A DNA stretch of 64,000 bases from Chiloscyllium plagiosum. Taxonomy: Eukaryota. The notes under the pieces are model-generated. The model was not told the DNA's origin. It was given only the letters and a program-made list of their open reading frames with translations, and made no database searches. The stretch lies in NCBI RefSeq assembly GCF_004010195.1, contig NC_057746.1:18101666-18165665 (forward strand), given 5' to 3'. A program made the position numbers and the translations under genes. Below, piece by piece: positions 1 to 64,000 of this stretch (positions are counted from its first letter, which is position 1; every line of letters begins with the position of its first letter).

Positions 1-1212
1 GTCAGATGCCATATCACTTGCCCTTCACTCCTCCCTAGAGCATCTTGACACCAAGAACAGCTAGGTAAGAATTCTACTCATTAAGTACAGTTCAGCCTTC
101 AACAGTATTATCCCTTCGAGACTGATTACTAAACTTAGTGATCTCGGACTAAGCCCACTCTCTGCAACTGGATCCTCAGTTTCCTGACCCACAGGTCATA
201 ATCAGTGAAGATTGGGGACAATATTTCATCCTCACTAACACTCAACACTGGAGCCCCCCAGTGGTGGGTACTCAGCCCCTTACTGTACTCAGCCCCCTAC
301 TGTACTCACTGTATATCCATGGCTGCATTGCAAATACCAGACTAATGCCATTTACAAGGTCACTGATGACACCACCATAGTTGGTTGAATCTCAGATGGT
401 GACAAAACAGACTACAGATGGGAGATGGAAGAGCTGGAAAAATGGTGCACTGAGAACAACCTAGCTCTCAATGCAGGAAAACCAAGGAACTCATTATTGA
501 CTATCGGTAGGATGTTACTCATGCCCCCCCCCCCCCCCTACACAATAACAGCACAAAAGTGGAACGAGTGGAGAGTGTCAAGCTCCTGGGAATGGTCATC
601 AACAACAAGCTTTCTTGGACTCTTCACGTGGACACATTGGTTACAAGAGCCCAACAATGTCTCTTCTTCCTCAGGTAGCTAAGGAAATTTGGCATGGCGG
701 CGAATACCCCTGCCAATTTTTATAGCTGTGCCATCAAGAGCATTCTGTCTGGATGTATCACCACCTGGTATGGCAACTGTACCATTCAAGATCAGAGACA
801 GTTACAGAGAGTGGTGAACTTGGCCCGGACAATCACAAAGGCCAACCTTCCATCTATAGAATCCACCCACCAGGCCCGCTGTCAAGGAAAGGCTACCAGC
901 ATTCTCAAAGATCCATCTCGCTCTGGCAATGCCTTTCTACAACCTCTACCATTAGGTGGCAGGGGGGAGGAAAGGTACAGAAGCCTAAACACACGAACCA
1001 GCTGGTTTCGAAACATTTTCTACCCTACTGTTGTTAGAATACTGAATGGACTCTTAACATTCACCTGTGTCTGTGTTTTTGTTTTTGCCACTGTTTACCT
1101 ATTATTTAAAACTATGCTACTTAACTCTGTGATCAGCCTGTATTGCTTGCAAGACAAAGCTTTTCACTGTGTCTCGGTGCACGTGACAATAAATTCATTT
1201 CAATTCAATTCA
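1..1212 (+). mobile_element. Degenerate non-LTR retrotransposon 3' part (Rex1/Babar-like RT C-terminus and 3' tail)
   Basis: Broken RT-like frames (GAP.W..LSPLLYS; degenerate ADD motif '..DDTTIVG') and C-terminal motif [22 protein letters not shown]; ends in AATAAA followed by (TTCAA)n-like tail. Confidence 0.7.
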
Positions 1213-1437
1213 ATGGGGAGTTCAGGAGAAATGTCTTGATCAAGAAATTGATGAGAATGTGGAACCCACAGTCACACAGTGTGATTGAGACAAATATATT
1301 GAACAGAAAAGTGGAGAACCTAATGATGGAGAAAGCAGCAGAGGGAGATAGTGACGGGGGAATGAAGGAGGATGGGTGTCTGCATCATGTTGGGACTGTT
1401 CACTTTCACTGAACTAAACTGAAACATAATCCCTCAC

Positions 1438-1671
1438 CTTCAGAAATTCCACACTGTCTTTTTGTTCCAACTGTTTCTCCAACGTTGAGAGTTTCTCCTG
1501 AAGAGAATTTAAATTATCTTGAATTTTACAGAGATTTTGCTCCATTGGTTTGAGAATGTTTTCCTCTTGTTCCCTGAGATCTCGGAGTAAACTCTGCTCT
1601 CTCTCAGTCAGCATCTGGTGCATTTTAGTGAACTCGGATTTGATGTGGGTCTGAAGGCTGCTGGATTCCTC
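1438..1671 (-). CDS. TRIM copy A coding exon 3 (coiled-coil); later exons (probably PRY-SPRY) would lie left of the window
   Basis: ccctgacag|GAGGAA...AAG|GTGAGG; 234 bp; EESSSLQTHIKSEFTKMHQMLTEREQSLLRDLREQEE...DSVEFLK. Confidence 0.88.
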
Positions 1672-1761
1672 CTGTCAGGGGAAATATAAACACAATATGT
1701 TTCTGCAAAAAAAAACAAATGAACAAATCGATTGTTGAAGCCAAACCCAGGGAGAGTTTAC

Positions 1762-1857
1762 CTGAATTTTGGAAATCTTCTGTTTCTGCTGCTGCTCCAT
1801 TTCTAGAGCTGCTGATTTCTTCCCTGTGAGAGAATCCAAGGAAGATTTCACCCGATC
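1762..1857 (-). CDS. TRIM copy A coding exon 2 (coiled-coil)
   Basis: cag|GATCGG...CAG|GTAAAC; 96 bp, the typical size of the second coding exon in RBCC-B30.2 TRIM genes; DRVKSSLDSLTGKKSAALEMEQQQKQKISKIQ. Confidence 0.88.
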
Positions 1858-1947
1858 CTGGGATTGGGAAAGAAAATCAAAAAATAAAAACGTTAGATCA
1901 TGAAAATATGATGAAATAATCAGGGGATGGAATGTGTTTCCTTTTAC

Positions 1948-2358
1948 CTTGTAGATTCCAACAGCTTCTTTAACCGGGATAAAGCAGTGCTCCCTGTGTT
2001 CCCAGGAATCTCTACAAATCACACAGATCAATTTCTTGTCAGTTTCACAAAACAGCTTCAGTCCTTCCTGATGTTCCTCACAGTGATGTTTACTTTCCTT
2101 CTCTTGCGGATTCACATTTAATGTTCGAGCTTTCTCGGCCAGATTTGCTAAGACCCAGCTGCCTCTGAGGGTTCTGTCCGGAAACTCCTGTCTACATTCC
2201 GGGCAGGAGTTTATCTCCTGCTTTTCCCAACTCTGGGTGATACAGGAGCGGCAGAAGTCGTGTTCACATTCCAGTGAAACCGGATCGGTGAAGAAATCCA
2301 GACAAATGGGACAAATTACCTCCTTGGTCCAACTCTCTCCCTGCTGTCTGGAAGCCAT
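1948..2358 (-). CDS. TRIM-family gene copy A, first coding exon (RING C3HC4 + B-box2)
   Basis: MASRQQ...CPICLDFFTDPVSLECEHDFCRSC...CPEC...CEEHQEGLKLFCETDKKLICVICRDSWEHREH; 411 bp, ends AAG|GTAAAA (phase 0). Confidence 0.92.
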
Positions 2359-2576
2359 GTTCGAGCACTTCCTGATTCAAACTGCTTTTAGTTTTGATGT
2401 TCTTTCCCTTCTGAACACCTCCAGACATTCGCTGCAAGACTGGGAATTAATCTTGGACATGAATTTATTTCCCACTCACTTATACACAAAAAGACTAAAC
2501 CAAGACCAGGCGCCAGGTGAAACAGAGAGTACGGAAGGATACAAATTGAATGCAGGGGAGGAAGGTAAAAGTCCAA

Positions 2577-2588
2577 GGAAGTGAAAGT
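2577..2588 (+). promoter_or_regulatory. Candidate Ets-IRF composite (PU.1/IRF8-type) element ~220 bp upstream of TRIM copy A ATG
   Basis: Exact GGAAGTGAAAGT; the paralogous position in copy B (4887-4898) reads GGAGGTGAAAGT. Confidence 0.35.
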
Positions 2589-2649
2589 CCAAGGAATGTT
2601 GACAAAGGGAGTGGCTGGAAGGCAAAGGTAAGAGGTGAATCTTTAACCC

Positions 2650-2970
2650 TGTGAGTGACAGGAATCCTCGTGTTACAGGAGATGTGATCTACCTGGACTT
2701 CAGTAAGACGTTCGACAAGGTTCCCCAAGGGAGACTGGTCAGCAAGGTTAGAACTCATGGAATACAGGGAGAAAGAGCCATTTGGATACAGAACTGGCTG
2801 AAAGGTGGAAGACAGAGAGTGGTGATGGAGGGTTGTTTTTCAGACTGGAGGCCTGTGACCAGTGGAGTGCCACAAGGACCGGTGCTGGGTCCACTTCCTT
2901 TCATCATATATATAAACGATTTGGATGTGAGCATAAGAGGTACCATTCATAAGTTTGTAGATTGGAGGTG
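2650..2970 (+). mobile_element. CR1/HER1-type LINE RT fragment truncated at the duplication junction
   Basis: [15 protein letters not shown]...WIQNWL...[23 protein letters not shown]. Confidence 0.85.
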
Positions 2971-2971
2971 G

Positions 2972-3542
2972 TACAAGAGCCCAACAATGTCTCTTCTTCC
3001 TCAGGTAGCTAAGGAAATTTGGCATGGCGGCGAATACCCCTGCCAATTTTTATAGCTGTGCCATCAAGAGCATTCTGTCTGGATGTATCACCACCTGGTA
3101 TGGCAACTGTACCATTCAAGATCAGAGACAGTTACAGAGAGTGGTGAACTTGGCCCGGACAATCACAAAGGCCAACCTTCCATCTATAGAATCCACCCAC
3201 CAGGCCCGCTGTCAAGGAAAGGCTACCAGCATTCTCAAAGATCCATCTCGCTCTGGCAATGCCTTTCTACAACCTCTACCATTAGGTGGCAGGGGGGAGG
3301 AAAGGTACAGAAGCCTAAACACACGAACCAGCTGGTTTCGAAACATTTTCTACCCTACTGTTGTTAGAATACTGAATGGACTCTTAACATTCACCTGTGT
3401 CTGTGTTTTTGTTTTTGCCACTGTTTACCTATTATTTAAAACTATGCTACTTAACTCTGTGATCAGCCTGTATTGCTTGCAAGACAAAGCTTTTCACTGT
3501 GTCTCGGTGCACGTGACAATAAATTCATTTCAATTCAATTCA
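2972..3542 (+). mobile_element. Duplicated Rex1/Babar-like LINE 3' end
   Basis: Identical by eye to 642-1212. Confidence 0.75.
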
Positions 3543-3743
3543 TTGGGGAGTTCAGGAGAAATGTCATGATCAAGAAAGTGATGAGAATGTGGAACCCACA
3601 GTCACACAGTGTGATTGAGACAAATATATTGAACAGGAAAGTGGAGAATTCCATGATGGAGAAAGCAGCAGAGAGAGATAGTGACGGGGGAATGAAGGAG
3701 GAGTCACACTTTCACTGAACTAAACTGAAACATAATCCCTCAC

Positions 3744-3977
3744 CTTCAGAAATTCCACACTGTCTTTTTGTTCCAACTGTTTGTCCAATTTTGAGAGTTT
3801 CTGTTGAAGAGTGTTTAAATTCTCTTGAATTTTACAAAGATTTTTCTCCATTGCTTTGAGAATGTTTTCCTCTTGTTCCCTGAGATCTCGGAGTAAACTC
3901 TGCTCTTTCTCAGTCAGCATCTGGTGCATTTTAGTGAACTCGGATTTGATGTGGGTCTGCAGGCTGCTGGATTCCTC
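3744..3977 (-). CDS. TRIM copy B coding exon 3; no own downstream exons before copy A
   Basis: cag|GAGGAA...AAG|GTGAGG; 234 bp open frame. Confidence 0.86.
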
Positions 3978-4069
3978 CTGTCAGGGGAAATATAAACACA
4001 ATATGTTTCTGCAAAAAAAAAACCAAATGAACAATTCAATTGTTGAAGCCAAACCCAGGGAGATTTTAC

Positions 4070-4165
4070 CTGAATTTGGGAAATCTTCTGTTCCTGCTGC
4101 CGCTCCATTTCTAGAGCCGCTGATTTCTTTTCTGTGAGAGATTCCAAAGAAGATTTCACCCGATC
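4070..4165 (-). CDS. TRIM copy B coding exon 2
   Basis: cag|GATCGG...CAG|GTAAAA; 96 bp. Confidence 0.86.
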
Positions 4166-4257
4166 CTGGGATTCCGAGAAAATTAATCAGAAAATAAAAA
4201 TGTTAGACCATGAAAATGTGATGAAATAATCAGGGGATGGAATCTGTTTCCTTTTAC

Positions 4258-4668
4258 CTTGTAGATTCCAACAGCTTCTTTAACCGGGATGAAGCGGTGC
4301 TCCCTGTGTTCCCGGGAATCTCTACAAACCAGACAGATCAATTTCTTGTCAGTTTCACAAAACAGCTTCAGTTCTTCCTGATGTTCCTCACAGTGATGAT
4401 TACTTTCCTTCTCTTGTGGATTCAGATTTAATGTTCGAGCTTTCTCGGCCAGATTTGCTAAGGCCCAGCTGCCTCTGAGGGTTCTGTCCGGAAACTCCTG
4501 TCTACATTCTGGGCAGGAGTTTATCTCCTGCTTTTCCCAACTCTGGGTGATACAGGAGCGGCAGAAGTTGTGTGCACAATCCAGTGAAACCGGATCGGTG
4601 AAGAAATCCAGACAAATGGGACAGATTACCTCCTTGGTCCAACTCTCTCCCTGCTGTCTGGAAGCCAT
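4258..4668 (-). CDS. TRIM-family gene copy B, first coding exon (RING + B-box2)
   Basis: CPICLDFFTDPVSLDCAHNFCRSC...CPEC...CEEHQEELKLFCETDKKLICLVCRDSREHREH; 411 bp; donor AAG|GTAAAA. Confidence 0.9.
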
Positions 4669-4959
4669 GTTCGAGCACTTCTTGATTCAAACTGCTTTTA
4701 GTTTTGATGTTCTTTCCCTTCTGAACACCTCCAGACATTCGCTGCAAGACTGGGAGTTAATCTTGAACATGAATTTATTTCCCACTCACTTATACATAAA
4801 AAGACCAAACCAAGACCAGGCGCCAAGTGAAACAGAGAGCACCGAAGGAGACAAATTGAATGCAGGGGAGGAAGGTAAAAGTCCAAGGAGGTGAAAGTCC
4901 AAGGAATGTTGACAAAGGGAGTGGCTGGAAGGCAAAGGGAAGAGTTGAACCTTTAACCT

Positions 4960-6150
4960 TGTGAGTGACAGGAATCCTCATGTTACAGTAGATGTGATCT
5001 ACATGGACTTCTGTAAGGCATTCGACAAGGTTCCCCATGGGAGACTGGTTAGCAAGGTTAGATCTCACGGAATACAGGGAGAAGGAGCCATTTCGATACA
5101 GAACTGGCTCAAAGGTAGAAGACAGAGAGTGGTGATGGAGGGTTGTTTTTCAGACTGGAGGCCTGTGACCAGTGGAGTGCCACAAGGACCGGTGCTGGTT
5201 CCACTTCTTTTCATCATGTATATAAATGATTTGGATGTGAGCATAAGAGGTACCATTCGTAAATTTGTAGATTGGAGGTGTAGTGGATAGTGAAGAGGGT
5301 GACCTCAGATTACTATAGGATCTTGACCAATGGGCTGAGAAGTGGCAGATAGAGTTTAATTCAGATAAATGTGAAGTGCTGCATTTTTGGAAAGCAAATC
5401 TTAGCAGGACTTATACAATTAATGGTAAGGTCCACGAGAGTGTTGCTGAACAAAGAGACCTTGGAGTGCAGATTCATAGCTCCTTGAAAGTGGAGTCTCA
5501 GGTAGATAGGATAGTGAAGAAGGTGTTTGGTATGCTTTCCTTTATTGGTCAGAGTATTGAGTACAGGAGTTGGGAGGTCATATTGCAGCTGTACAAGACA
5601 TTGATTAGGCCACTATTGGAATATTACGTGCAATTCTGGTCTCCTTCCTATCGGAAAGATGTTGTGAAACTTGAAAGGGTTCAGAAAAGATTTGCAAGGA
5701 TGTTACCAGGGTTGGAGGATTTGAGCTACAGGGAGAGGCTGAACAGGCTGGGGCTGTTTTCCCTGGAGCGTCAGAGGCTGAGAGGTGACCTTATCCAGGC
5801 TTATAAAATCATGAGGAGCACGGATAGGATAAATAGACAAAGACTTTTCCCTGGGATTGGGGAGTCCAGAATTAGAGGGCAGTAGTTTAGGGCGAGAGGG
5901 GAAAGATATAAAAGAGACCTAAGGGGCAACCTTTTCATGCAGAGGGTGGAATGAGCTGCTGGAGGATGTGTGGAGACTGGTACAATTGCAACATTTAAGA
6001 GGCATTTGGATGGGTATATGAATAGGAAGAGTTTGAAGGGATATGGGCCGGGTGCTGGCAGGAGGGACTATATTGGGTTGGGATATCTGGTCGGCATGGA
6101 CAGGTTGGACCGAAGGGTCTGTTTCCATGCTGCACATCTCTATGACTTCA
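4960..6150 (+). mobile_element. 5'-truncated CR1/HER1-type LINE (RT C-terminus + 3'UTR)
   Basis: DFCKAFDKVPH, SGVPQG, LYKTLIRPLLEYYVQFWSP, LERVQKRF, RRLRGDL-like motifs; 3' tail ggaccgaagggtctgtttccatgctg...ctctatgac. Confidence 0.88.
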
Positions 6151-6945
6151 TGTACTTCTCACTCTCAGTGACTGTGAGCTTTCCCACAGGAGTGGGTGCT
6201 GAAGATGTGCTTCACCAATTGGGACCCACAAACTGAGACAAATTGTACAATGCACAATGACCTGTCTCTTTAAATCCACAACAATGATTATTATCTGACT
6301 GGTCACTTTGTCATGGGGAATTCGTTTATATCAGCCATTAGCTGTCCGTTCATTTTCATTTCTTCCTTTGAGGTGAATGCACTGAGGCAACTTCCAAATG
6401 ATGTGGGATTGGTGAGAGGGATCCTGTGTATATTGTCACACACAGTCTCCAACAAGCTGCAACGCTGGAATGTGGAAAACCTGCCCGGGTGTGTGCTGTC
6501 CATAAAACAGAAACATGACGAATCCCATCCAGACAGTCAGCATTCACAGAGCTAGCAAGCTGCACTTACTCAGCGACATGGGAACACCACCACCTGCACG
6601 TTCCCCACCAAGTCACTCACCATCCTGACTTGGAAATTTATCCCCATTCCTTCACTGTTAATGGAGCCTTCCTTCTCTAACAACACTGTGGGTCTGACTG
6701 CAGCAGTTGTAGAAGGCAGCTCACCATGGCCTTCTCAAAGCCAGCTGAGGACAGCCAATAAATACTGGTCAGTGAGCAACACCCATGATTGATTCTATTA
6801 AAACATAACTTGCTCACTGACACTCTGTTTAGGTTCCACCAAGACCAAAGGCTGCTGACCTCATTAAAACCTTCATCTAATAAGGACAAGGGAGCTGACC
6901 TGAGAGAGGGGGAGAGCGACTGGCCCTGACAGTTTGAACAACATG

Positions 6946-7164
6946 GTAAAAACAATGGCTGCAGATGCTGGAAACCAGATTCTGGATTAGTGGTGCTGGA
7001 AGAGCACAGCAGTTCAGGCAGCATCCAAGGAGCAGTAAAATCGACATTTCGGGCAAAAGCCCTTCATCAGGAATAAAGCTTGAAGGGCTTTGCCCAAAAC
7101 GTCATTTTTACTGCTCCTTGGATGCTGCCTGAACTGCTGTGCTCTTCCAGCACCACTAATCCAG
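6946..7164. mobile_element. Penelope-like-derived fold-back mini element with 15-bp TSD
   Basis: Inverted arms ~6981-7065 / ~7081-7164; flanking direct repeat agtttgaacaacatg at 6931-6945 and 7165-7179. Confidence 0.75.
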
Positions 7165-7229
7165 AGTTTGAACAACATGTTTTTAGCAGCTGAGCAGAGA
7201 GAAGGAAACTGGATTTGTAAACAAGAACA

Positions 7230-8330
7230 CTAGAGCATCAGAACTAGGAGCAGGAGTAGGCCATTCAGCCCCTCAGGCCTGCTCTGCCGTTTGATACAAT
7301 CATGGCTGCTCTCATCTCATCCTGAGTTGAACTTTCCTGCCTGTTCCCCATAACCCTTTAACCTGTTACTCATTAAAAATCTCTCTATCTCCTCCTTAAA
7401 CTAACTCAATTTCCCACCATGCACTGTACTCTGGGATAGTGAATTCCATATATTCAAATCTTTTCAAAGAAGTAAATTTTATTCTGTTTTAAATCTGCTA
7501 CCCCTTATCATTAAACCATGACCTCTCATCTAGACCTCCCCACATGCGGAATCATCCTCTCTCTGGTTACTTTCTCAATCCCTTTTAGCATCTTAGATCT
7601 CCGCTCACTCTTCTAAACTCCCGACAGTAGAAGCCTCAGCTGCTCAGTCCCTCCTCAAAAGACAAAATCCTCATTTCTGGAATCAATCTCATGAATTTCT
7701 TCTGAACTGCCTTCAATGCAACGGTACCCCTCCTCAGGAAAGGGAACCACATTTGCACACAATACACTGGGTATGGTCTCACTAATGCCCTGTACAGTTG
7801 TGTAGTTCCCTATTTTTGTCTATTTCTTTTATAATAAATGTCAGGATTCCATTTGCCTTCCTGTTCCCTACCTTGTTAACACACACACGGCTATCCAGAT
7901 CCCTCTGCACTGAAGCACTCTGAAGCTTCTCTCCATTTTGATCATAAATTGCCTTTGTATTCTTCTGACAAAAATGGAAAACCTCATACACATCCACATT
8001 AAAGTTCATCTGTCAAATTTTGGCCCATTCACCTTATCTAACCGTATCCATTTGCTGATTTCTTATTTCTTCGTTGCAACCTAATTTCGTGCCATCTGTA
8101 AATTGTGGCTCTAGTTCCTTCCATCCCTGTATCTGGACAATTAATGTAGATTATAAATAGTTGGGGCCTATGGGACTTCATGAGTTACATCTTGCTAACC
8201 AGAAAAAGTTCCATTCATCCCATCTCTCTGCTTTCAGTTCATGCGCTGATCCTCTATCCAAGCTAATAAATTACCCCAAACCCCATGTTAATCTGCAGCA
8301 TCTGCAGTTCTCACCTTATCCCATGTTCAT
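7230..8330 (-). mobile_element. Old degenerate CR1-clade LINE fragment
   Basis: Begins with the reverse CR1 tail (ggagcaggagtaggccattcagcccc); remnants such as HFCQKN...QRDL and KANGIL in the minus-strand ORF. Confidence 0.6.
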
Positions 8331-9305
8331 CTTATCTTGTAAACTGAAACATTGTCTCTGTCAAACTCAAAGTTAGTGCCCAGTGAAAACAGTGAAAACA
8401 AGAACTCCAGCAAACCTTTCTATCGCTGAACAAACCAGATAACAGCGTAACACCCAGGATTCAGGTAATTCTCACAACTCAAAGACTTCAAACTTTCATT
8501 TCCTGTCTGGGTGAGACACCCTGTCTGTTCTACTTAAGTTATTGCCTGTGTTTTTGCTTGATGATGCATCTTTATATTTTTTCAGGGAAGTAGGTTTTTT
8601 TCACTCAAGAAAACCTTATAATTTGACTCCATCCTTTTGACTGAATTAAGTACATTTGAATTGAAGTTTGTAGCTGTGAACCAAAGCAGGAAATGAAGAT
8701 ATTTATTGTGATGGGTGAAGAGGGATTGGAAAGCGAGGACCTGATATGTGAATATAAGAACATAAGAAACAGGAGAGTTAATAGGCCATTCAGCCCCTCA
8801 GGTCTGCCCTGCCATTCAACAGGATCATGGGTAATCTGCCCCAGATCTCAGCTCCATTTTGGTGCCAGCTCATCACAGCCATTAACTCCCAGATATTTCA
8901 AAATCTCTCAACCTCCACTTCAAATCCTTTTGGTGATGGACCCTCCACAACTCTCAGTATTACATTAATATTTGATGTCTCTTGTTCCAAATGCAACACT
9001 TTAAACTGATATTATCTCTCTTTTTTTTCTCCCTTTCATATTTAAATCTTGTTTTCTCTTTTCCATTTATGTCTTTTCAATTAATTCCTGCCTTTTCAGC
9101 GAGCAAATAGAACCAGTCTGACTCAAGATTGGAATACATACAGACTCTAACCTCACACCTTTAATGCACTGTCTGAGCAGAGAGGTCACCATTTTCTTTA
9201 TAAAATATTAATTTATCTCAGGAATGTGACTTATAGAGTCATTGAGATCTACAGCACAGAAACAGACAGTTCGGCCCAACTCATCCATGCTGACCTGTTA
9301 TCCCA

Positions 9306-9805
9306 NNNNNNNNNNNNNNNNNNNNNNNNNNNNNNNNNNNNNNNNNNNNNNNNNNNNNNNNNNNNNNNNNNNNNNNNNNNNNNNNNNNNNNNNNNNNNNN
9401 NNNNNNNNNNNNNNNNNNNNNNNNNNNNNNNNNNNNNNNNNNNNNNNNNNNNNNNNNNNNNNNNNNNNNNNNNNNNNNNNNNNNNNNNNNNNNNNNNNNN
9501 NNNNNNNNNNNNNNNNNNNNNNNNNNNNNNNNNNNNNNNNNNNNNNNNNNNNNNNNNNNNNNNNNNNNNNNNNNNNNNNNNNNNNNNNNNNNNNNNNNNN
9601 NNNNNNNNNNNNNNNNNNNNNNNNNNNNNNNNNNNNNNNNNNNNNNNNNNNNNNNNNNNNNNNNNNNNNNNNNNNNNNNNNNNNNNNNNNNNNNNNNNNN
9701 NNNNNNNNNNNNNNNNNNNNNNNNNNNNNNNNNNNNNNNNNNNNNNNNNNNNNNNNNNNNNNNNNNNNNNNNNNNNNNNNNNNNNNNNNNNNNNNNNNNN
9801 NNNNN
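9306..9805. other. Assembly gap, exactly 500 N (placeholder of unknown true size)
   Basis: Run of N. Confidence 0.97.
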
Positions 9806-11452
9806 AAATATTCTGGGGGGTTGGGGGGGGGTGGGATGTGGGGAACCATAGATTTAAAGTAAGAGAGGAAAAGTTTAAAGGAGATGTGTGAGGTACTCAG
9901 ACAATAGTAAGGATGTGCTGGCAGGGGAGGAGATAGAAGCAGATACGATAGTAAAGATGAAGAGGCATTTAGACAGACACATGAACAGACAGGGAACAGA
10001 GGGATATGGCTCATGTGCAGGTGGTTGGGATTAATTCAGATGAGCATCATGGAGGACATAGACTTGGTGGGCCGAAGGGCCTGACCCCGTTCTGCGCTCT
10101 GTATTTCCATTCGGTACATTGACCTGCACAGATATCACATTGAGCTCCTGGCATTCTCTGACGAGGGCTCATTTTCAAGACATGGACAGAATTGGACACT
10201 GTCTGATGGTAACCTTCACTCAAACCAAGCATCCACCCAAGTCCATGATATCCCCATTTGATCCATTGGGTGATATTTATCCTCAAAATTCCCACTGTGT
10301 ACCAATTCAAAGCTGTGGGTCTGCTAACTCTTACTCAACTGTGACCACTTACGCAATTTTATCATGTGGAGCCCAGGACCGTTCAAAATCAACTTTCTGA
10401 TTGATCTCATCCTCTCTGTTTGTGCACTGAAGGAGGCCATTTGGCCCATCGTGCATCTACTGACTGTGCATATATTGAGTTCTAGATGCACTGAGTGCCA
10501 AAATATATCCTGAAATCCTCTCTAAACCTCTGGTTCTTACCTGAAAACCATACCCACCTCCCCAATCAATCATATCTATGTCTCTCTTGAGCTTGTATAC
10601 CTCAGCCAGGTCCGCACTCAGCCTTCTCTGCTCTCAGGAAAACAATTCAATCCTCTTCATGGATGAACCATTCCAACACAGGCAACATCTTCGTGAATCT
10701 CCTCTGTCCCCTCTCCAGTGTAATTACATCCTCCTTCTGTGGTGACCAGAACGGAACACAATATCCCAGCTGTGGCCTAAATAACATCTTGTACAGCTCC
10801 AACTATTCCATTCTCTTACCCCCAGTGCTTTGCTGAGTTTCATCTTCAGACAATGCCCCAAGTCTCGTTTGAATCCCCCCATTAATCCTGCCTCCACCCC
10901 ATTCTTAGGTGCTGCATTCCTGTTCCCTAAACATTCATTGCATGAGGAATGTATTCCACACGCTGCCTTCGTTTTTTTCACCAATCGCTTTCAATCGGAC
11001 CCTGCTGATCCTGATTCTTCTGCCAATGCAGAAGATTTTCCCAATTGACTCTGTCTATTGCCCTCATGATTTAAAAACACTTCACACAAAAAAAATTCTC
11101 TTCTCAGCCGTTTCTTCCTTGGACAGTTTCTGTTTCTCCGATCTACGTCACTGAATTTCCTGATCGCAGGATTTTGACTCATATCTACACCCTCCCTAAT
11201 GCCTTCTCATTCTTCTTGAGATGTGGTGCCTAAATTTGAGCAAAACACTCTATTTAACTCCCATGCTGCAAGCCTGTGGCAGGGCTCTGACCATTCCATT
11301 TTGCTCTTTCCTCAGAAATACTCCGAGCTGAACAGACTGCAGGAGTTTGGTGGCTGCTGAGACTTAACCTTACATTGAATCCTTCAATAAATCTGGGAGG
11401 CAAGATAGGTGAATGCAGCTGTCAAGCAATACGGAAATATACAATGCCTTAT

Positions 11453-12052
11453 AGAGTCATAAAGTCATACAGCGCAGAAACAGACTTTCGGTCCAACTAG
11501 TCCATTTCGACTATAATCCCAAACTAAACTAGTCCCACCTGCCTGCACTTGGTACATAACCTTCTAAACCTTTCCTATTCATGTACTTATCCAAATGCCT
11601 TTTAAACATTGTAACTGTACTCACATCTGCCACTTCCCCTGGAAGTCCATTAGGCACATGAACCACTTTCTCTGTAAAAAGGTTGGCTCTCTTTTTAAAT
11701 TCTCCGCTCAACAAATGCTCTCTATCCTTGAGATCTCCCACCCTAGGGGAAAGATGCCTACCATTTTCCTATAGCCTTCATTATTTCATAAACTTCTATC
11801 AGGTTGTCTCTCAACCTCCTACTCTCCAGAGGTCACAGCCCATCCAGCCTTCCTTTATAACGCAAACCTTCCAAACCCAGTGACATCCAGGTAAATCTCT
11901 GTTGAACCCTCTCCAGCTTCATAATATCCTTCCCATAAGTGGGTGAAAAGAACTGGACACAGTGCACCAGAAGAGGCCTCTCCAAGGTCCTGTATAATCT
12001 CAACATGATGTCCCAACATCCTATACTCAAAGGACTGAGCAATGAAGGCAAG
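11453..12052 (-). mobile_element. CR1/HER1-type LINE 3' fragment (intronic in the C4-like gene)
   Basis: IMLRLYRTLERPLLVHCVQFFSP...KLERVQ; reverse tail atagagtcataaagtcatacagc. Confidence 0.8.
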
Positions 12053-12071
12053 AAACACAATTTAGGCTTAC

Positions 12072-12160
12072 ATTTCAGACTGGATGCTGATTTCGCCACT
12101 ATGCACTGAATCCAAGCCGTCTTGTTCATCCACACTTGCTAAAACATTACCCTGGGAGTC
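12072..12160 (-). CDS. C4: Complement C4-like, exon 5 (MG2)
   Basis: ttttattcag|GACTCC...GAAAT|GTAAGC; 89 bp, phase 0 to 2; DSQGNVLASVDEQDGLDSVHSGEISIQSE; size and phase match human C4 exon 5 as recalled. Confidence 0.75.
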
Positions 12161-12679
12161 CTGAATAAAAGACACACATCAGCCATTCATTGCAGTTAAA
12201 ACAAACTTAAGCAAACATCAAGTATTTTTGAGGGCAAATTCAGCTGCAAAGCTCCATGGTAAAATGATATTAATCATTACTATTAGCTTCATCTGTTTCA
12301 ATAAATGAAGCTGTTTCTAATTCTAAACTGCTCCTCAAGTTACAATTCAAGGGTTTCTGTCCAATCTCTAGTGTCCAAATTGTCTAATGCCGTTCCTAAT
12401 CTGTATGTGCATATGTCGCCATGCTATTGTCAAGGACTTCAATAGAGTGTGGAGGATCTTTACCGGAATAGCACTTGGAAGTGAACAGATTCATTTGAGA
12501 GACTGATGAAGCAAAGAGTAAGATGATCATGTAAATTTCTCCATAGAACCAGTCAGACTCTCTTTAACATGTCTAAGTGTGTGTCACAGCGAGTGCAGGA
12601 TTACCCCCGATCTAACAGGATCCATGGGAACAGCATTCATCCTGACCAGGTATTGATACGTTTTTAGTAATTTGGACCT

Positions 12680-13020
12680 GAGGTATAGAATCCCTACAGC
12701 ATGGAAGCAGACCATTCGGTCCATTGAGTTTACACTGATCCTCTCAAAGGCATTCCACCCAAACCCACCTCTATTCCCTATCCCTGAAACCCTGAATTTC
12801 CCTTGGCTAACCCACCTAGATAGCCCATCCCTGGACACTATGGGGTAGTTTAGCAAGGTCAATCCACATATGCACATCTTTGGACGTGGAAGAAAACTGG
12901 AGCACCTGAAGGGAACCCACCCAGCCACGGGGAGAATCCACACAGACAGTTGCCTGAGAGTAGAATCAAACCTGGGTCCCTGGTGCTGTGAGGCAGCAGT
13001 GCTAAAGACTGAGCCACTGC
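12680..13020 (-). mobile_element. HE1-type tRNA-derived V-SINE
   Basis: Reverse complement of gtggctcagt..tttagcactgctgcctcacagcaccagggacccaggtttgatt head plus V-domain. Confidence 0.8.
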
Positions 13021-13094
13021 TATGATAGGGAGGAAGAGCATTTGTTGGCAGATAGGCCATACTTAGATAAACTTACCCAAATATCTGCAGTGAT

Positions 13095-13398
13095 TAGATT
13101 CCCTACTTTGTGGAAACAGCCCTTCGGCCCAACCAGTCCACACCGACCCTCCGAAGAGTAACCCAGCCAGACCCATTTCCCTCTGACTAATGCACCTAGC
13201 ACTATGGGTAATTTAACATGGTCAATTCACCTGACCTGCACATCTTTGGACTGTGGGAGGAAACCAGAGCACCCGGAGGAAACCCACGCAGACACGGAGA
13301 GAACGTGCAAACTCCACGCAGACAGTCACCCGAGGCTGAAATTGAACCTGGGACCCTGGTGCTGTGAGGCAGCAGTGCTAACCACTGAGCCACCATGC
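13095..13398 (-). mobile_element. HE1-type tRNA-derived V-SINE, full length
   Basis: Box A/B head ggtggctcagtggttagcactgctgcctcacag, V-domain and CR1-like 3' tail. Confidence 0.88.
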
Positions 13399-13465
13399 CT
13401 CATGCAGTAAATGTTGGTAGAATATGGAACTATATCAAGAAAGAAAGTACAAAACCATCACTTAC

Positions 13466-13536
13466 AGATACTTCTATTACAACCGTGGTACTTATGGGAT
13501 TCAACTCTTCATCAAGTGTAAAGACTTGGTATCGTA
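13466..13536 (-). CDS. C4: Complement C4-like, exon 4
   Basis: ctttttcag|TACGATAC...TCT|GTAAGT; 71 bp, phase 1 to 0; (V)RYQVFTLDEELNPISTTVVIEVS, cf. C4 VRYRVFALD. Confidence 0.85.
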
Positions 13537-13922
13537 CTGAAAAAGAAACATGGTTTTCCAAGGTTACTAACTTCAAGTGGAATGGTTACAATCAATGGTG
13601 GAACCTTGAAATCCAATCCAAGAAAGTACACACAGAAACAGCACAGCTCCCAAAGATGATCTAACATTTATTTCTTATCCTTCTGAAAACGTTGCTGTCA
13701 TAAAGGTACCAGTCTCACCTCTCTTGGATTTCCCAAGAGGCAACTGAAACTACACTTAGCCCCAGGCACGACAGAAATGGGAATCAAAATGCATCAGCTC
13801 CATCGAAACAATAAGCCCTCCATTATTTCCTCTTGCAAACTGTTGAGACCCCAAGGTCAGGTTATGGTTGCCTGTTGCCATCAAGTGAAACTAATGTCTA
13901 GACTCTATAGAATGACATAGTC

Positions 13923-13950
13923 CTGATGAAGGGCTTTTGCCCGAAACGTC
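13923..13950 (+). ncRNA. Minimal hammerhead ribozyme core in a Penelope-like fragment
   Basis: CTGATGA-A-GGGC-TTTT-GCCC-GAAAC-GTC: both conserved core boxes, stem II, palindromic ACGT, GUC triplet. Confidence 0.65.
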
Positions 13951-15004
13951 AATTTTACTGCTCCTCGGATGCTGCCTGAACTGCTGTGCATTTCCAGCAC
14001 CACTCTAATCTAGACACAGTACAGAAGGAGACCACTTGGTCCATCATGCCTGTGCTGGCTCTTTGATAGGGCTATCCAATGGGTCTCATTTGCCTAAATC
14101 TTTTCCTATCAAGTATTAGATATAAAAGAAGGTTACTCTTGAATCTGCTTTCATTGTGATTTCCAGCATTTCACAATCAAGGAAGCTGCAAAATAAGTGT
14201 CCATGGTGTCGGGGCCAAGGTACTTGCATTGACAAAGGATTGGCTGACTGGCAGAAGGCAGAGAGTAGAGACAAAGGGTCTTTTTCAGGACAGCAACTGT
14301 TGACTGTTGGAGTTCTGTACAGGTCTGTATTAGAACAGGACTAATCACATTATACATTAAAGATCTGGATGATCAGGGTATTGTTGCTAAATATGCAGGT
14401 GACACAAGGTTAGGTAGAGGGATAGGTAGTGTTGAGGAGGCAGACAGGCAAGAAGGGTTACACCCGAAACATTGACTTCTCCACCTCCTGATGCTGCCTG
14501 GCTTGCTGTGTTCTTCCAGCCTCCTGCCTGTCCATGCAGAAGTACTGGGGCAGGCTAAGAGAATACGTAAAGAAGTGTCAGATGGAACGCAATGTGGAAA
14601 AGTGTGAGGTTATGCACTTTGGTGGGAAGAATAGAGGCGAAAGAGAAAAAGGCTTCAGAAATCTGAAGTTCAATGGACTTGGGAGTCTTACACCAGGATT
14701 CTCTTAAGGTTAACATGCAGGTTTGTTTGCCCTCACTATGTCCAGTATTTCTCCCCAGTCTTCGCGATTGCGTTTGCCACATATTTGAAACAACTTCCAT
14801 GTATGACAATGACACGTGACACATTCGGGCTCAAATTTTCCTGCACTCTATCAGTGAAAAGTGTTGAGACTAGATCAGTTGCCAATATGCCAACCGACAA
14901 TGAATTAACACAGAAGATGCCCTTTGCTCACATAACTATTTTGTCCCTGTACGGAGCAGGCAAGCCTGGATGATTGGTCTGTTTGATCTGGAGCAATTGC
15001 TTAC

Positions 15005-15176
15005 CAGTTTCGTGAGGTTTGTAGATGGGTTTGTCAGTTATAACATAAATGAAATAAGGTCGTGGTGCCAGTCGAATCCGTGTCTTTCGGGTCACACTAA
15101 ATGGGATTTCAGCCACCAGCACTGCATAATGTGTTTCATGGGTAATGTCCAAATGCCTGGTCTTTTCTGGAAGAAC
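15005..15176 (-). CDS. C4: Complement C4-like, exon 3 (MG1 end / MG2 start)
   Basis: ttatttcccag|GTTCTT...ACTG|GTAAGC; 172 bp, phase 0 to 1; contains the alpha2M/complement motif YVITDKPIYKP. Confidence 0.88.
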
Positions 15177-16993
15177 CTGGGAAATAAAAGTTTTGTGAGT
15201 TACTTTAGGGAATACTCACTCTCAACTGCACAATGCAACCATTCCCAACAACAAGGTGGTTAAGGATGTTCAAGATTTGGAGATGCTGATGTTGGACTGA
15301 GGAGCAGGAGAGTCAACATTTGGAGCATAAGCCCTCTATCAGGAATGAGACTTGTGGGCCAAGGGGGCTGAGAGATAAATGGGAGGGGGTGCACCTGCAG
15401 GGAATGTAGCTGGGGATGGGGGTAACTGGTGAAATCCGCATTGATACATTTAATCAATTTTAATGACAATCTATTTGATCGTGCAACTGGATAATGGATG
15501 AAAATAGTGACAGACACTGATGATATGATATAGCCTTACAAAACTCACAATTCATTTTCTTACATTTGTTTCAACAGTTACGAGAGCAATTTGTTAATGA
15601 ATCTGCTGGGAACTTTACAGTTCCAGGGATGTTAAAAGTTAAGAGGAGAGTTTGCGCAGTCTAGGCTTGGGATTCCTTGTATCTGATTAAGATTACGTGG
15701 TGATCTAACTGAGGCTATTAAAATGTTTCAAGGATTTGTCAGGGTAGACAGAAAGAGAGAAACTATTTCACCTGGTGGTGAGTGTCTGGGACAAAAGTCA
15801 GAACAGTCATTAAAAATTAAGGCTAGGCTGTTCAGTGGTGATTCGTGGAAACATTTCTTCACACAAAGGTCAACGGAAATCTTCGTGGTGGGAAAACTCC
15901 AAGGTACAGTTATTCAGGATGGAATTCATCACCGCATAGCAAAAAGGTGGATTGATTAGGAACAGCCAGCATGGAATTCTAAAGGAGAAGTTGACCTTAA
16001 TTAACTTAATGGAGTTCCTTGAAGAGGTAATATCAAGGATATCTGAGTGTAGCGCTGTGGATGTGGTGCATGTGGATTTTTAAGTGGAGTTTGATACACT
16101 ACCAAATGGCAGACTGGTGAGAATTATTACAGCTTGTGGAATAATATGAATAGGAGCAAAATGGATACAAAACAGTCTGATTGGCAGGAAACAGAAGTTT
16201 ACAGGTAGAAGCTAACAGGCATTTTCCAGGCTGTAGTGCAGCACCCAGCATTCAGCACTGGGTCTCTTACTTTTACTGACTTTTATATATAAGCGACTCT
16301 GATCTTGGGTGGAGGGGCAGTCGCAAAATTTTGCTGATGATTCAAGCATTGTAAACTGTGAGAACTCCAGAAAGACATAGACAGTTTGGTGGCATGGGCA
16401 GATAAATAGCAGAGTGGGATGGTGCATTTTAGTTGGAAGAACACAGACAAACAAAGCAAAATATGATGCATAATTCTTAAGGGTATGTAGGAGCAGAGAT
16501 ATATATATCGTGTGTGTGTGTATGTAAAAATGGCAGGAGAGTTAATAAGTATACTGAGTTATTAATGAGGCATAGGCTTCAAGAACAAGGAGGTTATGTT
16601 GAGTTTCTGTAAGGCACGTATTAGACCTCAGGTGAAGTATTCTGTACAGTTGTCGGTGCCACACTGTAGGAAGAATGGGAACACATTGCAGAGAATGCAG
16701 GAGAGGTTTACAAGCGTGTTTCCAGGGATGAGGAACTTCAGTGATGTGGATACGTTGAAGAGGTTGTGATGGTTCTCCGAGGAGGGACGAAGGCTAAGAA
16801 GAGATCTGACAGCTTTTCAGCATCATGAGTGGTCTGGATGGAGAAGGGAGGAAGACTGTATTCCGGCTTGGAATGGGATTGAGAAGTGCAGCGGAGGCTT
16901 TGGTCTAGTTGGATGATAGAATGGGTTCAAGGGGCTGAAAGGCCTCCCTGTTTTCCCACATTAGTGAACCAAAACCCTCAACAATCGAGTTAC

Positions 16994-17195
16994 CTGCATG
17001 TGGATAACTTTGGTGAAGTTGTTTGCCTGGTTCAGGTCGACCTGATGTCTCTGGGACAGTAGGACATCCTGTGATTCCCCTGATTGTCCCTCAAAGTAGA
17101 CAGTGATGGCAACACTGGCGGGAGCCTTGAATACTTGAACAGTGATCGTCTCGTTCATGCCAATGTGAACCACTTTGGGAGCAGTGATCAAGTAT
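16994..17195 (-). CDS. C4: Complement C4-like, exon 2 (MG1)
   Basis: tttcttag|ATACTTG...CAG|GTAACT; 202 bp, phase 2 to 0; YLITAPKVVHIGMNETITVQV...NNFTKVIHMQ (VVHIG cf. C4 VVHLG). Confidence 0.88.
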
Positions 17196-17419
17196 CTAAG
17201 AAAGTCAACACAGCACACTGATTCAGGAAATCAGCACTTTCACATACCTGCCCAGTTAGAGCCTGACCTATCTAACAGTATTTCAATCTTCCTGACCGAT
17301 CTGTTCACCTCCTTTCAAGTAAGTAAATGGATGAGAAATTAAGCACCATCCTTATTCTCCCAATTAGTTGGATGTAATGCTTTCTGGCCCCTTGTGTATC
17401 TTCACCCTCTAGCTCTCCA

Positions 17420-18195
17420 TTGCTTTTCCACCATCTACAAGACAGAAGTCAGGAGTGTGATGGAATTCCCGCATGATTGGCACCTCATCCACAAGCATCC
17501 ACTCCCTCCACCACCAACGCTCAGTCACAGCAATGTGTATCGTTTACAAGATGCATTGTAGAAATTTACCAAAGTTCCTCAGACAGCACCTTCCCAACTG
17601 GCAATCAATTCCATCCAGAAGGACAAGGGCAGCAGATACATGACAACACCAGCCCCTGCAAGTTCCCCTCCAAGCCACTCATCATCCTGACTTGGAAAGA
17701 TAACGCTGTTCATTCACAGTCGCTGGGTCAAAATCCTGGAATCCCCTCCCTGAGGGCATTGTGGTCAACCCACAGCAGGCAGATTGTAACGTTTCAAGAA
17801 GGCAGCTCACCCTCACCTTCTCAAGGGGCAACTAGGGACAGGGCAATAAATGCTGGGTCCAGCCGGCAACACCCATATCCCACGAGTAAATAATAACAAA
17901 AAACACTCCACTTGCAGCTCCAACAACACTCAAGAAGCTTGACGCCACCCAGGGCAAAGCAGCCCACTTGATCAGCCCACATTCATAAACATTCACACCT
18001 TCCATAACTGAGGGTCAGTAGCAATAATGAGTATTATTTATAACATGCACTGCAGCAACTCACCAAGGCTGCTGAGACAGCACCTTCAACTAGAAGGACA
18101 AGGGCAGGAGATACAAGGGAACACCACCCCCAGCGAGTTCCCCTTTGAGCCACTCACCATCCTGGTTTGGAAATATATCGCCGTTCCTTCAATCT
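17420..18195 (+). mobile_element. Two old LINE 3' fragments of a second family
   Basis: Repeated block gacagcaccttcc...agaaggacaagggcag...aacaccac...aagttcccctccaagccactca.catcctgacttggaaa, also near 6580 and reversed at ~61560-61900. Confidence 0.55.
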
Positions 18196-18627
18196 GCTTA
18201 AGCCATGTGGATCTCAAAACTTCGACTCAACAGACTTCATTCTCAGCGAGGAACTGAGCTCTTTTATGCAACTCAACCAATAAAAGACACAGTGATGCTC
18301 CATTGTTATTATAAAACCGTCCCTTTATGTTAGCAGGATAAAATGGTCTCAAAGCAAGAAAATAACCCCTGATTTACCGTCACAGAAAATCCAGCATCAC
18401 AGCTTTTTTTTTTAATATTAGTTCTGTCAAAGGAAGCTTTTCTGTTTGGCTTACGCACATTAATCTCTTGGACGAAGAATTGACAACATGTAACAACTGG
18501 GAGTTAAGTAATGGGTCAAAGTTATGAAACTGTCCAGTGTGGGATGATACCTAGACCCCAGGCTTGAGCAATTCAAGATGTCAGCTCATCACCACCACCT
18601 CCAGGATGGGCTGTTATTAGGGCTGGG

Positions 18628-18951
18628 GTTTAGATTAGAGTGGTGCTGGAAAAGCACAGCAGGTCAGGCAGCACCGGAGAAGCAGGAAAATCAACGTTTC
18701 GGGCAAAAGCCCTTCATCAGGAATAGAGGCAGGGAGCCTCCAGAGTGGAGAAATAAATGGGGGGGGGTGGGGCTGGGGAGAAAGTAGCAAAGAGTACAAT
18801 AGGTGGATGGGGGTGGGGATGGGGGTGATAGGTCAGGGAGGAGGGTGGAGCAGATCGGTGGGTAGGGAGATTGACAGGTAGGAAGAGCTTCAAGGCAGAG
18901 GAGATGACCTGGGGGTTGCAGTGAGTGATAGAGAGAGACTCATTGAGATTC
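18628..18951 (-). mobile_element. Penelope-like fragment with 14-bp TSD and hammerhead core
   Basis: TSD ttattagggctggg at 18614-18627 and 18952-18965; minus-strand CTGATGAAGGGCTTTTGCCCGAAACGTT at ~18693-18720. Confidence 0.7.
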
Positions 18952-19352
18952 TTATTAGGGCTGGGCAATAAATATTGGCCCAGCCAGCAGCCCAGTGCGC
19001 TGTGAACATGAACGACAATTCACTCTACCATTGGTGCCTATTCAATAAGGGATGCGTAATCCACTCCCTAGACACTCACGAGTCTAATTGCTTGGAAAAG
19101 GGAAATCAATCCTGACAAAGGGCTTATGTCTGAAACCTTGATTCTTCTGCTCCTCAGATACTGCCTGACAGGCTGTGCTTTTCCAGCACCACACTCACAA
19201 AAGCCAGTTAACGCAGAGCAATCTGTGATAAGGGCTGAAAATGTGTTGCTGGAAAAGCGCAGCAGGTCAGGCAGCATCCAAGGAGCAGGAGAATCGACAT
19301 TTCGGGCATGAGCCCTTCTTCAGGAATGAGGAAAGTGTGTCCAGCAGGCTAA

Positions 19353-20151
19353 NNNNNNNNNNNNNNNNNNNNNNNNNNNNNNNNNNNNNNNNNNNNNNNN
19401 NNNNNNNNNNNNNNNNNNNNNNNNNNNNNNNNNNNNNNNNNNNNNNNNNNNNNNNNNNNNNNNNNNNNNNNNNNNNNNNNNNNNNNNNNNNNNNNNNNNN
19501 NNNNNNNNNNNNNNNNNNNNNNNNNNNNNNNNNNNNNNNNNNNNNNNNNNNNNNNNNNNNNNNNNNNNNNNNNNNNNNNNNNNNNNNNNNNNNNNNNNNN
19601 NNNNNNNNNNNNNNNNNNNNNNNNNNNNNNNNNNNNNNNNNNNNNNNNNNNNNNNNNNNNNNNNNNNNNNNNNNNNNNNNNNNNNNNNNNNNNNNNNNNN
19701 NNNNNNNNNNNNNNNNNNNNNNNNNNNNNNNNNNNNNNNNNNNNNNNNNNNNNNNNNNNNNNNNNNNNNNNNNNNNNNNNNNNNNNNNNNNNNNNNNNNN
19801 NNNNNNNNNNNNNNNNNNNNNNNNNNNNNNNNNNNNNNNNNNNNNNNNNNNNNNNNNNNNNNNNNNNNNNNNNNNNNNNNNNNNNNNNNNNNNNNNNNNN
19901 NNNNNNNNNNNNNNNNNNNNNNNNNNNNNNNNNNNNNNNNNNNNNNNNNNNNNNNNNNNNNNNNNNNNNNNNNNNNNNNNNNNNNNNNNNNNNNNNNNNN
20001 NNNNNNNNNNNNNNNNNNNNNNNNNNNNNNNNNNNNNNNNNNNNNNNNNNNNNNNNNNNNNNNNNNNNNNNNNNNNNNNNNNNNNNNNNNNNNNNNNNNN
20101 NNNNNNNNNNNNNNNNNNNNNNNNNNNNNNNNNNNNNNNNNNNNNNNNNNN
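19353..20151. other. Assembly gap (799 N)
   Basis: Run of N inside a repeat. Confidence 0.97.
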
Positions 20152-20338
20152 TCAAATCCCTCAAACTCAGCACCGCCTTCCTAACCTGCAATCTTCTTCC
20201 TGACCTCTCTGCCCCACCTCCACTCCGGCCTATCACCCTCACCTTGACCTCCTTCCACCTATCGCATTTCCAACGCCCCTCCCCCAAGTCCCTCCTCCCT
20301 ACCTTTATCTTAGCGTGCTGGACTGAAGTTCCTCATTC

Positions 20339-20489
20339 CTGAAGAAGGGCTCATGCCCGAAACGTCGATTCTCCTGCTCCTTGGATGCTGCCTGACCTGC
20401 CTCCCCCAAGTCCCTCCTCCCTACCTTTTATCTTAGCCTGCTGGACTGACTTTCCTCATTCCTGAAGAAGGGCTCATGCCCGAAACGTC
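20339..20489 (+). ncRNA. Two tandem minimal hammerhead cores 123 nt apart
   Basis: CTGAAGA-A-GGGC-TCAT-GCCC-GAAAC-GTC at 20339-20366 and 20462-20489. Confidence 0.6.
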
Positions 20490-21069
20490 GATTCTCCTGC
20501 TCCTTGGATGCTGCCTGACCTGCTGCGCTTTTCCAGCAACACATTGTCAGCTCTGATCTCCAGCATCTGCAGTCCTCACTTTCTCCAATCTGTGATAAGG
20601 ACCATGTAATCTGCTTTTGCACCTATTTGCAGGGTATATATTGGCCGAGAGTTCATCTTCAGAATGCTATCTTTAATATCCATCTTTAAGGGCAACAGTT
20701 GTGATCACGCTGTCCCTTAAAAGATCTGGAGTGTGCTCATCAATCCCTCGGCACTGCACCTCATCCAATCATATTTCGTGTCATTGAAAATGAATGGATG
20801 TAGAAGCACTTTGTTTTCTTGAGTTTGTGATCTGAAGCTAGATCCAAACCACAGCGCTATGGGTAGGGCAAGGGGGCAGATCCCAGAGCTGCACAGTCAG
20901 AATGGGCACTGAACCTGATATTGTTGGCAATAAGGCAATGTTTGAGTGGGAGCAGCGGCCGAGTAAAGGCGAACCCGGGAGACTACAGCTAAGGTAAAAC
21001 AGTTTGTTTCAAAATTACTTACCTGTAGCAGTCAGAATGGGCACTGAACCTGATATTGTTGGCAATAAG

Positions 21070-21390
21070 GTGGCATGGTGGCTCAGTGGTTAGCACTGCT
21101 GCCTCACAGTGCCAGGCACTCGGGTTTGATTCCCACCCCGGGCAACTGTCTGCGTGGAGTTTGCACATTCTCGCTATGTCTGCGTGGGTATCCTCCGGGT
21201 GCTCCGGTTTCCTCCCATAATCCAAACGATGTACAGGTCAGGTGAATTGGCCGTGCGAAATTGCCCATAGTGTCAAGTACATTAGTCAGGGGCAAATGTA
21301 GGGGAATGGGTCTGGGTGGGTTACTCTCCGGACGGTTGGTGTGGACTTGTTGGGCTGAAGGGCCTGTTTCCACTCTGTAGGGAATCTATA
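21070..21390 (+). mobile_element. HE1-type V-SINE
   Basis: ggtggctcagtggttagcactgctgcctcacag head through gaagggcctgtttccactctgtagggaatct tail. Confidence 0.88.
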
Positions 21391-21744
21391 ATAAAAATAA
21401 TAAAGCTGATTTATGCTCCTCGGCCAACCAAAACCCCCCCCCGCCCTGGAGTCTGAGCAGCTTTGGCAACATGCAGTTTCATGTGGGTGTTGTAATCTGG
21501 AGTAATGGATTATGATGGCAGAGGGTCCAATGCTGTTTAAAATTCTCTCACGGTATGTGGGTCCGTCTGGTGGTGTCAGTGTTTATTGCCCTTGAGAAGG
21601 TGGTGGTCAGCTGCCTTCTTAAATCGCTGCTGTATGTCGCCCACAACACCATTAGGGAGGCAATTCCAGGAATAATGAAGGAACAGAGATATATTTTCAC
21701 ATCAGGAAGGTGAGTGGTGTCTCCATGTATCGGCTCCCCTTGTC

Positions 21745-22272
21745 ATAGAGTCGTAGAGTCATACAGTGCAGAAACAGATCCTTCAGTCCAAATCGTCCAT
21801 GCCAACCAGATATCCTAATCTAATCTAATCCCATTGGACAGCACTTAGCCCATATCCCTCTAAACCCTTCCTATTCATATACCCATCCAGATGCTTTGTA
21901 AATATTGCAATTGTACCGGCCTCCACCATTTCCACTGGCAGCTCATTCCATACACACATCAACCTCTGCGTGAAAAAGTTGCCCCTTAAGTCCCTTTTAT
22001 ATCTTTCCTCTCTCACCCTAAACCTATGCCCTCTAGTTCTGGACTCCCCCACCTTAGGGAAAAGGCCTTGTCTATTTACCCTATTCATGCCCCTCATAAT
22101 TTCGTAAACTTCTATAAGGTCACCCCTCAGCCTCCGACGCTCCAGGGAAAACAGCACCGGCCTGTTCAGCCTCTCCCTACAGCTCAAACCCTCCAACCCT
22201 GGCAACATCCTTGTAAATCTTTTCTGAACCCTTTCAAGTTTCACAACATCTTTCCGATAGGAAGGAGACCAG
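21745..22272 (-). mobile_element. CR1/HER1-type LINE 3' fragment
   Basis: WSPSYRKDVVKLERVQKRFTRMLPGL...RRRLRGDLIEVY...NFFTQR. Confidence 0.88.
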
Positions 22273-23578
22273 CGGGTAGAGGTGATGGTTTTAGAAGGTG
22301 CTTTAAGAAGAGCCTTGTGCATGTCAGTGGTGGAGGAAATGAATGAGAGCAGCCAGCCAGGAATCACTCACATATTCAAATGATGCTACTGCTTGATGCT
22401 AGAAGGACTTACCTCTCAATGGTCTTTAGCCATGTCGTGAACATGACCTCCCTGGCTATCAAATCCCGAGTGGGACGTGAACCCAGAATTTCTGTCTCAC
22501 AGGTAGTGATGATACCATTGATTGAAAGTCAGAAGCGACCATAAGACACGTATGAGGATGCAAAACATATTTGCAAGGGCGATACCGAAACTGAGGCTTT
22601 ACACCTTTACGAAATATTGAATGGGCTGGAAGATTTTTCTCTCACAAAGTGAAGGGAGGAGGTAAGAGGAAAAAGCTTTTAAGAAAAACACGAGGGACAA
22701 TGTTTTACACAGAGAGTGGTTCGTGTGTGGAATGAACTTCCTGAGAAAGTGGTGGATGCAGGTAAAATCACAATGTTTAAAAGACACTTGGATAAGTACA
22801 TGAATAGGAAAGGTTTAGATGGATATGGGCCAGGAGCAGGCAGGTGGGACTAATTCAGTTTGAGATTATGGTCGGCATAGACTGGTTGGACTGAAGGCTC
22901 TGTTTCTGTGATGTCTGACTCTATAACTTTAATCAGGGTCTTTAAGATATGATAGGGCCTGATGAGGCAAAAAGTGGAGAAAGTGGTTCTAGTTTTGAGG
23001 GAAACTGGAGCTAGGGACTGTAAATATAATATAGAGGCAAGTCAATTCAATAAAGGAAATCAGGGGAAGCTTCTCTAGTGGCACTAGTTAGGTGGTTGTT
23101 TCCGACTAGCACAGATATGGTGGGCCGAAGGGCCTATTTCTGTGCTGCAGACCTCTGTGATTGGCTGCCACACATTGAGATGGAAGCCTTTTAGAGAAAG
23201 CTGGATAAATAAAGGAGGTGGGAAGGGATGGATGGATACATTTATAGGGTGAAGAGAACAGGAGCAGACACGTGTGGAGCATTAACGGCACACTATGGCA
23301 GTTGGGCTGAATGGCCTGTTTATCTCCTGTACGTTCTGTGCAATTCTCTGCATCCCGCCTCTGTGTTTTTCCCCTAAAACTCAGAGCGTCAGCGTTAACA
23401 GAAGTTTGAACGTCATAATGTTTTTTTCCAGTCCGCACTAAATCATTCCACAAGGTCACATCTTGAATGTTCAATAAAACTCGTTGCCCTTCGCCTTGGT
23501 GCTAACTAAACTGTGAGGTTGTCAGACATTACTGTACAGCGGCTTTGCTCAGTTCAAGTAGTGAAAGTCGATACTTAC

Positions 23579-23643
23579 GAGGTTTTTTGTTCAGTGAGAG
23601 GCAGCAAGGAGCAGGCAACGAGCAATATCCCCAGCAGCTCCAT
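23579..23643 (-). CDS. C4: Complement C4-like, exon 1 (signal peptide)
   Basis: ATG GAG CTG...ACC TC|GTAAGT; 65 coding bp, phase 2 joins exon 2 in frame; MELLGILLVACSLLPLTEQKT(S) resembles C4 [22 protein letters not shown] as recalled. Confidence 0.85.
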
Positions 23644-23703
23644 AACTGCACAGGTGCCCAGTCCAACAGTATCGAAGATCAGAGCAGGCTGTGGGCTTTT
23701 AGT

Positions 23704-23735
23704 GGATCAATATTGACAATGCATTATTCATTAAC
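23704..23735 (-). promoter_or_regulatory. Candidate liver-type promoter elements (HNF6/ONECUT and HNF1) of the C4-like gene
   Basis: Palindromic gatcaatattgac (AATATTGATCC on minus) and GTTAATGAATAATG (HNF1 consensus GTTAATNATTAAC, 2 mismatches), 60-90 bp upstream of the ATG. Confidence 0.5.
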
Positions 23736-24789
23736 TGTACACCAGTCTGAAGTCTTGCTGTTCAATGTCTCTTTGACTATACTGCTGCTGAATCTCCGGG
23801 AGGCTTGAGATCTCAACAACCTGCAAAATTCTTCGGATTGGAATCGTGTTCTGTTTTGGAAGACATCTTCCATTTATAAAACTGCATTTTGAGTTAATTG
23901 GCCAGGGTAGCATTGGGAACCCTGGTCTCTGGATAGTCAGAGGTTTTTTTCCCCCAAGGTCAAGGGGTTGACTATAAGAGGGCACAAGTTCAAGGTGAGA
24001 GTTTCGAGAAAAATGCTTCATACAGAGGGTGCTGGCTGACTGGAAGGTACTGTCAGTGGAGCTGGTGGAAGCAGGCAGCTTAGCAACGTTTAAGGTGTAT
24101 CTTGATAGCCACGTGAACAGGAGGAGAACAGATGGATAGAAACAGCATATGGGTCGTACAGTCATAGAGTTGTAAAGCACTAGAAACAGACCCTTCGGTC
24201 CAAACCAGCCCATAACCCCACCCGCCTGTTCCTGACCCATATCGCTCCAAACCTTCCCTATTTGTGAAATTATCTAAATGGCTTTTGAACATTATAAATG
24301 TAACGCATCCTCTGGAAGTTCATTCCACACACGAACCACTCTCTGTATAAAAATTGTTACCCCTCATGTCTTTATTAAATCTTTCTCCTCTCACCTTAAC
24401 AATATGCCCCCCTTGTTTTGAAGCTCCCTCATTCTAGGGGAAAGGCACCTGCCATTTACCTTATCTATACCCTTCATGATTTCACAAACTTCCAAAAAGT
24501 CACCCTTCAACCTCCGACGCTCCAGAGACAAAAAGTCAAGAAGTTTTGGGTCTGCTCCACTAGAGGGCCCTCTTGTGGGGCAGCAGTAGCGTCCCTCCTC
24601 CTGGACCAGGGTTCAAGTCCCACCTGCTCCAAAGGCGTGTGGTAAGATCTCTGAATGGGTTGATTCAGAAAAATAGGTTAAATAAATAAAAAATATAAAG
24701 AGGTTCAAGGGGGCCTCTTACGGTGCAATTGCCTTGTAAGTTGAGTCAGTAGTGAGGAAGGCAAATGCAACAATGGCACTTATTGGATA

Positions 24790-25090
24790 GCACGGTGGCT
24801 CAGTGGTTAGCACTGCTACCTCATGATGCTAGGGACCCGGGTTCGATTCCAACATCGAGTGCCTGACTGTGTGGAGTTTGCATGTTCTCCCTGCGTGGGT
24901 TTCCTCCTACAGTCTAAAGATGTGCAGGTTAGGTGATTTTGCTGTGCTAAATTCCCCATAGCGTTCAGAGATGTGTCAGTTAGGTGCACCATTTGGGGGA
25001 AACGTAGGGGAATGGGTCTGGGTGGGATACTGTTTGTAAGGTAGGCATGGACTTGTTGGGCCAAACGGCTTGTTTCCACAATGTAAGGAT
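24790..25090 (+). mobile_element. HE1-type V-SINE
   Basis: cacggtggctcagtggttagcactgct head, gctaaattcccc V-domain. Confidence 0.82.
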
Positions 25091-27752
25091 TGTATAGGCT
25101 CAGGCTTGGTCGTGCATTGTTATAGTGTAGCATCTCTAGGAAAGGGAAGCAGCATGAACAACTTGTGTTAATGAAACAGCATTAATATGGGGAAATGTCC
25201 TCAATACATATCACAGGAGCACCATGAGGGAACATTTGATACCATGCAAGATACTGAGATATTGGTGGAGATGGCAAAATCCCTGGTCAAGGAGGCAGGT
25301 TTCAAGAGGTGTCTTTAAGAGGGAGAGGCAGTGAGGTGGAGGGAGGGTGAACTCCAGGGGCAAGTCAGCGGAACCATGGGTAAGGGGATGAAATCGGGAT
25401 GTTTCGGGATTCAAAGATAGGCTCACTAATGTCCTGTAGGGAATGAAACGGCCATCCTTACTTAGTCTGGTGTACATGTGACTCCATACATGTGGTTGAC
25501 TCTCAGCTGTTCTCTGGGATGGGCGATAGATGCTGGCCTAACCAGAGCTGATACCCGGAACGCCGATTCTCCTGCTGCTCCGATGCTGCCTGACCTCGTG
25601 TGCTTTTCTAGCACCTTTGAACTCTGATCTCCAGCATCTGCAATCCTCACTTTCTCCTAACCAGCAATACCCTGATTCCCTTGAAGGAATGAAAGGAAAG
25701 TACGCCCAAGCTGGGATTTGATGATTTGCGCGGCTGTCGGAGTTTGCAGAGACAGGGAGGAAACTTAGCCACACGGGGATTAGAAAACCAATTATAGGAA
25801 TTTTGAATTTGGTTGAACAGCTGTAGGAATATCGTGCCCACCTTGTTCTGCGTGGCTGTTAATCTAAAGAAAAGACACCACTGCATGCAGAGCACTTCAG
25901 AGAATGTGTGCTCACCTGGTGGCCTGGCCTACGTGACTGCATGTAAGACTACAGGTTGCCTCTGAGAGACAATGTGACCAAAACGTACAAGATGCAGGGT
26001 CAGCTCAAGGGGTCTCTCAGTGAACTCCACCCAACCCCACTCCTTGACATTTACTATCGAGCAAAATGAGATGTCCAGAATGAAATTTTACCCCGCCTCA
26101 CTTCCATCAAAAGCTACACCTTAAAACCTGGTCCACTGCTGAGCTAGTGAAGGGCTTATGCCCCAAAACGCCGATTCTCCTGCTCCTCGGACGCTGCCTG
26201 ACCTGCTGTGCTTTTCCAGCGCCCCCACACTTTTCGACTCATTGCCCCACACTGTCAGGGCAGCCCAGGCCGGATGCTGAAGAGCGTATTTGCCCTGTGG
26301 AAGGAGATGGGAACAAAGGAACGTGGCTTCAAAGTAAGAGGTCTCCTGTTTAGAAACAGGGCAACAGGCGGAGGCCATTCAGTCCGTCAAGTCTGTCCAC
26401 TGATCCACGGCCAAACCTGCCTTTGGCCCACAATCCCTCAACCAAAACTTAATCTATTGAAATTAGTAACTGCTCCAGCAGACACTGAAGGCATGGAATC
26501 CCCATCCCCAGAGAGCAATGGAGACCAGATAGTTGAATATTTCCAAAGAAGAGCTAGACACACATTTGACTAAGAAGGGTGCCAAAAGATATCAGGGCAC
26601 ATTTTGAGGCAACAATCAGATGTTGGAGCCCAACAGTGTGGAAGCAGGCCATGCAGCCCATCAAGTCCATACTGACCCTCTGAAGGACATCCCACCCTAG
26701 TCCTGAGCCCTGCATTTCCAATGACTAACCGACCTAACCTGCACACCCCTGGACTTTTCCCCATGGTCAACCGCCTAACCAGCACATCTTTGGGAGGAAA
26801 CTGGAGCAAACCCACTCAGACTCGGGGAGAATGTGCAAAGTCCACACAGAGACCTGAGGCTAGAACCGAACCCAGGTCCCTGATGCTGCAAGGCAGCTAC
26901 GCTAACCACTGAGCCACCCTTATGGAATGGCCATGCAAGTTCAAAGGGCCATATGTCCTACCCCTGCTCCGAAATCCAACAGAGAAGACGTATGTGGACC
27001 TGCTAACAGTAGAAGAAACATCGCTGTCAAGCATTCCCATTCCAAACTGCCAGCTGCCCCAAGACCCTCTGAAAGCACCTCTCCTTCCTGGTTAATGTGC
27101 AACAAAGTCTTGTTAAAGGCAACATGAATCATCAGAAATAGGTTTATATTGGCACAGAGTTTTCAGATAAACTGGAATTGTCGCACAGTTCCACTCCCAA
27201 AGATTGGCTGGTGGCCCAGTGGGAGAATCACTGGAGGAGTATTCTAGAGGCCCCAGTCCATGCACTCCATCCCCAACAGAGGTTAGTGAAATGTAATTTC
27301 AACTGATAAATCAGAAATTGAAAGTTAGCTCCCAGTAAAGAAGACCGTAACAATTAGTACCACTTGCTGGAGAAAAAGCCATCTGCCTCGCTAAAGTATT
27401 TTAAGGAAGAAAGCCCACAGTGCAGAAAGAGGCCAATCGGCCCATCATGAGTCTTCAACCAGCATCCCACCCAGGCTCACACTGTATGGCTAACACACCT
27501 CATCTGCATGACCCTGAACACTATGGGGTATGTAGCATGGCCAATCCACCTAATGTGCACATCCAAGGGAGGAAACCCACACAGACACGGGCAGAATATG
27601 CAGACTCCACACAGACAGTCAGCCAAGGCTGGAATCGAACCTGGGCCCCGGCACTGTGAGGCAGCAGTGCTGAGCCACCATGCCCCCAGAAACCTAGCAC
27701 CCGTATCTCGTCTATTTTACTTCCTGGCCCATATGTTATGACAGTTTGAGTG

Positions 27753-28277
27753 GCAGTGGTGTTTGCCGAGGTTCATCCTGAGCAGCTCCGTGACGCGGGA
27801 CTCCGTGTTCTACGGCCTGTTCCCCGGGACGCACACCAAGACGAACATCAACTGTGCCTGGAGGATCATCAACTCGGTGAAGGACACTCTCTGGGTGGTC
27901 CGAAACCTGCTGATCTTCCAGCTGAAGGAGTTGACCCCGACTGAGTGCTGCAGACTGGCACATTCCAAGGTCCAGAAATATGTGTTGAGGGATGCGCTGA
28001 AGCTTGGGCCAGCTGCCACTAAGGCGTGGTGGGGAAAGACCACCGTGTAACATCTGCCTGCCTAAGAAGAACAGGGGGCCCGCGCAGTAATCAGGCTCCG
28101 CTGACGCCTCAGCTAAATATCTGGATGGTCAATGTACAGACTTGTATATACGAATGAGTAATTCCGATCTCTGCATGTTAAAAAATGGAGTATATACGTA
28201 TGTATGGCATCATCAATTGTGTAGATATCAAAATAATTTTATGAATAAAATATATTTTTGAAATAAATTTTAAAAAT
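27753..28277 (+). mobile_element. 5'-truncated L1/Tx1-clade LINE (ORF2 C-terminus + 3'UTR)
   Basis: ORF ...FYGLFPGTHTKTNINCAWRIINSVKDTLWVVRNLLIF...; A-rich end with AATAAA; possible TSD tttgagtg at 27745-27752 and 28278-28285. Confidence 0.6.
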
Positions 28278-29459
28278 TTTGAGTGCTCAATCAAGTACGT
28301 TTTAAAAATTGTGAGGGCACCTTGTTTCAAAAGCCCCTCGCAGAACAAAGTGCCTGGGAGTTTAACATTCAAGGCTGTGGGCCTAGTGCGGGAAAGTGGG
28401 AGTAGTGTTGGTAATTGTGTGTGTTTTGGCAGTACAGAATTGATGGGCTGAAGGGACTCTTCAGTACCGTGTGATCCTGGGTGGGCGTCTGTGAAACTTC
28501 TTGCAATCTACGCCAGACCAGTTGTGCCAGACCACTGCAGACAATTCACACCAGACGGATAGGCACAGTTCAAGGAGGTGGGTCGCCTTTCCCAAGGGCT
28601 ATTCAGGATGATCAAATGCGGCGATGATACTGAGATCCCACGACTGAATTAATAACCCCTCTCAAGGCTGAACCTTTCTGATGGGATGTCGGAACAGGGC
28701 TCCGTCTCTCCTCTCAAGAGGATAAAGAAGATGTCACATGCTGTTCTGAACCATCGTCATCGTTGGCAGTCCCTCACAGACAAGGCTGACTCCCTCCCAC
28801 TCTCAGGGGGAGGCTGTAGGTGGCTGCACAGACCGATGGGCCTACCGCAGGCTCTGTTACACTGGGCAGAAGGTGGTCATGGGAAGGGGGTGTGGGTGTG
28901 GTAGCATGCTCCTTTCCCTGTTTGCTCCCGGCTTCCACTTTTCCCAATGGCAAGTCTCAAGGTGCTCCGTGCCTTCCCGGACGCTCCTCCCCCACTTTGG
29001 GACGGTCACGGGCTAGTGATCACCAAGTCTCTGCCGCCATTTTAAATAGTAGGGCAGTCGGCCTCCATTGCCCTGAAAAATATGTATCCTTTAATCGACA
29101 TCTCCCACATAAAAACAAACTGTCAGATTATTGCCACAGTGCAGTCTGTGTAGTGTTGCGGATTGTTTTTCAGGTTTCCGTACACTAAAACAACGGCCAC
29201 ATTTCAAAACGGAAACATGAGAAGTAGAAACCACTGGAAAAAGTCAGAACTGGCAGCATCTGTGGACAGCGAGAGAGCAGAGTTGATGTTTCAAGCTCCG
29301 TACTCTTCTTCAGAATGGATAGCTACAGACAGGGGGCTGAGGGAAAGGACTGAGCCGACAGGTGCTGACAGAGTTCGGAGAGAGAAAGAGGAAGAAAGAG
29401 AAAAAAAGCATAGGTAGATGAAAGGATGGTTGCTAGTGAGCAAGGGAAGAAAGAATCAT

Positions 29460-29772
29460 AGACTCCCCACAGTGAGGAAGCAAGCCATTCAGCCCATCGA
29501 GTTCACACCAACGCTTCGAAGAACATCTCACCCAGACTTAACCCTGTAACCCACAATTCCTCATGGCGAACCCACCCAACCTACACAGCCCCGGACGCTA
29601 CAGAGAAATTTAGCAAGGCCAATCCACCTAACCCACACACCTTTGGATTGTGGGAGGAAACCCACGCAGACACAGGGAGAATGAGCAAACTCCATGCAGA
29701 GAGTAGCCCGAGGCTGGAATTGAACCCGGGTCGCTTGCGCTGTGAGGCAGCAGTGCTAACCGCTGAGCCACC
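29460..29772 (-). mobile_element. HE1-type V-SINE
   Basis: Reverse head gctgtgaggcagcagtgctaaccgctgagccacc. Confidence 0.82.
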
Positions 29773-30159
29773 AGATAGAGACATTGGAGTGGTGATAATG
29801 AGGAGTAAAAGGAGTTTAAAAAGGGTTGGCTGTGCTGAAAAACATCCATGTCATGACTGCCTGGCTAAAGGACTTGGAAGGAAGTGTTCAGATTGGAAAA
29901 TTATTAAGTATGATGTTGATACTTAAAGTCTATTTTTTTAATGCCTAAACTATTCCATTGGCTGGAAAGAACACCTTGATGAAAGAAGCTATAGGTCTTT
30001 GCTAAAGCTTTATAGTCATAGAGTCATGAAGAGGCCAAGTGTATGCAAAGTGTAGGAGGAGAGTGGAAGCAGAACGGGTCCATCAAAGGGAGAAGGGGAG
30101 ATACCGGAAGGGTGTTTCTGAAGGCACGGAGTTCAGAACTAGGGGCCACAGTGTAAGCA

Positions 30160-30650
30160 TGTAGAGTCATAGAGCTGTATAGCATGCAAACAGACCCTTC
30201 GGTCCAACTTGCTCGTGCCAATCAGAAATCCTAAATTAATCTAGCCTCACTTACCAACATTTGGCCCATATCCCTCGAAACCCTTCCTATTCATATACCC
30301 ATCCAGATGCCATTCAAATGCTGTAATTGTACCAGCCTCCCCCACTTCCTCTGGCAGCTCAATCCATACACGCATCACCATCTGTGTGAAAAAGTTGCCC
30401 CTTAGGTCCTGTTTAAATCTCTCCCCTCTCACCTTAAAAATGTGCCCTTTAATCTTGGACTCCCCCAACTCTGGGGAAAAGACCTTGTCTATTCAACCTA
30501 TCCATGTCCCTCATTATATTATAAGCCTCACCCCTCAGCCTCTGACGCTCCAGAGAAAACAGCCCCAGCCTATTTAGCCTCTCCCTACAGCTCAAACCCT
30601 TTAACCCTGGTAGCATTCTTGCAAATCTTTTCTGAACCCTTTCAAGTTTC
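30160..30650 (-). mobile_element. CR1/HER1-type LINE 3' fragment
   Basis: KLERVQKRFARMLPGL...RQRLRG; DLRGNFFTQ. Confidence 0.85.
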
Positions 30651-31361
30651 ATGACTAGGCTGAGCAGTCTGTATATTGTGTCTGTCACTACAGAACCGAG
30701 CAATGATCAGGATCTGTTAGCTCAGGGGGTGGGAAGCAGAGGGGCAGAGAATGATATTATAGTTAAATTGATAAGATGCATGGATTGTGGAGGATTAGTC
30801 TCCATTATATATCTCAGATTGCACTTGTATAAATGTAACTCAGCTTTCATCCATAGAATCTTGTCCATGTGAATCCTTGGCTCAAATGTTAAATCTAACT
30901 AATTGATATTTCCAAATACAGAGTGGACTGCCCTATAGTCTTTGACCTTCCCAATGGGGACAGATCGTGACTCAGTCGACTAGGAATTGGTCAAGCAGCA
31001 GACTAAGCTATAGAAAATGGCTCAGTAATAGTGTCACTGCCTCAGAGCCGGGGGGGGGGGGGAATGTGCGCGACAAGAGGTCAGGTCCCACTTGATTCAG
31101 AAGAGATATGTTGTAGGTTGGTAAGATGAAAGTAGTGGAGGGGTCACCAGGGGGTGAAAGTGCGAGTGAATATCACTGTGAGGCCGCTCATTCAGGGCAG
31201 TGGGAGCAGTTTCTATTGTGGGGTCATGAACAAGGACCAGAATGAATTGGACCCATCACAGGCCTCAGAGGGCCTTGCGGTGTGGTGGTACTTTACCTGC
31301 CTCTGGGCAAGAAGGTCTGGATTCATGTCTCAACTGTCATGGAGGTCAGTTGTCCAATCAG

Positions 31362-31678
31362 TTGACTAAAATAATTAAAATTTTTAGTGAGCCTCCACTG
31401 GTAAAACATAAAATCGGATTCAAGTCCAGCCCAGCGTGATCCATTTTCCTCTGTGGCATCCTAGTGTCAAAGGTCTACTATTTTCCGAAAACTGAGAAGG
31501 TTGGTGACAGCACAGGGGCTTGACTAAAATAATTAAAATTTTTAGTGAGCCTCCACTGGTAAAACATCAAATCGGATTCAAGTCCAGCCCAGCATGATCC
31601 ATTTCCCTCTGTGGCATCCTAGTGTCAAAGGTTTACTATTTTCCGAAAACTGAGAAGGTTGATGACAGCACAGGGGCT
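31362..31678. repeat. Tandem duplication, 158-bp unit x2
   Basis: tgactaaaataattaaaatttttagtgagcc starts at 31363 and 31521; a few substitutions between units. Confidence 0.9.
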
Positions 31679-32309
31679 GGCAGGGTGGGGGAGGGGGAGG
31701 GGTGGGGTTGGGTAGGGTGGGGGGTGATCGATGAGAAATGGAAGATGAAGGGACTTGGCAAATCGACTGATCATTTCCAGAATTGACAACAGCAGCAAAA
31801 CACTACTCTAGATTGATGCGAGTTATTCTTCCCTCACAGACCCTGCCCATATGTGACATTGTGAAAAGGTTGAGAGAGCAGCGCAAGGTTTGACCTGACC
31901 ATAATTACCACAGAGGGCTTTCCAAGGGAGGGGTGGTGCAGGGCCAACCTTAGCCACCAGGTGTCAGTCAGAGACTTTTGGCGTTGGCTCTGTATTGGGC
32001 TTGCAGCACCATTGACATGAGGAAACCATCCTAAGATACTTCACAAGGTGATTTCGCTCAAGAACAGTCCAGGCTCTTTGACCCGATATGACTGAGCCGA
32101 AACGTGATGCCCTTCTAAACCAAAAATCTTTTGCCTCTACGCGGTCCATATCCGTCCATTCCCCACCTGCTCATGTTAGTTGTCAAGTGCCTCTTAAACA
32201 TTGCAATTGTATCCACCTCCATCACCCCTTCTGGCAGCACATTCCAGGCACTTACCACCTGCCTCTCACACCTCCTTTAAAATTTACCCCTTTTTACCTT
32301 AAACCTATG

Positions 32310-32640
32310 CACAGGAGTTGGGAGATCATGTTGCGGCTGTACATGACATTGGTTAGGCCACTGTTGGAATATTGCATGCAATTCTGGTCTTCTGCCTATC
32401 CGAAAGATGTGAAACTTGAAAGGGCTCAGAAAAGATTTACAAGGATGTTGCCAGGGTTGGAGGATCTGAGCTATAGGGAGCGGCTGAACAGGCTGGTGCT
32501 GTTTTCCCTGGAGCGTCGGAGGCTGAGGGGTAACTTTATAGAGGTTTACAAAATTATGAGGGGCAAGATATCTGGTTGGCATGGACAGGTTGGACCGAAA
32601 GGTCTGTTTCCGTGCTGTACATCTCTCTGACTCTATGACT
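32310..32640 (+). mobile_element. CR1/HER1-type LINE fragment with internal deletion
   Basis: LRLYMTLVRPLLEYCMQFWS...RRRLRG joined directly to the 3' tail ctctctgactctatgact. Confidence 0.8.
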
Positions 32641-33559
32641 CCATGTCCCCCAGTAATTGCCATTTCCACTGGGTGGGTGGGGAGCGGGGGAGAGAGACTC
32701 TAACTATCTATTCTGTTCATGCTTGTCGCAGCTTTGTAAACATTTATCAGGTTGCCCCTTGGCGTTTGAAGTTCAAGGGGAAGCAAATCAAGTTTACCCG
32801 ATCTCTCCTCATAACTAATAACCTCCAAACTGGGCAACATCCCAGTAAACTGTTTCTGTACCCTCTCCTAAGCTTCCACATCCTCTGGTAGTGTGATGAC
32901 CAGGACTGTACATGATATTCTGAACGTGGCCGAATTAAAGTTCTATACAACTGAGAAATGACTGACCAGTTTTTATACTCAGCACCCTGACCGGTGAAGG
33001 CAACCATGCCATATGCCTCCTTGACTGCCTTTATGCACTTGTGTGAGCAAGGTTTGACAAGGGGCTGGAATGATGTGAACTTACAAGGTGGAGAGAACAA
33101 ACTGAAAGCGTGGTCAGCTTTTATGGGGTCACCATAACAGAGCAAATCATGTGAAAGAGGTGGCAGGGACTTTATTGGAGGGATATTATGGTGGCTCAGT
33201 GGTTAGCACTGCTGCCTCCCAGCGCCAGGGACCCGGGTTCAATCCCAGCCTCGGGTGACTGTCTGTGATGAGATTGTGCTTTCGCCCCCTGTCTGCTTGG
33301 GACGCTCTTCGGAGGGGTGGTGCCGACCCAATGGGCCGAATTGACTCTTTCTGCACCATCGGGATTCCACATTTGTGGTCAGGTACTGCAGAAAGAATGC
33401 CGGCAATATTGGGGGAGAGGCTGTGAAAGTTGAGGAGAATGCAGATTTTGGAGTGGGTAGGGGTGAGATTGAGGGGATTGGCAAGCAAGGAACTTATTGC
33501 AAAATTGCAGAGTTCATGTCAGTGCAGGTAGCGAGCGCAGGGGCTGAGGGACGAACAGG

Positions 33560-34290
33560 ACCTGAGCTGCAGAGCGTTGTATGGTCTCGACTTTACAAAA
33601 GGATAGAGAACACACACCCAGCTACATCAACGGAGCTGAGGCTCAAGTTCCTCAGAGTGACGATTACTGGCAATCTGTCCTGGACTTCCAACATGGATGC
33701 GATGGCCAAGAAGGCACAACAGCACCTCTCCTCCCTCAGGCGGCTCAGGAAATTCAGCACGTCCAGGAGGACCTTCACCAACTTCGATAGATGCACCATT
33801 GAGAGCATACTGTCCAGGTGCATAACGGCCTGGCATGGCAACCACTCTGCCCAGGACGGTAAGAAACTACAGAAAGTGGTGTGCACAGCCCAGACCATCA
33901 CAGAAGGCAACCTTCTATCCATGGACTCCATTTACACAGCTCCCTGCTGCGGAAAGGCCGTCAACATCAGCAAAAACCCATCGCACCCCAGTAATGATCT
34001 CCTACAACCTCTTCCTTCAGTAGGAGATACAGAAAGCTGAACACTCGCACCAACAGGTTCAGGAACAGCTTCTCCCCAGCTGTTATTGGACAGATGAATG
34101 GACTCTCCAGGCCATGCTGATCTGGTTAATGTTGATCTTGCCTAGCGCACGCCCTGTGCAACATAACCTGGGTGCCTCTGTCTAAGTCTTTTTGTCACCT
34201 TATGATCTGTGTGTTCTTGCTCACTTCTGCACTGCTCAGAAACAACACTTTTCACTGTACTTATGTGCACGTGACAATAAATCGACCAAT
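33560..34290 (+). mobile_element. Rex1/Babar-like LINE 3' fragment
   Basis: KKAQQHLSSLRRLRKF...CTIESILSRCITAWHGN; tail cactgtac...gtgcacgtgacaataaa as at ~1165-1195. Confidence 0.75.
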
Positions 34291-35219
34291 CAATGCTAGG
34301 GCCGTCCAGGAGACCTTTCCAATGCACAAGTCTAAAGGTAAGGGTTTTCAGCAGTGGGAGGAGCTCAGGCAGAGGTAGGGGCAGTTGATGTCATCGAGGA
34401 GGGAGTGGGATGGCACGGTGACGGGCAGATTTCTCAACCGATGAAACTTGTGAATGACGGTCCCACGTATCCTCGAAATGGAGCCTGGAACAGGGCTTTC
34501 ATTTCCAACCACTACTGCTTTTCTTTTCAAAAACTGATTTTTTTTTTTTTAAATTTCCCCTACTGCGTCGAGTTGGGTCGTCTGAAGGAGTTCTGAGGAA
34601 AGGTCACCGGACCTGAGACGTTCACCCTGATGTTTCTCTCTCCAGATGCTGCCAGACCCACTCAGATTTTCCAGAAACTTCTGTTTCTATTTCTGTCTCC
34701 AACAAAAGGTCGCAGTGTTCAAGAAGAAACTGACCCAGCCAGAGATGGTGACCAAAGCAAAAGATGGAAACTGTCTCCCCAGTGGGTTTCCTCTGCTTCT
34801 TTCCCGCAGTCTAGGTTAGGGTGGATTAGCCCATGCTATATTGTCCCATGATGTCCAGGGATGTGCAGGCTGGGTGGGTTAGTCATGGGGAAATGCAGGG
34901 TTACAGGAATAGGACAGGGGGTATGGGATGCTGGTCAGTATGGACTTAATGGGCTACTTCCACATTGTAGGGATTCCACAATTCAATGGTTAACTGGAGG
35001 CATGTGTACTGCAGTTGGGGCTGGAGGTCAAACCGACAGCAGGGCAGCATCAGGAAAGGTGCACCTTCCCCATCCACTGGGAGGTGATCACAGGCCCCTC
35101 ACAGATGGAAATGCAGAATTGACTCAACCCATTAACGCGAAGCAGACTGAGGCAAGAGTCAAGATAACCTCACACTCCCTATTCAAACACTGTATTCAAG
35201 CTGCACCTGCAGAACAGGA

Positions 35220-35395
35220 NNNNNNNNNNNNNNNNNNNNNNNNNNNNNNNNNNNNNNNNNNNNNNNNNNNNNNNNNNNNNNNNNNNNNNNNNNNNNNNNN
35301 NNNNNNNNNNNNNNNNNNNNNNNNNNNNNNNNNNNNNNNNNNNNNNNNNNNNNNNNNNNNNNNNNNNNNNNNNNNNNNNNNNNNNNNNNNNNNNN
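35220..35395. other. Assembly gap (176 N)
   Basis: Run of N adjacent to a CA-rich repeat. Confidence 0.97.
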
Positions 35396-35501
35396 ACACA
35401 CACACAGGGCGAGGGAGACACACACACACACACACAGGGGGAGGGAGACACACACACACAGGGCGAGGGAGGGACACACACACACACACAGGGCGAGGGA
35501 G

Positions 35502-35541
<40 letters not shown>

Positions 35542-35957
35542 CGAGGGAGGGACACGCACACACACAGCGAGGGAGGGAGGGAGGCGCACACACACAGTGA
35601 GGGAGGGACAAGCACACACACAGCGAGGGAGGGACACGCACAGCGAGGGAGGGACACAGACACACAGAGCGCGGGAGGGACACACACAGCGAGGGAGGGA
35701 CAAGCACACACACAGCGAGGGAGGGACACACACAGCGAGGGAGGCACATTCTCACACATGCACACCGACACACGCTCACACAAGAACAAACTCACACAAC
35801 ACAGACACTCTCACACTCACACTCACACAGACACACACACAGACACACACAGACACACACGCTCACACACCAAGAGTCACAGACACATTCACACATACAC
35901 ACATGCACACGCATACATACACCACACACACACTCACACATACACAGACACACACAA
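35396..35957. repeat. Compound (CA)n / cagcgagggaggga low-complexity tandem repeat
   Basis: Direct inspection. Confidence 0.92.
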
Positions 35958-36232
35958 AACAGAACAAACTGACTGGGTATCAATCAATTTGTCACCTTTG
36001 AGGCACAGCGGTTTTAGAATGGTTGATGTCTTCAGCTAACGTTAAAAATGCTACATGTTGGCAAGACTCAGTTATAAAAGTCACAAGGAACACCATCAGG
36101 AGGGGACCATTTGACAGCTTTGATAAAAGATCCAAGCTTAGCTGGTTAGGTCCTTAACACCACTTTCCTGACCATAAGCTTGACTCGCCTGCAGATTAAC
36201 ATCTTGTCTAACCAATCTTGAATGTATACAAC

Positions 36233-36267
36233 CACCTGATGAAAGAGCAGCACTCTGAAAGCTAGTG
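36233..36267 (+). ncRNA. Minimal type-I hammerhead motif, second repeat family
   Basis: CAC-CTGATGA-A-AGAG-CAGCA-CTCT-GAAA-GCTA-GTG: stem I CAC/GTG, stem II AGAG/CTCT, palindromic AGCT, CUA triplet. Confidence 0.6.
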
Positions 36268-37364
36268 CTTCCAAATAAACCTGTTGGATTATAACCTGGT
36301 GTTGTGTGATTTTTAACTTTGTATTCAAGGTTAGCACTCTCACCGCTGAGTCACTGTCATTCTCAGCTGTCCCCACAGTGCACTGCTGATGGAGGGCTAT
36401 ATTGTTAGAGCTGCCCATCTTTTGATGCGGAGTGTAACAATACTATTTGAATGCAAAAGATCATATGGTGTTTTCTCCACCAAGATGGCTCAGTGGTTAG
36501 CATTGCTACCTGGCAGAGCCAGGGACCCCGGTTCGATTCCAGCCTCAGGCAACTATCTGCGTGGAGTTTGCACATTCTCCCCGTGTCTTCGTGGGTTTCC
36601 TCTCACAGTCCAAAGATGTGCAGGTTAGGGTGGAGTGGCCATGGGAAATTATCCCATAATATCCATGAATACGCAGGCTAGTTAGCCGTGGGAAGTGTAT
36701 GGTTATAGCAACAGGGCAGGGGGAGTTGGTTGCTCTTTGGAGGGTCAGTGCAGACTCAATGGGCCTGTATATACATTGTGGGGATTCTAAGGAGCATGGT
36801 GTTCTCTGTGGTTATCTTTGGGTTAAAACAAAAGGGAATGTCTGACTATTGTACATTGCTGCCTGTGGGAGCTTGCTATGTTAATTTGGGATGCTGTAAG
36901 CCCTACACTGTTACAGTGGGGCCATTGGTGGCAAAGTGCATTGTGTCATCCACAGGTTGTGAAAGGTACAGAAGCAAGTCTCCCTTTCCCAAAAACATTT
37001 GACTTCTGTTCAAATTCAAACATGGCTACTTTACCCAAAGCAACACACAGACAATCTCAACCGCCACGTCAAATGGGGGTGGTGAGGGCGGGCTACCAGT
37101 GGGGTGTCGGGGGAAGGGATATGGAGAGGGACAAGCAGATGGGAATGAGTGTGGAAGAGGAATGAGATGGACGGACAGCAGGGAAGATGAGGAGGACATT
37201 GACAGGCAGGAGGTAAGAAATGCTGGTGGGAGGAGAGGGGAGTTAGAAATCATAAAAGAAAGCCATTTGTTACTTTAAAATCCAACTGTGAACACGAGCT
37301 TACCCTGGCAACGCCAAAATTTAACGCGCAGTCTGTCTTGTTTTTCGGAATGTAGAACAGAATC

Positions 37365-37705
37365 ATACAATCCCTAAAGTGTGGAAACAGGCCCTTCGGC
37401 CTAACATGTCCACACTGACCCTCCGAAGAGTATCCCACTCAGACCCATTCCCCTACCCAATTACTCTACATTTCCCATGACTAATGCACATAACCGACAT
37501 ATCCCTGAACAGTATGGGCAATTTAGCATGGCCAATTCACCTGACCAGTCTTTGGACTGTGGGAGAAAACTGGTGCACTCCGAGGAAACCCACACAGACA
37601 CGGGGAGAATGTGCAAACTGCACGCAGACAGTTACCCAAATCTGGAATCGAACCCGGGTCCCTGGCGTGATGGGGCAGCAGTGCTGACCAGTGAGCCACC
37701 ATGTG
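37365..37705 (-). mobile_element. HE1-type V-SINE
   Basis: Reverse head and tail motifs. Confidence 0.82.
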
Positions 37706-39429
37706 GCCCTATGTAGTGCTAAGCTGACTTCCTGGGCTGTTGTAGAGAGTGGGGACACCCACAGTGGCGTTAGGGAGGGAATTCCAGGATTTTGATTCAG
37801 CCACACTGAAGGGAATGGAGATCCGGCTCCAAGTGAGGTGAGTGGCTCAAAGGGGAACTTGCAAAATGGTGGTGTTCTAATGTAGCCAAGGCTGTTGTCC
37901 TTCTGAATGACTGTGGATTGGAAAGGTGCTGTCTAAGGATGGGGCAGGATCACCGCGGAGCGTTTAAGGAGACAGAGATCCTTTCACCTCCCTTTTGTGA
38001 TAATTTGTATTTTCAGATGGAAAGGTTTTTTTTCTCTCTCTCTCTCTCCTAAACATCATCTTCAAAAGCAAACAAACACAGAAAGTGTTATAAACATTAT
38101 GTTTCTCCCTCACTGACAGTGAAATCAGTGGTGACATCAGCGTCATCTTATTCACAAATCTCCACACTGGGAAGAAATGCTAGCACAAATGTCTTTAACA
38201 AACAGTTCAAGGTAAAAACTCTCACAGTTCCGGTATGTAGTCTTCATTCCAAGTGTGTGGAGCAGGGACTGACCTGTAACCAAACGTCGCAGACAGCCTT
38301 AAAATCTCTGACTGTGACGCTGTACGGCATCTTTCGAGGGATGGGATTAGTTATCTTTGCGTGACGCACAGGAACAGAAATTGCTGGAGAGACTCAGGAA
38401 GTCTGCCTGGTAGCATCTGTGCAGAGAGAGAGAGACAGAGATTAACATTTCAAGTCCAGCGACCCTAGTTCAGAATGTTCTGAAGCAGACTCATATCAGA
38501 CTGGAAACATTAACTGTTTTACAGATGCTACCGGACAGAGTTGCTGAGTCTCTCCAGCACTTTCTGTGTTTTTTTGCTTCAGATCTCCAGCACCCGCAGC
38601 CTTTTGACTGATTTCTGTTAAGTCTGGGTTTCTGGCTAAAGTTAACCACTTTGGTACAATCCTTGCAACTAACACCAATGTACAATCATGGTGGTTTTAT
38701 TTCCCCTCTCTGGCTCAGTGAGTCCCTCCCCCTACATCTTTTTACACCAGTCACATCTCCTTTCAGTCAATTCAAACCCTTGTTTCAGAAGTTGCCAGCT
38801 CAGAGGTCAACAGGCGAAATCGAGCGCTACTGTTGCTTCGGTGAACCTTAAACCTCATCAGATCTCCTGGTCTGAGTCATCCCTGTACCGAGTGCAGTCA
38901 TTCCACCAGGGGTAAGATATCCTTACAATATGAGTGTGTTCAGTAGAAGTTTAATCTCAAGCCATTTCTAGTCAAACAGTGCAGTATTGATTTGTGTCTA
39001 CTGTATGTTGCCTGTTTTGGTTTCCTATTTCACTCCCTCTGTGTGCACACCAGTCTATTTTAAGCATGGTTCAACTCTATCGTACCCACATTTGCATTTC
39101 TTAATCTAACTCAATCTTCCCTGAAGAGTCCCATTTCCCCTGCGACCTCAGCCTTTCCCTCCAACACCCTGCTGAATGTTAGAAACCCGTCCATTTTTAC
39201 CGTTCCTCCAATGACATCCAGGCTTTTAAATCAAGCTCAGTATTCAATGGACTTGGTTGTTTTAAACTTTTTCTCCAAGTCTCTCCTTGGGCATGGCATT
39301 TTCATCCTGAGGTCTTCACTAGGAAGGTTGATGTTGGGAGAGCAAGGGAAAGGGGAGCTGAGTGTTGTGGGTTGTGTGATTTTTAACTTTGCCCACCCCA
39401 GTCCAACACCGGGACCTCCACATCATATA

Positions 39430-40180
39430 TATTTAATGGTAAGGTCCTGAGGCGTGTTACTGAGCAAAGAGACCTTAGAGTGCAGGTTCAGAGTTCCTTG
39501 AAAGTGGAGTCACAGGTAGATAAGATAGTGAAGAAGGCATTTGGTATGCTTTCTTTTATTGGTCAGAGTATTGAGTACAGGAGTTGGGAGGTCATGTTGC
39601 GGCTGTACAGGATGCTGGTTAGGCCACTGTTGGAATATTGCGTACAATTCTGGTCTCCTTCCTATCAGAAGGATGCTGTGAAACTTGAAAGGGTTCAGAA
39701 AGGATTTACAAGGATGTTGCCAGGGTTGGAAAGTTTGAATTATAAGGAGAGGCTGAACAGGCTGGGGCTGTTTGCCCTTGAGAGTTGGAGGCTGAGGGGT
39801 GACTTATAGATGTTTATAAAATCATGAGGGGCATGGATAGGGTAAATAGATACAGTCTTGTACCTGGGGTCGGGGAGTCCAGAACTAGAGGGCCTAGTTT
39901 CAGGATGAGAGGGGAAAGAGTTAAAAGGGACCTAAGGGGCAACCTTTTCACACAGAGGATGGTATGTGTATGGAATGAGCTGCCAGAGGAAGTGGTGGAG
40001 GCTGATACAATTACAGCATTTAAAAGGCATCTGGGCAGGTATATGAATAGGAAGAGCTGAGGGGGATATGGGCCAAGTGCTGGCAAATGGGACTGGATTA
40101 GGTTGGGATATCTGGTCAGCATAGATGTATTGGACTGAAAGGTCTGTTTCTGTGCTGTACATCTCTGTGACGCTATGACA
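39430..40180 (+). mobile_element. CR1/HER1-type LINE 3' fragment
   Basis: VKKAFGMLSFIGQSIEYRSWEVMLRLYRMLVRPLLEYCVQFWSP... Confidence 0.9.
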
Positions 40181-40704
40181 CTATAGCAAGTAAATGGAGT
40201 TGCGATATAGACCAAATGTGGTTGAGGTGACTAAGTGACTGAATAGACTCCTTTTGTACCCATGACCCCCATCCCTCGCCAGTTTTGAATCATAAAACCA
40301 AGATGTCTAATGGAACAGTTGGTGGGCCTTTGAATTATTAACTTAATAATAACTCAATTCACTTATGTTCTCAATTCTATAACCAGCCACCCATGTAGTT
40401 TAAGAAACTGGGAAAATTGACATTAATCTTGGACTGTGATGAACACCATTTAAATGATCCAACCGCATGCTCAAAAAGGACTATTGTACGTGATATTCGG
40501 GAGGTAATTTTCATTCAATTAGCCCACAGCCATCTCACGAGATTGCTTGGAGAGTCATTATTTTATAGATATGTCATGGTTGTACAGGTGTACAGAACAG
40601 GAAAAGGTCCTTTGGCCCATCTGTGGGTCTGTGCCAGTCAAAAACTACCACTTGGCTTTCTAATCCCATTTTTCAAGTGCGAAATGGCCCATACGACGTC
40701 ATCA

Positions 40705-41085
40705 TCATAGAGTCATAGAGATGTACAGCACCAAAACAGACCAACTTGTCCATGCTGACCAGATATCCTAAATTAATCTAATCCCATTTACCAGCACTTG
40801 ACCCATATCTCCCTAAACCCTTCCTGCTCATATACCCATCCAGATGCCTTTTAAATGCTGTAAATGTACCAGCCTCCACCACTTCCTCTGGCAGCTCATT
40901 CCATCCAAGCACCACCCTCTGGGTGAAAATGTTATCCTTTAGGTGCCTTTTATATCCTTCCCCATTCACCATAAACCTACACCCTCTAGTTCTGGACTCC
41001 CTTACCCCAGGGGGAAAAGACCTTGTCTGTTTATCCTATCCATGCCCCTCATGATTTTTCAATCTGTCAGGTTACCCCTCAGCCT
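40705..41085 (-). mobile_element. CR1/HER1-type LINE 3' fragment
   Basis: Reverse 3' tail and WNELPEEVVEAGT...FKRHLDGYM. Confidence 0.82.
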
Positions 41086-41994
41086 GTGTTGGACACTCCA
41101 ACGGAAATTTTCATTGGGGTGGGGATTGAAACACAAAGTGTATATTTTCAACCCCCTCCAAAACAATTGGCTTCTTGATAACTTCAGTTCAAACATGTTG
41201 TGAAGAGCTCATCGATTAATGTGGCACTGGCTTTGTGACTGTGAAGAAGAAGGAAGAGGAAGTGGGAGTCGAGACTAACAGAATGCGAAACAGAGAGAAA
41301 TATTAAAGCAGAAAGGGTCGATTAAAAAGAGAATGAGAGACAGAGGAACGGTGTTCCCGAAGATAGGGGGCTCCAGAATGAGGGAATGGGTCTAAGGATA
41401 TGGGGCAAAGCGTCTCGGACTGAGACAAGGAGCAATATCTTCACTCAGAGAGTGGGGAGCCTGTGGATGTCACTATCACAGAGCGCTGCTTAGACAAAAA
41501 TATTGTGCAATTTCAAGAAAGGGTTAGAAAGCTTAAAGGGTTCAGAGAGTGTGAGAGAAAGCAGGAACGGGTGACAGAGTTGGTGGTGATGGCCTTGAAT
41601 GGTGGCGTAAGGGCCACCAAAGGGTCAAATGGCCCCACCCTGCTCCTGGTTTCTCTGTTTCTATGAGAGCCTGAAGTCTTTGATGATTGAAAGAGTCGAA
41701 AACAAAAACAAGAAGTGCTGGAGAAACTCAGCATGTCTGGCTGCATCTGTGGAGAGAGAGGGAGCGAGAAAGCAGATTCAATGTCTCGGGTCCAATGACC
41801 CATCTTCAGAACTGATGGTGGCTGGGAAAAGGTTGGTAATTATTCAGAAGATGGGGAGGGGAGAAGGAGTAAGTGATAGATGGAGATAGACCCAAAACAG
41901 AGAGAGAGAAAACAGGTGAGCAGACAAAGGAGTGGGTGAAGTCGAGTATGGGGCAATGAATAGGTGCTAATGAGGGTTGTTAGTCAACGGGCAA

Positions 41995-42305
41995 TTAGAT
42001 TCCCTACAGTACGGAAACAGGCCCTTTGGCCCACCAAGTCCACACCGACCCTCCGAAGAGTAACTCACCCAGACTCATTCCCCTACGTTTACCCCTGACT
42101 AAAGTACCTAACACTATGGGCAATTTAGCATGTCCAATCTACCCTGACCTGCACATCTTTGGACTGTGGGAGGAAACCAGAGCACCCGGAGGAAATCCAC
42201 ACAGACACAGGGAGAACGTGCAAACTCCAAACAGACAGTCGCCCAACATGGGAATCGAACCTGGGTCCCTGGCACTGTGAGGCAGCATTGTTAACCACTG
42301 AGCCC
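41995..42305 (-). mobile_element. HE1-type V-SINE
   Basis: Reverse head cactgtgaggcagcattgttaaccactgagcc. Confidence 0.85.
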
Positions 42306-42430
42306 CTGAATGGTTGCAGCCCACGGGATGATTAGGGCTCGTGTGTGGGGGTTCGGGTAAGGACATGGGAGGTGTTGCTCAGGCCCTAAAACTATTGAAA
42401 CTTAATATTAAGTCCAAAGGGTTGCCAAGT

Positions 42431-42456
42431 GGAAAGTGAAGAGTCGCTGATTGGCC
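42431..42456 (+). promoter_or_regulatory. IRF-like site and inverted CCAAT (Y-box) upstream of the third TRIM
   Basis: GGAAAGTGAA (42431-42440) and CTGATTGGCC (42447-42456), 60-80 bp before the ATG. Confidence 0.35.
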
Positions 42457-42512
42457 ACGTTCCCTTGGATGTTGGGTGGGAGCGGACGGAGCTCCCCGGT
42501 CTGGGTCACGCC

Positions 42513-42674
42513 ATGTCGTCGTGGGTGTTGGCGGAGGGCCTGACCAGCGAGGTGACCTGCCCGATCTGCCTGAACCTGTACCAGGACCCGGTCAGGCTGG
42601 AGTGCGAGCACAACTTCTGCCGGGTGTGCATCGCCAATGCCTGGGGGCAGCTGGAGTCCGGTTTCCGGTGCCCC
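42513..42674 (+). CDS. Third TRIM-family gene, start of RING exon (cut by gap)
   Basis: Kozak cgccATG; MSSWVLAEGLTSEVTCPICLNLYQDPVRLECEHNFCRVCIANAWGQLESGFRCP; GC-rich codon usage. Confidence 0.85.
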
Positions 42675-43174
42675 NNNNNNNNNNNNNNNNNNNNNNNNNN
42701 NNNNNNNNNNNNNNNNNNNNNNNNNNNNNNNNNNNNNNNNNNNNNNNNNNNNNNNNNNNNNNNNNNNNNNNNNNNNNNNNNNNNNNNNNNNNNNNNNNNN
42801 NNNNNNNNNNNNNNNNNNNNNNNNNNNNNNNNNNNNNNNNNNNNNNNNNNNNNNNNNNNNNNNNNNNNNNNNNNNNNNNNNNNNNNNNNNNNNNNNNNNN
42901 NNNNNNNNNNNNNNNNNNNNNNNNNNNNNNNNNNNNNNNNNNNNNNNNNNNNNNNNNNNNNNNNNNNNNNNNNNNNNNNNNNNNNNNNNNNNNNNNNNNN
43001 NNNNNNNNNNNNNNNNNNNNNNNNNNNNNNNNNNNNNNNNNNNNNNNNNNNNNNNNNNNNNNNNNNNNNNNNNNNNNNNNNNNNNNNNNNNNNNNNNNNN
43101 NNNNNNNNNNNNNNNNNNNNNNNNNNNNNNNNNNNNNNNNNNNNNNNNNNNNNNNNNNNNNNNNNNNNNNNNNN
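42675..43174. other. Assembly gap, exactly 500 N (placeholder)
   Basis: Run of N; TRIM exon on the left, DDR1 intron on the right. Confidence 0.97.
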
Positions 43175-45100
43175 ACTGACCCACAGTGCACCACACACTG
43201 TCTCCCTATCACACTGACCCACAGTGCACCACACACTGTCTCACCGTCACACTGACCCACAGTGCACCACACACTTTCTCACCGTCACACTGACCCACAG
43301 TGCTCCACACACTGTCTCCCTGTCACACTAACCCACAGTGCTCCACACACTGTCTCCCCATCACACTGACCCACAGTGCTCCACACACTGTCTCCCTATC
43401 ACACTGACCCACAGTGCACCACACACTGCCTCCCCATCACACCGACCCACAGTGCTCCACACACTGTCTCCCCATCACACTGACCCACAGTGCACCACAC
43501 TGTCTCACCATCACACTGACCCACAGTGCTCCACACACTGTCCCACCGTCACACTGACCCACAGTGCTCCACATACTGTCTCACCATCACACTGACCCAC
43601 AGTGCTCCACATACTGTCTCACCGTCACACTGACCCACAGTGCTCCACATACTGTCTCACCCTCACACTGACCCACAGTGCTCCACACACTGTCTCCCCG
43701 TCACACTGACCCACAGTGCTCCACACACTGTCTCACCGTCACACTGACCCACAGTGCACCACACACTGTCTGCCCATCACACTGACACACAGTGCACCAC
43801 ACACTGTCTCACCATCACTGACACACAGTGCACCACATACTGTCTCACCATCACACTGACCCACAGTGCACCACACACTGTCTCCCTATCACACTGACAC
43901 ACAGTGCTCCACACACTGTCCCACCGTCACACTGACCCACAGTGTTCCACACACTGACTCACCGTCACACTGACCCACAGTGCTCCACACACTGTCTCCC
44001 TATCACACTGACCCACAGTGCACCACATACTGTCTCACCATCACACTGACCCACAGTGCTCCACACACTGTCTCACCGTCACACTGACCCACAGTGCTCC
44101 ACACACTGTCTCACCGTCACACTGACCCGCAGTGCTCCACACACTGTCTCACCGTCACACTGACCCACAGTGCTCCACACACTGTCTCACCGTCACACTG
44201 ACCCACAGTTCACCACACACTGTCTCCCCATCACACTGACCCACAGTGCTCCACACACTGTCTCACCGTCACACTGACCCACAGTTCACCACACACTGTC
44301 TGCCCATCACATTGACACACAGTGCTCCACACACTGTCTCACCGTCACACTGACCCACAGTGCACCACACACTGTCTCACCATCACTGACACACAGTGCA
44401 CCACATACTGTCTCACCATCACACTGACCCACAGTGCACCACATACTGTCTCACCATCACACTGACCCACAGTGTTCCACATACTGTCTCACCATCACAC
44501 TGACCAACAGTGTTCCACACACTGTCTCACCATCACACTGACCCACAGTGCTCCACACGCTGTCTCATTGTCACTGACCCACAGTGCTCCACACACTGTC
44601 TCCCCGTCACACTGACCCACAGTGCTCCACACGCTGTCTCATTGTCACTGACCCACAGTGTTCCACACACTGTCTCCCCGTCACACTGACCCACAGTGCT
44701 CCACTCACTGTTTCCCCGTCACACTGTCCCACAGTGCTCCACTCACTGTCTCCTCGTCACACTGACCCACAGTGTTCCACACACAGTCTCCCCGTCACAC
44801 TGACCCACAGTGTTCCACACACTGTCTCACCGTCACACTGACCCACAGTGCTGCACACACTGTCTCCCCATCACACTGACCCACAGTGCCCCACACACTG
44901 CCCATCACATTGACCCACAGTGCCCCACACACTGTCTGCCTATCACACTGACCCACAGTGCCCCACACAGTCTGCCCATCACATTGACCCACAGTGCCCC
45001 ACACACTGCCTATCACACTGACCCACAGTGCCCCACACAGTCTGCCCATCACATTGACCCACAGTGCCCCACACACTGTCTCACTGTCACATTGACCCAT
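43175..45100. repeat. Minisatellite, ~38-bp unit (cacactgacccacagtgctccacacactgtctcaccgt), roughly 50 copies
   Basis: Direct inspection; 34-38-bp variants. Confidence 0.95.
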
Positions 45101-45235
45101 GCAAATCTACACGTGTAACTACACCACATGGACTGCAAGTAGCCAAAAGGGCAACTCGCCACCCTCTTGTTCCGGGCTATTGGGGAATGGCCATACTTTC
45201 TGGCCTCACCAGCTGCATCCAGGCTGTTCAGAGGT

Positions 45236-45525
45236 TGGCGACACGGTGGCTCAGTGGTTAGCACTGCTGCCTCACAGCACCAGGGACCTGGGTTTGATTC
45301 CCGCCTTGGACAACTGTCTGTGTGGAGTTTGCACGTTCTCCCCATGTCCTTTGGGTGCTCTGGTTTCCTCCCACAGTCCAAAGATGTGCAGGTTACATGG
45401 ATTGACTGTTGGAAATGCAGGGTTACAGGGGTCGGATAATGGGGGTTGGTCTGGGTAGGATGCTGTCAGTGGGCTTCCGATGGGCTGAAAGGCCTGCTTC
45501 CACTCTTGTAGGGATTCTATGATCC
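45236..45525 (+). mobile_element. HE1-type V-SINE
   Basis: cacggtggctcagtggttagcactgctgcctcacag head. Confidence 0.85.
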
Positions 45526-45733
45526 CGTTAACCTTTTTCTTAATAAAAAGGGCTCACTGTCCATCATAATGTAACTAGTTTCGCTGCCTCTACAAAGGCC
45601 TACAATACAGAAACCCGAAATGTACACTGTGCTGGGCCTAGCAGCTTTTGACACAACGTCTCGGCAGTTCAGTTTGACCGCATTCTGTACCAAGAATGAA
45701 GTTCACCGTCTCCGTTCTCTTCCTGTCCCTCAG

Positions 45734-45968
45734 TTACCCCAGTCTGGTGCACCTGGCCAGTCAGATCGCCTCAGGAATGAAGTACTTAGCCTCCATGAAC
45801 TTTGTGCACCGTGACCTGGCCACCCGCAACTGCCTGGTCGGTGAGAACTACACCATCAAGATCGCCGACTTCGGCATGAGCCGCAACTTGTACGCCGGGG
45901 ATTACTACAGGATCCAGGGCCGTGCGGTGCTCCCCATCCGCTGGATGGCCTGGGAGAGCATCCTGCTG
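45734..45968 (+). CDS. DDR1: Discoidin domain receptor 1, kinase exon (catalytic and activation loops)
   Basis: ccctcag|TTACCCC...CTG|GTTAGT; 235 bp; [66 protein letters not shown]; LYAG and MAWE are DDR1-type as recalled. Confidence 0.9.
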
Positions 45969-46494
45969 GTTAGTGGCCAACGCGATTGACGGAACCCCAC
46001 CCTGCGTTTCCCCAGCGTTCGGTCCGCGGTGTGGAGCGGTAGGGGGCAGGGGCGACGCACTTACTTATCGTGCCCCCCTGTAAAACAGACCCTATCCGTT
46101 GCGATCCATTGGCAGAATGCGTCAGCCTCCATCTTAGCAGAAGTTCGAAGCCATTCGGGCGAGAGGTGGAGTGAAGGGGAAGGAAAATCGGATTGAGAGG
46201 GAGAACAAAAAGGGACCCCGAAAGCAAACAGAGTAAGAGAAAGATTAAAATGGAAAATTGCCCTCTCATTGCACCTTTGCAATGACAAAGAAGAGGTTAA
46301 AATGTCCCTTTTGCATTGCATTAACAGTATTCACATCACTGAAACAAAATGTCCGCACGCTAGTTAATGCCAGACATAACTTTAACATTTGTCAGAAGGA
46401 TACCAGAAAGTTTGTTTTATGTCTAAACTGGGATGCAAGTTTTCAAATAGGCGACACCAGTTCACACAAGGAGGGGTGCTGATTGGTTAGAGAA

Positions 46495-47380
46495 TCATAA
46501 AGTCATACAGCACAGAAACTGACCAAACAGTTCATGCTGACCATAATCCCAAGCTAAACTAGCCCCACCTGCCTGCTCCTGGCCCCTATCCCTCCAAACC
46601 TTTCCTGTTATGTACTCACCTAATTGTCTTCTAAACATTTTAATCGTACCCACATCCACCACTTCCTCTGGAAGTTCATTCCACAAGTGTTTAAAAAAAA
46701 GAGTTGCCCCTCATGTCTTTTTTAATCTTTCTCCCCTCACCTTAGAAACTTTCCCCCTCGTCTTGAAATTGCCTCACCCTTGGAAAAAGACAGCTGCCAT
46801 TCACCTTATCTATACCCCTCATTATTTTGTAAACCTGATCCTATAACCAGAACTGGACACAGTATTCCAGAAGAGGTCTCATCCTGTACAACCTCAACAT
46901 GACATCCCAACTCCTGAACTCAAAGGGCTGAGCAATGAAGGCAAACATGCTGAACACCTTCTTAACCGCCCTGTCTACATGTGACACAAACTTCAAAGAG
47001 TTATGAACCTGAACCATAACCAGAACTGGACACAGTATTCCAGAAGAGGTCTCACCAACATCCTGTACAACCTCAACATGACATCCCAACTCCTGAACTC
47101 AAAGGGCTGAGCAATGAAGGCAAACGTGCTGAACACCTTCTTAACCGCCCTGTCTACATGTGACACAAACTTCAAAGAGTTATGAACCTGAACCTCTCGG
47201 TGTTTCTTTTCCGCGACACTACCGATCTTAATTGGGTAAGTCCTGCCTTTGTTGTTTTACCAAACCTCGCATTTATCCAAATTAAATTCCACCTGCCACG
47301 CCTCAGCCCATTGACCCAATTGAGCAAGATTTCTTTGTAACCTTAGATGACCTCCTTTGCTGGCCTCTATACCACCAGGA
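46495..47380 (-). mobile_element. CR1-type LINE fragment with internal ~175-bp tandem duplication (~46843-47192)
   Basis: FVSHVDRAVKKVFS.FAFIAQPFEFRSWDVMLRLYR occurs twice. Confidence 0.8.
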
Positions 47381-47465
47381 GGTGCAAGGCTGTCAATATG
47401 GTCACTCAGGTTGCATTTGTGATTTCCCTTCTCCCCATCCCCCACCCCCCCACACCCCGCTGCAG

Positions 47466-47615
47466 GGAAAGTTCACCACTGGCAGCGACGTCTGGGCCTT
47501 CGGTGTCACCTTGTGGGAGATCCTGATGCTGTGCAAGGAGCAGCCTTACTACCACCTCACGGACGAGCTGGTCATCGAGAACGCTGGCGAGTTCTTCCGG
47601 GAGCAAGGCAAGCAG
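47466..47615 (+). CDS. DDR1: DDR1 penultimate exon
   Basis: ctgcag|GGAAAG...CAG|GTAACG; 150 bp; [50 protein letters not shown]. Confidence 0.92.
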
Positions 47616-48604
47616 GTAACGGAGAAGCCAAGAAGGGGTGGGGGGGGGGGGGGGGGTGGTGGGGGGGGGGGGAGGGCAAGCCCACCCAGTCGCGTAGAAT
47701 TTACGACCTGTGCCTCCCCTCCTCTCACCCAACTTCACCCCACCTTAACAAAGTGTTCATCACAAAGGGAGTGGAATATAAAAGTAGGGAGGTGCTGCTG
47801 AAACTGTACAAGGAGCTAATTAGAACATACAAGGGTTGTGGACCAGGCCAGACCCCCTCAAACTATTTTTAAGGTGGTAACCTAGATCCTAACTTGTCCT
47901 TTGTTTTAAAAGCAGATGTGCAGTGGGTGTCCCAGATGTGACGCAGCTGGTCAATCCACTCGGCTTTAAGTGAAACAGACTTTATTTAGACACCAGAGTT
48001 ACAGAGTCATAGAGACATACAGCATGGAAACAGACCCTTCGGTCCTACCCATCCATGCTGACCAGATATCATAACCCAATCTAGTCCCACCTGCCAGCAC
48101 CCGGCCCATATCCCTCCAAACCCTTCCTATTCATATACCCATCCAAATGCCTCTTAAATGTTGGGATTTAGAGTAACCTAACTATTGGAACACTTAACCA
48201 ACCAGATACAGCAACTTAACTAAAGAACTGTTCCAATCTAGCAATGTCCCTTAAACATGCCCCATAAGGGTAAATTGAAACACAAATTGGAGCAACTTTC
48301 AGAGAGATTTCAGGGAGAAAAGCCAGTCAGGAATCATCTGCTGAAGCTTGGAACGTTTCCTGGACTCCAGCATCTTGTGACTGCCACAGCTAAAACCAAA
48401 TTAGACAAAACCTGAACTGGGAGATCTGGCCACTCCCCAGGCATTGTTAAATTGGACACATCGTCACCTCTGCCTTTACAACCTCTCTTGGAAATAAAAG
48501 GACAAAATAACCTTTTTTAAAGGTGACAGCATCATCACAATACCTAGAACTTTGTGAGCAGTTTTGATCCTTAACAAAGGACAGACATACTGGCCCTGTG
48601 GGGA

Positions 48605-48865
48605 GGAGATGGCCTAGTGGTACTATCACTGGCCTTTTAAGTCAGAGACCCAGGTTCAAATCCTGCCACGGCAGATGGTGGAATTTGAATTCAGTAAAAA
48701 TCTGGAATTAATGATGACCATGAGCCGATTGTTGGGGGAAACCCCATCTGGTTCACTAATGCCCTTTTGGGAAGGAAACTGCTGTCCTTACTTGATCTGG
48801 CCTACACGTGACTCCAGACCCACAGCAATGTGGTTGACTCTTAACTGCCCCCTGGGATGGGCCAA
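48605..48865 (+). mobile_element. Second tRNA-derived SINE family copy
   Basis: ggcctagtggtact...cccaggttcaaatcc...gtggaatttgaattc...ccatctggttcactaat...gtgactccagacccacagcaatgtggttgactc; related copies at ~27210-27410 and ~57280-58005. Confidence 0.55.
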
Positions 48866-49721
48866 GCCATCAGCCCATGAATGAAGATAGGTTCCAGAGC
48901 AGGTCCACTCAGTTGATCAGAGGGATGGAGGGACTGGCTTAGTCAGTTGGGTCTGTACTCATTGGGCTTGAAAAGAATAGGACCTTCTCATAGAAACATA
49001 CCAGATTCTTCAGCAGGGGTGATGCAGAGAGATTGTGGTAGAGTCTAGGACCAGAGGACCACCCTCTACCATCTCATCTACAAAAGTGGCCCAGCGGGTA
49101 TTGGACACCTACCTGTCTTTGGGACGGGATTGTCTGGGGGTTGGGGGTCAGGGGAGCTTGGGGATTGGAAAGGCTAGAGGAAAATGTAGGTCAGCTCTTG
49201 GCCTACCAAAGATGACTCCGTCTCTGTGGGGGTGGGATTGCATCCCCCAACTTCCTCTTGCAGCTCGAATGTTCAAAGGCCGAGGAAATAAATGTGTGAG
49301 TGGGCCATTCGGCCCCTCTAGCCTGCTGCAACTGAATGGCGGCATGTCTTTGTGCGTTAACTACCATCTATACTGTCCGCTGAAATGGCCCCAGGCTGGT
49401 GCGAGAGGCAGTTGGGCATGGGCAACTCAGAGAATGAAGAAGATAAAAAAGGATTCACTTTTCCCTGACCCCCCCCCCCGATTTGAGGATGGGCTTAACC
49501 GCAGAATTCTAACGGAGACAGAAGGAGACCGTTTAACCACCACGTTCCTGCACCGGTTCTGTTCTCCAGTGCCAATCTGCTACCCTTTTCCCACATCCTT
49601 TTCCCAGCCATTTCCATCCAAGTAACCAGCTGACAGCCTCCCCTCCTCCTTTGAATGGCTCATTTGAACGTGCCTCCCCCCACATTTCCAGGCAGAGCGT
49701 TCCATACCCTAACCACTCTAG

Positions 49722-50040
49722 GGCGGCACGGTGGCATAGTGGTTAGCACTGCTGCCTCACGGCGGCAGGGACCTGGGTTCGATTCCAGCCTTGGGTGACT
49801 CTCTGTGTGGAGTTTGCACATTCTCCCTGTGTCTGCGTGGGTTTCCTCCCACAATCCAAAGATGTGCAGGTCAGGTGAATTGGCCATGCTAAATTGCCCA
49901 TAGTGTTAGGTGCATTAGTCAGAGGGAGATATAGGGTAGGGGAATGGGGCTGGGTGGGTTACTCTTCGGCGGGTCGGTGTGGACTGGTTGGGCCGAAGGG
50001 CCTGTTTCCACACTGTAAGTAATCTAAACCTAATCTAATT
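49722..50040 (+). mobile_element. HE1-type V-SINE
   Basis: Full head, V-domain and (taatc)n tail. Confidence 0.88.
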
Positions 50041-50129
50041 GTTTTCCACGTCCAGGGGTGGGGGTGGGTGAGAGAGATGGGACCCGGCTGCCTCTACCTG
50101 ACCGATTTGTGTGACTTGTATTCCTGCAG

Positions 50130-50270
50130 GTGTACCTCCCTCGGCCGCCGGTCTGCCCGCAAGCGCTGTACCGGCTCATGGTGCAGTGCTGGTGCCGGGA
50201 CTCGAAGAACCGGCCCACCTTTCAGCAGATCCACCGGTTCCTCACGGACAACGGCGCAAATGTGGCCTGA
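50130..50270 (+). CDS. DDR1: DDR1 last coding exon
   Basis: ttcctgcag|GTGTAC...TGA; VYLPRPPVCPQALYRLMVQCWCRDSKNRPTFQQIHRFLTDNGANVA*. Confidence 0.92.
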   Translation: MYLPRPPVCPQALYRLMVQCWCRDSKNRPTFQQIHRFLTDNGANVA

Positions 50271-50622
50271 GGGCGCGGGGGTGGGGGGCTGGAAGAGGGC
50301 ACAGTCCCCATCCACCTGGGATCCACCGACCATTCCCCTTCCCTTCCCCTTCCCCTTCCCCCGCTACTCGGCTGGACTGGACCCATTGAAACCTCTCTCT
50401 CTCTCTCCTCTGGGGAAGGGGAAAAAGCAACGAGAGAAGCAATTGCGAGCTGGTTCTTGGAAAAACACTGGATCTTGAATCTTTGAAGAATGGGCGAGGT
50501 GATCGCAGAGCATCTCTCTGTGAGTGTGTGTCTCTCTCTCTCCTCGCAACCGATAACAGGTTTCATCTCAACCTCACAGTGAAGCCCCTCAGTGGGACAT
50601 TACTATACCCGTCATCTCAGCC

Positions 50623-50662
<40 letters not shown>

Positions 50663-53600
50663 GTCTTGTTAAATCTCTTGACTACTGAAATGTGATTGAC
50701 CGCCAGAGAAAGAAGGCCTTATGCCCGAAACGTCGATTCTCCTGCTCCTATGCTGCCTGGCCTGCTGTGTTTTTCCAGCATCAGATTTTTCAACTCTGGT
50801 CTCCGACAGAGAAAGAGACCGGACTGTTGCCTGCATGTATGTGCATTTCTGTGTGGGCAGAGAAAGCCAAACAGGGTGGGTAGATCAGTCCATCGGTTTG
50901 CAGACTCGATGAGTGGGGCAACGAAGAGTGTGTGTCAGAATGAGAGAGAAAGAGAGACAGAACGTTTCATTCACTACAGTCGCAATTGGGAGTAAACAAT
51001 TGGATTGTAGGTGCAACTCCTTTGAGGATTACCTGCATTGTGAGCCCACTTTAACTCGATACGTAACTACTGAAGTGAGTTTTTTTTTTCCCCTTCCCCA
51101 TCCCCTATCGATGATGGAATTCCTGGAGCCTGGATTTTTGACCCAGCGTTGGACTACTGTAAACTGACTTGACCAGTGCCTCATTCAAGGTCCAAGGGGC
51201 CGTTGAAACAATTGGTGCGATCCTTTAATCAGTTGATTGTCCAATCGTCGCGTCGTGGAGGGACTCACTGATGGTACTTGGAGGCATTTGAAGCAACGTG
51301 GGGTGAAACGTCTGCAATCAGTCTTCCGTCGACGTACCGCAAGTTATTTTGGTGATTTATTTTCTCAGCCGTTACTTGATGATTGCCTCGGGTGTGGGAG
51401 GCAGAAGGAGTGAAATCAGAGAAAATGCCAACCCCTCCGCCAGCCCCCAAATAGCCAGCAGACTGCAACAGTGAAGAGCTGGGTTAGGGTTACACCTGGT
51501 CCATTGATGCAAGGTTTGTTTTTAACGGGAGGAGCCCTAACCACTTCGTTCAGAGCTACCAAACTACTGAGAGGGCTGCCTCCTGCGTTGAAGACGGACG
51601 ACTAGGTGTACAGTAACTACTGATCGAACATCTGACTACTGCATGAGGAAGACAGCCACCCGACTTTCAGAAGAGTGACTTGTCTGTAGTATTGTCTCCG
51701 CTACTCTGGCTAGGTGTACGCTTCCCTGTGCCAACACCCCCACCTCCATCCTGTGCCTTGGCTAAAACTGGAAACTCAACGGGCAGCCCTGAAATGAGGC
51801 AGAAACACTGGACACCCTCAGTCGGTTTCATGGGCCAATTTCTTACCGCACAGGGGATTTAATCAGGAATTACGGGGTAGTGGGATTGGTGAACCCATGG
51901 GGTCGGCTGCCAAGCTGCCACCATAACCCATTCGCCTCTGCCCTCCCCGATTCACGGGTTTCCGACTCAGTGTCCCGGGTTAAGACTTCCATTCATTGCC
52001 TTTTAGCGAGAAGGTTTCCAGTTGGGCTCATCCATCGCTGCTCGCTTGCACCTTCTGGGCTTCATAGGCCGCTCCGTTCAGTCAGTCCACCCCATCCACG
52101 GCTCACCAGCCTCCGCCGCTGCGTACCCTTCCATTTCCTTCCCCCCCTATTCCCATCAGTTATAACCTGTGGGCCGTGAACACACCCCATTGAGGTGGAT
52201 CATAAAATCCCTGCACTGTAGAAACAGGCCCTTCGGCCCAAAACATCCACGCCGACCGACCCAGACCCATTCCCCCTACCCTATTGCTCTACATTTACCC
52301 CTGACTAATGCCCCTAACACGCACATCCCTGAACACTAGGGGGCAATTTAGCGTGGCCAATTCACCCTAACCTGGACATCTTTGTCAGTGTGGGGGGAAA
52401 CCCACGCAGACACAGGGAGGATGTGCAAACTCCACCCAGACAGTCACCCGAGGCTGGTGAATCGAACCTGGTGCTGTGAGGCAGCGGTGCTAACCACTGA
52501 GCCACCCATATGTCTTAACTTCTACTCCCTACATTTTCAATAGATGCTTGTGCTCATTTATTTCAGCATGACCACCATCTTATTCCTGAGGTCAACAGAA
52601 TACCCCGTCAAATTATATGAGCAGGAGTATTGGTTTATATCTGTATTAGTTTGAATAAGATGCCTCCCAGTTATAGGGTCAGAGAGCTGTACAGCACGGC
52701 AGCAGACCCTTCGGCCCAACTCGTCCATGCTATCCTAAATTCACCCAGTCCCATTTTCCCATGTCCTTCTAAACCCTCCCTGTTCTTTTTTTTTTGTCCC
52801 AAGCAATGATGCTGTTCCCAGTGAAGGATTGCTGACTGAATTGACACCAGCCAAAAGGTGCACTAGGCAGAAATCCGTTCACTGTCTCCAGTGTCCTGCA
52901 GGATCATGTGAGGCCAAGAGCAGAGGTTGAGGACGCGGTTATATTGTGGTTCCAAGTCACCCAGGAGGCCGGTTTAATTACACAGAGATGAGTCCTCAGT
53001 GGCAGTTTGTGAATTTGAGTGCGGTTCACGAAATAAATTCAAACCGAAACGCTGGCTTCCGTTAACGGTGACGACTAAACTCCCCGATCGTCACAATTAA
53101 AACCGAAAACAGAATCTCAGCAGCTAGGGCAGCATCCGTGGAGGCACAGAAACAGGTGATGTTTTAAGTCCAGGCCTATTTCTTCAGAGTCAGTAGACTC
53201 AGAGACGTGAACTCTGTTTCTCTCTCTCCACAAATCCTGCCAGACCTGCTGGGTTTCTCCAGCACTTTTCTTTTTGTCTTTATTTTCCGCTCTTCCTGCG
53301 CCTGCAGTGTTTTGCTTTTGTAAAACTACACCTTGAGAGAAAGCGAATCCGCCGCGCTTACCCCAATCTAGCCTCCTCATGGCCCCAGACCCGCCGTGAT
53401 GCAGTTGGCTTTTTAGCTGCCCTCTGAGCTGTCACCAACGTCTCAAAAAAAGGGCAATACACCGTCAGCAACGTCCACGTCCCTCGGATGACCGGGTTAC
53501 TAAAGAAAAAGAGGCCGTTCGTCCCATTTAAGACTAACCTCACTGCCATAACTACCTGCCAAAAATGTCATGTGTCTTCCTTTGCCTCCTGGCTACCTAC

Positions 53601-54870
53601 TGGTGTGGAATGGCCGTGTCGCTGTGTGGGGTCAAAAGGTGACCTGCGCAGATAGAGGTATAGGGCAGGCACTCGTCCTTTGGTCCGCTATGTTGTGCCG
53701 AACTTGACGCTAAATTGAACTAATCCCTTCAGCCTGCCCTTAGTCCATGTCCCTGTCTTCCTTGCATATTTCTGTGCTTATCTTATCTAAACATCTCTAT
53801 TGTACCTGCTTATAAAGTTATTTATGAATGTTTCCCTATTCCTCGGCTCCCAGTTCAGATTCTGTTTCACAAGCACGGCCTTTTAACTTCAGGTATCTGA
53901 CCCGGGAGCCGTGAAAAACCTCATGGGAAATAGATGGAATCAGGTTAACCAGAGCCCCATCCCACCCCAAGATCCGCAAACTAGAGCCTTTTAGACCGGG
54001 AGCTGTGGGCAGGTTAAGGTGTGGTTTATTTCAGGGCGTTTGGAATGTTTCCAGCACGGAGTGGATCTTGGACGAGGGGGACACAATCTCACAGCTAGTA
54101 CGTCAGGAAAAAGGGCGGTGTTTGAGTCCCTTTTCATGAGACAGTGCAAATGGAGCCCAGGAAAGTAGATGAAGTCAAGACGGGCATCGGTCATGAGTGG
54201 GGTTGGGGTTGGTAAAGGAGGATGCTGAACGGCCTCTTCAAGTTCCCATATTCCCCTATTCTACAGGTGGGAACTGAAGAGGCTTCCAATGCAAAGGACT
54301 GTTTGGGAGACACTTGAAAATCCTTTTATCTTGCCCAGATTGCTGCAGCCTGTGCATACCAATGCCCTCTTCACCTTCCTCGTGTAAATGCGATGCTTTA
54401 GACCTTTCCCTGTTTGCAATAACACTTAGCGTTTTCTAAAGTTTGGGACCCCCAGTACGTCTCTTGGGTTTCTGCCAAGAACTGGGCCGTCTGTGAACCC
54501 AACTACTGATCAAGTTAAACATTAGGCATCTGAGCTGGAAGCGAGGAACATGGTTGAAGTGTTCTTAAATCATGTAAAGAGTAGCTGGTAATCCAGATGT
54601 TAAAAATTATTGACGGTGAGTAAATATTTGTGTAGCGTGTGGGTGTTTTAACAAATGTTGGTTATTGTGAGATAGAGAATTCTTCTCTAATCCTTTGGTC
54701 TTACGCTGGATTCAAACTGTACTGGATTATTGTTGAGGTTGTGTACATATTTTACAAAGAGATTTTTAAGGTAATATATATGAAATCACTTTGGAGCTTC
54801 TCTGCAGATCCTATTCATGCTTGCAATTTTCTAGGTGTTTGTAATAAACCTTCCTTTGATTGTTGAAAAC
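50271..54870 (+). other. DDR1: Putative long DDR1 3'UTR with clustered miR-199 seed matches
   Basis: Mostly unique sequence after the stop; AATAAA at ~53032 and 54843; 7x ACTACTG and 2x ACACTGGA. Confidence 0.55.
54843..54848 (+). terminator. Candidate DDR1 polyadenylation signal
   Basis: AATAAA after a U-rich stretch with TGTA elements, just before repeat-rich sequence resumes. Confidence 0.45.
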
Positions 54871-54879
54871 AAGAGATGC

Positions 54880-55300
54880 CTGGAGGCAGTGTTATTAACC
54901 ATTCCTTTCTACAGTGACAGTGCACTCTTGTCTCTAAATCTGGGCATCAAGTCACATCATCCGCCAAACACTGGGTGCAAAGGTCTCAGCTGACAATCCC
55001 ACGGTAAGTATTGAACGTACCGTCTGCTGGATGGGATGACCAAGTCGCACCATTGCCCCCCCATCTCAGGTGGGCAGGGAAGATAGATCCCGTGCCACTA
55101 TTCTGAAGAGCAGCGGGAGAGATGAGCCAACACTGACCCCCTCAATCAAAGTTGTGGAGGGAACAGACTCATTGTCGCATCTGCTCTGCAAACTGACTGT
55201 CCTCCCACATTTGCAACAGTGGTCGTGCTTCCAAAGGACTTCATTGGGATGTCAAACACTTTGGGGTCACGAGGGGGCTACGTTTGTGCAAGCCTTACTT
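54880..55300 (+). mobile_element. Ancient Deu-domain-type SINE remnant (SacSINE/AmnSINE-like)
   Basis: Degenerate L2-like tail caacagtgg...cttccaaag...cattgg...ctttgggg...gtgcaag; similar remnant at ~36320-36990. Confidence 0.4.
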
Positions 55301-56772
55301 TCCCATTGTTTTAAAATGTCACAATCAATTCTCGGCACAGACGAGTGTTGCATCTTCAACAATGAGGCAATGAAACCATCATAAATGGATCTGTGGTGGC
55401 ACCAGCATCACTGACCCAAAATGTTATGCATTTAAGTTACATTCTGTACTTCTAATTGTAGCTTTATTTAGGTCCATTCTAGTGTCTCGGCTCCACACAA
55501 ACCTTCTCTTGTGTCTGTATGTATTTTTCTGTTGTTCATTTGCAATGTGTGTTTCACGTTCTTAAGATATCTCAAAGCACTACCGAGAGTAGAATCAGAG
55601 AATTTTACCGCACAAAGGAAGCTATTTGGTTCCAGAAAGAGCTGCACAGCTAATCACATTCTCCAGTACTATCTCCATAGCCTAAATTCATCATTTTCAA
55701 TTGTAACGAATCAGACAGCATGGAAGCAGGAAGCCATTCGGCCCATCAAGTCCACAACAGCCCTCTAAAGAGCATCCCAACGAGACCCCCCACCCCTACC
55801 CTGTAACCCTCCATTTCCCATGGCTAATACACCTAACCTACAAATCCCTGGACAATTTAGCAAGCCAATGTACCTAACTTGCACGTCTTTGGACTGTGGG
55901 GGGGACACCCATGCAGACATGGGGAGAATGTGCAAACTTCACACAGGCAGTCACCCGAGACTAGACTCAAACCTGGCTCCCTAGTGCTGTGGGGCAGCAG
56001 TGCTAACCACTGAGCCGCTGCACAACTCAGTTCTCTTTTAAAATCTCCTTTGGAATCCATCTCCCAGGCAATGCATTCCAAATCCTAACAACTTTCTGAG
56101 TAAAGACGTTTCTCCTAATCTCTCTCCTAGCTGTCTCGCTGACAGTCTTGAAATTGTGACCCTCTAGTTACTGACATACCATATACTGGAGACAGAATAT
56201 CTTTCTTTACTCAGTCAAAATCGTTTATAATTTTGAATGCCTCGTTAAGGTCACCTCTTAATCTTCTGTGCTCCAAGGAGAATAAGCCCAATGTCTCAAA
56301 CCTTTTGTTGCATCTAAAATCCTTCATTCTTGATATCATTCGAGTAAATTGCCTTTGGACTCCCTCCAGGGCTTTAACATCCTTTTGCCCATTAAATATC
56401 TATCTTAATTTCCCAACAAGAGACCAAATGTGGATCTCACCTTCAGGGCAGTAGTTGTACAGATGGTATATGAGTTTCCAAACCTTATCAAGCAGTGAGA
56501 ACAAGTCCAAACATGTGCCTGTTAGGTGGATTGGCGATGCTAAATTGCCCATAGTGTTTAGGGATGTGTAGGTACATTAGCTATGGGAAATGCAGGGTTA
56601 CAGGGAAAGGAGAGGGGGATGGGTTTGGGTGAGATGGTCTTTGGAGTGTAAGTGTGGACAAAAAGCCTGTTTCCACATTTGGGTTCTATTCTGTTTGATT
56701 CTTTTCTAATGGGATCAGCAAATAAAATGTGTGATTTCAGTGCACAGGGTGTAAAAGTCAAGAGGTTTTGAA

Positions 56773-57080
56773 TTAGATTCCCTACAGTGTGGAAACAGGC
56801 CCTTCAGTCCAACAAGTCCACACCAACCCTCCGAAGAGTATCCCACCCAGAGCCATTACCCTACCCTATTACTCTACATTTCCCTGACTAATGCACCTAA
56901 CCTACTGATCAATTTAGCAAGACCAATCTCCCCTAACCTGCACATCTTTGGACTGTGGGAGAAAACTGGAGGAAACCCACGCAGACACAGGAGAAAGTAC
57001 AAACTCCACACAGGCAGTCGCTCCAAGGCTGGGATTGATCCCGGGTCCCTGGCGCTGTGAGGCAGCAGTACTAACCACTT
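56773..57080 (-). mobile_element. HE1-type V-SINE
   Basis: Reverse head and tail motifs. Confidence 0.82.
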
Positions 57081-57388
57081 TTTGCTACACTCTTTCAGGG
57101 CATTGACAGTACTGTGTGCAATGTTGGTTTCATTTCTTCAGGGGGGAGTTGAGAGCTAGGTTACTTTTCTGGGATGAAGAGGTTAAATTAGGAGGAATTA
57201 TTAAACAAGCTGGCTCTGTATTCATTGGAGTTGAGAAAATTGAGAACGATTCTCTCGCTGGAACTGATAAGGTCGGTAGGATTAAGTGGTATTATTGCTG
57301 GACTTTAATTCAGAGACCCAGGTCATGTTCTGGGGCCCCAGGCTTGGATCCCGTCAGATAGTGGAATTTGAATTCAATAATTAAAAGG

Positions 57389-57790
57389 GGTGGCTCAGTG
57401 GTTAGCACTGCTGCCTCACAGCACCAGAATCCCAGGTTCGATTCCAGCCTCGGGTGACTGTCTGTGTGGAGTTTGCACATTCTCCCCGTGTCTGCGTGGG
57501 TTTCCTCCAACAGTCACAAAGATGTGCAGGTTAGGTGAATTGGCCATGCTAAATTGCCCATAGTGCTAGATGCATTAGTCAGAGGTAAATGGGTCTGGGT
57601 GGGTTACTCTTTGGAGAGTAGGTGTGGACTGGTTGGACCGTGGGTTTCCTCTGGGTGCTCCGGTTTCCTCCCACAATCCAAAGATGTGCAGAGTCAGGGT
57701 GGATTGGCCATGGGAAATTGCCAGTAGTGTCAGGTGCATTAGTCAGGGGTAAATATCGGGTAGGGGAATGGGTAGGGAGTCTAATCTAAA
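57389..57790 (+). mobile_element. HE1-type V-SINE (with partial second copy) nested in a second-family SINE
   Basis: Host sequence gtggaatttgaattcaataa resumes as aaatctgg...catctggttcact after the insertion. Confidence 0.7.
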
Positions 57791-58279
57791 AACTAAATCT
57801 GGTGTAATGATGATCGTGAATCGATTCCTGGGTAAAAACCCATCTGGTTCACTGAGGAAGCTGCCATCCTTACCTGGCCTGGTCTACATGTGACTCCAGA
57901 CCCACAGCAATATGGTTGACTCTCTACTGCCTTCTGGGCAATTAAGGATAGGCATTAAATATTGCCTCACCAGGGACGCCTTCATTCCACGAACAAATAA
58001 AGAAATAAAAAAGTGCTGAGAGGGTAGTTCCCTACATTGAAGAATATAGAATTTGGTGACACAATCTCAAGATGAGGGGTCACATTGAACAGAAATGTGG
58101 AGGAATATCTTCTCTCATCGCTGGAATCCATTACCTCAGCAGCTAGTGGGGGTAAAGTAATTTAAAAGATTCAATGTCGAGTGAGATTTTTGACCTCCAG
58201 GGGAGCATGTGCTCCTATGTCCTTATGATCTTACTCTCCACCCGAGTTGATTATTCTGAAGTCATTTCTCAACCATAGT

Positions 58280-58805
58280 TATAAAGTCATAGAGATGTAC
58301 AGCACGGAAACAGACCCTTCGGTCCAACCCGTCCATGCCGAGCAGATATCCCAACCCAATCTAGTCCCACTTACCAGCACCCGGCCCATATCCCTCCAAA
58401 CCCTTCCTATTCATATACCCATCCTGATGCCTCTTAAATGTTGTAATTGTACCAGCCTCCACCACTTCCTCTGTGTGAAAAATTTGCCCCGTAGGTCTCT
58501 TTTATATCTTCCCCCTCTCACCCTAAACCTATGCCTCTAGTTCTGGACTCCAGACCCCAGGGAAAATACTTTGTCTATTTATCCTATCCATGCCCCTCAT
58601 GATTTTGTAAACCTCTATAAGGTCACCCCCTCAGCCTCCAACACTCCAGTGAAAACAGACCCAGCTTGTTCAGCCTCTCCCTGTAGCTCAAACCCTCCAA
58701 CCCTGGCAACGTCCTTGTAAATCTTTTCTGAACCCTTTCAAGTTTCACAACATCTTTCTGATAGGAAGGAGACCAGAACTGCACACAATATTCCAACAGT
58801 GGCCT
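58280..58805 (-). mobile_element. CR1/HER1-type LINE 3' fragment
   Basis: RPLLEYCVQFWSPSYQKDVVKLERVQKRF. Confidence 0.87.
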
Positions 58806-59396
58806 GCTAACCGATGTCAGAACAAAGCAGCAGACCTTCAAGGGGACGAGATCACGTTTGTTCTGAAAAGAGGAAATGGTTTGCTCCTGTATGTCATTGC
58901 CTGCTGTTTTTCATTCATTTGCATATCTCCCCACAACTTTGCCTGTGTATACATAGATACGTTTGCAAACACAGCAATTCATAACTCAAACCCGATGCTG
59001 AGGCAGGCACAGAATGAATAAAGGGTTTAGTCACGCAGAGCCCGGTGATGTGACAGTGTTGGGAGAGAAATGTGACTGCCACCACGTTGACTTCAGTTAA
59101 CAAGGAAGCAGCCTTCATTTCGAAAGTATGCACAAAGTCTGGTTCTGAGCGTACTCGATTTATTTAAATAGTAATGAGGAGGTTGGAGGAATTTCAGATA
59201 GTTGGGCCTCGCACAGACAAAAATACAGGAGATGTTTGTGAAGAGTCCCCTCAAAGTCATGAAGGGGTCTCAAGGGTGTCAAGGTGGTATGTAAGATAAT
59301 CAGACCCAGAGGACCGATGAGCAGAGAGTTTCGCTTTGACTCAGCAAGTTGTTGTGATCTGGAATCTGCTGCCTGAAAGGAGGCAGGCCCACTTGG

Positions 59397-59872
59397 CAGC
59401 ACGATGGCTCAGTGGTTAGCACCGCTGCCTCACAGCACCAGGGCACCCAGGTTCGATTCCACCCTCAGGTGACTCTGTAGAGTTTGCACGTTCTCCCTGG
59501 GTTTTCTCCCACGGTCCAAAGATTAAGTGCAGGTTAAGGTGGATTGGCCATGCTAAATTGCCCAGGGACGTACAGGCTAGGTGGGTTGGCCATGCTAAAT
59601 TGCCCAGGGATGTACAGGCTAGGTGGATTGGCCATGCTAAATTGCCCAGGGATGTCCAGGCTAGGTGGATTGGCCATGCTAAATTGCCCAGGGATGTCCC
59701 GGCTAGGTGGATTGGCCATGCTAAATTGCCCAGGGATGTACAGGCTAGGTGGATTGGCCAGGCGGAAATACAGGGTTACAGGATGGGGTGGGTATGGGTG
59801 AGATGCTCTTTAGGGGGTCGGTGCAGACTTGATGGGCCCAAATGGCCAGTTTGCACACTGTAGGGATTCTAT
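59397..59872 (+). mobile_element. HE1-type V-SINE with internal 42-bp tandem expansion (~5.5 units, ~59535-59762)
   Basis: Unit aggctaggtggattggccatgctaaattgcccagggatgtac. Confidence 0.88.
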
Positions 59873-59975
59873 GAATAATAGCCCACTGGAGATAAATGCC
59901 CGACCAGCAGAAAGTTGCAATCTCATGGGGGAAGAAAGTGGTGGAGCTAGACGATTTGGAAAATCCTCTCTATTC

Positions 59976-60003
59976 CTGATGAAGGGCTTTTGCCCGAAAC
60001 GTC
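59976..60003 (+). ncRNA. Minimal hammerhead core in a Penelope-like fragment (~59972-60103)
   Basis: CTGATGA-A-GGGC-TTTT-GCCC-GAAAC-GTC. Confidence 0.65.
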
Positions 60004-60779
60004 GATTTTACTGCTCCTCGGATGCTGCCTGACCTGCTGTGCTTTTCCAGCACCGCTCTAATCCAGAATCTGGTTTCCAGCATCTACAGTCATTGTTTTT
60101 ACCTAAATTCCTCTATAGGCCTATCTGTACCATCACCCAGAAATTCTACTCCCCTCTCAATGCGTCAAACAGAGGGGTGCTCCAGATGATGTGGTCAAAC
60201 CTTGCATTGAAAATTGAGAACTCTTCCCCATGCAGCTCCCACCCCTAATGCTCAACCTTCAACAAAATTATCACAGAGATACAGGCCCTTCAGCCCGTCG
60301 AATCCACAACGACCGTCCGAAGAGCTAACCGCCCAGACTTACCAATTCACTTTATCCCAGTAACCTTGCATTTCCCATGGCTAACCCACCCAACCTACAT
60401 ATCCCTGAGCACTATGGGGCAATTTAGCATGGGCCAATCCACCCTAACCTGCACATCTTTGGACTGTGGGAGGAAACCGGAGCACAGACATGGGGAGAAT
60501 GTACAAACTCCACATAGACAATCGCCCGAGGCTGGAATCGAACCTGGGTCCCTTGGATGGCCTGATTTGAATCTGCACCCACCAAGCTCCATTTAGAGAG
60601 AAAAAACTGCAGCTGCTGGAATCCAAGGTAGATTCCAGCATCAACGTCAACATTTCAGGTATAACCCTTCTCCAGGACTCCCCGAACGGTTGGGCTCTCC
60701 AACTCCTGATGCTGCCTGTCTTGCTGTGTCCTTCCAGCCTCCTGCTTGTCTCCCCAACTAACTCCAGGTCCAAACATAG

Positions 60780-61083
60780 AATCGTAGAGTCCCTACAGTG
60801 TGGAAACAGGCCCTTCAGCCCAACAAGTCCACACCGACCCTCTGAAGAGTAACCCACCCAGACCCATTCCCCTACCCTTTTACTTCTACATTTCCCCTGA
60901 CTAATGCACATAACCTACATGCCCCTTGAACACTATGGGGCAATTTAGCACAGCCAATCCACCCTAACCTGTGCATCTTTGGATTGTGGGAGGAAACCCA
61001 CACAGAAGTCACCCAAGCTGGAATTGAACCCAGGTCCCTAACGCTGTGAGGCAGCAGTGCTAACCACTGAGCCACCGTGCCGC
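60780..61083 (-). mobile_element. HE1-type V-SINE
   Basis: Reverse head and tail motifs. Confidence 0.85.
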
Positions 61084-61949
61084 TTAACTGCTTGCTGTGT
61101 GAAAATATTTTGTCCCACGTCACACTTGATTCTTTTTCAAACTACTGGTCCCCTTATTCTTGAGTGTTTTACGAGTGGGAACAATTTCGCCCTGTCCTCT
61201 ACGTCCATATACAGTTCTAAAAGCTTCCAGCACATCTCCCTTCTCTTCCCCAATGGCATTACTCCCACATACTCCAAGATAAAAGCAAAATGCCGTGGGC
61301 TGCTGGAAGTCTGAAATGATAACAAAGTGCTGGGGAAACACAGCGGGTTTGCAGAGACTGTGGAGAGAGAGGACGAAAGTGGATTTTTTGAGTCCCATGT
61401 GGCTCTTTGAGGTCGAAAGTCATTCGTTGATGATGCAGTCTCCACTACAACAGTGAACACATTGGATGACTGCTCTGTAGAACTCTGTCCACAAGAATGA
61501 CCCTGAGTTTCTGGAAGAGTGCCATTTCAATGCACCCTTTTTTTTAATTCATTCACTTCTGGGATGTGGGTGTCGCTGGATGGGCCCAGCATTTATTGCC
61601 CGTGCCCAGTTGCCCTTGCGAGCTTTCTTGAACCGCTGCAGTCCATCTGCTGTGCGTCGACCCACAATGCTCTTAGGGAGTGATGGTTAAGGAATGGTGA
61701 TGTATTTCTAAGGCAGGATGGTGAATGGCTTGGAGGGGAACTTGAAAGTGGTGGCGTTCCTATGTATCTGCTGCCCTTGACCTACTAGATAGGTGTGATC
61801 ATGGGTTTGGAAGGTGCTGTCTAAGGCTAATTGGTGAATTTCTGCCGTGCATCTTGTAGATAATACATACTGCTGCTCCTGAGCGTCAGAGATGCAGGGA
61901 GTGAATATTTGTGTCTGTGGTCTAATCAAGTGTGGATGAGTGTTTTTGG

Positions 61950-63615
61950 AACTGCACACATCTGCACATATTGGCATTGCTAATCAGGGGTAGTATCAGA
62001 ACTGCAGAAAAGGAGGTTGTCGAGGAGGGTTTATCGACAGACAGCATTGGTAGAAGTCAGAAACAGGAAAGGAGTAGTCACTTTATTGGGAGATGTCTAT
62101 ATACCACCCCCCCCCCCCCCCCAATAGCAACAGAAACACTGAGGAGCAAATTGGGAGGCAGATTTTAGAGAGGTGCAGAAGTAACAGGATTGTTGTCTTG
62201 GGTGACTTCAACTTCCTTAATATTGATTGGAACCTCCTTAGTTCCAATGGTTTGGATGGAACAGATTTTCTCAGGTGTGTCCAGAAAGAATTCCTTACTC
62301 AATAAGTAAATAGGCTGACTAGAGGGGAAGCCATATTGGATTTGGTGCTTGGCAACAAACCAGGTCAGGTGTCAGATCTCTCGCTGGGAGAGCATTTCGG
62401 TGATAGTGATCACAACTCCCTGACCTTTACTATACTCATGGAGAGGGATAGGAGCAGATGATATGGGAAAGTATTTAATCGGGGAAGAGAGAATTACAAT
62501 GCTAGTAGGCAGGAACTATGGAGCATAAATTGGGGACAGATGTTCTCAGGGAAATGCACAACAGAAATGAGAAGGTTGTTTAGGGAGAACTTGCTGATAG
62601 TTCTGGACAGGTTTGTCCCACTGAAGCAAGGAAGGGAGAATAGGGTGAAGGAACTTTGGGTGACAAGAAATGTGGAACATCTAGTCAAGCAGAAGAAGGA
62701 AGCTCACTTAAGGTTGAGGAAGCAAGGATCAGACAGGACTCTTGAGGGTTACAAGGTAGCCAGGAAGGAACTGGAGAATGGACTTAGGAGAGCAAGGCAT
62801 GAAAAAGCCTTGGCGGGTAGAATTAAGGAAAACCCCATGGTCTGCACTTATATTAGGAACATGACAGTGGGCAGCATGGTGGCTCAGTGGTTAGCACTGC
62901 TGCCCCACAGCGCCAGAGACCCGGGTTCAATTCCCGCCTCAGGCAACTGACTGTGTGGAGTTTGCACATTCCTCTCGTGTCTGCGTGGGTTTCCTCCGGG
63001 TGCTCCGGTTTCCTCCCACAATCCAAAAATGTGCAGGTTAGCTGGATTGGCTGTGCTGAATTGCCTGTAGTGTTAGGTGAAGGGGTAAATGTAGGGGAAT
63101 AGGTCTGGGTGGGTTGCACTTCAGAGAGTCGGTGTGGATTTGTTGGGCCAAAGGGCCTGTTTCCACACTGTAAGTAATCTAATCTTATGACGATGACCAG
63201 AGTGAGGGTAGGGCTGATCAGGGATAGTGGAGGGAACTTATGCCTGGAGTCAGAGGAGGTTGGGGAGGTCCTTAATGAATACTTTGCTTCAGTATTCACT
63301 AGCGAGAGGGATATTGGCATTTGTGAAGACAGCATGAAACAGACTGATGCACTCAAACAGGTTGATGTTAAGAAGGAGGATGTGCTGGAAATTTTGAAAA
63401 CATGAGGATAGGTAAGTCCCCTGGGCCAGACAGGATATACCAAGGGAAGCAAGGCTGCACCTTTGGCGATGGTCTTTCCATCTTCACTGTCTACTGGAGG
63501 AAGACCAGAAGTTTGGAGAGTGGCAAATGTTATTGCCTTGTTCAAGAAAGGGAATAGGGATAACCGTGGGAATTACAGAACAGTCAGTCTTATGTCGGTG
63601 GGAGGGCAAAGTGTT
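61950..63615 (+). mobile_element. Degenerate CR1-type LINE ORF2 (APE endonuclease to start of RT), interrupted by a SINE
   Basis: IVVLGDFNFLNIDW, AILDLVL, SDH, EVLNEYFASVFT, W..ANV.ALFKKG...GNYR.VSL; stops and frameshifts. Confidence 0.88.
62869..63186 (+). mobile_element. HE1-type V-SINE inserted in the CR1 ORF2
   Basis: Full SINE; the LINE reading resumes afterwards (atgac on both sides). Confidence 0.88.
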
Positions 63616-63738
63616 GGAGAAGGGCTTATGCCTGAAACGTCGATTCTCCTGTTCCTTGGATGCTGCCTGACCTGCTGCGCTTTTCCAGCAACACATTTTC
63701 AGCTCTGATCTCCAGCATCTGCAGTCCTCACTTTCTCC
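63616..63738 (+). mobile_element. Penelope-like 3' fragment with decayed hammerhead
   Basis: gaagggcttatgcctgaaacgtcgattctcctg...gcagtcctcactttctcc. Confidence 0.65.
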
Positions 63739-64000
63739 TAGAATCATAGAATCCCAACAGTGCAGAAAGAGGCCATTCAGCCCATTGTGGCTGCACCGAC
63801 TCTGTAAAGGGTAAAATTCTATCCCGTAACCCTGCATTTCCCATGGCTAACCCACCGAGGCTGAATATCCCTGGACATTATGGGGAAATTTCCCAATGTC
63901 ACTCCACCTAACCTGCACACCTTCAGACTTTGGGAGGAAATTGGAGCACCCAGAGGAAACTCATGCAGACATGGGGGGAACGTGCAGACTCCACACAGAC

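Follow-up and report, generated by a model that had tools for sequence, protein, structure and literature searches.

The window, by which we mean the whole 64-kb stretch of Chiloscyllium plagiosum DNA analysed here, carries on its plus strand the 3' part of a DDR-type receptor kinase gene. Of three kinase exons, the third exon from the end lies at 45735-45968 (its start is approximate by 1-2 nt) and was found by tblastn with shark DDR proteins, matching P0017 at 94%; the penultimate exon, at 47466-47615 with AG/GT flanks, is the sole DDR1-type copy among eight matches in the genome; and the coding part of the last exon, at 50130-50270 with the TGA at 50268-50270, was placed by homology and by spliced contigs. 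Against human proteins (PDB), the window exons scored higher with DDR1 than with DDR2 (84.6 vs 76.3 and 57.6 vs 53.4 bits). We reconstructed a protein tree of 27 rows, for which 24 of 240 fetched proteins were picked by taxon and name: the window exons grouped with the DDR1 of a chimaera and with shark proteins named 'DDR2-like' (95/92), and stood outside a separate DDR2 branch (100/100) comprising nine DDR2-named rows and both paralogs of this genome (C11 and C30). In a quick full-length tree of 22 rows, those same shark 'DDR2-like' proteins joined DDR1 (100, midpoint root). By homology and tree placement, the gene in the window is DDR1-type, not DDR2.

DDR1 exons corresponding to residues 58-908 of P0017 were found, in three assembly pieces that are out of order: outside the window, those for residues 58-668 are located on C37 some 1.3 Mb further downstream, and a single exon sits on a 4-kb unplaced contig. 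We infer that the split of DDR1 is a scaffolding error, because the minisatellite in which the unplaced contig terminates also precedes the exons of the window, and because the spliced contigs are long: one of them extends 955 nt beyond the last junction on the upstream side, a length for which the two upstream exons of the window cannot account. In the database model P0004, labelled Chiloscyllium plagiosum and named 'TRIM69-like', a RING exon and two kinase exons are joined to TRIM exons lying far away; the model skips the last DDR1 exon and treats the DDR1 UTR as an intron. Because the gene is split and the model skips this exon, annotation-based target scans would miss the cluster of sites described below.

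The 3' UTR is placed at 50271-54870 on the plus strand. Contigs from all three contig runs (X1, X10 and X11) join upstream sequence at 50126/50127, and the depth of the intron bin is zero, so they represent spliced RNA; their RNA nature rests on this read layout and not on the labels of the records. The region compared was 50030-52220, in which the contigs break at microsatellites and at a repeat. The earlier note had proposed RNA data as a check on the extent of the UTR, and the spliced contigs do carry the transcript past 50680 to at least 52220, whereas the end near 54843 is an estimate from word shares. Two signals come into consideration: the first AATAAA after the stop codon, at 53032-53037 and possibly a proximal poly(A) signal, and the AATAAA at 54843-54848, likely the distal one. 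The X1 word share of 50131-55000 is 0.80, where the differences listed for X1 predict 0.83 under full coverage and 0.50 for an end at 53055. The UTR therefore probably extends to the AATAAA at 54843; ends themselves cannot be seen in contigs. Raw polyA reads (2% of X19) had a depth of 0-4 in unique bins, in one orientation, and no 3' end was seen among them; expression cannot be read from the depth of contigs.

Nine seed matches to miR-199 lie in this UTR. ACTACTG, the match to the 3p arm, occurs seven times on the plus strand, and five of the seven copies are the 8mer ACTACTGA, at 50681-50688 (22 nt upstream of a repeat fragment and outside it), 51066-51073, 51563-51570, 51616-51623 and 54502-54509, the last of which would belong to the mRNA only if the UTR extends to the distal signal. 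The other two are 7mer-m8 sites, at 51153-51159 (which also matches a form of the miRNA extended at its 5' end by one base) and at 51635-51641. The 5p 8mer ACACTGGA is found at 50465-50472 and 51805-51812, with a further copy in the window at 245, and a 5p 7mer-m8 match at 54968 is probably not in the mRNA, because it lies 125 nt 3' of the AATAAA at 54843. The site nearest to the stop codon, the 5p site at 50465, is 195 nt away, beyond the 15 nt that a site should exceed. Six 3p sites span 961 nt, and the sites at 51616 and 51635 form a pair whose starts are 19 nt apart. Eight of the nine sites (six 3p and both 5p) are inside the coverage of the spliced contigs, and the same number lies upstream of the possible proximal signal. 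On the plus strand of the window ACTACTG occurs nine times, outside the UTR only at 34511 and 61141; on the minus strand it occurs four times, never in the UTR, which gives seven sense and no antisense copies in the 4.6 kb 3' of the stop. Our recount of the window returned exactly the coordinates of the earlier note for the seven ACTACTG copies, the five 8mers, the two 5p 8mers and the two plus-strand copies elsewhere, and its approximate 1 kb for six of the 3p sites is the 961 nt measured here.

The number of sites was compared with 3000 dinucleotide shuffles and with the genome itself. In 50271-54870, seven copies of ACTACTG stand against a shuffle mean of 0.233 and a maximum of 3 (Poisson p 6e-9), and in 50271-51900 six copies stand against a mean of 0.082 and a maximum of 2 (p 4e-10); at least two 5p 8mers were reached in 0.3% of the shuffles. 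In 341,894 bases of this genome taken as an empirical background, the word has 0.063 copies per kb per strand, which gives 0.29 expected (p 3e-8). The k-mer enrichment over shuffled UTR sequence that had been suggested as a check is thus present, and the chance figure of about 0.3 given beforehand agrees with the 0.23-0.29 expected from shuffles and background (p about 1e-8). We consider it quite improbable that the cluster arose by chance and has no function, having stood out because there were many words and windows to choose from. When the test is blind to the miRNA, some 7-mer reaches six copies in 1 of 500 shuffled versions of the 1.6-kb region and seven copies in 8 of 500 shuffled versions of the 4.6-kb region, and the latter frequency speaks for chance, as do the ordinary context of the sites and the chance probability of 0.47 for the two unchanged sites in organism B (both below); but the most frequent word here matches the seed of the one miRNA known to target this gene, is present in sense only and carries the A at position 1 described below. 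Moreover, six unrelated copies within 960 nt were attained by seven word-region pairs in the 342-kb background plus the UTR, and the other six of these seven come from two loci that contain a degenerate 27-bp tandem array. A genome-wide search with a close-triple pattern of ACTACTG gave 490 matches (675 for the reversed control) and was rejected as a test of rarity, the matches listed (100 of 490) being tandem arrays.

Those arrays, and the short look-alikes (13-21 nt) that do occur with a site at their centre (D6, D9, D16), might suggest that the copies derive from a tandem repeat or transposon that has since decayed, a reading that is largely excluded. The flanks of the seven sites are as different from each other as random sequence (pairwise identity 9.95 of 39 vs 9.76 +/- 0.61, P 0.37), and none of the eight tandem arrays examined extends over a site, which is in line with the earlier argument from differing flanks against a tandem repeat. 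Within 50131-52230 the one stretch with matches elsewhere in the genome was 50710-50804 (a lower bound on repeat content): this is a 95-nt fragment of an abundant interspersed repeat, present at 58 other places among the matches listed, and it contains no miR-199 site. No Rfam family was found in the window.

The genome has two mir-199 hairpins above the Rfam cut-off (L009 and L010, on C11 and C30), identical in both arms, and mir-214 lies about 5 kb from the C11 copy. Co-targeting by miR-214 was considered and rejected, the UTR having only two 7mer-m8 matches, one of them in the repeat fragment, and no 8mer. If the arm ends are those of the known mature forms, as we assume, the complements of positions 2-8 are ACTACTG (3p) and ACACTGG (5p), and both seeds named beforehand for the two arms are therefore present in the genome's own hairpins. 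With these seeds, nine sites fall under the canonical 8mer/7mer-m8 definition. The enrichment is centred on the seed: along the complement of miR-199-3p, the 7-mer at positions 2-8 has seven copies in the UTR, its two neighbours have three and one, and all others have 0-2. ACTACT is followed by G in seven of seven cases, and the 21 one-mismatch neighbours of ACTACTG total four copies. An A stands opposite position 1 of the miRNA in 5 of 7 3p sites and in both 5p sites (7/9), an excess with binomial p 0.011 for 3p and 0.001 for all nine combined, the background frequency of A after the match being 8/43 for the 3p word and 15/49 for the 5p word. Since miR-199-3p itself starts with A, base pairing alone would favour T in the target; an A at this place is described as being read by Argonaute (PMC4532895). 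We regard the A at position 1 as the best sign that these words are selected, if predicted, miRNA sites.

The same letters also bear on whether the word is bound by something else, either an RNA-binding protein or a small RNA with an overlapping seed, which we hold to be unlikely. The seed match of miR-222-5p, for example, is CTACTGA, and it is contained in five of the seven sites. Yet in the UTR an A precedes all five copies of CTACTGA and seven of eight copies of CTACTG, and two sites are without the final A; because the preceding A is kept and the final A is missing in two sites, the unit is ACTACTG. In addition, the other arm of the same hairpin has two 8mers here, and DDR1 is a known target of miR-199.

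Favourable context was not found around the predicted sites: the AU content of the flanks is 0.42-0.57, predicted accessibility (0.27-0.81 vs a random mean of 0.47) gives no signal, and canonical supplementary pairing at positions 13-16 occurs in none of the seven 3p sites. Such features (AU, accessibility and 3' pairing) modulate efficacy and are not part of the definition of a site. Site 51153 forms the best duplex of the seven, with positions 1-11 paired (two G-U) together with part of the 3' end, at -20 kcal/mol. This value, and the presence of nine sites on one mRNA, would be the grounds for supposing that the UTR acts on the miRNA and not the reverse, as a sponge for miR-199-3p or, through an extensively paired site, as a trigger of its decay (TDMD). 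We consider this highly unlikely: the energy at 51153 was equalled by 6% of 2000 random flanks and that of the other six sites by 11-77%, so that none of the seven falls under the 5% tail; the run of organism B has a substitution at base 51152, which faces position 9 of the miRNA at this site; and raw read depth is low, when sponging requires abundant RNA. The earlier suggestion of a sponge is accordingly without support, no site showing unusual 3' pairing.

In X1, which diverges by less than 1%, all eight sites compared are intact. The run of organism B, the most distant one, is about 6% divergent, and its substitutions in 50809-51297, at least 24, miss both sites located there, an outcome with a chance probability of 0.47. 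The two DDR2-type paralogs have no ACTACTG (C11) and one ACTACTG (C30) in the first 4.7 kb past their last exons, and no 8mer of either arm was found in these 4.7-kb 3' regions, each of which includes a short run of N. Avoidance of the sites by DDR2-type genes is not absolute, because a vertebrate DDR2-like locus (L058) carries a single site for each arm, a 5p 8mer and a 3p 7mer, within 2.1 kb. A comparison by blastn among four UTR regions (the window, the two paralogs and L058) recovered shared repeats only. In the metagenome scan of 80 loci that yielded L058, the one vertebrate DDR2-like locus with a UTR, no vertebrate DDR1 UTR was found, the DDR1-like fragment L082 being too short, and no report on a shark or fish DDR1 UTR was found in the open-access library searched.

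Well-known mRNAs with many sites for a single miRNA are lin-14 (lin-4) and HMGA2 (let-7), whose sites are validated and conserved, whereas the cluster in shark DDR1 is predicted. A class of such mRNAs is described in PMC6836737. Among the closest parallels is human DDR1 itself, with three conserved miR-199-5p 8mers validated by mutation (PMC5824028), a fourth, predicted 5p site of the 7mer-A1 type (PMC2864763) and one miR-199a-3p site validated in a reporter (PMC5526233); in fibroblasts overexpressing miR-199a-5p a DDR1 logFC of -2.31 is given (PMC3573122). These reporters for both arms (PMC5824028, PMC5526233) bear out the earlier statement that mammalian DDR1 is a target of miR-199. Human DDR1 with miR-199a/b-5p (PMC5824028, PMC2864763) resembles the shark in having the same gene, the same hairpin and several canonical sites, and two 5p sites were required for repression in the human reporters. 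The weighting of the arms is reversed, with 3-4 5p sites in the human gene and two 5p plus seven 3p sites in the shark, as had been noted for the 3p arm from the window alone. Site-dependent repression of a DDR1 UTR reporter by the 3p arm is described for human in PMC5526233, which amounts to one site and one study in cancer cell lines, non-conserved 3p sites not being counted. ITGA3 (PMC5396103) and BRM (PMC3430244) are described as single mRNAs targeted by both arms of miR-199, as DDR1 appears to be here; ITGA3 is a matrix receptor like DDR1 and has three predicted sites in all, against nine in shark DDR1.

Judged from sequence, we think it probable that the sites of the cluster are selected Argonaute sites and that both arms of the hairpin target DDR1 mRNA, and down-regulation of DDR1 by miR-199 in this shark is likely. 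The mechanism would be ordinary miRNA targeting: both arms of miR-199 would guide Argonaute to DDR1 mRNA and bring about its destabilisation and translational repression, with effects that would add up over sites and would be cooperative for the pair at 51616 and 51635, whose 19-nt spacing lies, as the earlier note had it, within the cooperative range, given as 8-40 nt or 13-35 nt (PMC4532895, PMC6836737). As an arithmetical illustration, if each site removed 10-20% of expression, nine sites would leave 13-39%. Repression should be strongest where miR-199 is high, which in mammals means fibroblast-type cells; miR-199a-5p is described in mammalian myofibroblasts (PMC3573122), and the host transcript of miR-199 is described as driven by TWIST1 in mammals (PMC3430244). 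As DDR1 is epithelial and DDR2 stromal in mammals (PMC4884947), the likely purpose of such a circuit would be that the epithelial collagen receptor DDR1 is kept low in mesenchyme or in cells that use DDR2, a gene with no such cluster in its 3' region.

The circuit and its mechanism are already known; what is new is that a shark has it, with seven sites for the 3p arm. The earlier note had called it an ancient dual-arm circuit; the basis for the word ancient is the pairing of gene and miRNA common to shark and human, and not an alignment of sites. It is possible, and we put it forward tentatively as something short of an even chance, that restraint of DDR1 by miR-199 dates back to the last common ancestor of jawed vertebrates and has outlasted the individual sites, which would have been lost and gained and would have shifted between the arms (sharks mainly 3p, mammals mainly 5p). 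What selection maintains would then be repression by the hairpin and not any given site, and the circuit would help to divide DDR1 in epithelium from DDR2 in mesenchyme. What is known of miR-199 acting on DDR1 comes mostly from cancer cell lines, and the nine sites of the shark suggest that the circuit is an old one belonging to development and does not reflect the use of cell lines. With this system one could also test cleanly whether a regulatory link persists when its target sites move from one arm of the miRNA to the other.

DDR1 is split in the genome assembly (G000), its pieces lying at window 42513-45968, on C37 (19427590-19483069) and on C80454, an unplaced 4-kb contig that carries one DDR1 exon. 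Relative to the 3' exons, the 5' exons sit ~1.3 Mb further downstream. The unplaced contig terminates in a minisatellite of the window (43175-45100), which is built of ~38-nt units and fills the intron that precedes the third-last DDR1 exon. The split is likely a scaffolding error. The database model P0004, named 'TRIM69-like', extends over window 42513-47615 and on beyond the right end of the window, combining RING, tyrosine kinase and PRY/SPRY domains; it is probably a chimera produced by the mis-join of DDR1 in the assembly and not a genuine fusion protein. Other minisatellites occupy window ~35170-36000 and ~59540-60100. Two TRIM-type matches on the minus strand, each RING plus coiled-coil (window 1438-2358 and 3744-4668), are neighbours, ~2.3 kb apart, and apparently represent a tandem duplicate. 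All three contig runs (X1, X10 and X11; spliced-RNA contigs) showed a 14-nt insertion relative to the window sequence at 52018, which is either an allele or an assembly difference.

The shark and ray DDR1 orthologs P0001, P0005, P0007, P0010, P0011, P0015 and P0017 bear the database name 'discoidin domain-containing receptor 2-like'; in the protein tree, they group with DDR1. Each of the two DDR2-type paralogs of the assembly shares its chromosome with one mir-199 hairpin: the members of the pair are located at 76167259 and 77341207 on C11, a distance of 1.2 Mb, and at 4770919 and 39492339 on C30. The hairpin search of the assembly, whose count is a lower bound, found no mir-199 on the DDR1 chromosome. 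The 3' region of L058, a vertebrate DDR2-like locus on a metagenome contig, contains one miR-199-5p 8mer and one 3p 7mer (4878 and 5025, 147 nt apart), and a comparison of UTR regions revealed no alignable counterpart of it in the shark DDR2-type paralog.

The miR-199-3p site 51153 in the DDR1 UTR also provides, at window 51154-51161, a seed match to a variant of miR-199-3p whose 5' end is lengthened by the templated U. On C3, at a separate place from L042, a 12-kb array of 30-nt units (131112183-131124131) is rich in ACTACTGA, and we read it as mucin-like from its Thr/Pro codons. If transcribed, this array would carry very many miR-199-3p matches within coding sequence.
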